From the NCBI RefSeq assembly GCF_004010195.1, contig NC_057751.1:13026322-13090321 (forward strand): DNA of 64,000 nt, given 5' to 3'. Both the position numbers and the translations under genes were made by a program. The notes below the pieces were generated by a model that saw only the letters and a list, made by a program, of their open reading frames with translations, was not told the DNA's origin and made no database searches. The stretch comes from Chiloscyllium plagiosum (taxonomy: Eukaryota). Shown here one piece after another: positions 1 through 64,000 of the stretch; the first letter of the stretch is position 1; each line of letters begins with the position of its first letter.

Positions 1-343
1 TTTGGCTATCCTAACAAGGGCTTTTATTTAATTGAGATTACAAACCTGGCTGGTCTGGGGCCCCTTAGGAGAGGAATCCCGCACGAATACGGGTTTTATT
101 ACATCTGATGTTAACACATTCCGAGCATGTAAGAGACTTAAATATACACTCTGGTTAGTTGTAGGTTAGATTAGTAGATAGTTGAGTTTTTTTTTTCTTT
201 TTCGGTTTTTTTTTCTTTTGTTAAATTTTGGCTATTGTATATTTGATCTAATTGTATATCAATGTTTATATTTGAGAGTTTTGTTTATTTTTGTAAACTT
301 GTAAAAATGTTAAATTTCTAATCAAAATATCTATAAAAAAAAA
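1..343 (+). mobile_element. 3' end of a poly(A)-tailed LINE (L1/Tx1-like)
   Basis: T-rich 3' UTR-like stretch ending ...aatatctataaaaaaaaa. Confidence 0.45.
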
Positions 344-491
344 GGAACTGAATCAACAATTGACTAGTTGAGTGACTGAAGAGTATGAGATATAGTAGAG
401 TGTGGTTATCAAATTTTAGTGGATTCATGGCCCTCTCCATTCTGATAAACGTTTGGAAATGCCTGCAATCCTTATTCGAATTTGGTTTTAG

Positions 492-671
492 GCTTGATCA
501 ACTTGAAATGCAGGGGCGAGATGGCTTCATTGTATTTGATACAAACTTACAGCTTTGGAGCTCACTGTGAATATCTTCTGTGCCCACTTCTACGCAATGT
601 GTCAGTCCTTTTGAGCAGCAGTGATGGATCTAAACGTGACCAAGGCTTTTCTGGGAAAATAGACATGCTTG
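492..671 (+). other. Candidate unidentified coding exon (LINLKCRGEMASLYLIQTYSFGAHCEYLLCPLLRNVSVLLSSSDGSKRDQGFSGKIDML)
   Basis: ggttttag|GC...G|gtaaat; 180 nt, open, phase 1-1. Confidence 0.3.
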
Positions 672-1414
672 GTAAATATGTTAAAATTATTCTTGCACTA
701 GAGGGTAGTGCAAAGAAGATGCACTAACAAGATGCTTGATTTTCTTCCAAAACCAGAATGGAAATATGAATCTTGTTATGTTGAGATATCATTGTTTTTA
801 CAAATGAAAAACTGAAATTGTACGTTGAAGTTTAAGATAAGAATATGCTTGTATTTTGCTGATAAAGATTTTCTGGTGATTTAGTGCCTCTTCTGTCATT
901 CTTTCAGATTTCTGGGTCCAGTGTTGGGTTCAAAAAGTCAATGTTGAGTTTTAAGATGTTTAATGAAGATGGATTTGTTTTAGAAATTAAACTGTATTGA
1001 TTGTTCTTGGGGGAAAAGCAAATTACTTGCCTATAATGTAGAGGGATGTCAGGATGAGCTTAATGACTGTGAAGCAAATTGCAAAAGTGAATGGTGATAA
1101 ACAGGCCTGAAATAACTTCTGCTCACTCTCTAAGTGAAATCTGATGACAACACTTATTTTGTTAGGGAACCAATGTGGGCAATGTTTGGTTTCTTGAAGC
1201 AGTAACCAATTGTAATGTTAATTATCTGTTCATTCTTTTGGCAGAACAGCATATAAATACTGGTTACATTTTCACTATGTCATTTCCCAGTGGATCACAG
1301 AAATTTGTCAGCTGTCATATCTGATCTGGTTACTGCAACCCAAAACTAATCCCAACTCCCTATTCTTGATCCATCACCCTGCATCAACTCTGTTGTCTTC
1401 TTGGAAATTTTCTT

Positions 1415-1750
1415 TGTTCATTCACAGGATGAGAGCATCACTGGCTAGGCCAGCATATACTGTGTTGTCCATTCCAGTGGACAGTTGAGATTCAACCACA
1501 TTGCTGTCAGTCTGGAGTCACATGCAGGGCAAACCAAGTAAGGATGGCAGCTTCCATTCCTAAAGGACATTGTGAGCCAGATGGTTTTTCCTGACAATTG
1601 GCAATGGATTCAATGGATTATTAATTTCAGATTTTTATTGAATTCAAGTTCCATCATCTGCCATGGTAGCATTTGAACCCATTTTCTCACAACATTAGCT
1701 GGGTCCTTGGATTAACAATGCAGCAATAATAGCCCCAGGCTATCACCTCT
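1415..1750 (-). mobile_element. Interspersed SINE-like repeat; related copies near 2690-3090, 9340, 32265 and 49180-49900
   Basis: Recurrent motifs cactggctaggccagcattt, taaaggacattgtgagccagatgg and ttgaattcaagttccaccatctgcc. Confidence 0.7.
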
Positions 1751-2689
1751 CCTGAATTGTTCTTCACATGAGAGTTTTGGGAGGCTATTTGCATCACAGC
1801 TGAGCCCAATCCTGACCACACCATGCACTAAAAATGTAACAGCGAGGACAGTAAAATCTGATTTATTCTCACATTCTTCCCAGGCTTGTCTGACCAACTA
1901 GACTGTCATCCTGGCTGAGGTCATCCAATTCAACAGAGCCCAAGGCAGTCGAGATTCTGGTCTTTCATGCTGTTTGTGACTGATACTGTCAGGGACTAAA
2001 TCCTTTATTATTTATTGATGTATGTGACAGAACTGGATGGATGTGAGATTTGATTGCATTAATCTGGTTAAGCTCCAGTAGGCAAATCACAATGTGGTCG
2101 AGTATGGAATCAAACATGGGGGAACAAGTGTTGCATTTATTCTTTTAAAACTTGCAGAATCCATGGCTCATCCATGCAACATGTTCACTTTAGAAGTTGA
2201 AGTGAGATTGGACATTTACATGACTGCAGGAATCCAATTTGAACCGATTTACTTTCGGGGCAATAGCCTGACATTATTTTGAGTGCTGAAAAGGAACAGA
2301 GAGTTCATGTGATAGTGGAATTGTTATTATTGTTCCAAGAGTTGACCTTTAATACAGTTCAAGGAATAAAAAGTAATACCGTCTGGTTGATTGTTAATTC
2401 ATAATAAACAAGAAAACCTGTTCACTGCAACCACTTCCATCTTATTTCAGATTTCAAGATTATTATCAGCTGCTCATAGCTGTACAAGAGTCTCTCAAGC
2501 AAGCCTTCATCAAAAATTACAGCTAAATCTTCACCATGCATCAAACAGCAAAGCAATGGTTTCATCTTCCTGCTTTTACCCTGTTTCATTCTATGCAGAC
2601 AAGCCCCCCCCCCCCCCCCCCACTCTGCCAGTTTGTGTGCAACCAGTGAAAGGCTTCATTCACATAGATGCTGATTCTTTCTTTTAACT

Positions 2690-3090
2690 TGTTCATGGAA
2701 GGAGGGTATCACTGGCTAGGCCAGCATTTATTGCCATCCCTAATTGTCAAGAGGGCACTACAGAGTGAACCACATTTTTGTGGGTCGAGAGTCACTTTTT
2801 AAAAATAAAATCATTCACCAGATGAGGGTATCTCTGGCTAGGCCAGCATTTATTGCCCAGAGGGCAGTTAAGAGTCAACCAAAATTGCTGTAGGTCAGGA
2901 TGGCAGTTCCTTTCCTAAAGGGCATTGTGAGCCAGATGGGTTTTTTCCTAACAATCAACAATAGATTCATGGTCATCATTAGATTCTTAATTCCAGATTT
3001 TTATTGAATTCAAGTTCCACCATCTGCCTTGGCAGGATTCAAACCCAAATGCCCAGACCATTACCTGGGTCTCTGGATTAACAGTCTCGT
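2690..3090 (-). mobile_element. Same SINE-like family, with a tandem partial duplication (2690-2795 and 2810-3090)
   Basis: gagggtatc(a/t)ctggctaggccagcatttattgcc occurs twice. Confidence 0.7.
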
Positions 3091-6000
3091 GATCATGCCA
3101 GTCGTGATCAACACACAACCATACTGCACTAGAGATTCACCAGGATGGTGCCTGGTGGACTGGAATGATTCCGATGTGAAGAGACACCTGATAGGCTGTG
3201 TTGTTTTTCTAGAACAGAGAACACTGGCGGGGGGGGGGGGGGGCGCACTTGATGGAGTGGACAAAATTTTTAGAGGCAAAGGCTCCCAGTTGTAGAATCA
3301 ATAGCCACATGACACAGATTTAAGATAAAAGCCTAGATGATTCAAGGGGATTTAAGGAAGAATTTCTTTCACCTTGTGAGTGTTCGGCATCTCGAACACA
3401 GCACCTGAAAAAATTGTACATGCAGGAACCATTTTAACCTTTATAAGGTATGTAGATGATCATTTGAAATGCCATAGCAACCAAAGCTACAAGCCAAATA
3501 CTGAAAAGATGTATGAAAGTAATAGGATAGGTGCTTGATGACCAATGCAGTTCTGAAGGGCCAAAGGGCCTTTTTCCATACTGTTAACCTCTATGACAAT
3601 CAACAGTAGTTATGTGGCTAGTATTTGATTCGGTGTTTATTTCAGAGGTTTATAGAATTCAGACTTCACCATCTGGCATAGTGAGTGTCCCACCCATATC
3701 CTGGAACATCTGTGATGGCCTCAGGCCATCATCATGACACCACCACCTAGCTCCCTCTTACTGAGAAACAAGAAGGTCCATTTCCCCCTGTCTCCCCGAG
3801 ACGGCAAGCAGATGTTCAATTTAAATCATCCTCCCAATATCACACTCATTATTTTCAACGTTAATCATTTGTCATCTAATTAAGGTTTACCACAAAATAT
3901 TACATAGTGTCAGTTTCCAAGAATCCACACAACAGGCTTTTCAGTCCAAATAGTATCAATCAGTCTTCTGCTCCACATGAACCTCCTGAACCCTTTTCAT
4001 TTCACCACAAACATATGCTGCTACCCCCGTAGCTGTTGCTAAAGTAGTTTCCCCTTCTCCATCCCCATCAACCCTCTTTGTTTCAACCACACCATGTAGT
4101 AGTGTATTCCATAATCTTATCATTCACTGGGTGAAAAGCTACTGGTCAGCTGGCTAGCTGGCCATTGATGTCCCTTGTGCTAATGGCATTACTAACAGAG
4201 TCCTCACTTTATGACTTAATCACCCTTTTCTGCAGCAGCTCACTCTATAGCCTGGCAGCTTCACTAAGTTCACAGCAGGTTTTTCTCCCTGCCAGTTCAG
4301 TGCTGCTGAGTTCAGAACTCTCTTATCTTTTGAAGCTGTCATTCATCAAGGCAACACACAGGTGCCAGGAACTAAACCTTATGATACTTCAGTTTTTTTC
4401 CACAGCAAGTTTCAAGGGCTGTTAGCCATGTGAAAGAACGTCAGCAGAACACCCTCCTGAGAGCAACTATCTGCTCCACTCTCAGCAATGCTTTCATCCA
4501 CAGACTCCTTCACAACAGGGAAGCTCATCTTAAAGCTTTAACACCAGCTATTATGTGCTCTTCAGCCTAGAAATCGACACAGATTTGAAAAGTAATTTTC
4601 AGTAGCCTTCATGTGATTGAGATGCCATCCCCTGGAGTTTTTCAGGTATTAGAAGGGATGATATTCAGAAATCTGAATCATGAATTAGGAGACTGTCTGT
4701 GTGAGAGGAGTCTGGGATCAGTCGCTGTGTGGTGCAATGGTGGAAATGGTGCTTCATGCTGAACAATGTTAAGAGCCACTTACTTCAAGTGAAGGTGAAC
4801 TTTTTGATTGAAGACTCCATACATAGAAGAATATAATCCTCCATGTCTTTAAGTTTGTAGTGTTTTCTGCTTGTCAAGGTGAGCGATACTGATGTTACGA
4901 GCAGATCACTTTTCTACTTGAAGTTTTCCAAGTTGGCATCAACTCCCAGGTGAGATACAAACCCTGGTCACCAAAAGAAGCAAGTTTCCACAATGCTGCT
5001 CGAAATATATATAACTCATCGCAGCATTGAAAAGGCTGTTGGCTTCTTTATGGAGCTTGCTAAACATTTCCATCTTTGCTTGAGTGACATGAAGAGATGA
5101 GAGAAACTAGGATTGTTCTCCTCTGAACAGAAGAGGTCAAAGGGGAATTCAAAAAAGTGGTTCAAAGTTATGAAGGTTTTCTGTACAGTCAATAAAGAAA
5201 AACTGTTTCCAGTGCCGGAAGCTCAGTCACCAGAGAACACAGATTGAATGTATTTGATTAAAAGGAGAGGTGAGATGAGAATTTTGAATGCCGTGAGTTA
5301 TTATGATTTGGAATGTCCTTCTTGAAAAGGTGGTGGACGACGATTCAAAAGGTAGTTAGATACAGAATTAGAATTGAAGGGGAAAGGACAAGAGAGTGAG
5401 ACTGGTTGAATAACTTTTGAAGAGACACAATGAGCTGATTGGTCTCATCATTCTATAATTTAATGACAACAGCTTTGACAATGCATCATCTTCACTTATG
5501 ACCTGGATTGCTGACATACCATGACTGAATCATCTAGATTTTTATATCATTTTAATGGATGTATTGTCGATGACATAAAGAAAATTCCAATTGAAAAATC
5601 CAAATAAATAAATCACTTTCTGATGCATGTAAACAAGGATGAATGTTGAAATGGCAGACACATCAGCTACACTATACTGCTTCCACTTATTTTTGCTATG
5701 TACAGTTTTCAAATCATCTTTTTTTTCTTATATTGAATGGTAGTTTTCCACAATCTGTTGATACACGATGAGTGTAAATGGAGTGTATTGAGTAACAATG
5801 AGGTGGAGTCTTAAAGACTTCAAGAAGATATAAAACAGGTTAATGAATAGAGTAAGCAGACCCAACTCAGTGCGGAGAACTGTGAGGTAATGCATTTTGT
5901 GAGCAAAGAGCGTTCACATTCAGTGGATTCTAATGAAAGAGCTGAAAATAAATATCCTCTTAAACATTTTAATATGAGCAAAGTATATTCATAAGTTAAG

Positions 6001-9000
6001 CTTTATAACTTGGGCCATAGATTACAAGATAAAGAGATTATGTTTGTACAAGCAATGTTCCAATCTCACACTGTGATTGACATTGGCATGCCAATCGTGG
6101 CATTGACTTCCAATTCCAGATATTGCTGCCATGCAAGGGCCTGGGTCTCATGCAGCCCACAGGAACATTAGAGGGAGTGCTGTGAACAAGCCAGTGATTA
6201 GGCCACAGCTAGCGTACAATATGGTGTTTCAGTAGATTCATTTAAACTATGGACTACATTAATTCATTCAGATAAGAAACATGACGTGTGAATTGACATT
6301 GTGAAGCAAAGCAGTCTGAGCAGAGATCCAAAGAAAATTCATATTGGATTTGAAACGTGAACTCTCTTTCTCTCTCTGACTCGATAGATGCTGTCAGACC
6401 TGAAGAGTTTCTCCAGCATTTGTTAATTTTATGAGCGATCTAATTCAGTGTTTTTAAAACAATAAAGATTTGAATGGAATCAGGCAAGATTGCTTCCTTT
6501 GTTTGGCGAGTCACTAGGATTAATAACATTGGCAATCTTGACAAAGAGGTTTTGCCCATGGAATGCTTAGCATAGAGTGAAGAGGAAGCTGCTAAGGTAA
6601 AACTGGGAAAATATTTGAAGCAAAGATCGTTGCCACTTTGACGTACTACTTGCATATAGAATATGCAGTGGCATTGTACTGGACCTAGAAAGCAGCTGGA
6701 GCACATTCCTATGACTGGAATACAAGGGTTTGGCTCCTGGACCACCTTGTGACCTTTATTGTATTGTTTATTTTTGCATGCCATTTAATAAGCAATTACC
6801 CTGCATTGAATTTAGATTTGCAGAATGACATTAATAGTTTGACATTGTTTAATTTAAACTTTTGTTTTCCAGCTCATTCTGAGATTCATTTTTGCTCACA
6901 ATGATTGATGTTTTACAAACATAAATTCAACTACATTTAAGATTTAATTAAGGAAATCGATGAAGTGATCTCTCATTGAATTAATGGTGCAACAGTAAAT
7001 TACAGGTCAGCTTTGTGAAATCTTGTCATAAAGATGCAAAACTGACAAAACTCCACAAAGTGACCTCACTCCATTGCATAAATCACTGGTCAAAATTCTT
7101 CAGCAATCAGATAAAATCAGAAAATAGTTTTATTTGTAATTCAGCTGGAACTGGCCTCGCTGCAAAAGGATTTAAGGTTTAGAAAGGATCTCCTTATTTT
7201 TTTTGTCCATCTTGCATATTTAGTGTTCATTTCTCATTATATGTCTCTTCTGTTTATGCTTCTGCATGTCAAATAAACTTTAAATTAAGTTCACCACAGG
7301 AAGTCCTCTCTCAATGTTGTTTAGTTCATGATAGCAACACTATTGGGACAAAATGTAAATGCATGACATTAAGAAGGTTACCATTGTCTCTGAGTGAGCC
7401 AGAATGTCACTGGTACCCTGAGGCATGGCTGCCATCTCACAATAATGACAGGCTCAAGAATGATCAAATTGATTTGGCAACCATCCATCCATTAATAATT
7501 TGAGCTCTCAAGAACCATGTTTAACCTTTTGAGAAAGCCCCATTGCTGGGCAAAGATCCTCAAGGTTTTTTGATATGTTTTTCATCTGCTTGGTTTGGGA
7601 ACTGATGTTATGGATGTCTTGTATGGTTGAGGGTTCAGACTGAAGGCTCAAGGAATGCTTATCTTTAATCCAAAGGGCTAGATCACAAGGGGGTTAAAGT
7701 CATGCTTGAGTTTAAGACCACAAGTGGAATATAACAAGCAGTTCTGGGTACAACACCTTTGAAAGAATATTTTAAGCACTGTCCTGTAAAAAAATCCACT
7801 CCCCCCAGGGGATATTAAATGGTGCATAATTATTTCAGAGAAGGACATATGGAGAGTTGGAGAACTGTTTTGGCTCCATGACTTCTTCCTGAAATTAATT
7901 GGAGGGATTAGACTGGAAGAAATCACAATGAGCCAAAGCACGTTCTGCAGGACCAGTAATCATTATGACAAGCTGTGCAGTTCTATTGTAAATATAGAAC
8001 TATTCAGATTCTGTTTGACAAATTGATGGAAACCTTTTATATAACTGAGATGCTTACAGAATGTTTGTGCCTCAAGGATGTAAAGAATGGAATATATGGT
8101 ACAAGCAGAATTAATGTGTTTCCACCTGGACAAGACTCACAGACAGACTGTTTGCAAGAGCGGTCGAGGGCAAAAAAGCAGTTTTTCAACTGTTCCACAA
8201 GGGAGAAGGAGGCCATTCATCCCCCCTGAGACTGTTCTATTATTCAGTCAGATTATAAATGAGCCAAACTTAAATGATTTACCAGCCATTGTTCTGTATC
8301 CATTGCTGAGAAATATTATGTTGATCTCTGTCTTGAATATGTAACTTGACCCACCCCTCCCCACACACCCCAGCATCCTCCCCAGAGCCTTTTGAGAGTT
8401 AGAGTTCCAGATTTCAATTTAATCCAGGCTCGTGTGAAGTGCGTAAACCTCTTGCTAGCAATATTTCAAATTGATGCAAGCCCAGAACCAAAGGTTCCCT
8501 GTAATTGGGCTTGAACATCCATTCTCAGACATAGATCGCATACCGTAACAAAGTGATCAATGTCCCTCCAACACCAGGCAGGGGTGGACATCCATAGAAT
8601 GGCACAGCTGAGAAGGAAGCCATTCAGGCCACAGTGCCTGTGCTGGCTCTGTTGAGATTGAGTTATTGTAAGTAATAATTGGTGGACATTAATATATGGA
8701 GTCAGGCTGACTGGTAAACTCTCAGATGAAAGCAAAATTACTGCAGATGCTGGAGATCTGAAATAAAAACAGCAAGTGCTGGAGAACCTCGGCAGTTTCA
8801 GTGGAGAGAGAAACAGAGTTAACTTTTCAAGTCCAGTTTGACTCTTCTTCAGAATCGGCCGCGCTGTCAGTACCAGCTACCTTATAGTCACAATAGAAAG
8901 TGACACAGGAGTGTGGGAAACTAAGATGAACAGCAAATGGAGAACAATTACTCTGTGTCTTAGAAGCAGGAGGTAGCTATCAGCTTGCTGACACATATCA

Positions 9001-10054
9001 AAATGTCAGTCTTCAGTGTGTTTGACCAGTGTTTATAGGTCTGAATGATTGCAGCAACAATATTTACCATGAACTTCTGATCCCATTTTAGTTGTGACAT
9101 GTCCATTTTGTGCTTGTGCTGAACACTGATTCATCATGTCTTCATAATCCCCCTGCAGGTTCTTACGTTCTTGACATGAATTCCTCACGAACGCTGGAAT
9201 AAAGATTCTGCAACAAAGTCTTGTGTTTTTGCTGGACTCCTGTAGATGCAAAAACATGAGAACCAGAGAAACCACTCAGCCCCTCAATATCCCATCATTC
9301 AACTTAATCACGGCCGATCCGTATCATAACTTTTTAAAAAAATTCATTCATGGAGATGTGGGCATTGCTGGCTGGGCCAGAGAGAGTGACTCTGTTCACC
9401 TTTGTTGTAAAGCCTTTCATTAAAATCGTTTTGAAGTTTTAAAATATCCTTCAGTCTCAATTGTTTCAAGACCCTTTGTGTGAAGAATTGTTCCTGACAT
9501 CACCTCCGAATGGCTAAATTTGAATTTTGCATTCCCTTGTTCTGGATTTGCCATACCAGAGTAAATAGCTTCGCTCGACAGACCTTCTTAAATCCCTTAA
9601 TTATCTTACACATCACAGTTAGATGACTTGCTAAAACAGTATGTTCAAAGAATACAAAGGCATCCACCTAGTTAACTGGAGTTCACACATTTTAGAGCAG
9701 GCCGTACAGGTTGCTGTTTAGCTAGTCTCCTTTCAGTCAGAATATTCTGGGCTTCAGCCGAGCACCCAGATTTGAAGGCTGAGTAAATCCCAGTGCATGC
9801 ATTTCAGAATCTCAACACTTGCTTCAAAAATGTCTGTGTTTGACCAAAGCAGCACAGTGAATGCTAGAAATTGGAAAAAAGAACAGAAGATAAAGGACAG
9901 AAGGCAGCAGGTCTGCTAGCATCTGTGAGGAGAGAAATAGAGTTTATATCTCAGCTCATGATCTCTCATTAGAAATGCAATATTCTTTATTCAGTAATAA
10001 TAACAATTTTCATTTTCTTAAATTTTGTTTCATTTGTTTAAAAACTTCCTCCAG

Positions 10055-10241
10055 TTCTGCTGACTGAGTGGGCAGGAACTGAGCCTTTTGACAGTCTTGT
10101 CTCAATGCTGCAGGAGCTAGTCAGTGAGTTGCAGCAAGGTGGGAGATTTGTGAACGGTGGAAACAAGCTGTTGAAGAAGATGACCAAGGATCTTTACCGA
10201 AAACTCGAGCTTCAGAAGCGTAAACCTTCTATGAGCAACAG
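10055..10241 (+). other. Candidate unidentified coding exon (LLTEWAGTEPFDSLVSMLQELVSELQQGGRFVNGGNKLLKKMTKDLYRKLELQKRKPSMSNR)
   Basis: Pyrimidine-rich acceptor cttcctccag, open frame, donor CAG|gtgacg, several CpGs, not repeat-like. Confidence 0.45.
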
Positions 10242-12529
10242 GTGACGCAGCTGATTCAAAGACAATGCTGATAAGAGGATGTTTGCCAGAGAAGACACTG
10301 TGATGCTCTCTGTGTCCATGTAAAATCATGCACAACACAACTCACACACTCATATAAATATATATAAGTACATATGAAGCAACAACTTGTATTTATATAT
10401 CTCCTTTAATGTCAAGTGACCTTCTGTATAAAGAATCAAAATAAGGGGAAATTGGATGCCAAGTCAAAGAAAGATTTATTTGGAGAGATAACCAAAACCT
10501 GGATCAAATAAGTGATCATCGAAGAGGGCTTTTATAAAGAAAGTTCCAAAGAAACTAAGAAGCTGAATTCACATCCACAAAGATCAATTTAATGAATTAA
10601 TGAATTATTTAGATTAAAGAGGTTGGTGGAGATGATCTGTAGAAGTGAAGTAAAGATGGGAAGGAGCAAGGATACAATGAAATTTACAATAAAAGGAAAA
10701 AAAATTAAATCCATTTTAAATGCACTAGGGATCAAGGGGAAATTAGGTCCATGAAGATGTTTGGATATCAGAGGTGCAGATGTAATGTAATAGGCAGGTC
10801 ATGATGGTTTGTTATCATTTTAATCATGGCCATGAGCCCAATGTTTTGTAGGCTTCATTTTACTGGATTTATGCAGATTCAGGCCATATTGCCTGCTGAG
10901 GAGTGTGTCAACAAATAGGGACCCAACTTGGTCTAAGTATGATATGGAAGAAGCAATTGAGAAGGTGGAGGTGGAATTCCAAATGTCAGAAGATTTGAGA
11001 GAATTAAATTACAGGAGCAGGTGGCTGATGATGAAAAATAAACTCAAGGACTACAGAATAACTTGAAGATGGATGAACAGAAAAAAGCTGGAAATTTGTC
11101 CAATGAAAATGCTTCACAACAGATGAAAGCTGAATTGGTTTGGGACATTGATAAATGGTGAAATGGGATGAATATCAAGCTGATCCTAATGAACCTATTG
11201 GCTCTTGAGAAGGTGAGAATGAAATAATTAAATAAACAGCAAACGTAAAAGATAAACGTCAGCGATACATTAAAATTTTCATCACAGGAAATGATGCAAA
11301 AAAGTCTATTGAGCAAAGTCAATTCTCTCAATCAGGGTCTAATAGATCTGTTCAATGGCACAAATCTGTTTAATGACAATGTAACATAATATTGACAGCA
11401 CTGACATCTTGTGGAGAATGTATTGAGACAGCTTCATTTAGTGCTCAAACTGTAAACATCAAATACAATAATACCAAACGCTGGATTCTGTTTTTCTTCG
11501 CACTTTGCTATCATTGCATCATTTAGTCTCTCTCTCCCCCCTTCTCTATTTATCTCTTTATCCATCTTTTCCAATCAGTTGATCTTTTTGTGGATGGCAA
11601 ATGCAGTTTTTATGAAATCTTGATCCTGGAAATTTGCTCTGCATTTACGTCAGAGATAAAAACAGAGAATGCTGGACCTCAGCAGGTCCAGCAACATCAT
11701 AGAGAGAGAACGACAGTGTTATCATTTCAAATCATTTCAAAAAACAAGTATGCACAGTAAAATAGCAGAAGTTCAAAGCAACAAAACAAGAATTCACAGT
11801 CGCATCATGATAGTTGATGGTAACAGAGCAAGGTGTCACAGTGACCTAGCAATATGTTCAGATGATCTAGCAAGAGTTCACAGTAACAGGTCTGCCATTT
11901 TCAACAGATGTTATATCCATCTTCCTGCAGTGCTGAGTATTTCTAATAACACACAACCCTGTTGTTGGCAAACAGGAGTCTCAATCTTCATTTTGTTGTC
12001 ATTGTAATTCTGATATCTTGAGCTTAAATTCTATGCATGGTATGAAAAAGATCTAACTTGGATCCCAATTCTCTGAATCTCTCAGAATTTCAATCTCTTT
12101 TCATCTATCACTTTTATATATCCATTGTCAAAGCTAAACTGAACTGAATGTGCTCATCACTATGATGTGGGTACTTGCTCAGTGAAGAAGTATTAAAAAT
12201 GATTTCATGACTTCACTATTATGCCACCCTGTCAGCATTCTGGTTAAAATGCTGGTGGAAGTTTCAAACAGAAGCTCAGTGTATCGGGGATTGCAGCGCT
12301 CTGTCGCCATCTTGTGGCTATTTTCATTGAGGAGACACTGCATCCATTCCAGGACAACCACCCCAGAAAGATACAGTCCCAATTTTAAACCTGACCCATG
12401 TATCAATGATGTTACTTTGAGGTTTAGAAATTGTATCTGGGTTTGAACTAAATTGCTGCCATCGTGATTTCATCTCTGCCTCCCTCCAAACCATTTTTAC
12501 TCCTGGGTTTGTGGGAAAATTGGGAGGAT

Positions 12530-12910
12530 TTATTGGACTCATTCCTGGAATGGCAGGACTGAAGAGACTGAATCGGTGAGGACTATTTTCACTGAAGTTG
12601 AAGAATGAGAGGGCAATCTTACAGGAACCTGTACAATTCTAACAGGACTAGATAGGAAAAAGAGGAAGGGTATTCCCAATGACTGGGGAGCCCAGAGCCA
12701 GAATTTGCTGTCTCAGGAAGTGAGGCCATTTAGAACTGAATTGAGGAGAATTACTGTACCCAGAAAGAGGTGAGCCTGCAGAATTCTATACCACGGAGTT
12801 TGATGTAGTTCTCGGGGATAAAAAGATTGAAGGGTATGCAGCAAAAGTGAGAACAAGTTGGACTATCAGCCTTAATCATAGTGAATGGCCTACTCCCATT
12901 TTCTACATTT
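12530..12910 (+). mobile_element. CR1-like LINE 3' fragment; similar fragments at about 3170-3600, 5090-5460, 18455-18860 and 58680-58880
   Basis: Degenerate CR1 ORF2 C-terminal motifs plus a gaatggcctactcc-type tail. Confidence 0.65.
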
Positions 12911-13159
12911 CTCAACAAAGTTATTTTGTCTGGCTCTTAATATACAAGCATAGGTGTCATGTATGGGAGATGGTGGAAGGGGGCTGAGGGAGTGATGGGT
13001 CATGGATGGTGGTTGGTTAGTGGTGCAAGAGCTGGAAGTGGGGAAGAAGAATATGAATGGATCTAGCATACGATTCTTGAGGACAAGTCAGACCTAACTT
13101 TATTCTACAAAAAAACATGTAAAATAAATCTTATTTTACAGCATATAAAGTAAGGACCA

Positions 13160-14600
13160 CCGTCGATTCGAGTGGAATGAGTTATTTGGAGTAAGGCAAC
13201 TGCTCCAGTAAGACGGACTTCACTTGAACCCTGCTGGAATGGGTGTTTTCATGAATCAAAGAACTCAGGCTGTAGAGAGGGCTTTAAACTAATTACAGGA
13301 ATAGGGGAAATGCAGATTTAGAATTTAGAATGCAGAATTTAGAATACGAAAGAACATGGCAACATTACACGGTAGCTATTTGGATAGCAATATTCCAGAG
13401 TGGGACAGGAAGGAACAGAGTGTGGAAAAAAAGCAGCAAGTAAGGTCAAAGGGGGAGGAAATTGTTAGAAGGCAAAATTAATGGCTCTTTACTTGAATAC
13501 ACATAGCATTCAGAACAAAATAAATGAATTAATGGCTCAAACAGATGGAAAAGGTTATGATATTGTAGACATTACAGAGATATGGTTATGAGGCAGTCAA
13601 AACAGGGAACTTAATATTCAGGGGTATTCGGTGGGCGGCACGGTGGCACAGTGGTTAGCACTGCTGCCTCACAGCGCCTGAGACCCGGGTTCAATTCCCG
13701 CCTCAGGCGACTGACTGTGTGGAGGTATGTGAATTTTTGAAAAGACAGGCACGAAGGAAAGGGTGGTGGTACAGCACTGTTGACCCAGGATGGAATACAG
13801 TACATATGATAGCAAAAAATGATTTTGGATCGTAAGATGTAGAATCCATATTGGTGGAGATAAGTAATAAAAAGGAAAAAAAGGAAAGGTGTGAGTAATC
13901 TACAGGCTCATCAACAATAGCAATAACAGTAGAACAGGGAGTAAATCAGGACATAAGGACAGCATGGAAAAAGAGCAGAGTATTAATTATGGGTGACTGT
14001 AGATTGGCAGATTGGCAGAGGTAGCCATGAGGAAGAGTTAATAGAGTTTATTCAGGACAATTTCGCAGAGCAATATGTTGTGGATCCATCTAGGAATCAG
14101 GTTATTTTGGATATGGTGTTATGTAATGAGGTATTTTCAACATTTCTGAGTAAATGATCCCCATGAAAATAGTGACCATAATGTGGCAGAATTTACCATT
14201 CAGTTAGAAAGGAAGTATAGGGTCAGAAAAAAAACTGAGCTCCATTTATATCAGAGTAATTGCAAATTAGTGAATGCAGAGCTTGGAAAGGAAGTTAGCA
14301 GCAAAGATGGTTGAGGAACAAAGGCAGATATTTAAGAAAATAGTTAATGGCTCACAACAAAGATCTTTCCCATTGAGAAGGAGGGATTCTAGGAAGGGGA
14401 TAAGCCAACCATAATTCATCAGTGAAGTTAAAGATAACATCAAATTAAATGACAAAACGTACAATGTGGTAGAGATTAATGGTAAGCCAGAAGATTGGGA
14501 AAGTTTTAAAAATAACGAAAGCTGACTAAACAATAATAAAGAATGAGAAAATAAACTTTGAAGGAATCTTATTCCATTCAAAATGATGATTGGAACAGGC
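13160..14600 (+). mobile_element. Degenerate CR1 LINE: ORF1 end and ORF2 AP-endonuclease region
   Basis: Translates to DGLHLNP (SGNH esterase end) and LYLNTHSIQNKINEL..DIVDITEIWL, IIMGD; many stops. Confidence 0.8.
13633..13724 (+). mobile_element. tRNA-derived SINE head (HE1/V-SINE-like), 5' part only, nested in CR1
   Basis: A box tggcacagtgg and B box ggttcaattcc; matches the copy at 22421. Confidence 0.85.
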
Positions 14601-14619
14601 TTTTAAAAAGGTAACAGCT

Positions 14620-15070
14620 ATGGTTGTGTGTGTCTTACTCTTGCCTCAAAGTTGAAAGGTACTGGATTTCAAGTCCCTCTTCACAAATGTCAGCACAGAA
14701 TCTAGGCTGACAGCCCAGTGAAAGCCTGAGGGAGTGCTGTACTGTCAAAGTTGCTGTTTTCTTGTTCGAGCTCATACCTCCCCACCTATTTTGGACAGAA
14801 TTGATTTTGTGGACATTTCAAAGAAGAGCAGAGGTGTTCTCCCTCATATCCTGGCCAATGTTTATCACTTGAGCAACATAAAAAAGAGGCTGTCATTATC
14901 ATATCACATTTTTCCCTGGTCATATTCACATTGCTTTTTGTAGAGATTCTCATGCATACAATGGCTTCCCACATTACAGCCATGACTTCAGTTGTACTTA
15001 ATTGCTCTGAGATCATGTTCTAATGTCATGAGCTCATGGAAGGTGTTAAATAAATGTAAGCTCTTTCTTA
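14620..15070 (+). mobile_element. Old DeuSINE-like element (SacSINE1/AmnSINE type)
   Basis: ttcaagtccc B-box relic, gagggagtgctgtactgtc, ggtgttctccc..tcctggccaa core, L2-like taaatgtaagctctttc tail. Confidence 0.55.
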
Positions 15071-15674
15071 CTTTTAAATCCTCTCTTTGCAGTTAAAGGT
15101 TGTTGATTGATTTGAACCATGGATATAACCTTTCAAAGCATGAAACTTCAATTGATTTTGCCTAAAAAGATCAGCCTGACACAGCTCCATCCGTCAATAC
15201 TCACTGTAGAACTGATGAGTGTTCAGCTCTCATTGCACAGAACATTAAAGCAGGATATGCACTATATCCAATTTGACCAAAGGATGCTGTTGTTCATCTG
15301 GACCATTCAATGAGACTCATTTAGGTTGCCTCTTGTTGCTTCTGTGTCCACAAAGATCCGAAGGTAAGATTGTCACAAATCAAAAGGAGCTGGTGTGCTT
15401 TTGCTCTAAATATCGTAGGAATAATTTGATAAAGTCTCATATTTTTAAACTGTGGGTTTGACCAAACAGGCCGTGGTATATTTTTACGCTCACAATCATT
15501 CCTACATGCTTTGGATTCTGTGGGCTTTTGCCGTGGTGTAGAGCTGTGTTTAAAAGCAACATTATTTTGAATTTTTTAAAGTGATGAAGATGAACCACAC
15601 TATTGACTACAATCTCAATCTAATTTCTGAATTTCACAACATGTGTTTTTGGAGTATATGTCTTGATTTTACTG

Positions 15675-15743
15675 ACAGGTTGGACCGAAGGGTCTGTTTC
15701 CATGCTGTACATCTCTATGACTCTATGACTCTATGACTCTATG
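15675..15743 (+). mobile_element. Heavily 5'-truncated CR1/HER1 tail with (CTATGA)n-type repeat (ctctatgactctatga...)
   Basis: gttggaccgaagggtctgtttccatgctgtacatct followed by a tandem tail; the same tail occurs near 20850, 45690 (-) and 56692 (-). Confidence 0.8.
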
Positions 15744-18700
15744 TGTATACAAGCAGTCAGAATGATATCATTTGTACAAAGCCTGATAGGGATGACACAG
15801 AAAGAGGGCACTGATTGTACTAATTTGTAATACTGTACAAACAGTACAGACAACACTGAGTCGAAGCATTTCTTCATGAGACTATTGTGCCCAGACTAAG
15901 AATACCTCCTTGCCTCTGACTCGGGTTTCCTTTGTTTTACTGAGCTTGTCTTTGGTGGGGGGAGGGAGGGGGGGAGGGAGCAGAAAGGCTCAGAATGTTA
16001 ACAAACCTGCTTCGACTTCCCTAAAATAAATTGGCCAATCTTAAAAGTAAAGGCAAAGTTCTGAAGTGTCTCTGTTTGATTACCAAGTAACTGATAACAA
16101 CAATTTTCTGACCTTCGGGTATTTATAGGCCATTTGATCTCATATACCAACGGGTCTGGGCGTAAAATACTGAAAGTATCAGATGGTGATTGGGTAGGTA
16201 ACAAGAGAAATTTCCAGTGTTCTGCCCATGCCTAAGAATGGACAGTTCCTAAAAGTCTTCAGTCTAAATCCAATCTAGATTGTAGATACTTTAATCAACC
16301 TGTTCAGAAATGTTAGAACATACTTCTATAGCAGGTGGCAATTGAACCTCACCCTCCTGCCTCTGAGGTAGAGAAGCTGTGCCACAACAGCCTGGATTAT
16401 TAATCCAGTGATGGTACCATTATGCCATCACCTCCCTGTATAAATAACTCAGTCATTTAATAATTTCCTTTCTGTTCTGAGCTCCCCATGGATTGAGTGC
16501 TTTGCTTTAAGGGTTGGAGATTGGTTACACTGAGAACTGCTGGTACTGCCATGAAATGCTTTTGCTGGAATGAATTCCATTAATGGCCTTTCATTCATGA
16601 AGGGACTCAATCAAGTGCTTGTAGCAAGGAAAAAAACAGGGCAGAAGAAAAATGAAAGGATGTGCAAACAAAGTGCAGCATTTAATTCATGTGCTCGTGG
16701 AATTTATGAGAAATATCTCAGCATAACAGACAGTATGAACAGGTATCAGTTTAAAAATTGTGAGACTACTTTTCTAGCTGTACTAATGAAACACTTGATA
16801 TCACAACAAATAATACAATCAATGAAAGATGTCCATTAGTTACCAGTACGTGTAATAAAATGACACATTCAATATTTACTGTGTAAGCCTGTTATCAGAA
16901 TACATTAAAAACTAACACGGTAAACCTTCAGTTTTGCATTTCTTCGTCAGATACTTTTTCTGATTCCTCTCTCCTAGTAAAAGGCTGAAAACTGAGATAT
17001 TTTCATTAGCCAAAGTTACAGAGGGTCACCGAATCAAGCTGGGCTAAAATACAGATTCATCTAAGATTCAGAATTGTCCTGATCCAACTGAATGAAGAAA
17101 GAAATGGCTGAACATCCCATGACTTTTTTTGTGCTCCTTACTACCTGCAACTTTATCACCTTTTGGGAATGCTGGAAAGTTGTTATCAGTCTTCCTTTCA
17201 TGACCAATACTTTAAAATGTGTTCTTTTACCACATTTGCCAGCAAATTTGTTTTTGAACCCAATAAGTGGACTCTTCAGGAACTTCACAAAGATTGGATA
17301 CTCATTAAATTGGGGGAAAATGAAATTGTATGAGCTATCAGCTTGCTAAAGCGGCTTTACTGTGCAAGAGGAAATGCATTTTACACAGACTGGGCTTGTC
17401 ACAAATGTGCTTACATTCAAAGTGCCTTTGACAGCATTGATTTAGTTTCTAACAGTAATAGTAATATGTAAATAAGTGCAACCAAGCCTAAAGGACATCA
17501 TCCTGAAATAGAACAGAAGAGGTGCCCTCAATACCAGGAATAATGTAGTCTTACTAACATTGCAATATTGCCCTTCTCTCTGAAACTGCTACACTGATAG
17601 ACAGATTTTCTCTTAGACAGTCATGTTTCCTTGATCAATATATCTCCTAATACAGATGTTTCAATCTCCACAATATTATATTTGGAATGTAGACACTCAG
17701 CAAAACAAGCAGAACAGAATTGTACCATCAAAACCGTATCAATTCTTGGAAAGGTTTCTTCAATTATGGCCACCCCTGTGCTTCTGTCTTATCGACATGC
17801 AAGTTTCTTTTCTCCAGTTACAATCACCATCCTTTCAGGTTCATTCCACATTGTAACTTGCTTTTGACTGTCTTAATTGGGCCCAGACTCGAACTCAGTG
17901 TGATTAATGGCAGCTTGGTACTGTCGACTGATATCAGTGAGGCACTAAACTGAGGCTGATGTAACACATTACTTGATGGCCCCCAACAACTAGCACTGGA
18001 CTGCAAAGAGTTTTATGCTATATGTTTAAATTTGATTTGATCCAGGACAAAGAGATTAAAAGAGTCTAACTAATCCATTTAATCAGTCAAAAATAGTTCA
18101 AGATTGATAATCAGTTGTGTGAGAACAAAATTCAAATATCTCACTTTGGTATTCATTCTGTACCATTTTCATGCAGTCCTTAAATATGTGTCTTTTCATT
18201 ACTAACCCTTTCCCATTGGAAATAGTTTCTCCTCATTTCCTCAGTTAAAAACCATTCATGAGTTGTCCCCTCTAAACCTTTGATTTATATCTTGCTTCTC
18301 CATGTATTATAAATTTTAAAACAGAAGCCTCATTTTCTCTTTAGTCATCCCTAGAGCTATAGGTTTGGATTTGCTGCCTTGAGGGACTGTGTCTCTTCTG
18401 TATGTGATCCCCCTTCACATTAAAGCTTTTCCTCTGTTCATGACCTTTTTTTGCCAGCCAGAAGTTGGGATTCTTTTCCTTAGAGCAGAGAAGTTTAAGA
18501 GGAGACCAAATTAAGGCGTGAGAGCAAGTTGAGAGACACTTTTTCAACTGGCAAGTGAGTTGCTAATCAGAGGTGATTGATTTAACGTAATTGACAGCGG
18601 AAGGAATAGGTAATTGAGGAAACAGTTTTCTCACACAGAGGGCTGTGACCAACTCCAACATATTTTCTGAAAGATTGATGGAATCAGGTTCCATGATAAC

Positions 18701-21700
18701 TTTTAGAAGACAAATGGACACATACTTGGAGAGAGCACATTTGTAAGACTGTGTGGAAAGAGTTGAAAATGGGACTAAATGAACAGCACTTTTAAAGAGC
18801 CTGCAGAGGTATGATGGGCTGAATTGTGTCTTTCCGTGTTGTAAAATTCAATAATTCTATAAGCCCTTCTCATGCTCCAATCAACCACCAAAACTCAAGA
18901 ATATCTGGTTCAACTAGCATATTAATTCTGGTTGGCAAGTAACAGATAATGACCAGACTTGGTAAAATACAATCCCAAACTGTTGGTAATGTTGGATTCA
19001 CTGTCTCAAACTCTTGTTTAACATTGGCTTGGGACAATTTGCAAAGCTAAAGGCAATCTGCAATCAGGGCAAGTTATGAGTACGCTATTAAATTTTCAAT
19101 GCAGGAAATATTCTGCCTCTGACATATCATGTCCCCTGAAGTGATTTAAAAGCCATCTACAACAGAATATGGACTTCTCATCCTAAATATTGATGGATGG
19201 CTCAGCAACATTAAAACCATGTAACTCACTCACTGTTCTCTCTCAGAGCAAATATTTGTCATTCAGTGTAGCTCAACCATTCCTTAACAGAAGCTTTTTA
19301 TGAAGCTCAAAAACTTACTGTTCTAAGAACAGGAACTATTTTACTTTTCAAAATATTGTCAAGTAACAAAATATTCATTCTGGCTGTCTATTCTGTGAAT
19401 TGGAGAAATTGTTTTTAAACCAAGATTCCATGCACACTGATTTAAAGTTGTTACATCATGAGCTTGCACAGTGATCTCTCTCAAATTGATTGACACTCTC
19501 CACCAAAAGACAAGTCTAAGCCACAGGCTCACAGCTAAAGGAAGGGAGCACATCAGCAGAGGACTTACTAACTAATTCCCTAAGGTACGAAATTCAAATG
19601 TTGCGTTTCTCAAAAGCAACCTGTACCCATTTTCACAAAAATGCGAATTTGCAGCGGTATGCTGGGCTCTCGCAATTTTCATAATGCTTCAAGCTTTCTG
19701 ATTCCATCACAGTGCACTTGTGCAAATGAAGTGACACTTGCTCATTTTATATACTACACACACAAATTACAATCATTATTTTGAGAAGCTCAATGTGAGG
19801 GATTTCATTTGACAATTAATTAGGTTTGACAGTTGAATCACATTGAAAATATTGATTTTCCAGCACTGGTAAAATGACAATACAAACCATCAATTTTAAG
19901 TAATTTTAAGTAATTTAAAGGGCTAGCTATGATCTGGTGTTAAAAATGAACTTATGAAAATACAAGATTTGAATGTTATGATGCAAAGTCATGAAATTAG
20001 CAATTGTAAATAATCTGCTGATCCTCTCACAATTGACATTCTGCCTCATGACATCAGATTTGGGTGGAGCCTAGGAAGTGAAATTAGTCTTGGGTGTTGC
20101 CAACAAAGCCAACAATCAAACAGAACATATGAATGTATGTAAAATGAATGAATTAAATTATCACCACTGTTGTCTACACTGAGCAGCAAACCTGGCAAAT
20201 AACTGTAGACTTCCAAAGGAGGAAATTCCAGAAAACATAAACCATTTTCATTGAGTGCATAATGACAGGATTTGGTGTGATAATGAACTATAGTATAGCC
20301 AAATATTGCACTACCTGTTGCAATTTCAATTTTGATGCAGAGTCAAGTAAAGTTAGTTTCTCCAAAACTTCTCATTGCAAAGATTTTATCGCAATGGGGA
20401 AGAGGCAAATAGCGTACTGACAGACCAGTAAGTGTAAGGCAGTCGGTGAAAAATTGACAGGAAATGATCGCAGAAGAATTAACTGGCACTTGGGAGAATG
20501 TGGATCAATAAAAGAACTCCAGTAAGATTTGTAAAATGAAAATTAAAATATATAAATTTCTAAAATATATAAATAGAAATGATAGCAAAGTTGAAGCCGA
20601 TGGAATTATGAACATTCAATAAAAAGAGTAGCAATCTGCCCCTCAAGCTTACTCCACCATTTTAAAAAATCATGGCTGATTTTAACCTCAAATCTGCTTC
20701 CCACAAACCCCTGGGAACTTTTCGTCTCATTGCTTCTATTGCCTTTTCAGGAAGAGAATTCGAAATGCTCACAACCATCGGTGAGGAAATATATTTCCTT
20801 ATCTCTGTTTTAAAAGGGCAACTTTTTATTTTTAAACAGTGACTCATAGACGAGTTGGACTGAAGGGTCTGATTCCATGCTGTATGACTCTATGATTTTA
20901 ATTTGAGATTCTGCCATTGAAGGAAAAGTCTTTCTATATCCACCTTGTCAAGATTGCTCAAGACCTAATTTGTTTCAATTAAGTTGCCTTTTGCTTTTCT
21001 AAACTCTTAACAGATACCAACCTAGCCTGCCCACCTTTTCACATAAGATAATCTGTCAATTCCAGGTATTAGTCTGGTAAACTGTCTCTTAACTGCTTCC
21101 AACATAGAAACATTCTTCCTTAAATACAGAGACCAATGTTGTACATGATACTGGAGATGTGGTCTCCTCAGTGTCCTGTACAAGTGAAGTATAACTTCCC
21201 TACTTTGTATTCAATTCCCCAAGTAGTAAATGATAAGACTCTTATTAGCATTCCTGATTACTTGCGGTGACCGCATACTAACTTTTTGTGATTTATACAT
21301 TAGGACACTCAGATTCTTCTGCATCTCAGTGCTCTTCATTCTCTCAGCATTTAGATAATATTTCAACAACTTTTATCCTTCCTGCAAAAGTGGACAGTTT
21401 CCCATTTTCCCGCATTTGTCAGATTTTGCCCACTGCCTTAACTAATCTCTATCCTTTTGTCATCTCCTAATGTCCTCTTCATGACTCCATTTGTTACCTG
21501 TCTTTGTGTTACAAGTACATTTGGTAACCACACCTTCCATCCCTTCATCCAAGACGTTTATGTAAATTATAAACACTGATGTCTCAGCACTGAAAAAGTT
21601 ACATTCATTTCTAATCTCGGCTTCCTGTTAGCCAGTGTGTCTTCTGTTCATGTCAGTATGGTACCCTCTACACCATGAGCTTTAATTTTCCATAATAACC

Positions 21701-22420
21701 TTTATGAACACCTTCTGAAAAGGTAAGCACTATACAGTTACTAGTTCCTTTTGTTTTTAGAACATATTACTTCCTCAAATAACTCCAATAGATTAGTTAA
21801 ACAAGATTTCTCGCTCTTGGAATGACATTGGTTCTGCCAAATGCCTTGAAGTTATCAAAGATATCATAATTTTTTAAAAAAACTTTTCAAATTACAGATA
21901 TTGAGTTAACTCATCTCTGGTTTCCTGCTTTCTGCCTCCTTCATTTATGAATCAAGGAGTTTTATTTGTTTTTTTTCCCCATCTAAATGGGAGCTTCCCC
22001 TCGTCTAGGGAGTTTTGCAAATGAAAACCAATGCACTAAATGTTTCACCAGCCACTACTTTTGAAGACCAGAGGATGAAGTCCATCAGAACCCAGGCAGT
22101 TATTGGCCTATAGATCCAATAACCTATTCGGTACCACTTCTCTGGTGATTGACATTTTGCCGAGTTCCTCCCTTTCTTCAATTTCCAGATTTATTGTTGC
22201 TTCTGGAGCAATGAAGACTGATACAAGATACTTGTTCAATTAGTCTGCTATTTCCTTATTTTCCATTATCGATTCTCTAGACTTACTTCCAATTGGACCA
22301 ACGTTCACTTAGTTAACTGTTTTCATTTTTAATTATTTGTGGAAAACCTTAATGTCTGTTTTGATATTTCTGGCTAGCTTTATTTCATTCTCTAATTTTC
22401 TTTCCTCTAATTTCTTTAAT

Positions 22421-22733
22421 GGGTGGCACGGTGGCTCAGTGGTTAGCACTGCTGCCTTACAGCGCCCAGAGACCCATGTTCGATTCCTGCCTCGAGTGAC
22501 TCCTGTGTGGAGTTTGCACATTCTCCCTGTGTCTGCGTGGATTTCCTTTGGGTGCTCCAGTTTCCTCCCACAATCCAAAGATGTGCTGATCAGGTAAATT
22601 GGCCACAGTGTTAGGTGCATTAGTCAAGGGTAATTATAAGGGTCTGGATGATTTACTCTTCGGAGGGTCGGCGTGGACTTGTTGGGCCTGAAGGACCTGT
22701 TTCCATACTGGAAGGAATCTAATCTATAAAAAA
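22421..22733 (+). mobile_element. Full-length HE1/V-SINE-like tRNA SINE
   Basis: A/B boxes, central gtggagtttgcacattctccc..gctccagtttcctccca domain, LINE-like tail cctgtttccatactg..aatctaatcta. Confidence 0.9.
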
Positions 22734-23935
22734 CATTTTTTGTTTTTTTTATATTCTGTCCAATCTACTGACCTGCCACTTGTCTTTGCATAACATTTTT
22801 TTTCTTTAGGCGTGAAGTATCTTTAACCTGATCTAAAACACAGATGTTGAATCTGCCCCTTGGAATGATTGCAAAGTGTTCTGTTATTGTGTTCTGTGTG
22901 TTCTGAAATGGCTGCTACTGCATCTCTCTTGATCTATCCTTCAGCCTTATTTGTCAACTCAATTTAGCGAGCTTGGCTTTCATGCCAATGTAATTGTATA
23001 ATCTTATAGATTTTTAATTTTAATTTAATTTTTAATTTTGAAAGAATAGTCTTGGGCATACTTCATCTGTCCCTCAAACTGAATGTAAACATTGAACATA
23101 TTATGATTGCTGCTACTTAGGGTACCTTCACCCCTAATATTAATTAATCCTATCTCACTGCACAATGCCATGTCTCATACAGCCTGCTCTATGGTTGGCT
23201 CCAATATTTACTGTTTTAAGAAACTAACTTGGAAACATTCTACGTTGAGCTACCTTTGCCATTTGCCCTTTCCAGCCTTTATCAATTAAAATCTCTCATG
23301 ATTGTCACTGTGCCATTCTGACAAGGTCCCATCTTTTATTTTATACTCCACCCTACCATGTAGTTACTGTTCGGAGCCTGCACACCATACACAAAAGCAA
23401 CATCTTACCGTAATCGTTTCTCATCTGTACACAAACCATTTCCATCCCAGTTTCCGGAATGTAACTCACCACTCTCTCTTGTGCTTACACCATCAACCAT
23501 CCTTGCACCTTTTCATAGCTTCCAATCATTCCTAAATGTCCTGTGTCCTTACATATTCAGGAAAGCATTCATGTCACCCTGTAGCTATTATCTCTATAAT
23601 GGCTGACAGATTGTACTTATTTATTTCAATTGCACTGACACTTCACATATTGTTTTGCAAGCTACACGCATTCAGATACAGTTTTTTTTTATTTTGTTAA
23701 ATTTACCATGATCTGTTGATTTACATTTCAATTTTTTTTCTCTCTAACCCTTCCTGCCACTAATTGTCCATCATTTCCTGCATTTGTATTTTCCTCTTCT
23801 GCTTTGTCTCTACTCTGATTTAACACACCTTCGCAAATTGATTCCTTGCCTCCACAACATAATTTAAAATCCACTCTATTTCTCTAATGATGCGACTCAC
23901 AAGAATACCAGCCCTAGCACAGTTCAGATGGAGAC

Positions 23936-24161
23936 TGAAATAACTGCACAGAGGCCAGTATCCCATCACCAAGTCACCCCTTATTTACTTGTGCAAAGTA
24001 CGCTGACTTGGGCCAGCCAGCTCAGAGTCAAAGCCCTGAACTGACGAGCTTCTTATCTCCTGGGTACATTGGTCAGCCAGGGGCTTTCCTGACTGGCCCA
24101 GGTTACCAACCCCAATCACCGACCATGTAGTCAACGAGGTCAACCTGGTTCAATCATTATA
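23936..24161. mobile_element. Putative solo LTR with 5-bp target-site duplication GAGAC
   Basis: gagac|TGAAATAA...TCATTATA|gagac; interrupts the CR1. Confidence 0.65.
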
Positions 24162-24393
24162 GAGACTCTCCTCATGGTATAGATCCCACTTTCCCAACAC
24201 AGGTTCTTGTGTTTCATGAACTGAAATCAGTTCTCCCACTTAATTTTTTTGAATGATGCAGTATATGTGATGTGCCCTCTGTGAGATTACATGTGGCTCA
24301 AGTAATAATCCAGTAATTACGGCCTTTGCTTCTTAATGTGATGCCCGGTTTCTCATGCTGACCGTGCAGAGCCATCTTCTTGGTCCGCCGTCA

Positions 24394-24737
24394 GGGCGAC
24401 ACGATGGCTGAGTGGTTAGCACTGCTGCCTCACAGTGCCAGGGACCTGGGCTCGATCCTACCCTCGAGCAACTCTCCTTCTAGATTCTCCCCATGCACAT
24501 TCTCCCCATGTCTGTGCGGGTTTCCTCTGGGTGCTCCGGTTTCCTCCCACAATCCAATGATGTGTGGGTTAGGTGAACTGGCCATGCTCAATTGCCCAGA
24601 GAGTTCAGGGATGTGTAGGTTAGGTGCATTAGTCAGGAGTAATGGGAAATGGGTTTGGGTCGGATATTCTTCGGGGGGGTCAGTGTGGATTTGTTGGGCG
24701 AAAGGGCCTGTTTCCACACTGTAGGAATTCTATGATT
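24394..24737 (+). mobile_element. HE1/V-SINE-like SINE
   Basis: Same structure as 22421; explains ORFs 24380 and 24430. Confidence 0.9.
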
Positions 24738-26497
24738 TCTTTGTCTTGCCCACATTGTTGGTACCTACATAGACTAGAATGATGGGATCCTTGCCCTCTC
24801 ATTACAAGTTTTTCTCAGCCTTAACCAGATATCCCAAATCCTGACACTGAACAGGTAACAAATCCGTCCGAATTCTTGTTCTTTCTGACACTGAGCAGTG
24901 TCAACCCCTCTAATTATACTATCCGCTACAACCACAACATTCCCTTCTGTCTTCCTATACCATGGTGCCAGCTCAGTCACCCTGCATTCTCTGTCATCTA
25001 AAGGAAAAGTGACTACTTGGTAATGAAATTTTCAAAGAGACAAAAAGTAAATAGTGCTGTTGAATGGTTGATTTCAAAATTGGAGAGAAATGCCCTTGAT
25101 GTTCTTTCAGGGGTCAGTATTAGACTTCTGCACATTCCGATGCACATGAATGACTTGGAATTGGATGTGCACGGTATAATTTCAAAGTGCACCAATGATA
25201 CAAAGCAATGGTGGAAGGGAAAATTGAGAAGACTGTTGGATTAATGTATGAAATTGAGTACAAAAGAAAAGTTTGTCAGTGTTAATCTGTAGCTAGGCCC
25301 CAGCTGTAGTCTGGTACTCAGTTTTGAACATCATACTTGAGGAAGGATGTCAATGTCTCAGAGAAGTTGCAGAGATGACCACCCAGGGATGAGAGATTTC
25401 AGTTACATCGAGAAATGGGAGAAACTAAGGCTGTTCTCATTTTAACAGTTTACGTTAAAGGGATATTTGAAACTTGATGGAAGTGTTCAAAATATCATGA
25501 ATGATAACTTGAACAATGTTAAACGTTGCTGTTTGCCCAATGTCAGAACAGTCCCCGGTTGCACATGTTTGCCATGTTGTGAATTCAATATTTCAGGACA
25601 ACTGGAACTGGGCAGTAGACTCCCCAGTAGTGCAATGGGGAAAGCCACTGCCTGCTTCATTACAACACCATTCCATAAGATCCCAAAACAGACCCTGGTT
25701 CTGTGCTGAGTTCATTAACCACAGCCAGGGTATACTGATTGCAATATAAGAATTGAGATAAGAGAAATAAATTGTCAGTGCCTGTAATTTCCTTAAGATT
25801 GCTTATACTTCACACTTTAAATTTGTTGAAGGCAGAGCAGATATGTTTTTCACATGGAGAAGTGCAGTTCTAGCAGTTCAATGTTGATAATCATGAATAA
25901 CGAATCCTTTTTGAAGAGTACAGAGGAGAATAGCAGTCAATAATTTTCAGACTTAAAGTCACACATGACCTTGGCTCATACATGTCTATGTGATTAAGGA
26001 TGCCCCAAGAATGAGGTCCTCTAGTAAAGAGCAGATAATAGCATGTTCTTTCTTCTTCTGAGAATCAGTGTACCAACTCAGTCTCCACAACACAATTTAC
26101 AAGTGCCAGTTCTGCTTCAGCTGCAGGAAACAGTCACCGAACTGACGTGCTATTACAGAAAACTCTGGCAGCTGCTATGAAGAGAGAAGCTCATAAAGGT
26201 TAGAGAGGGAATGGGCTTTAAATGAGTAGAAAGGCAGAGAAAAGAGGAGGAGAGGAAAGAACAGAACAGAGAGTCTTTGATCATGTGGAAGGTGGAAGAG
26301 GTTGAGTGACAAAAAGATGCAAGAGAAAAGAAGAGGAGAACAAAATAAGAACAAGAAGATGCTTTGAGAAGAGGAGAAAATGGCAATAGCAGAATAATTA
26401 CCAGCTGCCACTATCTGAGAAAAGGAAGTAGTGATTGTGATCTGAAAGTTTTGAATTCAGTGCAGTCCTATTGTTGGATACAGTTCTTTTGCCGGCT

Positions 26498-26820
26498 ATT
26501 AGATTAGGTTAGATTCCCTACAGTGTGAAAACAGGCCCTTCGGCCCAACAGGTCCACACCAAGCCACTGAAAAGTCACCCACCCAGACCCATTTCCCTAT
26601 ATTTCGGCCTGACTAATGCACCTAATACTATGGGCAATTTAGCATGGCCAATTCACCTGACCTGCATATGTTTTGGACGTTGGGAAGAAACCGGAGCACC
26701 CAGAGCAGACACTGGGAGAATGTGCAAACTCTACACAGACAGTTGCCTGGGGCCAGAATTGAATCTGGGTCCTTGGCGATGTGAGGCAGCAGTGCTAACC
26801 ACTGAGCCACCTTGTCACCC
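26498..26820 (-). mobile_element. HE1/V-SINE-like SINE
   Basis: Reverse complement of the 22421 family. Confidence 0.9.
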
Positions 26821-27074
26821 ATAATCTCCACCCTCTCTATTGCCTCTTTGTGAGAATTACAAGGACCTCTCACCTGAATCCTTCCTGAACTGATTGGAAA
26901 AAACTGTCGTATAGGCCCTCACAAATTGTTTCACCATTTTCTTCCCCATGATTGAATTAATCATCAGTTCCAAGATGTCAGAAGAAGAAAAGAATTTGGG
27001 CTGTAAAACTAAGATAATATTATTATAAATGACAGCGCTATACACTGACCAAGAGTACCATATGTATAAAAAAA

Positions 27075-27600
27075 AGATGCTGGAAATAATAAGCAAAGTC
27101 AGAGATTGCTGGAAATACTCAGCAGGGTTGGCAGCATCTGACCCTGAGCTTTCAGTTGGCTGCCATTTCAACACACCACCTTATTCCCTGACAAACATCC
27201 CTGTCTCAGGCTTGCTGCAGTGCTCCAGTGAAGCTCAGTGCAAGCTGAAAGAACAACATCTCATTTTCCACTTGGGCATCCTGCAATCTTCTGGACTCAA
27301 TGTTGAATTCAATAATTTTGGACATTGAGCAGTTTCTCCCATGTTCTTATCCCAATGGCTACACACAAAGTCTTGCCCTCACATGGGCTGCTACCACAAA
27401 CCACCCATTGTTAGCCACTAATGGTCACCATTAGCAGCTATTCATTCTCCCAGGCTGACCTTTACCCATTCCTTTGTCTGACAAATCACTGTTCTCTCCC
27501 TCTGGGTTCCATCTTCAGCAACTGTTTACGTCTCCGCCTTCCCGCCATCTTCAGTATATATGTTTCTGTTTCTGATTTCCAGCATCTGCTGTCCTTCAGT
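27075..27600 (+). mobile_element. Penelope-like element fragment (GIY-YIG endonuclease C-terminus and 3' region)
   Basis: VGCHFN...KLKEQHLIFHLGILQSSGLNVEFNNF. Related gatgctgga terminal motifs near 6330, 8740, 9860, 11650, 41320, 42160, 52230 and 62120. Confidence 0.7.
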
Positions 27601-28026
27601 TTATTTTGCATATTGAGAAAGGATACTTTTGCATATTGAGAAAGATAGCCAACTTTGGGCTTCTCACTTATTGTCTTAGCATTCACTCCCTTTGTGCCTA
27701 TTTCTATGCTCAAAGTATCTCTGCCTTGCCTTCCCTTTTTGTGCTTGACTCCCTCATCTGGAGCTAATAAGTTGCAAGTATTTCTAATTTGCCTTGCCTT
27801 TTTAGCGCAGCCACAAAGCCAGAAGGCTTGTTATGGTTGTCAGCAGTGATTTGTCAAGAGGATGAAAGTGTCGCTGTATGTCACTGTGCTACATCAGCCT
27901 GAAACCTACACCATGTGCCAGCAGCTTATGTGACAAACACACTGGAAGTGCTTCAACTAAACAGCCATGTCTCAAAGTCTAAGGGAAACAGTCCTCAGTC
28001 GGGTTCAGAGAGACAAGGAATCAAGG

Positions 28027-29088
28027 ACAACTTCTGGTGTCAGTACAGGGACTTGGGCATGGTCAGTTGGCCACTCGGAGTGGTCACAGTGTGGACCCTC
28101 TCCTCATAGTGGATGGTGCAGCCCATCACCTCTCTTGGTTCTTTCTGTCCTTTTGAGAGCCATTTCTCCTGGAATATGACAAAGGGAAGGATTGAGTGGA
28201 AGTGTCTGGCACAGATGCTCGTACTGGGGAAAGTAGTGAGGTGTCCCAAATGATGGGGTAAGAGGTACAGAGACCATGCAGAGTTAGTAGGTTGTGGGAA
28301 TTGTTTGGGTGAGAGTGAGAGAGGGAAGAGATTGCAGGCAATAGTGAGAGTGGTAGAACAGGAACCTTGGTGGGAGCTGGGTGCAGTAACAGACCTAGAG
28401 AGAGTGTGAGGTGTTGGAGAGCAAATGGTGGTATTTATCTGGGTGAAGCATTAAAGTTTATTAACCTTCATGGCACATTGCTGGACTTTCCTCCAGATGG
28501 CTAAAACTGCACTGACCTGGGTGCCAACCTTAGACCAGGCTGGCAGGGTCTGGGGCTGTAGCCTCCTGTGCCAGTGATGTGGGAGGAGCATGTATGCACC
28601 AACCCAATGACTAGGACCTCCAGGTCCCACTCCCCAAAGGGAGCACTAATTTCCTCTTATCTGCTGTGTCGAAAGAAATGGCATGAACTACGTCTGGCAG
28701 ATACAGACTGACAGCATGGAAAGCCCAACAATATGCCATGAAGGTCAATAAACTTTAATGGCTTCACTATTGCCTGCAATCTCTTTCCTCCCTCACTCTC
28801 ACTCAAACAATTCCCCCAACCTACTAACTCTGCATGGCCTCTGCACCTCTTACTCCCTCACTCGGGACACCTCACCACTTTCCCCAGTGCAAGCATCTGT
28901 GCCAGACACTTCCACTCAATCCTTCCCTTCGTCACATTCCAGGAGAAAATGGCTCTCAAAATGACAGAAAGAGCTAAGAGAGGTGATGGGCTGCACTATT
29001 CACTACAAGGAGAGGATCCACACTGTGACCACCCCCAGTGACCAACTGAACATCCCTCAAGTCCCTGGACTGACACTGGAAGTTGTTC
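28027..29088. repeat. Inverted duplication: arms about 28027-28490 and 28718-29088
   Basis: Near-identical peptides on opposite strands (ORF 28126- and ORF 28758+); nucleotide complementarity readable by eye. Confidence 0.92.
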
Positions 29089-30280
29089 ATTGGATTCATT
29101 TTGTTCTGCTGCAATGACCTTTTAAAGATAGAACTGGTGTCAGGAATCCTGAGATGGCCCCGCAACAGTGAATGCTTCTGGGTCAAGTGGTCTGCCTGAG
29201 GGCCGTGATACCTAGTTGGCAAGATGACTGTAGAACAATAGCACAAGCAAGTCCTTTTGGCCTCAAAGAATCCTTCATGAAAATCAATGAAAATGACACA
29301 TCGCCAACCTCTGGTAAAATTCAGCCCGTTGTTTCTTTCCAATCTCCAGCACACTGTCAGATAGTGCATTGTACAGAGCAGAACCCAGTACCTTACACAA
29401 TACCGATCCAATGCCTTACACTCCTCACCTAGGGGATTGTCTGCCAGCAACTACTCTGTTGTGTGGAACTCACTACCACAGGGAATAGTTGAAGCAAACA
29501 ATTGATGGGAGTTGAAAGGTAATGAAGAATGGGAGGAGGTTCGAGTGAAGCAGGAATGCTGATATTATCTGTAACTGCAGTGCATATTCTGTACTGTTAA
29601 ATATTTCAAGAGTTACCATTATAGGACCTTGTTTCAGCATTTCATGTGAAGTACAAAATCTTTTGAAATTTTTGACTTCCCAATGGTAGGCTCTACCAGC
29701 CGAGTCAGTGATTATTTGCCTGTGATTAGTTAGGGTATATATCATTTCTACCTTTCCAGGAAGAAAGTATGACCAAGGGACTCTTAATTGTACCCTGAGT
29801 CATGGGTCTGAACAATCAGCCACAATAAAATTTATTGTCTGAAATAGCTGCAAATTTCTACATATTAGAAACATGAGCAACACACTTCATTGGATTTAGT
29901 TACAGCTCTGATAGTGAAACTCAAGAGAGGTCAACAACGGTCTCATGAAGGCTTATCCATGAGATGTTTGCCTTATGTGTTGCTTACGCCTAGCACCAAG
30001 ACACAAAGCATCATGTCAGATCCACAACAAAATCAAGGCAATCTGTAAGTCACATCAATCCCTGGAACAAGGCATTTCAAATCATGCAACACAAATAATC
30101 TTATCATGAGTTCTCATGTGAGAAATATGGTCCCAGGACATTTCAGCACACCTTTTACAGATTAGAAATTGAGTCTTTGTCCTTTTTAACCTCTGTGCAC
30201 TGTTTGCACTTGCTATTGAAACATCTGCTGAATGCATTAATTCTTTCGTTTCAACTTCATTGAAATTGTTCTTATTCAGA

Positions 30281-30341
30281 ATGGATTATGAAAGGGGAGT
30301 GGGGCATCCAAGGAGAAGATATGATGATGAAGAGGAGGAGG
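30281..30341 (+). CDS. SLC4A5: SLC4A5 putative first coding exon: [20 protein letters not shown](D)
   Basis: Acceptor cttattcag|A ATG (exon starts at 30280) and donor G|gtaagt. Phase 1 fits the next exon. Resembles NBCe1-B ..DRGASFLKHVCDEEEVE. Confidence 0.8.
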
Positions 30342-33300
30342 GTAAGTAAAATAAAGTGCAATTTAAGAGATACACCCAATGCGTCACTGAGTTCCTTTAA
30401 GATGGAAGGTATCAGATTTGATCTCTGGGTAGTACTGGTAGTTCACTGGTCTCAGGGCAATAGTTCTGCTGGTCTGAGCTTTCTCAAGTTAGCTGAAAGA
30501 TATGAATCATTCAGTCAGTAAGGTGGCTACATTTGACTGAAATCCAATGAATGCTGCCGGGAAGTATCTGTGTGCAAACTCCATCTAAATCAAATCAGAG
30601 CCCAACAGCCTTCTGTTTCACTTTCCCACCAACAAAATGATCCATAAAATTATCTGGGAACTGGTTTCCCTGTGGGCCTGACTTAGAACTAGAGTCATCC
30701 GTGATCCTTTTTGGGTTTGGGTTTGTTCTTCATTTTAAATTCAGATGTGCATTCATTAGAAAGTGTTTGCATGATGCACCATGAAATTCTGCTGATGAGA
30801 CTTGTTCCCACATCTTGATTGTGGTAATGTTTCTCAGGGAAGTGCTGGGGCTAAGTAGGTCTGCTTATGAAGACCAGTTGCTTGGCACTTACTTGTATTC
30901 CACTGAGTATAGAGATAAAGGGGTGATCAATTTGAGGTGTTTAAGATGATGAAAGGATCTAAAAGGAAGCTTGAATAAAGTTATTTCCTCCTGTGGGGAA
31001 ATCAGAAAAAAGGATGGAACCTTACAGCAGGGATTGTGTTAATGTTGATGAAATCAAGATGAATGGAAGATGGAGTTAACAAACAAATCATTCATGATTT
31101 ATTTCAATGGTAAAACAGGCCTCTGAGGCTGAATGGTCTTGCCTTGTACCTATTTTCGCAACACTACCATTGCGAATCAGTATCGTGCAAAAGTAGACAG
31201 TTGTAGCACTGTTTCTGATGAAAGAGTTGAATCTTCCCAGAGAAATGAACTGTTTAAAAATGATCCTAAAGATGTCTTTTCTGTCCAGATCAAAACACCA
31301 TCTATGGTGGGATCCCTGCACCACAAGGCTACAGGAGAAAGAGACGGCGAAGGAAATTCTCAGCAAGTCGGGAGAAATTTAGTGAGGGGGAATTGTATCC
31401 CAACAGGCAGTACAGATCTGATACCGAGGAAGGAGATGGAAGAGGACAGACTGCTACAGAGAGAGCCTTTACCAGTAAGTCATTAACAATCTACTATTGA
31501 GATGTTATGGTTCATGTAGGTTTATCACGACTGTGATATTTCATGTGCAACTAGCCAGCCATTTTCCCATCTCTGAAAGTTTATAATGAATATTCAAAGA
31601 AAATTAAAAACGTGTTCAACATTCTTGTGATGTTTCTTTTGATTGCTCAGAGCAGTGGCCAGAGATGAATCGTTAACCTGGACAATACTGTATAGGTTGA
31701 TGATCCTGAATTCACTTCACAAATTCAGTGTGATCAGGTCCAAGGATTCCATTCTATAATAATCAAAACTGAACAGCAGTGTAATCATGTGTTTGATAGA
31801 AATGCGTTTGGCTAGACATTGTGATTTGATGGGATCACCAGAAACTCATCCTGATGCATAAGTGTTGGAGGCCATCAGCCTTTCCTTCCACAGATTCTGA
31901 GGCTAATCACAGAGAATTATATGTTTCTTTCTGTCCTTCTTCTCCCGTAATCTCATAGTTGCCCAGAAAACTAACAACGGCATGATAGCCCCTACCCTGA
32001 GCCCAGGCCCTAAGTCCTTTGCGTAGGAATCACTGACTTGCATTTGAAAGGTCTTAATAAATGGCTGCGTTGGGTTTAGTCCAAGAGCTAAGACTACACA
32101 ACACATTATTCATTGAAACCTTCCCACTTAAGACCAATTGAAACGGTTCGGCCATTCCATCAGCTGGACAGACTGCCTCTACAAGTGCAATTTGGTTTTT
32201 AAAAGTATACATGTTTAAACTGTTTAATTTGTTGTTTTGTTCACACTAGCTTATTCATTTATTTATTTGGGGGATGTGGGCATCACTGGTTGGGCTAGCA
32301 TTTATTGTACATCCCTGATTGCCCTGAATCACCTCCATGAACTGCTGCAGTTTGATGTGAAATCAGTTACAGTGTGACATGAGTTGCTGTACAAAGAACA
32401 TAACATCTTGAAATTAAAACCTATCATGCTGTTTTTAATGTTGATTGTTTATTTTCCTGGCTATTCACAGCAGTGTGGAGATCCTAATCCAAAGGAAAAT
32501 GGACTTAACAACAAATGATTAAACTGTTGCCTGCATTAAGTATGTCTGTTTGATTAATCCAGAACCTTGACTGGCAACAATGATATATGCAGTCACTGAG
32601 CAATGTTGTTCCATGATTCAGAAAATATATTCCACAGCAAAGATCAGGTGAATAAGAATCACTAGCTCAAGATAACCCAATATCCTAGAACAAAGGCACC
32701 GAGGTTAAACTGTGCTGACAAACAATTATATGAAAAATTGGTGGATTCACTCAGGTGAGTTGAAGTGATGGAAAGAGGCATTGTTTTTCATTATTCTACA
32801 TTAAATATTTACTGAATAGATTCCATCATGTGATTGGATGAGTTAAGTAATAAGGGCAATGTTTAATCCCCAGTTTGTGCTGAATCCACTGAGACAGCAG
32901 AGCGAAATGGAATCAGTGCAATCAGCTTCAGATAAGGAGGGGTGATCCCAACCTGGTCCTATGGCTCCTGGAAGCTTCATGCATGAGCTGACAGATCACA
33001 GGGCACTTTGCTGTGGTATTACTCTCCCTATGTGGTCAAGTATACTCCATGAGTGCACTCACTTTGGTGAAATTCTGGCCAAGGAACTGTGCATCAGAAA
33101 GAATCCCTGCTGAAGACAACACTATTATTTTTATCTTAATTATAGGGTACCTTCTCAATAGTCAGGGAAGGCATTTGTTTAAAATGCCCTGAATTGTCTT
33201 GTTTTTGTTCCTCAGACTACGAATCAGATCATTCAGTGTAATGACATACTCAGGTGGAACTCCGAAACACAGTCTGGCGTTATGTCAAATAGATATTCCC

Positions 33301-36300
33301 TCACATACTCAACAATAACGATCCTATACTCAAACTGTACCTGTGACTCCAGCAATCGGCCAGAACTGGGTATACTTCCACAGTATCCAATCTTGGCCCA
33401 TTAGCTATTTTACTTTGGTTTTTGCGCTTGTTTCCAATTTTGTCGCAAGAACTGTGTTGCTGAGCAATGGTTCTGACACATTGCCTGATCTCAGTTGCAG
33501 CCGCACGCCACTTGTGGCTCGACTGCTTACTGGGGTCACACAGGGGTCAAAACCAGCTTCCAGGTCAGCTTCTGATGATTGTGTGTAAAGGACATTGGGA
33601 TTGCTATGTGCTCAGTGCCAGATTCTGAAAGCATAGACAGTCGGGAGGAACTAAAGGCACATTGTTTCCAGTTGAGATTCAAGGTACAAATAAATCTCAG
33701 CATTGCAAATGTTAATCTGTTAACTATTGCCACTCAATGGCCCTGTGCAAGGAATATTTTATACTTAACTCTGTAAGGATCCTAAGCTGCCAGTATGTCA
33801 AGTAAACAGGAACTTACTGCAGCCCATATGCAACATAAATCTGGCTGGCGTTGAAACTTTTATCAGCAACAATTCAGTTATGTAGCATTCAGAACAAGAG
33901 GAGGCCATTCAGCCCCTTAAGTCTGTTCCTCATTCAATTAAATCATGGCTCATGTATACCTCAACTCTATTTGCCCATCTTTTCGCCATGCTTGTTGATA
34001 CTCACACTCAACAGAAATCTCAGTCAGAAACATTCCCACTCCCTAGCAATTTACTGAAATGCAAATTCCAATCAAGGTCCCTGCTTTTGATTCCCAGAAC
34101 AGTTGCTCTCTCCCATTCTCTGTTCCTCTCCTGTCAGATAAGAGGTATCCTAGATTTCTGAACTTTCCACAGAATCCTGGTGATTTCTGCTATTCCTGAC
34201 CAGAGAGTGGAATTATTGAAATAAATGTAAAGCTGTATTCCCCTTCAAAACATGAACTTGGCTTTATTTTGAAAGGAGAGTGGGGAGGAGGCTGACAAAT
34301 TCCCATCCTTCTTGAGTGAATGAAAAATATCTTCGAAATTCTCCCTTAAGGTGCTGGAACTGATAGATGCAGGTACATATTGATTGTCTTTGATTCATGC
34401 TGAAAGGGCATTATTAATGGACAGAGAGAAATAAATATTCACCATTTACTAAACTTCAGCTTCAGAGTTTAAAAAAAATGAAAAGCTTGAATAAAAGATA
34501 AGGGGGCTATTTTAATGTAAAAAATTATCTATTTATTGGGGGCTATTTTTATTGATGCACAGGGGAGCCTTTTAGAAAAGGTTCGGGAATAGTTAAGGTC
34601 AAAGCTTTCTCAGAATTGAAATGGGTAAGCTCTACTGGGTTTGGCATAATCATCAATAGGACTCAACTCAGCAAAGGGCGTGCTATTCCATTTAATCTCC
34701 AGGGCAAGCAGCTCTGTGTAACAGGCTTTGACACACTCTGTAAGGCTGCAGCAAGTTACCCCGAGCACAGACAGGCCTGCTTTTAATGTGTGTGACAAAA
34801 TGAGTGAGAGTGAACCAGGTAGGGTCGAAACCATGGTTTTTGTTGTTGATTTGTCAATTGCTTTTTTTGAGGCCAGGATTGGCGTGTTTGTCTTGTAGCC
34901 ACGAGAGAACTGATGCAATTCATTTTGTTTCACTTTTAACACTTTGTAGACTACAGTAACATCGCTTCATTCAAGGACAGGATATAACTGGGTCATGACA
35001 AAACTATGGTCTTTGCTCTTGTTTTCTCAAACTCTACTTCACAATAGTTGGTTTTACAAATACACAAAGAGTGGTTTCTACTTTGCAGAGGGGGTGTGTG
35101 CCAGTTTGTCGACACTGATGCTGGTTTCTCTCCATGAATTTGGATACAACTGAGATTTTAAGTGGACAAACATTATTTTTTAAGTCTTCCAGAATTTGAT
35201 AGTCTTGTTACTTTTAAACAAAGGCCATGATTTGTTGCACTTGAATAATTTGGTGGTTCTCCCCTTTTTGCTAAGCGAAGACGGCAAGAAGCCAACGTAT
35301 AAACTAACTATGAAAGCTTCCAATCAGATGGAAGAAACAGCACAAGAGCAGATAGCTGTGACTCTGCTTCTCTTGTGCCCTATAAAGCAGGAAAGTAACT
35401 GCCCCTCGCTCAATCTCCTGGCTGTGGAATCAAAGTCAGATGACGGTAATCATTCAATGGATGTATGTAGGCTAGCAATCAAGACCGGACTTCAAATCAC
35501 TATGGCCCATGGTATAGGTCAATCAATGCACGATGAGTGCTAGTGTGTGTGTGTTTCAGCAGCGATGCCTTTCAATTGTTGAAGTCTCCTGACACATATT
35601 GTCACATCAAGATTGGCACTTCAACAAAGGAAGCAAAAGACTTCCAGTGTCTGTGGAGGTGCACTTCACAATGAATCATTGAGGGGGAGGAGAGAAGGTC
35701 AGCGGAAAATGATGAAGGCTGAATGAAACCTCAGCTCATCAGATACACAATAGGGCTGAATTGTACTTCGAGGGGCTGCAGATAGCTGATCGGTTTAACA
35801 CTGTCTTCCCATGGTTTTTACTGGAGGTGGGTACAAAACATTGATGATTCTCTTTGATCAGTTGTTGCATTACTGTCAGAAATTCACTGACAGGTTACAA
35901 TGGAAAGGAATGGAAATCACATGAGAGTTTGCGGATAGTTAATTTGCAAATGAGTCAAAGAATGTGAAGTTGTGCAACAGCCAGAATTTGACTTGCCTTC
36001 CATTGCCACTTTAAGAGCGTTTTACTCGAAGACAACATTGTAGGATTGGTTTGTAACCATAGGAACTGGAATTCCTGCCCGGAAGAATTAGTTACAATTG
36101 CTTTTTAGTCAGAAAGTTTCACTTGCAGTTCAGAAGAACCGGCAGTCTTGGAAATGATAGGTAAATTATGGGAATGAGGACATGACAGCAATGCAAATAC
36201 CGGAGGCATTTAATTTCAGGGATAAAGCAAAAGCTTTTATCTGATTCATGCTGAGGAGCAAAGGGATGGTTAATGGAATTAATACTCTATTTAATGGGAT

Positions 36301-39300
36301 TAACTTCCATCAGCAGAAGCATGCACATGCTGGTGAAGTAAGAGAAAACTGAAGTGAAGCAATGGATTAAATTGTGCCCTTTGAATGCAGGTGGAGTGGA
36401 AATACCTTTCCCAGCAGGTGCGAGGAGAGTAGAGAGAAATACAAAACGCAACTGAGGACAATAAAGGCAAGGATTAGGAACGTTACAAATTATAATGGTG
36501 AACTATTGTAGCAATGGTGGACTATTTTCCAGTTCTGTCAAAGTCAGGAATCAATCAAAGGCCGCATTGTTTTTTGGAGAGATTTATTAGGTCAACTTAG
36601 GTCTGAGGCCAGATAAATGAGTACTGAGTGAACCAGGTATTTTACATCAATTTTCACTTCTAAAGGTGATGGTGTCGCCCTAGTGTAGATGAATTGGAGA
36701 GCTCAAGTGGCTTTAATTGGGGAAACCTCAGAAACTGAAGATTGAGATTGGGATAAATGAATCTGATCCAAAAACACAGGGTGCTGCAGGAAATGGAAAC
36801 CGTTGACTCATGTAACCAAGAATTTGCCAAAATATGCGTTAGCTCCCATCAGATTAGAAGGTTCGTGTGGTCCTATAATTTAAGAAAGGGAAGAAATTAG
36901 ACACTGGCAGTTGTCAGTTTGACATTGGGTAAGCATGATATGTGATTTCTGATCACTTGACAAGGTGGACAGTTGCTTATGTTTCTCTACATTGCTTCAG
37001 ATGGTGTAAGTCCCATCTCACTGACTGAAGTGAATTACTTAAGGAAACATTTGAAATTGTGAATCTTGGCATTCCTGTTGATGTCACTTACCTTGATTTC
37101 CATACATTACTCTTTCATGAAAGTTTATCAAAGATTAGAATTTAGAGGATTGTCAGGCAGATATCAGGCTAGATAAGAAATCTTATGAACAAAGGGCTTT
37201 GTCAAGGGGAAGGATTTGAATGCAGCATGATCATAACTGGGTACCATTACTGGGACATATGCTTTTCACCAGCTTGATCCCTAATTTGGATGAGTGTGCT
37301 ATAGCAACTCATTTCACTGTTAACAGATCATATAAAAATGTACATAATGATGAATAATTCAGATGAAATAATCAGCCAATTTACATAGAGGATGAAGCTG
37401 TCTTTGTGAATGGCATTTGCCCTAAACAATACAAATCATTGTCAATGGTTGTCCCTTGTTTCAAGGATGGCATTGACTGAGGGTAGTGGTGGGTTTCTGC
37501 CAGGGGTCTTCTTGTGACTGGGCACAAGTCAATCTATAGATCATTGGCACATGATGCAGGACACCTCATAAAGTATTGTGATCAGCAGTGCTGTATTAGG
37601 TTTCTTTTATTTCCATTCATCTATCTCTTTACTGAGTTCTTGGAATTCCAGGTGTGATTAAGCTTGTTGGAAAAATTAAAGCCTTGTAGAATCAGCCACA
37701 ATCAGATCAGACATGAACTCACCAAATCAGAGAAGAGGATCAATGGGCCAAATGGTCTAATCCTGCTTTTAATTCATATGTTCATATTCTGAATGATCGG
37801 TAGCAAGCCCTTTCTTGGTCTTTCTGGTCAGTACCTCAGTGTTACAGTGTTCACATTATGTAGTTTTACCCCTTACAGGTGGCAGCAGTGTCAAGAATGA
37901 TTTAGAAATGCAGTGAGGAGAGCAATTACTGTTAGTGTACATGTAGAGACATCCTGGTTTCTCTGAATATGCTCAGACTTTGACCTTTTTTTTTGGTGTC
38001 GACCTGTCAGAGACAAACTGGTTGGAAAATTGCAATTGGCACTGTAAAGTGAAACATTAATTTAAAATTCAGAGGAACACTTACAACAGTGTTAGCAGTT
38101 AAAGCATTTGTTGCCTGCAAATTTCACTAAGATCTAAAACGGTTATGTCCATTGTTCTGTTTACTCTTTATGACAGTAGTGATTGGGATATCTGTTCTCG
38201 ACAACTATAACACTTTCAATCTACATTTTCACTAGCGCATAAACAAAATTTTCATTTGAAAGTAAGCAAATGCAGCAACTCCTTACAGCATTGGATGGTT
38301 CCAGAGTGTTGAAAAAAAATGGACAAGAACCTGAAGAGAAAACATAAATACAGTCATGCAGAGATAAAGTCATATGACGAGTGATGTTGCTCTTTCAGAG
38401 AGCCGGCACAGGCACAGTAGCCTAAAGGCCCGAGTCTGTGCTGAAACCATTTTATTCTAAAGTGAGTATCCCTGTTTTGGAATGGAGGGAAGGCCCACGC
38501 ATTTCCTGGTACTAAAGATATCAAGGGAAAGTGATAAAACAGCAATGAAGTAGAGGTCAGCATGGTTGAACAGTCTGGAACAGCTGAATGACCTACTCTG
38601 CTCCTATATCCTATGTTTGTGTTTTCCTCATTGGATACTTGATCCCCAGTTGACTGGAGATCTGCAGTCCTTGTTTTTACCTGGAGATAAGAAAGAGTTC
38701 AGTGGCAAGAGGTGAATGAAAGAGCTAACAACAAGCTCATGTTCAAAGATACATCGTGATCATGGTTTCTTGCTGGAACACCCTGCTCCCCATAAAAACT
38801 TGACAGCGTTACTCAGACAAGATCGTACTCTAATGTATTTTGCTGCACCTCTCTTGTACACAGTGTCCCCTGCTGCTGAGCGTCTGAGGTACATTCTGGG
38901 AGAAGACGATGATGGCCCAACTCCAACGCTTTTCACAGAGATGGATACCCTGCAGCATGATGGAGTTGAGTTAGAATGGAAGGAATCTGCCAGGTGAGCA
39001 ATGGAAGTTCAATGATGTTTACTTCTATTGAACGAACCTCTGTTATGCAATTCTACAACTTTGTAATTCTAATCACCAGCCATTATGATGGTGAGTTGCT
39101 GTGCAAACAGGCAAGCAGTGATTTGCAGGGTTGCTATCACTGTGTTTGAAGTATACAGGAACCATGCAAAATAAGTAGCAAAAGCAAAACAAAAAAGATT
39201 AATGTCACACAAGTCTATCATCAGAACCAGTTCTCTAAATGGTCCTGAAGTCGGCTAAGACTGTGCAGTAGAACTAAAGAAAATGAAGAAGTGTCCGTTT

Positions 39301-42300
39301 TCTCATCAGGCAATCTTGACTGTCAGAATCTCTCTCATTTATTTTTGCTGGGAATGTAACTCAAGAGTGGCATGACAGTTACTCAGGCTATTGAGACCAA
39401 CATTCAGCACACAAATTTGAAACGTCAAGAGCTGCTTAGCTTCCTTGTGTGAATCATTGCCATGGTAATGAAGATCCAGGCTATCTTTACAAAGGAAGAA
39501 GGAGCACCTGATTGGTGGGGTTAAGGGGGGAGGAGGGGGAGGAGAAATGCCAAATTGGAGAGCCCGCTGAAAGCAGGCAAGGGGGTTGCAATTCACGATT
39601 AGCCAGTGCCCATTCATTGTCATGCAGGCAGCATGCCAACTTCACACTGCCTGCTCATTTGAATGATTGCTGTGTGCAGCTATTGCTAACCATGCTGTTC
39701 ATTGGTTGGATACATCAGCAGGGGGCTCAAAATTGTAACTTCCTCACTGCACTTAAAGCTGGCTTGCACTGTTCAGATCTTGCCTGCATCTCTTTAAAGG
39801 GAGCTTCACTGAGGTTCGAGCAGCTGCTGACAATTATACATTGAGTTAGTTCAACATGGAAAACAGTGACGAATGGCACAACATTGAAGTTTTCAGACAC
39901 TGCACCGAAGGGCCCAGAGGAAAGAAGGAGAGATGTTGATGTTGACAATGAGTGTGGAAACCTTCTTGAGGCAGCCGATAACTACTAAACTTGATTGAGG
40001 ACTATGACATACTGCTGCAGGAAGGTCAGCAATCTCACCCAAGTGGGCAATGATACATCTTCAAATGCTACAGCCTACAAAGTGTGCTGATGGGAGTGGG
40101 ATGGGGTTACTGGTTAGCTCAGCTGGCTGGAAAACTGTGGTTCAGAAAACACCAGCAGCATGGGTTCGATACCTGCTCCAGCCAATGTAGACATGAATCC
40201 AGCCTCTCAGAATGGAAGGAAATAATGAATCACCATCGACAAGAACAGCCAGGAGAACAGCTCAGGAGGAACCATCAGCGAAAATGACCCAAGAATCTGA
40301 CTTCAGGTAGAGGACACATGACAGTGACATCACTAGACTCAGATACCACTCAATTCACCGCACTGCCATCTTACACTAACAAACAATATCCACCAGTCAG
40401 CACTCATAACCCACCTTTGTAGCTTCACCTCACCTTCACTCACTTAACATTACTGCATGCTTTACACTGCCATCCCACAGCTTGTGCACACTGCCAGCTA
40501 CCTAAGCATGGCAGCTACAACAGCAAAACTACATTGGACAACACTCACTGAGACACGTGGCTTTTTCTTGCAGAAAATGGTGGTGGACAATTAGAACTAA
40601 CTGTAGGGGGACAAATATGCCTGCATCTTCCAAATCCCATTGAGAAGATGGTGTTGGGCATTTATGATCGCCAGAGTTCAGACTTCGGTGAACAGCCAGA
40701 ATGAGACTGTCAAAGATCACACTATCTTCAAACCTAGTTCTGTTTCACACATCCCACTTAACACCCATAATACAATGTCTGCTGTACACTTGGATCTCTT
40801 ACTCCCCACAACATCCTGCACCTCAACTTTATTCTTGTGTCTTTTCCTTCCAGGTACACCAAGAGATGCAACCTAATCAGGGAGTGGGGGAAGAAAAGAA
40901 AGACACATCACTTGTTTGACAGTTACAGGTTCCAACTCAGATACTGAGAGGCTTGAGTAGAGGTGGAGTCTGTTCATGGTGAGACACTGGGCAGAAGAGA
41001 GCAGCAAGGGCAGGGGGCAAAAATAGCACTGATGCCAGTTCAACAAAGGGTAGGCACACACATAAATCCCTCTGCACAGGACTTAGATGAGGACATCCCT
41101 GAGGTAGCTCACAGAAGAACAGTGGCAAACGGACAAAATGAACAGTTTGAGGCAGTGGGAAGTCTGCCAGAAACAGTCGATCTCAAGGTGCAAGGATGGA
41201 ATCCTGCAATCACTAGGCATAGAGCGTTCAGGAAAACTTGGAGAACATCCCCTCCAGTATGGATGAGTAATGAACTCTGTTCTCACACTTGAAGTATGAC
41301 AACACACAAGCATGAGAGAAAGTGAGGACTGCAGATGACGGAGATCAGAGTGCAGAGATCCAAGGAGCAGGAGAATTGATGTTTCAGGCATAAGCTTCCT
41401 GATGAAGGGCTTATGCCCGAAATGTTGATTCTCCTGCTCCTCAGATGCTGCCTGACCTGCTGTGCTTTTCCAGTACACTAACATGACTGCTGTTTCAACA
41501 TTCATTGGAGCATCTTTCAACAGTATTGCCTGCTGTTTTGAATCCAAACACTGTGGTACTCCAGAGCTGGTTGCACACTAAACTGAGACTAAACTGCAAT
41601 AATTGGAAGTCAGTCCATTATTTGTTTATTGAAATACACTTTCCAAATACAACTCTTTGAAGTCAATAAATAAGTGTAATCTGCAACATGAGTGAAATCA
41701 TAACTTAGGCTTTAGGATTAACAGATTTGCTCTTCTGAAAGGAGCCTTTGTGCCCAACTTAATTATAATTTGCTCTGATACCTATTAATTTTCAAAATGA
41801 TCAGTCTGCACCAAGGAAACCAGAAATTGTGTTGTAATTGAAATGTGGTTTCTTCAAGCTTTATTTTGAGTTTGGACTGAAGCGTTGGGAGCAAAGACAC
41901 AACTGTTAAACTGTTCTGGTGTAGTCACCTATAGTAGGGAGTGGAGACAAAAGATGTGTTTCAAAAGGTCAATGGGAAAGTGGTGAGTCCAGTAGGATTG
42001 GTTCTTCAGAGATGTTCAGGCAGTGGCTATGCTTTTTCAGCACTCCAGTGGTGTTTGGGTTTGGGCAATTCCATGTGATCATATTCAAGCTGCCAACATG
42101 TCATGAGCAAGGTGGCCAGTGGATATCCCTTCTCACCTAGCTGCTACCCTCTGATTCAGCAAAAGCAAAATAGTGCAGATGCTGAAACTGTGAGATAGAA
42201 ACATACCTGCTGAGTTCCTCCAGCACCTTATGTTTTTCTCTCTCTCTGATTTAGTATATTGGTTATATAATTTCTGACATCAGTGCCACCAGCATGGCCA

Positions 42301-45300
42301 TTTTCACTGGAACGACCTGAGTTGCCTTTCTCTGCCACCAGTCTTCCTCCTTCGTATTTGTGTAAGTTACAAGAAGTTCTGTGTAAGTTGTGAAGGATGC
42401 CCACACAAAGCCTTTGGCAGAATAAAGATTTGATGAAAGTGCACCTGAACAGCAATAACGGCTAAATTCATCTAACTTCTGATGAAATGTCATTAATCTA
42501 AACAGTACAGGCATGGAGAATTTCCAGCACTTAGTGTGTCCATATTATCGATGTTAATTGCTTGGTTGAGCCAGTGGGTTGATCCAATAGTTTGGAGGCG
42601 TATTTTTGTTTGTATCTTTGTGCGTTTGCCTATACTTTCCCACCACCCCACAACTGGGGTACATCAGGGCCCAATAACTGTGGTCTAGTGCTCTGGGAGA
42701 CCCACTGGGCATGGGTAAGGAGCTGAGCTGGCCTGCTGACTATTTCCAGCATTCTCTCAATTGTGTTCCTGATTCCAGCGTCAGCAGCTCTTTGCTTTCA
42801 TGTAAACCTTGCTATTGCACTTATGCCAGGGTTTGGGTCACTCTTCTTAAGACTGAGGATGAGTTTCCTTCCCTCTGGTACTGTGAGTCCTGAGGTGAAT
42901 AAATAGACCAATGTTGGATCTGCATACCCTGCTTCTAATGCACGTAAAGTTGTGGACAGGAACTGAACTCCTATTTTTAAATATGCACTTAAAGAACCTG
43001 TTTGAAATGCGTGTGCTAAATCTTTTTTACTCTCCCTTTCAAGATGGGTAAAATTTGAAGAGAAAGTAGAGGAAGGAGGCGAGAGATGGAGTAAGCCCCA
43101 TGTGTCTACATTATCTCTGCACAGTCTGTTTGAGCTGCGGACATGTCTCCAGACAGAGACTGTACTGTTAGATTTGGATGGATATTCCTTGCCACAGATC
43201 ATAGGTAAAACACTGTTTTGTTGTCTTCTGCTATGAAGTGGTTAAAAATCATTCAAACCAAGTAAGTCAGTGCACATGACCTAGAGCATAATCTCTGTGA
43301 AAATGTTTCCAATTGAATGAAAATAATGCAGAAAGCCTTCAAGTTTCTCTCGCTGATCAATGCACCACAACTAACATGATTGTTAATTCTATTAAAAATG
43401 ACACTCGTCATACATGAAGGTTGCCGAATTGACATTCTGAGAAGATTTGGTTAGGTAGAACTCTTCTGCATTCAAACAGATGCCACAGATGGTTCCTCCT
43501 AACAGTATTGGAAATAATGAACAGAGTAGAGAAAGTAAGCTCAGATACAGCAGGATAAGAAGTGGGAAGCTTTGAAACTCAAAAATTAGGAATAGTGCCA
43601 GGAATGCAGTAATAGTTGAGGCATGTTGCCAAGAAGGCTTGTTTGGACCAGTGCACTTCATAATGGAAGATTTAACATTGTGGTGAAAATATCAATGGAC
43701 AGAAACACCTAGAACCATGTCTACCCTCTGAGCTTGTAGGAAAGTTACAGAGGGGTGGAAGGATGCAACTTTGCACACATCATTCCTTATCTAAGAAAAG
43801 AGGGGTCATAGAAAATTTGAAAAGTTTTTTTGTTAGAGGAAAGGGTAGGAATAAAAGAATTAAGCCCATTAATGCCCAGCCATTGCGACAAAAAGATGAA
43901 TATGTCCATGATTACAGATGACATCATTGAGAAGCAAATTGAAGATGGACTTATTAAAGCAGATGTCCGAGAACAGATATCCTACATCCTCCTGAGAAAA
44001 CATCGTCACCAAACCAAGAAACCCATCCATCGCTCTCTAGTTGACATTGGGAAATCATCGACAACATCATCAGGTAAACTAAACTGTATGATGTGTCATT
44101 AATGGCAGGTCCTGAATCAAAAACCAATACTTGGGATGGACTTTATCTGTCTTTTCATTTCTCTGTGATGAACAGTATTTACATTTGGGCTTAGGAGCAT
44201 CATTCTGACTGTTGCTGGAGAAAATTATTTTTTATCAAAACAATCTGTATTAATTCAGGTTTGAACAGCACCTCACTTCCTTCTAATTTGTCACTATCTT
44301 GCCTCACTGATAACCAATACCGTAAATTTAGCAATTCACATAAGATTTGCAGATTAGGTGGACTGGCCATGTTAAATTGCGGTGTAGCATCCATGGATGT
44401 GCAGGCTAGATGGGTTAGCGGGTGTAAATGCGGGGTTACGGAGATGGGATATGTCTGGGTGGGATGTTCTTCAGAGTTTCATTGCAAACTCGATGAGTTG
44501 ATTGGCCGCTTTCCGCACTGTAGGCATCCTATGATTCAAATTGTGCATTTTATGAATTATTTTTAAAGGCGCTGCTCCCAAACATGTTTCTTGGGTGGGA
44601 TTTTATGTCTATTAGTTTCTGAATATTCCATGATTTTCTGTGACTAACTTGTACTTGCAGGAACTTGAGACCATTTCTAAAATACATTGGATTGAACATG
44701 TTTTTCATTGTCAGTTGAATACCTGACCAAAATGTAGTCATCTTAAGGGAAAGGGGCTGCACTTACAGGAATAGGACTAGGTCATTCAGCCCCTTAGTCC
44801 TGTTGCACGGTTAATTTGTGTCAAAAATAAGCTATGCCTCAACTCCATTTGTGAGCCTTTTTACTTGATACCCTGCTTTGAGAGATATCTATTTAACTGT
44901 GTCTTGAAAATTTTGATTGACCTCAGCATCTGCAACTGTTTGGGAAAGAGCTGCAGATTTTTCGTCCCTAATCTGTTGCTATTAGTAAATATGGTGAGTT
45001 TGAACTGGAAAGGGTACAGGTACAAATTGGCTATTTGTCATGTATTCATAGTGAATCATGGTTGGTCAATCTGGCAAGTTTGCTTGCAACTTTGTGCTGT
45101 TTCCAAAAATATCTGACACATGGATAATACAAAGAATTCTGACTGACAGGGCAGTAGGACGTTATGAAGCTCCACCAAACCATGCCAGGGAACAGAATGC
45201 AATTGCTCCCGCTGCTGATTTCCTGATGTTTCTGTGAACACTCAAATGGAAGCACGAGGCAGAAGGATGGCTCCTTCTGGGAAAAGACACTTGAGGGGTG

Positions 45301-48300
45301 TTAATCTTGCCATATCTCCCTTACATAAAAGCAACCTACTTTAGAACAGGAATGGTGGTGAAACTTGTTGCTTGCCAACTGTCATTTTGATGTGTGGAAT
45401 AATGTGGGAAGCTTGAAAAGGAGTAGTTGAAACACACACCATCATTTACAAGTGTATGGTTTGACATCTGTAAAGACAATTTTACATTTCACAAATGTAT
45501 GATCTCCATATCGCTCTTGTTCTGGCATCGTGCACATCCCAATTTTCTTTGCTCCACCATTGGTAGGGATGGCTTCAACTGCCTAGCTTGAAGCTTTGAA
45601 ATAAACACTTCCATGTCTCTGCCTCCCTCCTTTCTCTAAATAAAATCTATTGCTTGGCTAAATTTCTGGTTACTTGCCATATGTCATCTTATAGAGTCAA
45701 AGAGATGTACAGCATGGAAACAGACCCTTTGATCCAACCCGTCCATGCTGACCCAGATATCCTAATCCAATCCCACTCGCCAGCACCCAACCCATGTCCC
45801 TCCAAAACCTTCCTATTCATATACCCATCTAGATGCCTTTTAAATGCCCTCTAGTTCTGGACACCCCGACCCCAGGGAAAAGACTTTACCTATTTACCCT
45901 ATCCATGCCCCTCATAATTTTGTAAACCTCTATATGGTCACCCCTCAGCCTCCGACACTCCAGGGAAAACAGCCCCAGCCTGTTCAGCCTCTCCCTATCG
46001 CTTAAATCCTCCAAGCCTGGCAGCATCCTTGTAAATCTTTTCTGAACCCTTCACAACATCTTTCCGATAGGAAGGAGACCAGAATTGCATGCAATATTCC
46101 AACAGTGGCCTAATCCTGCACAGCTGCAACATGACCTGCCCATTGGCCCATCTGGTCCAGGTCCTGTTGTAATCTGAGGTAACCCTCTTCGCTGTCCACT
46201 ACAGCTCCAATTTTGGTGTCATCTGCAAACTTACTAACTGTACCTCTTATGCACACATCCAAATCATTTATGTAAATGACAAAACGTAGAGGACCCAGCA
46301 CCGATCCTTGTGGCACTCCACTGGACACAGGCCTCCAGTCTGAAAAATAACCCTCCATCACCACCCTCTGTCTTCCACCTTTGAGCCAGCTCTGTATCCA
46401 AATGGCTAGTTCTCCCTGTATTCCATGAGATCTAACCTTGCTAACCAGTCTCCCATGGGGAACCTTGTCGAACACCTTACTGAAGTCCACATAGATCACA
46501 TATACCGCTCTGCCCTCATCAATCCTTCGGTGTAAAATTTGAAGGAAACGCATGTGAAAATGTTTGCAACACGTTGTTGAGTGAAAAGGTACCGTCTCAA
46601 AGCAAGTCGTTGTTGTTATATTTCATCAGTGCTCCAGATGATGCTGGCAACATACATGAATGGGAAAGACAGGTGGGGAGTTTAAGAAGGACTCAATTTT
46701 CAATCTTAGCTGGTGTGAGTTTTCTGGCCCTGAAGAATCTGCAGCCTGGCTGAACCAGAAAAATGTGGCTGGTGTACAAAATGGTGGTTGTCTTATAGAT
46801 GGTCAAAGGTTAAGGCAGCAGCTTACTATGTATTCTGTATTGTTAGAATGCTGGCACTGACAGCTGAAAGGTGAAATACATCCCATTGTCCAATAATAAA
46901 AGATGAGGAGACAATCTTGTTTCATTGCCACGATTCTTTCATGCACACGCATTGCAATGATTCCCTTCCTACTGTTATATATATTGTTTCTTTCCTTACT
47001 AACTGTTTGAATTACCACATTACCTACAGCTCGCAGTCCCAACCGAATCCCTGGCATTGGGACAAACTTTTACCGCTCTACTGAAGACTTGAGACTGAGG
47101 CAGGCTGCCAGTTATGGATGGCTACGTAAGTCACCTATGGAAGTTATCCAGTGACCAGCTAACTAAGATGAAGGCACCACATGTAGCCTACATGCATGCA
47201 TCCTTTCCTTGGTTAATGCCCAGACAAAGTATTCGCCAATAAATTGAAGGATTTCAAATGCCAACTTTTTCTTTTCACTGTCTTCTCAACTCTTTTTTTC
47301 TGTTAAGGTATATCTACGTGCATTCCAAATTACATGATGTGGCTTTGTTTTTTTCCACATTGCAGGTCGTGCTCAAAGCAGAAGCATGAATGACATCGCA
47401 GATACTCCCAGCACAGATCAGGTCAGTCTCAACCATGTGACAATGGATGGAAATCATCATCATGAACTCATGCCCTGAACGTCAGAATTTTCATGGATCC
47501 CTGAAGACATGTAATCTCCTAACACAGATCACAGATTTGTAGTTAAACCAGTAACACTTGCATCATTGTGTTAGCTCATTTTTCCTGACACAAGGTATGT
47601 ATAGTGAGGCAATCCACTCCCTCCTGGGGGCAAAGATTTCAGGTTGCTGTATTTGTCAAGCTGTAGTAAGAACATTTGTAAGTGACCTCAGGTCCTCTAC
47701 TTGTGAAGAAAACCACAAAAAAATTAACTTGAATTGCTTCTCCTGAAAAGGATTTCATGAGCCTTTCCTAGTGTGCAGGGTGTTCTAGCTAAGTGCGTAA
47801 AGAAATGGTTGAGCAACAGGAGACAGAGTAGTAGTTGAAGGGAGTTTCTTGAAATGGGGAAAGGTGACCATTGGTGTTCCACAGGATCAGTGCTGGGGCC
47901 ACTGTTGTCTATGGTATACATAAATGATCTGGAAGAGGGCATTGTTGGTCTAATCAGTAAGTTTGCAGATGACACGAAAATTGGTGGAGTAGCAGAAAGC
48001 ATAGGGGACTGTCAAAGAATACAGGAGAATACATATAGAGTGGAGAGTTGGGTGGGGAAGTGGCAGATGAAGTTCCATCCAGACAAATTTGAGGTTTTAG
48101 GAAGTCTAATTGTAGAGCGAACTAGACTGTAAAGTTCATGAGCACAGAGATCTGGGAGTTCAGGTCCATTGTACCCTGAAGGTGGCTGCACAGGTGGATA
48201 GAGTGGTCAAGAAGGCATATGGTATGCTTGCCTTCATCAGACAGCGTATTGAGTATAAGAGCTGGGAGGTCATGTTAAAATTGTACAAGACTTTGGTTTG

Positions 48301-51300
48301 GCCACATTTAGAATATTGTGCACAGTTCTGGTTGCCACATTACCAAAAGGATGTGGACACTTTGGAGAGGGTGCAGAGAAGGTTTATGAGGATGTTGCCT
48401 GGTATGGAAGGTGCTAGCTATGAAGAGAGGTTGAGCAGGTTAGGACTGTTTTAATTAGAAAAAAGGAGATTGAGGGTGGATCTGATTGAGGTCTACAAAA
48501 TCATGAAGGGTATAGACAGGGTGGATAGAGAAAAGCTTTTTTCCCAAGGTGAGAGATTCAATAACAAGTGTTCAAGGTGAAAGGTGAAAAGTTTAAGGTG
48601 GATACACATGCAAAGTATTTTACACAGAGGGTAGTAGGTGCCTGGAACATGTTGCCAGAAGAGGCAGGCATGGTAGATTAATTTAAGTTGCATCTAGACA
48701 GATGCATGGATAGGTGGGGAGCAGAGGGATACAGATCCTTAGGAATTGGGCGACAGGTTTAGACAGTGGATTGGATCATCTCAGGCTTGGAGGGCCAAAG
48801 GGCCTGTTCCTGGGCTGTAAATTTTCTTTGTTCTTTGTTCTTTGAGCCCTGCTCCAAGTCAGTATGTGAGGACTTCAAATTAAATACAGCAATGCCCCTC
48901 CTGCCCTACTGTTTTTGGTTAGCAACTGGATAAATGGATCAAGGACACAGCATGTGGTGGTAGAATTTGCAATGTTGATGTCATGGTTTACTTGTTAGAC
49001 AAGTAACAAATTATACAATTGATAAATTCCCATGTCTTCCCATATCTGAGGAATTCATGCGCAGTGTGTTTTCTGGGTTGGGCTCTCAAAACTTCCAAGT
49101 AATTAGCAATGAAAATAATGCATAAATCCCATAAAATGTTAACAGCAGCCTTTGATCTTTCACTAGGATTTTTTTCATTTCTTTCACAGGATTGGGGCAT
49201 TGCTGCTGAGGCCAGCATTTATTGCTCATCCCTAATTGCTCTTGGGAAGGTGGTAATGAGCTACAGTTCTTGGAATGTAGGGAGACCCCCAGTACTCTTA
49301 GTGAGGGAGTTGCAGGAGTCTGATCTAGCAACACTGAGGAATGGCAATCTAGTTTCAAGGCAGGATGTGACTTGGAGGGAAACTTGTGAATCACAGTTTT
49401 CCCATCTGCTCCTCCTAGCTGGGAAAGGTCATTGGTTTGGAAGGTGCTGTCAATGGAGCCTTATCAAGTTGCAGCTTGTACATGGGACACTCTACCGGAG
49501 TGAATGCTGAAGATGGTGAATTATCTTGTTTCTTTATTTTGTTGAATGGATGTAAGTGCTGCTGAAGGGTGTTGTTGCCAATTCTTAATTAACCTCGAAC
49601 TGTCCAGACCATTTTGGAAAGTAGTTAAGAGCCAACCACATTCCATTGTAAGTGTGAGTGGATAAGTGAATGAGATGGGCTTTTATAATAATTGATAGAA
49701 TAATAATATTAAAATAATATTATTATTTTATAATAATACAATCATGTTCTCATGGTCACTAGCTTTATATTATGGATTTTATGAGCTGAATTGAAATTCC
49801 ACCCCTGGATAGATTTGAAACCCCCTCCTAATGGCATTAACCTAGATTTTTGAATTATTGATCCAGTGACATGACTACTCACTCTCACATTTCCCCTTGA
49901 AAAGGATGGGGTACTGATGGAATGGCTGCTTTATCCTGGATGGTGTCAAGCTTCTTGAGTATTATTGGAGCTGCACCCATCCAGGCAAGCGGGGATTATT
50001 CCATCACAATCCTGACTTGTGTCTTGTAGATAATGGACTGTGCTGCAGCAGATTCATATTTAGATTTTATCTTTATGTGGGCTTGTGTTGTGAGGGTTGT
50101 CAATACCTAGACTTTCCTTTAAACCAATCAATAAGTAGCCTCCGTTCCCATCCAGACCATCCGATATACTTGTAATGTCTTGAACCTCACAATTTAGCTG
50201 GACCCCTGAAGTCATGTAATCTCCTAATACATATCAGCCAGGATATGTGCATGGGCAGAGCATGCTCACGTAGTTGAATGGCTCATTCCAGTTATTTTGG
50301 TTTCATGAGAGAGGCAACAAAACATTAGAAATCCACATTACTGAGGACAAAAAGTGGAAAGTTTCACTCTGACCCATTTTGCAGATCAAACTACCCCAAA
50401 AGCATTCTCTGGCCCATTGGAGTAACTCTCATGAATGTGTAGAATCACTAAAGGAATTTTTAAAAGTCATTCTTATTGTACTACACTTTAGATGAGAGGG
50501 AACATATCAGTAATGAACTGAAACCTCTCTCAAGAAAGCAGATACCTCTGCAACATCTCTCAGATGGCAGGAGTGATGACCTGCAGTGTGGCATATGTGA
50601 AAGTTCAGACTAGACAGGTTACTTTCAAAAGACAGTTTTAATTTTAAATCTTATAAACTTTCAAATTAAGTCATATTCTCCCTCTGTCTACACAGAGTAT
50701 ACCACAGAAATTAGTCATGGATAGTTGACATAGTGAACTCTTTTTTTGGTGAATTTCATCTTGAACCTTAATTGTACTAACCTCACATTATGTGGAGTAT
50801 GAACATTCACTCAGTTCCTTCACGCTACTGGACTCCAAACCTTCCTTGTGCTGAAGGCAATATTCAAAAACATAAGCATAATAGCAATATTGTGCATAAT
50901 ACTAGAACAATAATTGAACACTGAACACTGAGGTGAAGAATTTTTCCAACACACTCTTGTTGGGAGATGACTGCTTCAAAGCCTGCTGCAAGTGATTATT
51001 CTTCATTTGTGAGCTGAGGCAGAGAGCTCATCAGACAGCAGTGAGAGCAATGGTTCGTGCTTCTGTTCCCTGGCACCGAATGTTGAGAGCAGTTAACTCA
51101 GTACAGTGTAAGAATCAAACCAGGTGCTGTCAGATTTGCAGTAAAACAGATGATCCTTTCATCCATGTTTTAGGAGAACAGTATCCTTTCTCTAAACGAA
51201 GCACAGCTACCTTATTAAATATAAACATGAAAGCACTGATATTGAGTGACAAGAAGAACAGACATGTACAATAACTCAATCTAATTCAACTCAAGACTTA

Positions 51301-54300
51301 TACGAAGTTACTAAATAAACCTATGTTGAATCTACCTGGCATTCATATTGACAATAAACATTTCTTGTGGTGGAAAGGACGATGGATGAGGACTTGCCAT
51401 CTGAGGTAGTTTGGGCTGAGGTTAGGAATAGGAAAGGTTGATTTCCAAAGTTAGTATCTTAGAAAAAAAACTTATAGAAGTGTAGTCAAAAATACCTTCA
51501 AGTTTTATTAAATATGTCACATTTTTGAATTGTTAATCAGATTATGAAGTAGCAGGTTGCCACTGATTGAAATCATGAGGGTGAAGCTTAATTCTGCACT
51601 TACATTCTTGACCTCACACCCAGCTTATCGACCTCACTATGTTGGCTGGCTTAATGAACAATATAGAGTCCAGCATTGGCCAACATCTGTGGGGAGCTAA
51701 TGCAAAGATTTCTTAATTTAATTTGCAAAGTAAATTTGAACCTCAGATACTGTGTTTTAGAATTATAGATTCAGAGATGGACATTCACTGCAAATTATTT
51801 TTTAAGGAGGAAGCTTAGTTCTTAAACAAACTCTGGCTCTTCATTTTTAAGTATCTTTCTCAGAATTTTAGTTTTGTTTTAGTCATGTCGGTAGCTTTAA
51901 CCATGTGCTGGAAAAGTTACTGTTGTTTGCTAATTGTTGGTTCACTTGTCTGAGCATGATGAAGTTCGGAGTTGTGGGGATGGTGGTTATCAGTTAGCTC
52001 AATTGATTGGATGGCTGGTTCATGATGCAGAGTGATGTCAAAAACACAATTTCAATTCCCACACTAGCAGAAGTCCTGTCTTCTCAAACTTACCCCTCAC
52101 CTGAGGCATGGTGACCCTCAGGTTAAACTCGTCATTCCTCATTCATCTCTCAAGTCAGAGCAGTCATCTGCGACTATGGTGACTACTATTATAGGTGAGG
52201 CAATGTAATGAAAACACACAATTAAAAGCATGATGCTGGAAATCTGAAATAAACACAGAAATTTTCTGAACTTCTGACAAAGTCAGAACAGATTTGAAAT
52301 ACTGAATTAGTTTCTATCTCCACAGGTAGAGTTGAGTTTCTCCAGCATTTTTGTGTTTGTGTCACTGCACACAAGATCTTGGAAACTCACCTCAAGTGTT
52401 GAGTTTGGGTGGATGTGAGCACACACATCTTTCTTTGTCGAACTCAGCAATTCACCATTATTTTGTGAAAATCTGCTCAAGCAAGTGTTCCTAAGGGATT
52501 ATTCTTTGCAACAACTTGAGCACTTCGACTGTCTGCCATATTCTGAAAATACAGTGAAGCTCTGCACTATATGTTTGATAATCGGTCTTCCTGGGGACAG
52601 GCAAATTGTGGAAGTAACTGGTCAGTCAGTGAAACCAAAGGTATGAAATACTGAGTTTATTGTTGATGATCAAGAACCACAGTACTTGTTTTCTCCTTTC
52701 TCTCCCTCAGCTCAATAGAAGTCCACTATCCTCAGGTTCCAACTCATATGCCTGTGATTCATTTCAGCTCAAGAACAAATTCAAAAAGAAAATACCTCGT
52801 GACTCTGAAGCCTCAAATATACTTGTGGGTGAAGTCGACTTTCTGGATAAGCCATTTGTAGCCTTTGTCCGTCTCTTGCAATCAACAATGTTGGGTGGGC
52901 TGACAGAAGTAGCAGTTCCAACAAGGTACTGGTGCACCTATAGAGCATGTGGTTGGGCCCTGTATAAAAACAATACAATTGAAAGGGTGTGCTATTATCC
53001 AGGAGCACTTCAAAAATAACATTAACTTTCTGTTTTGAAGCTTTCAGATGAACTGTTGTATCTGCTGAAATTATGAAGGGTTGTAAGTTAATTTCTCAAA
53101 ATTAATTAATTAATTAAAAGTAGTATTATAGACTGACTGTACTTCACCTGATGTGGGTAATCACACGTGTTCCACTGAGAGAATAATCATCTCTTGGCTA
53201 GCTGACAGATGGCACTATTGAACACTGCAATGCTGCTGTTTTAAATCTATCTGGGTCCACTCTACAGGTCAACCGCATGGGTAAAAACCATTAGCTCTCT
53301 GCGGAGATGCATTAAGTGCTGCCAGGCATGATACATATTCATTACAGCTGGCATGCAACTGAAATTAGGAATATACTTCAATTTTCCTTCAGTGTGTTAA
53401 AAAGATTGCATTTAGTGTGGAATGAAGAAAGAAGAACTGGTACTTTAACATTCACAATTTTAATACTTTGATATTTTTCCTGAACAGGTTTATTTTTATT
53501 CTTTTGGGTCCTCAAGGGAAAGGTAAATCTTATAGCGAGATAGGAAGAGCCATGGCAACACTGATGGTCGATGATGTGAGTTATTAAATTAAAACTATTA
53601 CAAAAAGTAGAGTTCACGCTATCATACATTGAAGTTGTAAGGGAAGATGGTTGATAATTATTTACGTTAGCAGAGCCACGATTCTCACTACTGAGCTGAG
53701 AAAATGTAAAGAGCCCCGTGAAAAGATTTATTCAACTGTTAAAGTCCCTTTTGAATTGTGCATCCTTGTGCTTTTTTTTCCTGCTGGCATTCAACTTCTT
53801 GTTTCTTGGTAATAGTTAGAGAAATTTCTCCACTTCCACCATGAAAGGGATTCTCTGATGTAACTTTAGTCAGAGCAAAGTTTCTCCAAGAAAAAGTAAA
53901 GACTTTGGTTGCACCAAAAGAAACTTGGCACTTGATTCTCCTTTGTGATAACATGCCTGGATACTCCTTCCTGTATTTATACATATGATTAAAGCTGCTA
54001 TTTAACTGTCTCCATGGATTGTTGTGTCCCGAATTTATATTGGCCCTTTGTTGTTCTGGGATCCAGCTGTTCAGTGATGTGGCTTATAAAGCAAGAGACA
54101 GAGATGACTTGATTGCTGGTATTGATGAATTCCTTGATGAAGTCATTGTCCTGCCTCCTGGTGAATGGGATCCCAAGATTAGGATTGAGCCACCCAAGAA
54201 AGTCACACCAGCTGAGAAAAGGTATGATTTTGAAAATTGAGGTATCTTTGCTTTCCATCTCCAAATAGTCTCTGATCAAATCGATGAGTTTTCTTCAGAT

Positions 54301-57300
54301 CAAAGATTATCCATTTTCATACATTCTCTAGTCATCTTTGACAATAAGGAACCTGTCCACCTACTTCTGATTTGATCATCTTAAAACAGAGATCAAAATC
54401 AGTAGAAGACTCACGTGTTTTTCCCTCTCTTTCCCACATCTCAACAACAGGAAATCCGTTTACTCTCTGAATGAGACTGGGCAGATGAATGGTTCAGCAG
54501 GTGGTGGAGGAGGAAGTGATGATGAAGAAATGCCAGTACCACATGAACTTGGAGAAGAGTTGATGTGGACAGGAAGGTAGGGAACTGGAGGCAGCACGTT
54601 GGGTTAATGGAGGTTAGAGTAGGTTAGGCCGCTGAAAACAAGAGAAGCCTTTTTGGAGGCTTTGAAGTATCGGTCCATTCATGAGTAATTACTGTGATTA
54701 TGATTGAGTCCTTTTAAAAATTCTCTCATGAGAGAAATTATAGGAAAACATGACAGCAGCTTATGGTATCAAATGAGTGGAAGCTGAATTGTGTCAGGAA
54801 TATGAATGTCCCAACACTGCCAACCTAATGCCACTCCCATCACTGCCCCAACCCAATCTTAAGCTCTGTTTGACTACCAGTTCTGACAGACAACTTATAA
54901 ATTAAAAAAGAAAGCTCAGACTTCAAAAGTCCAAATTTTGAATAAAGACAACATTCTGTATCAAAATATTTCTATCTATTTATCTTTACAAACAGAAGAA
55001 TATACAAATTAGGAGGAGAGTAGAGTAGGTCACATGGCCCCTTGAGACTGCTCTGCCATTTGATGAGATCATGGCTGAGTTGACTATTCCACAAACCTAC
55101 CTCCCATGATAACCTTTCACCCCTTGCCAACCTATCCACTTCTGCTTTAAAAAACCCAAAATGTTAACTCTGTTTCACTCTCCACAGGTGCTGCCTGAGC
55201 TGATGGGTTCCTCCGGTACTTTCTGTTTTTATCTCTGTTCCCATCAGCTTTTGATGATGAGTTCTGAAGATTCACAACCTTCTATCAGAAAAGTATTATT
55301 TTCAACCCTGACTGAAATGGGCAGTGCCTTATTTTTAAATATGATCCCCATTTTTAGATTCTCCAACAAGACTAAACATCTTCTCCACATTTACCTGCTC
55401 AAGAACATTTAGGATCTTATAGGGTTTGGTCATTTGCTTCTTACTCACCTAAACTCCAGCCAGTACAAGCCTAAACTGACCAATCTTTGCTCCAAAGACA
55501 ACCTTACAGGTATTGGTCTGATAAACCTTCTCTGAACTGTTTCCTTATAATAGAGGACCCAAAATAGGCAAAGTACTCCAGATGTGAACTCAACAGCGTC
55601 TTGGAGAATTGAAACATAGCCTCCGTACATCTCTATTCAATTCCTCTTGCAATAAATGATGGCATTCTCTCAGCTTTCCTAATTACTCGCTCAACCTGCA
55701 CATTCACCTTATGCAATTCATGCATAAGGACATTCAGATCCTTCAGCATCTCAAAGCTCTGCAACTTCTCACTATTTCTAACTCAAAGCTCCCCCTGTTC
55801 TGATGATACTTGTAGAAGTTGGTAACCATCATAGTATCATAGTAATAGAAGCAGGAATAGGCCATTTGGCCTCATCAAGCCTGCTCCACCCTTCATTAAA
55901 ATCATGGCTAATCTATCCCTTGTCTCAGCTCCTCCTAACTGCAATATCCCCATAACGCTTAATTCCTCTAAAATGCAAAAACGCATCTAACTGTGTCTTG
56001 GATATATTTAATGAAGCTACCTCTACTGCTTCCTTGGGCAGAGCATTCCATAGATTCACTACTCTCTAGGAAAAGCAGTTCCTCCTCATCTCTGTCACAA
56101 ATTTACTCCCCCTAATCTTGAGCCCATGTCCTATCGTCCTAGTCTCACTCACCAGCAGAAAAAACTTGGCCTCCTCTATCTTATCTATTCCTTTCATAAT
56201 TTTGTATATTTCTACAAGATCCCCTCTCATTCTTCTAAATTCTAATGAGGACAGTCCCAGACAGTTTAATCTCTCCTAATAGGGTAACCCTGTTATCTCC
56301 GCAATCAACCTGGTGAACCTCCTCTGCACTGCCTCCTTCCTCAAGTAAGGTGACCAGAATTGCACACAATGCTCCAGGTGTGGTCTCATCAATACCTTGT
56401 ACAATTGCAACAGAACCTCCCTGCTCTTAAATTCAATCCCACTAGCAATGAAAGCCAATATTCCGTTTGCCTTCCTGATTATCTGTTACACCTGCAAATC
56501 AACTTTTAGCGATTCATGTACAAGCACTTCTGCACAATACATGCTGCAATCTTTTGCCATTTAAATAATACTCTGACCTACTATTTTTACTTCCAAAGTG
56601 AATAACCTCACATTTACCAACATTGTATTCCATCTGCCAGACCACTGCCCACTCACTTAACCTATCTAAATCTCTCTGCAGACCTTCCACATAGTCATAG
56701 AGTCATAAAGATGTACAGCATACATCCTCTGCACAGTTTGCCTTTCCACTCAATTTAGTGTCGTCAGCAAACTCGAATATGTTACACTCAATGTCCTCTT
56801 CCAACTCATTAATACATATATCATGATCAATTGCTGGCCCAACACTGACCCCTGTGTCTCCTCACTCACCACTGATCTCCAACCAGAGAAACACCCCTTT
56901 ATCCCAACTCTCTGCTTTTATTGGTTAACCAGTCCTCTATCCATTCTATATATTCCCTGCAACTCCATGCATTCCTCTCTCCAGAATGAGTCTTTTATGC
57001 GGCACCTTATCGAACGCCTTCTGGAAATCCAAGTATACAACATCCACCTGTTCCCCTCCATCCAATGTGCTTGTTACATCCTCAAAGAAATCCAGGAAGT
57101 TTGTCAAACACGATCTTCCCTTCCTAAATCCATGCTGCATATGCCTGATGGAATCCTTTCCATCCAGATGCCTCACTATTTCTTCTTTAATGATAGCCTC
57201 CACCATTTTACTGACTATAGATGTAAAGCTAACTAACCTACCTGCCTTTTGCCTACACCCTTTTTTAAACAGAGGCATGACAGTTAAAGCCTGAGAGAGA

Positions 57301-60300
57301 GAGAGAGAGAGAGAGATAGAAGGGCCCACAAAGATAATACAGAAAAACAGTAGTTAAAAGTATAAATTTTGATTATCAGATATTTTTGTATCCTGACCAA
57401 CACACCTTGGTGTTCACTTAATGAACTGCCATTGCCTATGTTGACCCCTGAGTTGAAGTTTACCTTGCTGCTTGCAGGTTTTGTGGAGGGCTGATACTGG
57501 ATATCAAAAGGAAACTTCCCTGGTTGCCCAGTGATTTCTATGAAGCATTCCACATTCAGTCTATTTCCACGATCCTCTTCATCTACTTGGGCTGCATTAC
57601 CAATGCCATCACCTTTGGAGGATTGTTGGGGGATGCAACAGATAATTATCAGGTGAGAACTACACCAAATTGACACTTCCAATCACTGGATCCTAACATA
57701 TCCAAACGCACATTAATAGATATCGTGAGGTGATCAATACCACGGCCCAAGATACCTTCAAAGTTGAAGAACAAGACAGAGGCTGATTTTGTATGAAATA
57801 TGCTATTTCTTGAAATGCATCTGAATTTTGAGAACTCCTATAAAAGTATAACTATAGTTATCATTCATGGAAGACCATTGTCTCCTGAAAGAGGCAACAT
57901 TTTGTTTTCTGCAATCAGCATATGCTTCCACTCACTGAGGATATAAGCTCGAAATGAGGGTTCATTTCTCAGCAGCTTATGTGCAGGAGGATGCATCCAA
58001 GATGGCGGACGGGTCTGCTCGATACACCATTGCAAGGTGGAAGGGACATGGATCGGAATTATGATTGTTGTGAATTATTATCAGCTTATGTTTGACACTG
58101 TGGAATTTGCCTTATCTCACAAATATTACAGAAACGCATGTGGCCAAGATCAATTATTTTTAATATGCTCTTGGCAAACAAAGTATCTGTCACCAGCTGC
58201 CAAGGTAACCAGCTGTTGTTACATTCATTGTGCCTTCTGTTTTCTCACACACTACCTGCATGAAAATGAAATTCAGAGTAAGGAAAGCTTTAATTGAGTT
58301 TCCACTTCTACTAACTGATTTAAAAGTTTGTAAGGAATGGTCCTTACGCCATCCAAATCACCCATGTACAAATAGGTGTTATGAGTAGCTTGCAGTAATG
58401 CTGACAGCTTTTAACTGGGTCCTTCAGCTAGCATATATTATATTATTCTACATTAATACTCCCTCTGATATATTAATACATTAATTCTCCCTCTAATATC
58501 TTAAATGTATTCAGTCTTGAGATGAGGACTGAAAACATTTTAACAAGTCAATTTCAAGCAAATCTTTGTCAATTGTAATCTAAGGGAGGTCCCTTAGGGA
58601 AATTGTCATTGATTGGAACCTTCTCAAGTGCTGAGCTTGCCAGCAATGCTCACATCTCATGAATGAGTGCAGTAATTTGTTGTGACATGGAATGCAGCCT
58701 CTGGAAAGGCGGTGGAAGCAGATGCCATTAGTAACTGTCAAAAGGGAATTGGAAATATAGTTGAAAAAGAAATATTTGCAAAGCTGCGGGAAAATTACAG
58801 GGACATTGATCCTAATTGGATATTTCTTTTCAAAGGGCCAGCACAGGCATGATAGGCCAAATGGCCTCTTCTGTGTCATGAGATGATTGTTTTAGCAGTC
58901 ATAGTGCCTAGCATAATTCAATCCAAATAGACAATCCAAAAAGCAAAAAGAATGCAGAGATAGTTAGCTAAAATACCACTAAGTCAGAGGAAATGATGCT
59001 TATATTGCACAGTATTTTGCTTCAAGACAACTGGCTGGACTTATTCTGAGTATCAACAGACTGAGGGCTTGTTCCTTCCAAAGTAACAAACTGCAAGTAA
59101 CTTTCAGTGGCAAATAAATGCAAAATAATGTTCACAAGGATAAATTAAATATTACTTCATGTTAAATCATGTCATTTGGACAAAGCTCAAACTAGTACAG
59201 AACAAATTTCAGGCAATATCAGAAAATAGATCGTTGACAGAGAGTTATCATCAGGTGAAATAGAATTCTGGATATGGCAAATCGTGTCAGGAAACCAGAA
59301 TCGTTGAGAAAATAGATGCGCCCTATTATGGATGGCTAGATGTTTCTTCTGGAAGAATGACTAATATGGACCATTCTATCTCATGACCTTGTGCATGAAT
59401 GTATCATTCCCTTTTACTTTGTACAGTATGACCAGCAGAAACATAAATGTAACCAAATGTCACAGTATGTGATGGAACATTGATACAGAAAGTGTGTTGA
59501 GTCAGATTAGTTTCAATTTTGGCAACAAACTAATAATCCTGCGTTGTATGAAATTCCATGTAGCTTTGTGCCTTTTACTGAAATCTAACAGGCTGTTTTG
59601 TTTCTGCAAACAGGGTGTAATTGAAAGTTTTCTAGGCACTGCGTTCACAGGTGCTGTATTCTGCTTATTCAGTGGACAGCCTCTCACTATCCTTAGTAGT
59701 ACAGGTCCAATCCTCATCTTTGAAAAGCTTCTGTTTGACTTCAGCAAGTGAGTGTTTTGGTTTCTTAAATTTTGTTTCTCACATGAAGTGAAAGTATGTC
59801 CTTCTAATTACCTATTTGCCAAAGGAAGTTGGAAGGATGTTGAATCAGTATCTTGTATCATAGAATATAAGATTGTCTTAATAGGACCACAATTCTGAAG
59901 GACTTTTTTTTAACTATGCCATAGGAATATGTTTCATATTTGGAGTTTGTAATCAGACTGATGGGCTGGGATTTATTGAGGAGTCCTTCCGTATAGAATG
60001 TTATTTCAATGCAATAGTTATATTTTAAATTGTTCTTGAAAGGTTATTTTAATGTAATGCTTATAATTTTAAACTGTTCCTTTAAACAACCTTGAGGGAA
60101 AAAATGTGCATTTATCTATTTACAATGTTGCTTCGCAACTCTACGAATATTGTTTTTGCTGCAGAGGAACAGTTCAACATTGTTTTGCTGCAATAATAAT
60201 GGCCCTGCTTTGCTACGAGACAGACATTGGTTATTCCAGCAGAAATGGGAGTAGTGCATGGGGACCCTGCAGAATCTTCACCTTAGCAGATTCTAAAGGA

Positions 60301-63141
60301 ATTGCCCAGGATTTAGAATTTTCATTATACATTTCCTCTAAGCGAGGAACCATCTGAAAGTTTTTATTTAAATTGGAGATTTGGAGGTTTCTGAGGAAAT
60401 TAAGTAAAATATTTACTCAGGAAAAGTTAGACTTGTCTAAAACCTGAGTAAGTTTTCAACTGACCCCGTACTTCAATCCCTACTGTGCAGAAAGTGTCAT
60501 TTCAACCCACTGCGTTCACTCTGACCTACCAAGACCCAAGACCCTCTCCGCCATTTGCACATCACTGGATGTTATGGGTCTTTTTTTTTAAGCAGAGCCA
60601 ATCCACCTAATCTGCACATCTTTAGACTGTGGGAAGAAATCCATGCAGATACGGGGAGAATATTCAAACTGCACAAAGACTATCACCCGAGACTGGAATC
60701 GAACCTGGGTCCCTGGTGGAGTGAGGCATCAGATTAACTGCTGTGACAATGTGCTACCCTCATACTTACCTCATTCACCCAATCCCACCCAACAGGGCCT
60801 CCCAAGGTACCAACGCCTCTTGCCCTGCCACCCTACCCACTTCTCCCACCCCCAGACTGGATCGAACATGATGTGCCCTTCTTGACCCTGCTGGACCCAC
60901 CGCTCTGCATTGGACCTACCATTACTGGACCCAACTAAAGCACCCTACCTCCTACCCAGCTGGCACCCTACAAACCTGGTACTCAATCATTTACTCATCT
61001 GACATCCTGCTCCAAGCACCATGATCCCCTCCCCATCTGATTCTCTATTTAGCTGACACCCAAATACTTGGCACCCTATCCCTACCCAGCTGCCATCCTA
61101 CCTTGCTGGGACCCTAACATCACACTTAAATTTGTGCTTAGCAATTGACAGCAGTGTCAAAGTGACTGTTGGGGCTTTAAATGTCAGAATATGACAAATA
61201 ACTCCTGTGAAAAGGGAGATGTGTTTTACCTTCCTCCGACAATTCTGCTTTGTAAAAAAACTGTCAGAATAGAGCTACGTATTTCCTGAGCCAGAATCTC
61301 CTCTCACATGTGGGTGGCACGATAGTTCAGTGGCTTGCACTGCAGCCTTACAGTGCCAGATACCCAGGTCCGATTCCACCCATGGGCGACTTTCATGTTC
61401 TCCCCATGTCTGCATGGGTTTCCTCCCAGTGCTCCGGTTTACTCCCTCTTTCCTGGGTAGGTGGATTGGCCATGCTAAATTGCCTATTGTATCCAGGAAT
61501 GTGGAAATGCAAGATTATAGAGATAGAGAAGTGAGGTGGGTTTGGGTGGGATGCTCTGTGGAGGTTGATGTGGACTCAGTGGGCCAAATGGCCTGCTTCC
61601 ATACTACAGAGATTCTATCAATGCAGAGCTCCCTTCTTTTGTAAAAGAATAGCCAGATTTGCAATCTGAATGAGATTATCACTCTCTGAAAATTTGGATC
61701 GTAATCCGAGCTCATAGCACTTACTGTAATTTATGTGGAAATCAGACAGCAACTTGAGCGACTATTTATGCATTGTTGTAGTTTAGAAATCCAGAAGTTG
61801 CAACTGGATCTACATCTGACTGTCTGTTTCACAATTCAAGCATATCAAATGGAGTGAGGTCCTTGTAGATACTGACTAAACTGACTTTAAAGAAATGTAA
61901 GCCTTGTCCCTTCCAGGCCGAGTGTCTTTAATGGTGTGCTCGATTTTAACTAAAACCAGATTACTTCTTGGACTGCAAATTTACTTCTATTATTGCTTTT
62001 ACATGTGTTTTGGGAGACAAAAATAATTCAAGGACCATTTTTCACTCCTTTCTGTTTCTTTTGTCTCCTGCTTTCTCTTTTCTCGCCCTCTCTTAATTTT
62101 GCTTTTGGCATCTGATTTGACTGTCTGGATTAGCGGTGCTGGAAAAGCACAGCAGCTCAGGCAGCATCCAAGGAGCAGTAAAATCGACGTTTCGGACAAA
62201 AGCCCTTCATCAGGAATACAGGCCTGTGTTTTTCCAGCACCACTAATCCAGAATCTGGTTTCCAGCATCTGCAGTCATTGTTTTTACCTATGAAATTCAC
62301 TGTTCCAACTGACAATTCCTGGCTCAGAGTCTGCATTGTTCATTAATGAATCTTTGGTCTGATCGATTAAATAGACATCCAATGGATTACTCTACCCATA
62401 CAACCTGTCCACGGTGCCCTGTATTTCGGCTGATTGGCAAACTCATTCAGTCCAGGTTCACCCCTGCAAACGGATCACTGCTAAAGGAGGTACATGTCTA
62501 TGACTTTGTGTTTATCAGGGATATTTTGGATTCTGCCTTCATTCAAATTCATTTTGTCCGTCTGTAAACATTTCATAGAAAATGGAGCAATGCAGACTAG
62601 TTGATTTTGGTTGCCCTGAACTCTCATGTATGGCAATTTGAGAAAACTGTAAGGGTCTGCAAGCTAACATGCAGGCAAGTGACAGGTCAATTCCCCTCCC
62701 TAACTGACAGTGGGAATCAACTGTGCCTCAATCCAATAAGGTTGCTTCAATGACATGTGCTCTGGTCCCGGTTTAATAATGGAAATGGATTTTTGGTTTC
62801 CACCAATGTCACTACAAATAATTTATTTTTAATCCCTAAACAAAATTAAAGGACACATATCTCTTACAGAAGTAATGATTTGGACTACCTTGAATTCCGG
62901 CTCTGGATTGGTCTCCATTCTGCCATTCAATGCCTTCTTCTAGTTGCCATGGATGCCAGTTTCATCATTAAGTACATCACACGTTTTACAGAGGAAGGCT
63001 TCTCCATGCTTATCAGCCTCATCTTTATCTATGACGCCATCAAAAAAATGATAGGGGCCTTCAAATACTACCCCATCAATTCTGGCTACAATCCAGACTA
63101 TGTGACCATGTACAAGTGTGAGTGTGTGGCTCCAGATTCAG
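30281..63141 (+). CDS. SLC4A5: Electrogenic sodium bicarbonate cotransporter NBCe2, multi-exon, 3' part outside window
   Basis: 14 exons join in frame with GT-AG boundaries. Diagnostic peptides [87 protein letters not shown] and YKCECVAPD match recalled SLC4A5 rather than SLC4A4. Confidence 0.93.
31289..31474 (+). CDS. SLC4A5: SLC4A5 exon: (D)[61 protein letters not shown](M)
   Basis: ctgtccag|AT...ACC A|gtaagt; 186 nt, phase 1-1. Resembles NBCe1-B [20 protein letters not shown]. The ORF track shows a different frame here. Confidence 0.87.
38864..38993 (+). CDS. SLC4A5: SLC4A5 exon: [42 protein letters not shown](R)
   Basis: cacag|TG...AG|gtgagc; SLC4 EWKE(S/T)ARW motif. Confidence 0.95.
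39500..41290 (+). mobile_element. Degenerate PIF/Harbinger-like element (Myb/SANT ORF relic) with a nested SINE head at about 40105-40190
   Basis: KFSDTA...ERRRDV relic, an acceptor followed by a ..TVGG relic, and a CA-rich intron resembling the 28-kb element. Confidence 0.4.
43044..43204 (+). CDS. SLC4A5: SLC4A5 exon: [53 protein letters not shown]
   Basis: ctttcaag|A...G|gtaaaa; hallmark Band-3 cytoplasmic domain motif. Confidence 0.96.
43918..44073 (+). CDS. SLC4A5: SLC4A5 exon: [52 protein letters not shown]
   Basis: ttacag|AT...G|gtaaac; phase 1-1. Confidence 0.94.
44345..44537 (+). mobile_element. HE1-like SINE 3' half
   Basis: ttaggtggactggccatgttaaattg...cactgtaggcatcctatgatt. Confidence 0.75.
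45690..46530 (-). mobile_element. CR1/HER1 LINE 3' part (reverse transcriptase), internally deleted
   Basis: [28 protein letters not shown]; ctatga-type tail. Confidence 0.92.
47030..47125 (+). CDS. SLC4A5: SLC4A5 exon: (A)[31 protein letters not shown]
   Basis: cctacag|CT...C|gtaagt; 96 nt, phase 1-1; resembles human RSPARSPG..STEDLRMRQSANYG. Confidence 0.92.
47366..47421 (+). CDS. SLC4A5: SLC4A5 exon: (R)[18 protein letters not shown]
   Basis: ttgcag|GT...CAG|gtcagt; 56 nt, phase 1-0. Confidence 0.92.
47770..48844 (+). mobile_element. CR1 LINE 3' part (RT and C-terminus) with (TTCTTTG)3 tail
   Basis: [36 protein letters not shown]. Confidence 0.92.
51990..52190 (+). mobile_element. Second SINE-like family (tRNA-like head)
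   Basis: gttagctcaattg A box and ttcaattccc B-box relic; similar head near 40110. Confidence 0.5.
52768..52925 (+). CDS. SLC4A5: SLC4A5 exon: [52 protein letters not shown](R); alternative start at 52711
   Basis: tttcag|CTC...AG|gtactg; conserved SLC4 motif. Confidence 0.93.
53488..53575 (+). CDS. SLC4A5: SLC4A5 exon: [29 protein letters not shown]
   Basis: gaacag|G...GAT|gtgagt. Confidence 0.95.
54067..54221 (+). CDS. SLC4A5: SLC4A5 exon: [51 protein letters not shown](R)
   Basis: atccag|CTG...AG|gtatga; VLPPGEWDP motif. Confidence 0.96.
54451..54576 (+). CDS. SLC4A5: SLC4A5 exon: [41 protein letters not shown](R)
   Basis: caacag|G...AG|gtaggg; 126 nt; Gly linker typical of NBCe2. Confidence 0.95.
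55000..57285 (-). mobile_element. Two adjacent CR1 LINE 3' fragments (about 55000-55780 and 55830-57285)
   Basis: [45 protein letters not shown]. Confidence 0.9.
57292..57316. repeat. (GA)n microsatellite
   Basis: Read directly from the sequence. Confidence 0.95.
57478..57652 (+). CDS. SLC4A5: SLC4A5 exon including TM1: [58 protein letters not shown]
   Basis: cttgcag|G...CAG|gtgaga. Confidence 0.96.
59614..59747 (+). CDS. SLC4A5: SLC4A5 exon (TM2-3): [44 protein letters not shown](K)
   Basis: aaacag|GGT...AA|gtgagt; GQPL.ILSSTGP motif. Confidence 0.96.
60590..60760 (-). mobile_element. HE1-like SINE fragment
   Basis: Reverse complement of the SINE head and core. Confidence 0.75.
61311..61620 (+). 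mobile_element. HE1-like SINE
   Basis: gggtggcacgatagttcagtgg...cttccatactacagagattcta. Confidence 0.85.
62870..63141 (+). CDS. SLC4A5: SLC4A5 exon (TM4-5, start of Cys-containing extracellular loop 3): [16 protein letters not shown]...TRFTEEGF...[10 protein letters not shown]
   Basis: cttacag|A...G|gtgagt; TRFTEE motif. Confidence 0.96.
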
Positions 63142-64000
63142 GTGAGTCAGGCATCAACTCAGTTGAGAGGGATGAGAAAGAAAACAAATGAGTAGCATTC
63201 GCTTCATATCAAAACTAGTTTACATCCTTCTTCTCAATTTCATACTTTTCTATGTTTCCCCTGTTTCTGTCGGCAATATTTCAAACTAGTCTACATCCAT
63301 TAAGGCTGGAGACGTCTATTGGCTCTCTTGACTGAACCAGCAAGTGTATAATTACTTTTTTAAACATCCACCTGCCCAAATCACAGTAGGTTCCTGAGCC
63401 TAAAGTGTTTTCACACTTGCAGAATTCCCACCAGTACCACTTGATGTCAGAGGTCCTTGAAAGCTGCTCAGGAAGAAATTGCACTGCTGTACAGCTGGAG
63501 TCTCTGCGTCTACAGCTTATGCACACGTTCAATTAATGCCACATTGTGTCCACAGCCAGAAGTGATGTTTGTGGCTCTCACACAATAACGGGCATACTAT
63601 TACCTTTGACAATCCTCTGAAATTCATCATGGCAAGTTAGAAGGTGGATGTGACCATAACGGTAGCCAAGCTGCTTAGGCCTGAAATTGATTTTTGTGTT
63701 GTAAAGGCAACTAATATTGGTTATAGGGAATATTCATCTTTAAATGTGTAATTCTTTGAATGGGTGCCTGTTGTCAACTACTGTTAATTTGGCTTCTGTA
63801 ACTGATTATTTATTATTTTTACATCTGCTGCAAACTCTGGTTGGCCACTTCTAATCTTGGGTAAGTTTCCGAAAGAAAACTCTCTAAAAATCCTTTCAGC
63901 TTTTTCTTTCCTCTTCCCCTTCTATAATCTGATGACTTTGACTGGACATGGAATTGAAACTAATCATATTTAGATTTAGTGTGATAATATTGCATAGTAG

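Follow-up and report, generated by a model that had tools for sequence, protein, structure and literature searches.

The bamboo shark Chiloscyllium plagiosum opens its SLC4A5 gene, which encodes NBCe2, with two exons whose product lines up with the regulatory N-terminus of NBCe1-B, joining an acidic run, a GxxxP motif and an uninterrupted cluster of basic residues. The segment is widely kept in non-mammalian NBCe2, and the sequence comparisons make it very probable that its charged parts decayed stepwise in therian mammals, in part in marsupials, which are intermediate, and fully in placentals. The window, a stretch of 64,000 nucleotides (contig NC_057751.1 of assembly GCF_004010195.1, positions 13,026,322 to 13,090,321), holds the 5' half of SLC4A5 on the plus strand, with 14 coding exons between 30280 and approximately 63140 located by tblastn with a bamboo shark protein.

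The first of these exons (30280..30341, plus strand), delimited by splice signals, frame and identity with C. plagiosum models, carries the start codon ATG at 30281, ends in phase 1, and encodes a short first acidic arm, MDYE, together with most of the acidic run. The acidic-run codons DDEEEE (30323..30340, plus strand) are the counterpart of NBCe1-B DEEEVE, one more Asp being split by the intron. The second exon (31289..31474, plus strand) is 186 bases long, runs from phase 1 to phase 1, and encodes the GxxxP motif, the basic cluster and a mixed-charge tail; the frame is preserved if it is skipped, and several mammalian isoform records skip the exon likewise. It contains, on the plus strand, the GxxxP motif GIPAP (31309..31323), a candidate chloride-sensing site position-equivalent to the N-terminal GxxxP of NBCe1-B; the cluster of eight consecutive Arg/Lys (31333..31356), counterpart of NBCe1-B residues 40-48; and RRKFS (31348..31362), a candidate basophilic kinase site whose Ser lies 17 residues after the Gly of GxxxP, the offset of T49 in NBCe1-B. 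The first exon common to all isoforms follows at 38864..38993 (plus strand), where the folded cytoplasmic domain begins (SPAAE onward). Eleven further coding exons with approximate bounds, placed between 43044 and 63140 on the plus strand when the window was searched by tblastn with P0001 and P0003, encode the cytoplasmic domain and the first transmembrane part, and SLC4A5 runs past the window end.

Splicing of the two upstream exons to 38864 is supported by splice signals, frame and annotated models. Each of the three exons is flanked by an AG acceptor, preceded by a pyrimidine tract, and by a GT donor. Joined from ATG 30281 they yield 125 codons without a stop, and five RefSeq SLC4A5 models of C. 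plagiosum agree with the product at 125/125 residues; this N-terminus matches records named electrogenic sodium bicarbonate cotransporter 4-like. The product places the acidic run at residues 15-21 (seven acidic residues), GxxxP at 28-32, the eight Arg/Lys at 36-43 and the Ser at 45, collinear with NBCe1-B residues 1-52, which upholds the claim of an earlier note that shark NBCe2 has an acidic and poly-Arg N-terminus of the NBCe1-B kind. An artefact or chance match was rejected, as the composite pattern and a run of at least eight Arg/Lys are each found a single time when the window is read in six frames, and never in 30 base-shuffled copies. Two single-cell RNA runs, sampled at only about 2% and 6% of their reads, gave no depth over the two exons, and from one of them no reads aligned at all. 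Two contig runs covered all 30 bins, with only the best-supported differences visible. The C. plagiosum models carrying the segment begin at 30281; the six extra residues of C. punctatum P0001 have no exact match in the window, so that a coding exon for them further upstream was rejected, and so was a candidate with three mismatches at 22211, which lacks a GT donor.

Two alternative first coding exons bypass the segment. The mini-exon MSESEP (34800..34818, plus strand), identified from frame and annotated models, is in frame with 38864 on splicing, and zebra shark and catshark have annotated N-termini that match it. The second, MVFTG (35811..35826, plus strand), is found as an annotation in a single C. 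plagiosum model. Sharks would therefore seem to possess both a braked and a brake-less form, as is the case for NBCe1-B and NBCe1-A. In rodents, NBCe2-g is described as an N-terminally truncated NBCe2 (PMC4664831 and PMC4507446).

The identity of the gene was examined with a quick tree of 31 proteins built on the core only, some branches of which are long. Chondrichthyan sequences, P0001 included, fall inside the SLC4A5 clade (SH-aLRT 99). This clade is the sister of SLC4A4, and the mammals within it nest in the order echidna, wallaby, placentals. The window exons match P0001 along their length and so belong to SLC4A5, not SLC4A4, by this grouping on the conserved core. The shark gene itself is an ordinary SLC4A5/NBCe2 carrying a known kind of regulatory segment. 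A homologue search with the second exon alone returned only 4 shark proteins among 21 candidates, and PDB searches returned no NBCe2 or NBCe1-B chain.

To survey non-mammals, residues 1-150 of P0001 were searched and the best 120 of 2628 matches kept; all the named ones are non-mammalian, and 117 had both motif anchors and were counted. This set favours carriers of the segment, because matches were ranked by likeness to the shark N-terminus. Within the best 120 of 2628, a run of at least six Arg/Lys follows the motif in 114/117 non-mammalian SLC4A5 records, the three misses being isoforms of one frog with an Arg-to-Gln change. Taken as one record per species from the same best 120 of 2628, the run of at least six is present in 77/78 non-mammals, comprising 10 cartilaginous fish, 5 non-teleost ray-finned fish, 19 teleosts, 18 amphibians, 5 reptiles and 21 birds. 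In these 78 species (best 120 of 2628), 7 to 10 of the 15 residues after GxxxP are Arg/Lys and 4 to 8 of the 11 residues before it are acidic, and the basic octamer is near-invariant across the records. A partial check by whole-protein profile search found both runs in all three exon-containing non-mammalian SLC4A5-like representatives (P0276, P0396 and P0416), divergent and His-containing in P0276 and P0396, and the segment is partly diverged in rattlesnake and in a second teleost paralogue. A shark-specific trait was therefore rejected, the cluster being the state of almost all non-mammalian SLC4A5 sampled. The first acidic arm varies. C. plagiosum and its relatives lack three to four residues found in sevengill shark, sawshark and stingray, which is why the Gly of GxxxP is residue 28 in C. 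plagiosum but takes number 32 in NBCe1-B of the lizard and in NBCe2 of crow, sawshark and stingray; the arm is variable among other species too.

The N-terminus played no part in choosing the mammalian records, which came through the C-terminus of a turtle isoform (110 matches) and six clusters. Five monotreme models and nine turtle models selected by C-terminus, all without the exon, were left out of the motif counts, and the monotreme models therefore carry no information on the timing of the first loss step. The run of at least six Arg/Lys after the motif occurs in 0/90 placental records with the exon (140 placental records in total) and in 0/3 marsupial records, or, per species, in 0/40 placentals and 0/2 marsupials. 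Anywhere before the core, the longest Arg/Lys run in the 140 placental records, 131/140 of which include that start, is 4; mammalian isoforms bearing the same cluster, which the earlier note had named as evidence that would count against it, were not found among them. In the 40 placental species, Arg/Lys make up 3 to 5 of the 15 residues that follow GxxxP, and 1 to 3 acidic residues precede it; the two marsupials have 5 and 2 to 3, respectively. GxxxP is retained in 36/40 placental species. Human NBCe2 records read IHIGLPVP, and of the next 15 residues only 3 are Arg/Lys, in agreement with the statement of the earlier note that the human protein has no Arg run here. Mammals share the exon boundaries, since their isoforms leave the exon out at the identical position.

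The direction of change is indicated by comparison with the core. Sea turtle and gar are identical at 23/26 module positions and 79/90 core positions, and sea turtle and human at 8/26 and 85/90. On this comparison the decay of the module is lineage-specific, and the difference of NBCe2 from NBCe1 is, as the alignments read, a mammalian loss and not the original state. The evolutionary part taken by itself, non-mammalian conservation followed by therian decay, can be held with high confidence. That human NBCe2 stands apart from its relatives may be a consequence of the therian loss.

What the segment would do is suggested by work on its relatives. According to PMC7898672, the NBCe1-B basic cluster (residues 40-48) brakes transport by binding to acidic and aromatic positions in loops IL5 and IL6, and the more basic residues there are, the stronger the autoinhibition; the basic arm alone cuts NBCe1 activity by about 60%, all-Arg clusters bring near-complete inhibition of NBCe1-B, and single changes at the docking sites have little effect. 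IRBIT binding to NBCe1-B, according to the same paper, requires EDE and DEEEVE together with the basic cluster. PMC10111226 reports that a grafted NBCn1 N-terminus brakes NBCe1, autoinhibition being transferable between family members, and that IRBIT gives only modest release of this combination. The review PMC4464172 implicates GxxxP motifs in chloride sensing, with the NBCe2-C chloride site basally active and the NBCe1-B site needing unmasking by IRBIT, and the reviews consulted name NBCe1-B/C, NBCn1, NBCn2 and NDCBE as IRBIT targets, NBCe2 not being among those they name.

In shark NBCe2, the eight Arg/Lys would dock on the transmembrane domain, whose inner face offers acidic and aromatic residues, and so keep transport low. 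The cluster begins 8 residues after the Gly of GxxxP (G28, cluster 36-43), as in an NBCe1-B-type segment, where about nine basic residues start at this offset, and the seven residues of the acidic run exceed the minimum of two that NBCe1-B calls for (PMC7898672). Docking residues were examined on the close relative P0001, because the corresponding exons lie beyond the window, and were placed with a numbering offset between NBCe1-A and NBCe1-B that we take to be 44. D853, E858, E860, E866, E875, D924 and D938 are kept, and F939 is replaced by Tyr. AlphaFold2 assigns residues 1-84 a pLDDT below 50 and no secondary structure, a low confidence that is consistent with disorder and is not proof of it. 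When residues 12-52 were modelled in complex with residues 84-1030 of P0432, both runs scored 0.00, and the result was used neither way. Since the docking residues are kept, the N-terminus is predicted to be disordered and the NBCn1 graft brakes NBCe1, autoinhibition by the shark cluster is likely. Phosphorylated IRBIT or L-IRBIT would bind the acidic and basic arms together and lift the brake, a step that is probable by analogy, although less so than the brake itself. The alternative mini-exon would yield a brake-less constitutive isoform, as with NBCe1-A and rodent NBCe2-g. Placental NBCe2 would keep the hydrophobic-GxxxP core and not the charged arms and, lacking those arms, should be un-braked and IRBIT-independent. 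An ancestral brake on NBCe2, released by IRBIT and decayed in therians, is the best explanation of the whole, and it is advanced with moderate confidence.

A brake that works without IRBIT is unlikely. The cluster would autoinhibit NBCe2, and release would come from PIP2, from phosphorylation of the adjacent Ser/Thr or from a brake-less first exon, of which a conserved example exists. The first acidic arm is shortened in C. plagiosum and variable elsewhere: MDYE is four residues short, and its Glu may match the residue before RG and not EDE. As reported in PMC10111226, IRBIT no longer bound an NBCn1 N-terminus that had received the basic cluster of NBCe1-B, which means that acidic and basic motifs together are not sufficient. 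The same NBCe1-B stretch is described as necessary for PIP2 action. A [RK][RK]x[ST] site follows the cluster in 74/78 non-mammalian species (best 120 of 2628). Against this, PMC7898672 has the NBCe1-B acidic arm serving IRBIT binding and not autoinhibition, and two acidic residues in the first motif, the number held by MDYE, being enough for full activation. The acidic run is also conserved together with the basic one, with 4-8 of 11 residues acidic in 78/78 non-mammalian species (best 120 of 2628) and 1-3 in 42 mammals.

Less probable again is a polybasic run kept for membrane anchoring, trafficking or kinase docking and not as a transport brake. Polybasic runs are generic lipid-binding and sorting signals, and the near-invariance of the octamer goes beyond the needs of a charge-count mechanism. 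SLC4 N-terminal deletions can alter surface delivery, as stated in PMC4507446, yet the same paper has rat NBCe2-g reaching the membrane without the segment. The lowered activity of NBCe1 under its basic arm alone and the braking of NBCe1 by the NBCn1 N-terminus (PMC7898672 and PMC10111226) likewise point to a brake. In addition, all elements match the NBCe1-B segment in order and spacing, which weighs against an unrelated job.

Very improbable is the survival of this regulation in mammals through the first-exon Arg triplet or through an isoform that the records do not represent: 93/131 placental records with that start do have 3 or 4 N-terminal Arg/Lys in a row, and the mammalian records came through one C-terminal isoform and four clusters, but the triplet aligns with the Arg preceding the acidic run in non-mammals and is therefore retained, not relocated, the homologous exon is present but decayed in 90/90 placental records having it, isoforms with another C-terminus carry the same decayed N-terminus, and Shcheynikov et al. 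are said to have reported in 2015 that NBCe2-C does not interact with IRBIT.

A change at one docking site may accompany the predicted therian loss of an IRBIT-released brake. The F939-equivalent residue is His in 107/113 placental records and Tyr in the other 6 (25/138 lack the stretch). His occurs there in 0/123 non-mammalian records (109 Tyr, 7 Phe and 7 Leu; 6/129 lack the stretch), in 0/5 monotreme and in 0/3 marsupial records. Because the records are non-independent isoforms and single-site changes are weak in NBCe1-B, the placental change from Tyr to His is only a hint of an alteration co-occurring with brake loss. A fuller scenario, offered tentatively and itself doubtful, is that NBCe2 was IRBIT-gated and autoinhibited in the jawed-vertebrate ancestor and is still so in fish, amphibians, reptiles and birds; therians would have converted it to a constitutive carrier that senses chloride, both charged arms decaying step by step and, in placentals, Tyr then giving way to His at the F939-equivalent, with a GxxxP sensor that is exposed at all times as the outcome.

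The module itself appears to be older than the split between SLC4A4 and SLC4A5. Human NBCn1 aligns over the segment, and a strict pattern applied to 150 family representatives flagged four, namely bat NBCe2, pipefish NBCn1, lizard NBCe1-B and a sea urchin protein. Crab, spider, snail and mussel were added by eye, with a hydrophobic G-x-x-x-P core, a basic and often His-rich tract and a weaker acidic arm; many others of the 150 representatives are fragments or have nothing similar. As related segments occur in NBCn1 and in invertebrate Na+-coupled SLC4 proteins, the module predates the split, and an ancestry limited to SLC4A4/5 was rejected. On balance, the two exons probably represent the ancestral regulatory N-terminus of Na+-coupled SLC4 transporters. 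The proposal that this regulation was ancestral to SLC4A4/5 and eroded in mammals thus stands for the homology to the NBCe1-B segment and the mammalian erosion, is to be extended to an older origin and, as regards IRBIT, is no more than probable. The NBCe1-B motif cited in support of it proved accurate: the lizard NBCe1-B record P0282 has an acidic run, VYIGVHVP and an Arg cluster, and DEEEVE and RRRRRHKRK are given in PMC7898672. The comparison of RRKFS with a PKA-type site of NBCe1-B survives only insofar as the Ser aligns with T49. The site is variable, [RK][RK]x[ST] being kept in 7/10 cartilaginous fish (best 120 of 2628), and the T49-equivalent is Pro in the lizard NBCe1-B record; T49 is reported as needed for IRBIT and cAMP effects, yet it is Ala in rat NBCe1-B (PMC4464172), and the point is weak.

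Among known systems, NBCe1-B/C (SLC4A4; PMC7898672 and PMC4464172) shares with shark NBCe2 the acidic arm, the acidic run, hydrophobic-GxxxP, a cluster at G+8 and Ser/Thr at G+17. Disorder, which is predicted for the shark, retained docking residues and an alternative first exon without the segment are further likenesses. Unlike NBCe1-B/C, the shark segment lies on the paralogue SLC4A5 and has eight uninterrupted Arg/Lys with no His, a first acidic arm four residues shorter and a less basic tail after the cluster. NBCn1, NBCn2 and NDCBE (SLC4A7, A10 and A8) have a homologous hydrophobic-GxxxP followed by a basic tract, and PMC10111226 and PMC4464172 report them as IRBIT-stimulated; they differ from shark NBCe2 in being electroneutral and in their longer, His-rich clusters. 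The upstream DEEAVVD of NBCn1 is the acidic element that IRBIT needs (PMC10111226), and the corresponding arm is shortened in C. plagiosum. Mammalian NBCe2-a, -c and -g (PMC4664831 and PMC4507446) share the gene, the exon boundaries, GxxxP (36/40 placental species) and brake-less isoforms, but have decayed charged arms, with 3 to 5 Arg/Lys in 15 residues versus 7 to 10 in non-mammals (best 120 of 2628), and His at the F939-equivalent in most placental records.

The literature search, carried out on full text, found no description of IRBIT action or autoinhibition in non-mammalian NBCe2, nor of loss of the segment in mammals; published figures and supplementary alignments could already show the pattern. 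Surveys of fish slc4 genes exist (PMC7692064 and PMC9746111), and passages of PMC10606849, PMC6981687, PMC13263692 and PMC6889609 were among the text covered. As a mechanism, a brake released by IRBIT is already known, and the shark segment adds nothing new to it. The useful result is the polarity, with retention across the jawed vertebrates sampled and a probable stepwise loss in therians. NBCe2 bears on the pH of cerebrospinal fluid, on the retina and on salt-sensitive blood pressure. The fish, frog and chick proteins may be regulated unlike the human one, providing, from frog or bird through marsupial to human, a natural series for probing what a brake requires.

Two alternative first coding mini-exons of shark SLC4A5 lie on the forward strand at 34800-34818 and 35811-35826 of the window, the former matching the annotated N-termini of two other sharks, and both skip the exons of the putative N-terminal brake, which comprises an acidic run, a GxxxP motif and an Arg/Lys cluster. 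Within the brake, the first acidic arm (30281-30298) is 3-4 residues shorter in bamboo, zebra, white and cat sharks than in sevengill shark, sawshark and rays. The residue preceding GxxxP (31306-31308) is Gly in Chiloscyllium and Ile in the other 77 non-mammalian species records. Upstream, positions 22211-22227 nearly match, with 3 differences, the coding start of the longer Chiloscyllium punctatum model; a GT donor is absent at this site, and the likeness may be due to chance.

Elsewhere in the window, the segments at 27000-27650, 41322-41972 and 45228-46500 are multicopy intron repeats, marked by very high contig depth and numerous joints.

Beyond the window, one transmembrane-region exon occurs in two alternative versions in sharks and other vertebrates (protein records P0002, P0003, P0004 and P0016 versus P0001, the C. 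punctatum model); both are found side by side, in tandem, within one model, and are possibly mutually exclusive exons. Among proteins P0001-P0275, SLC4A5 has two alternative C-termini. The version with a terminal PDZ ligand of ETTL type is annotated in species ranging from sharks to primates, and the second version turned up only in turtles and mammals.

In the same protein set, two residues at which the basic cluster docks in NBCe1-B, encoded in NBCe2 by exons beyond the window, mostly differ between placental and non-mammalian proteins. The equivalent of F939 is His in most placental NBCe2 and Tyr, Phe or Leu in non-mammals, and that of D924 is Glu in 97 of 113 placental NBCe2 records and Asp in non-mammals.
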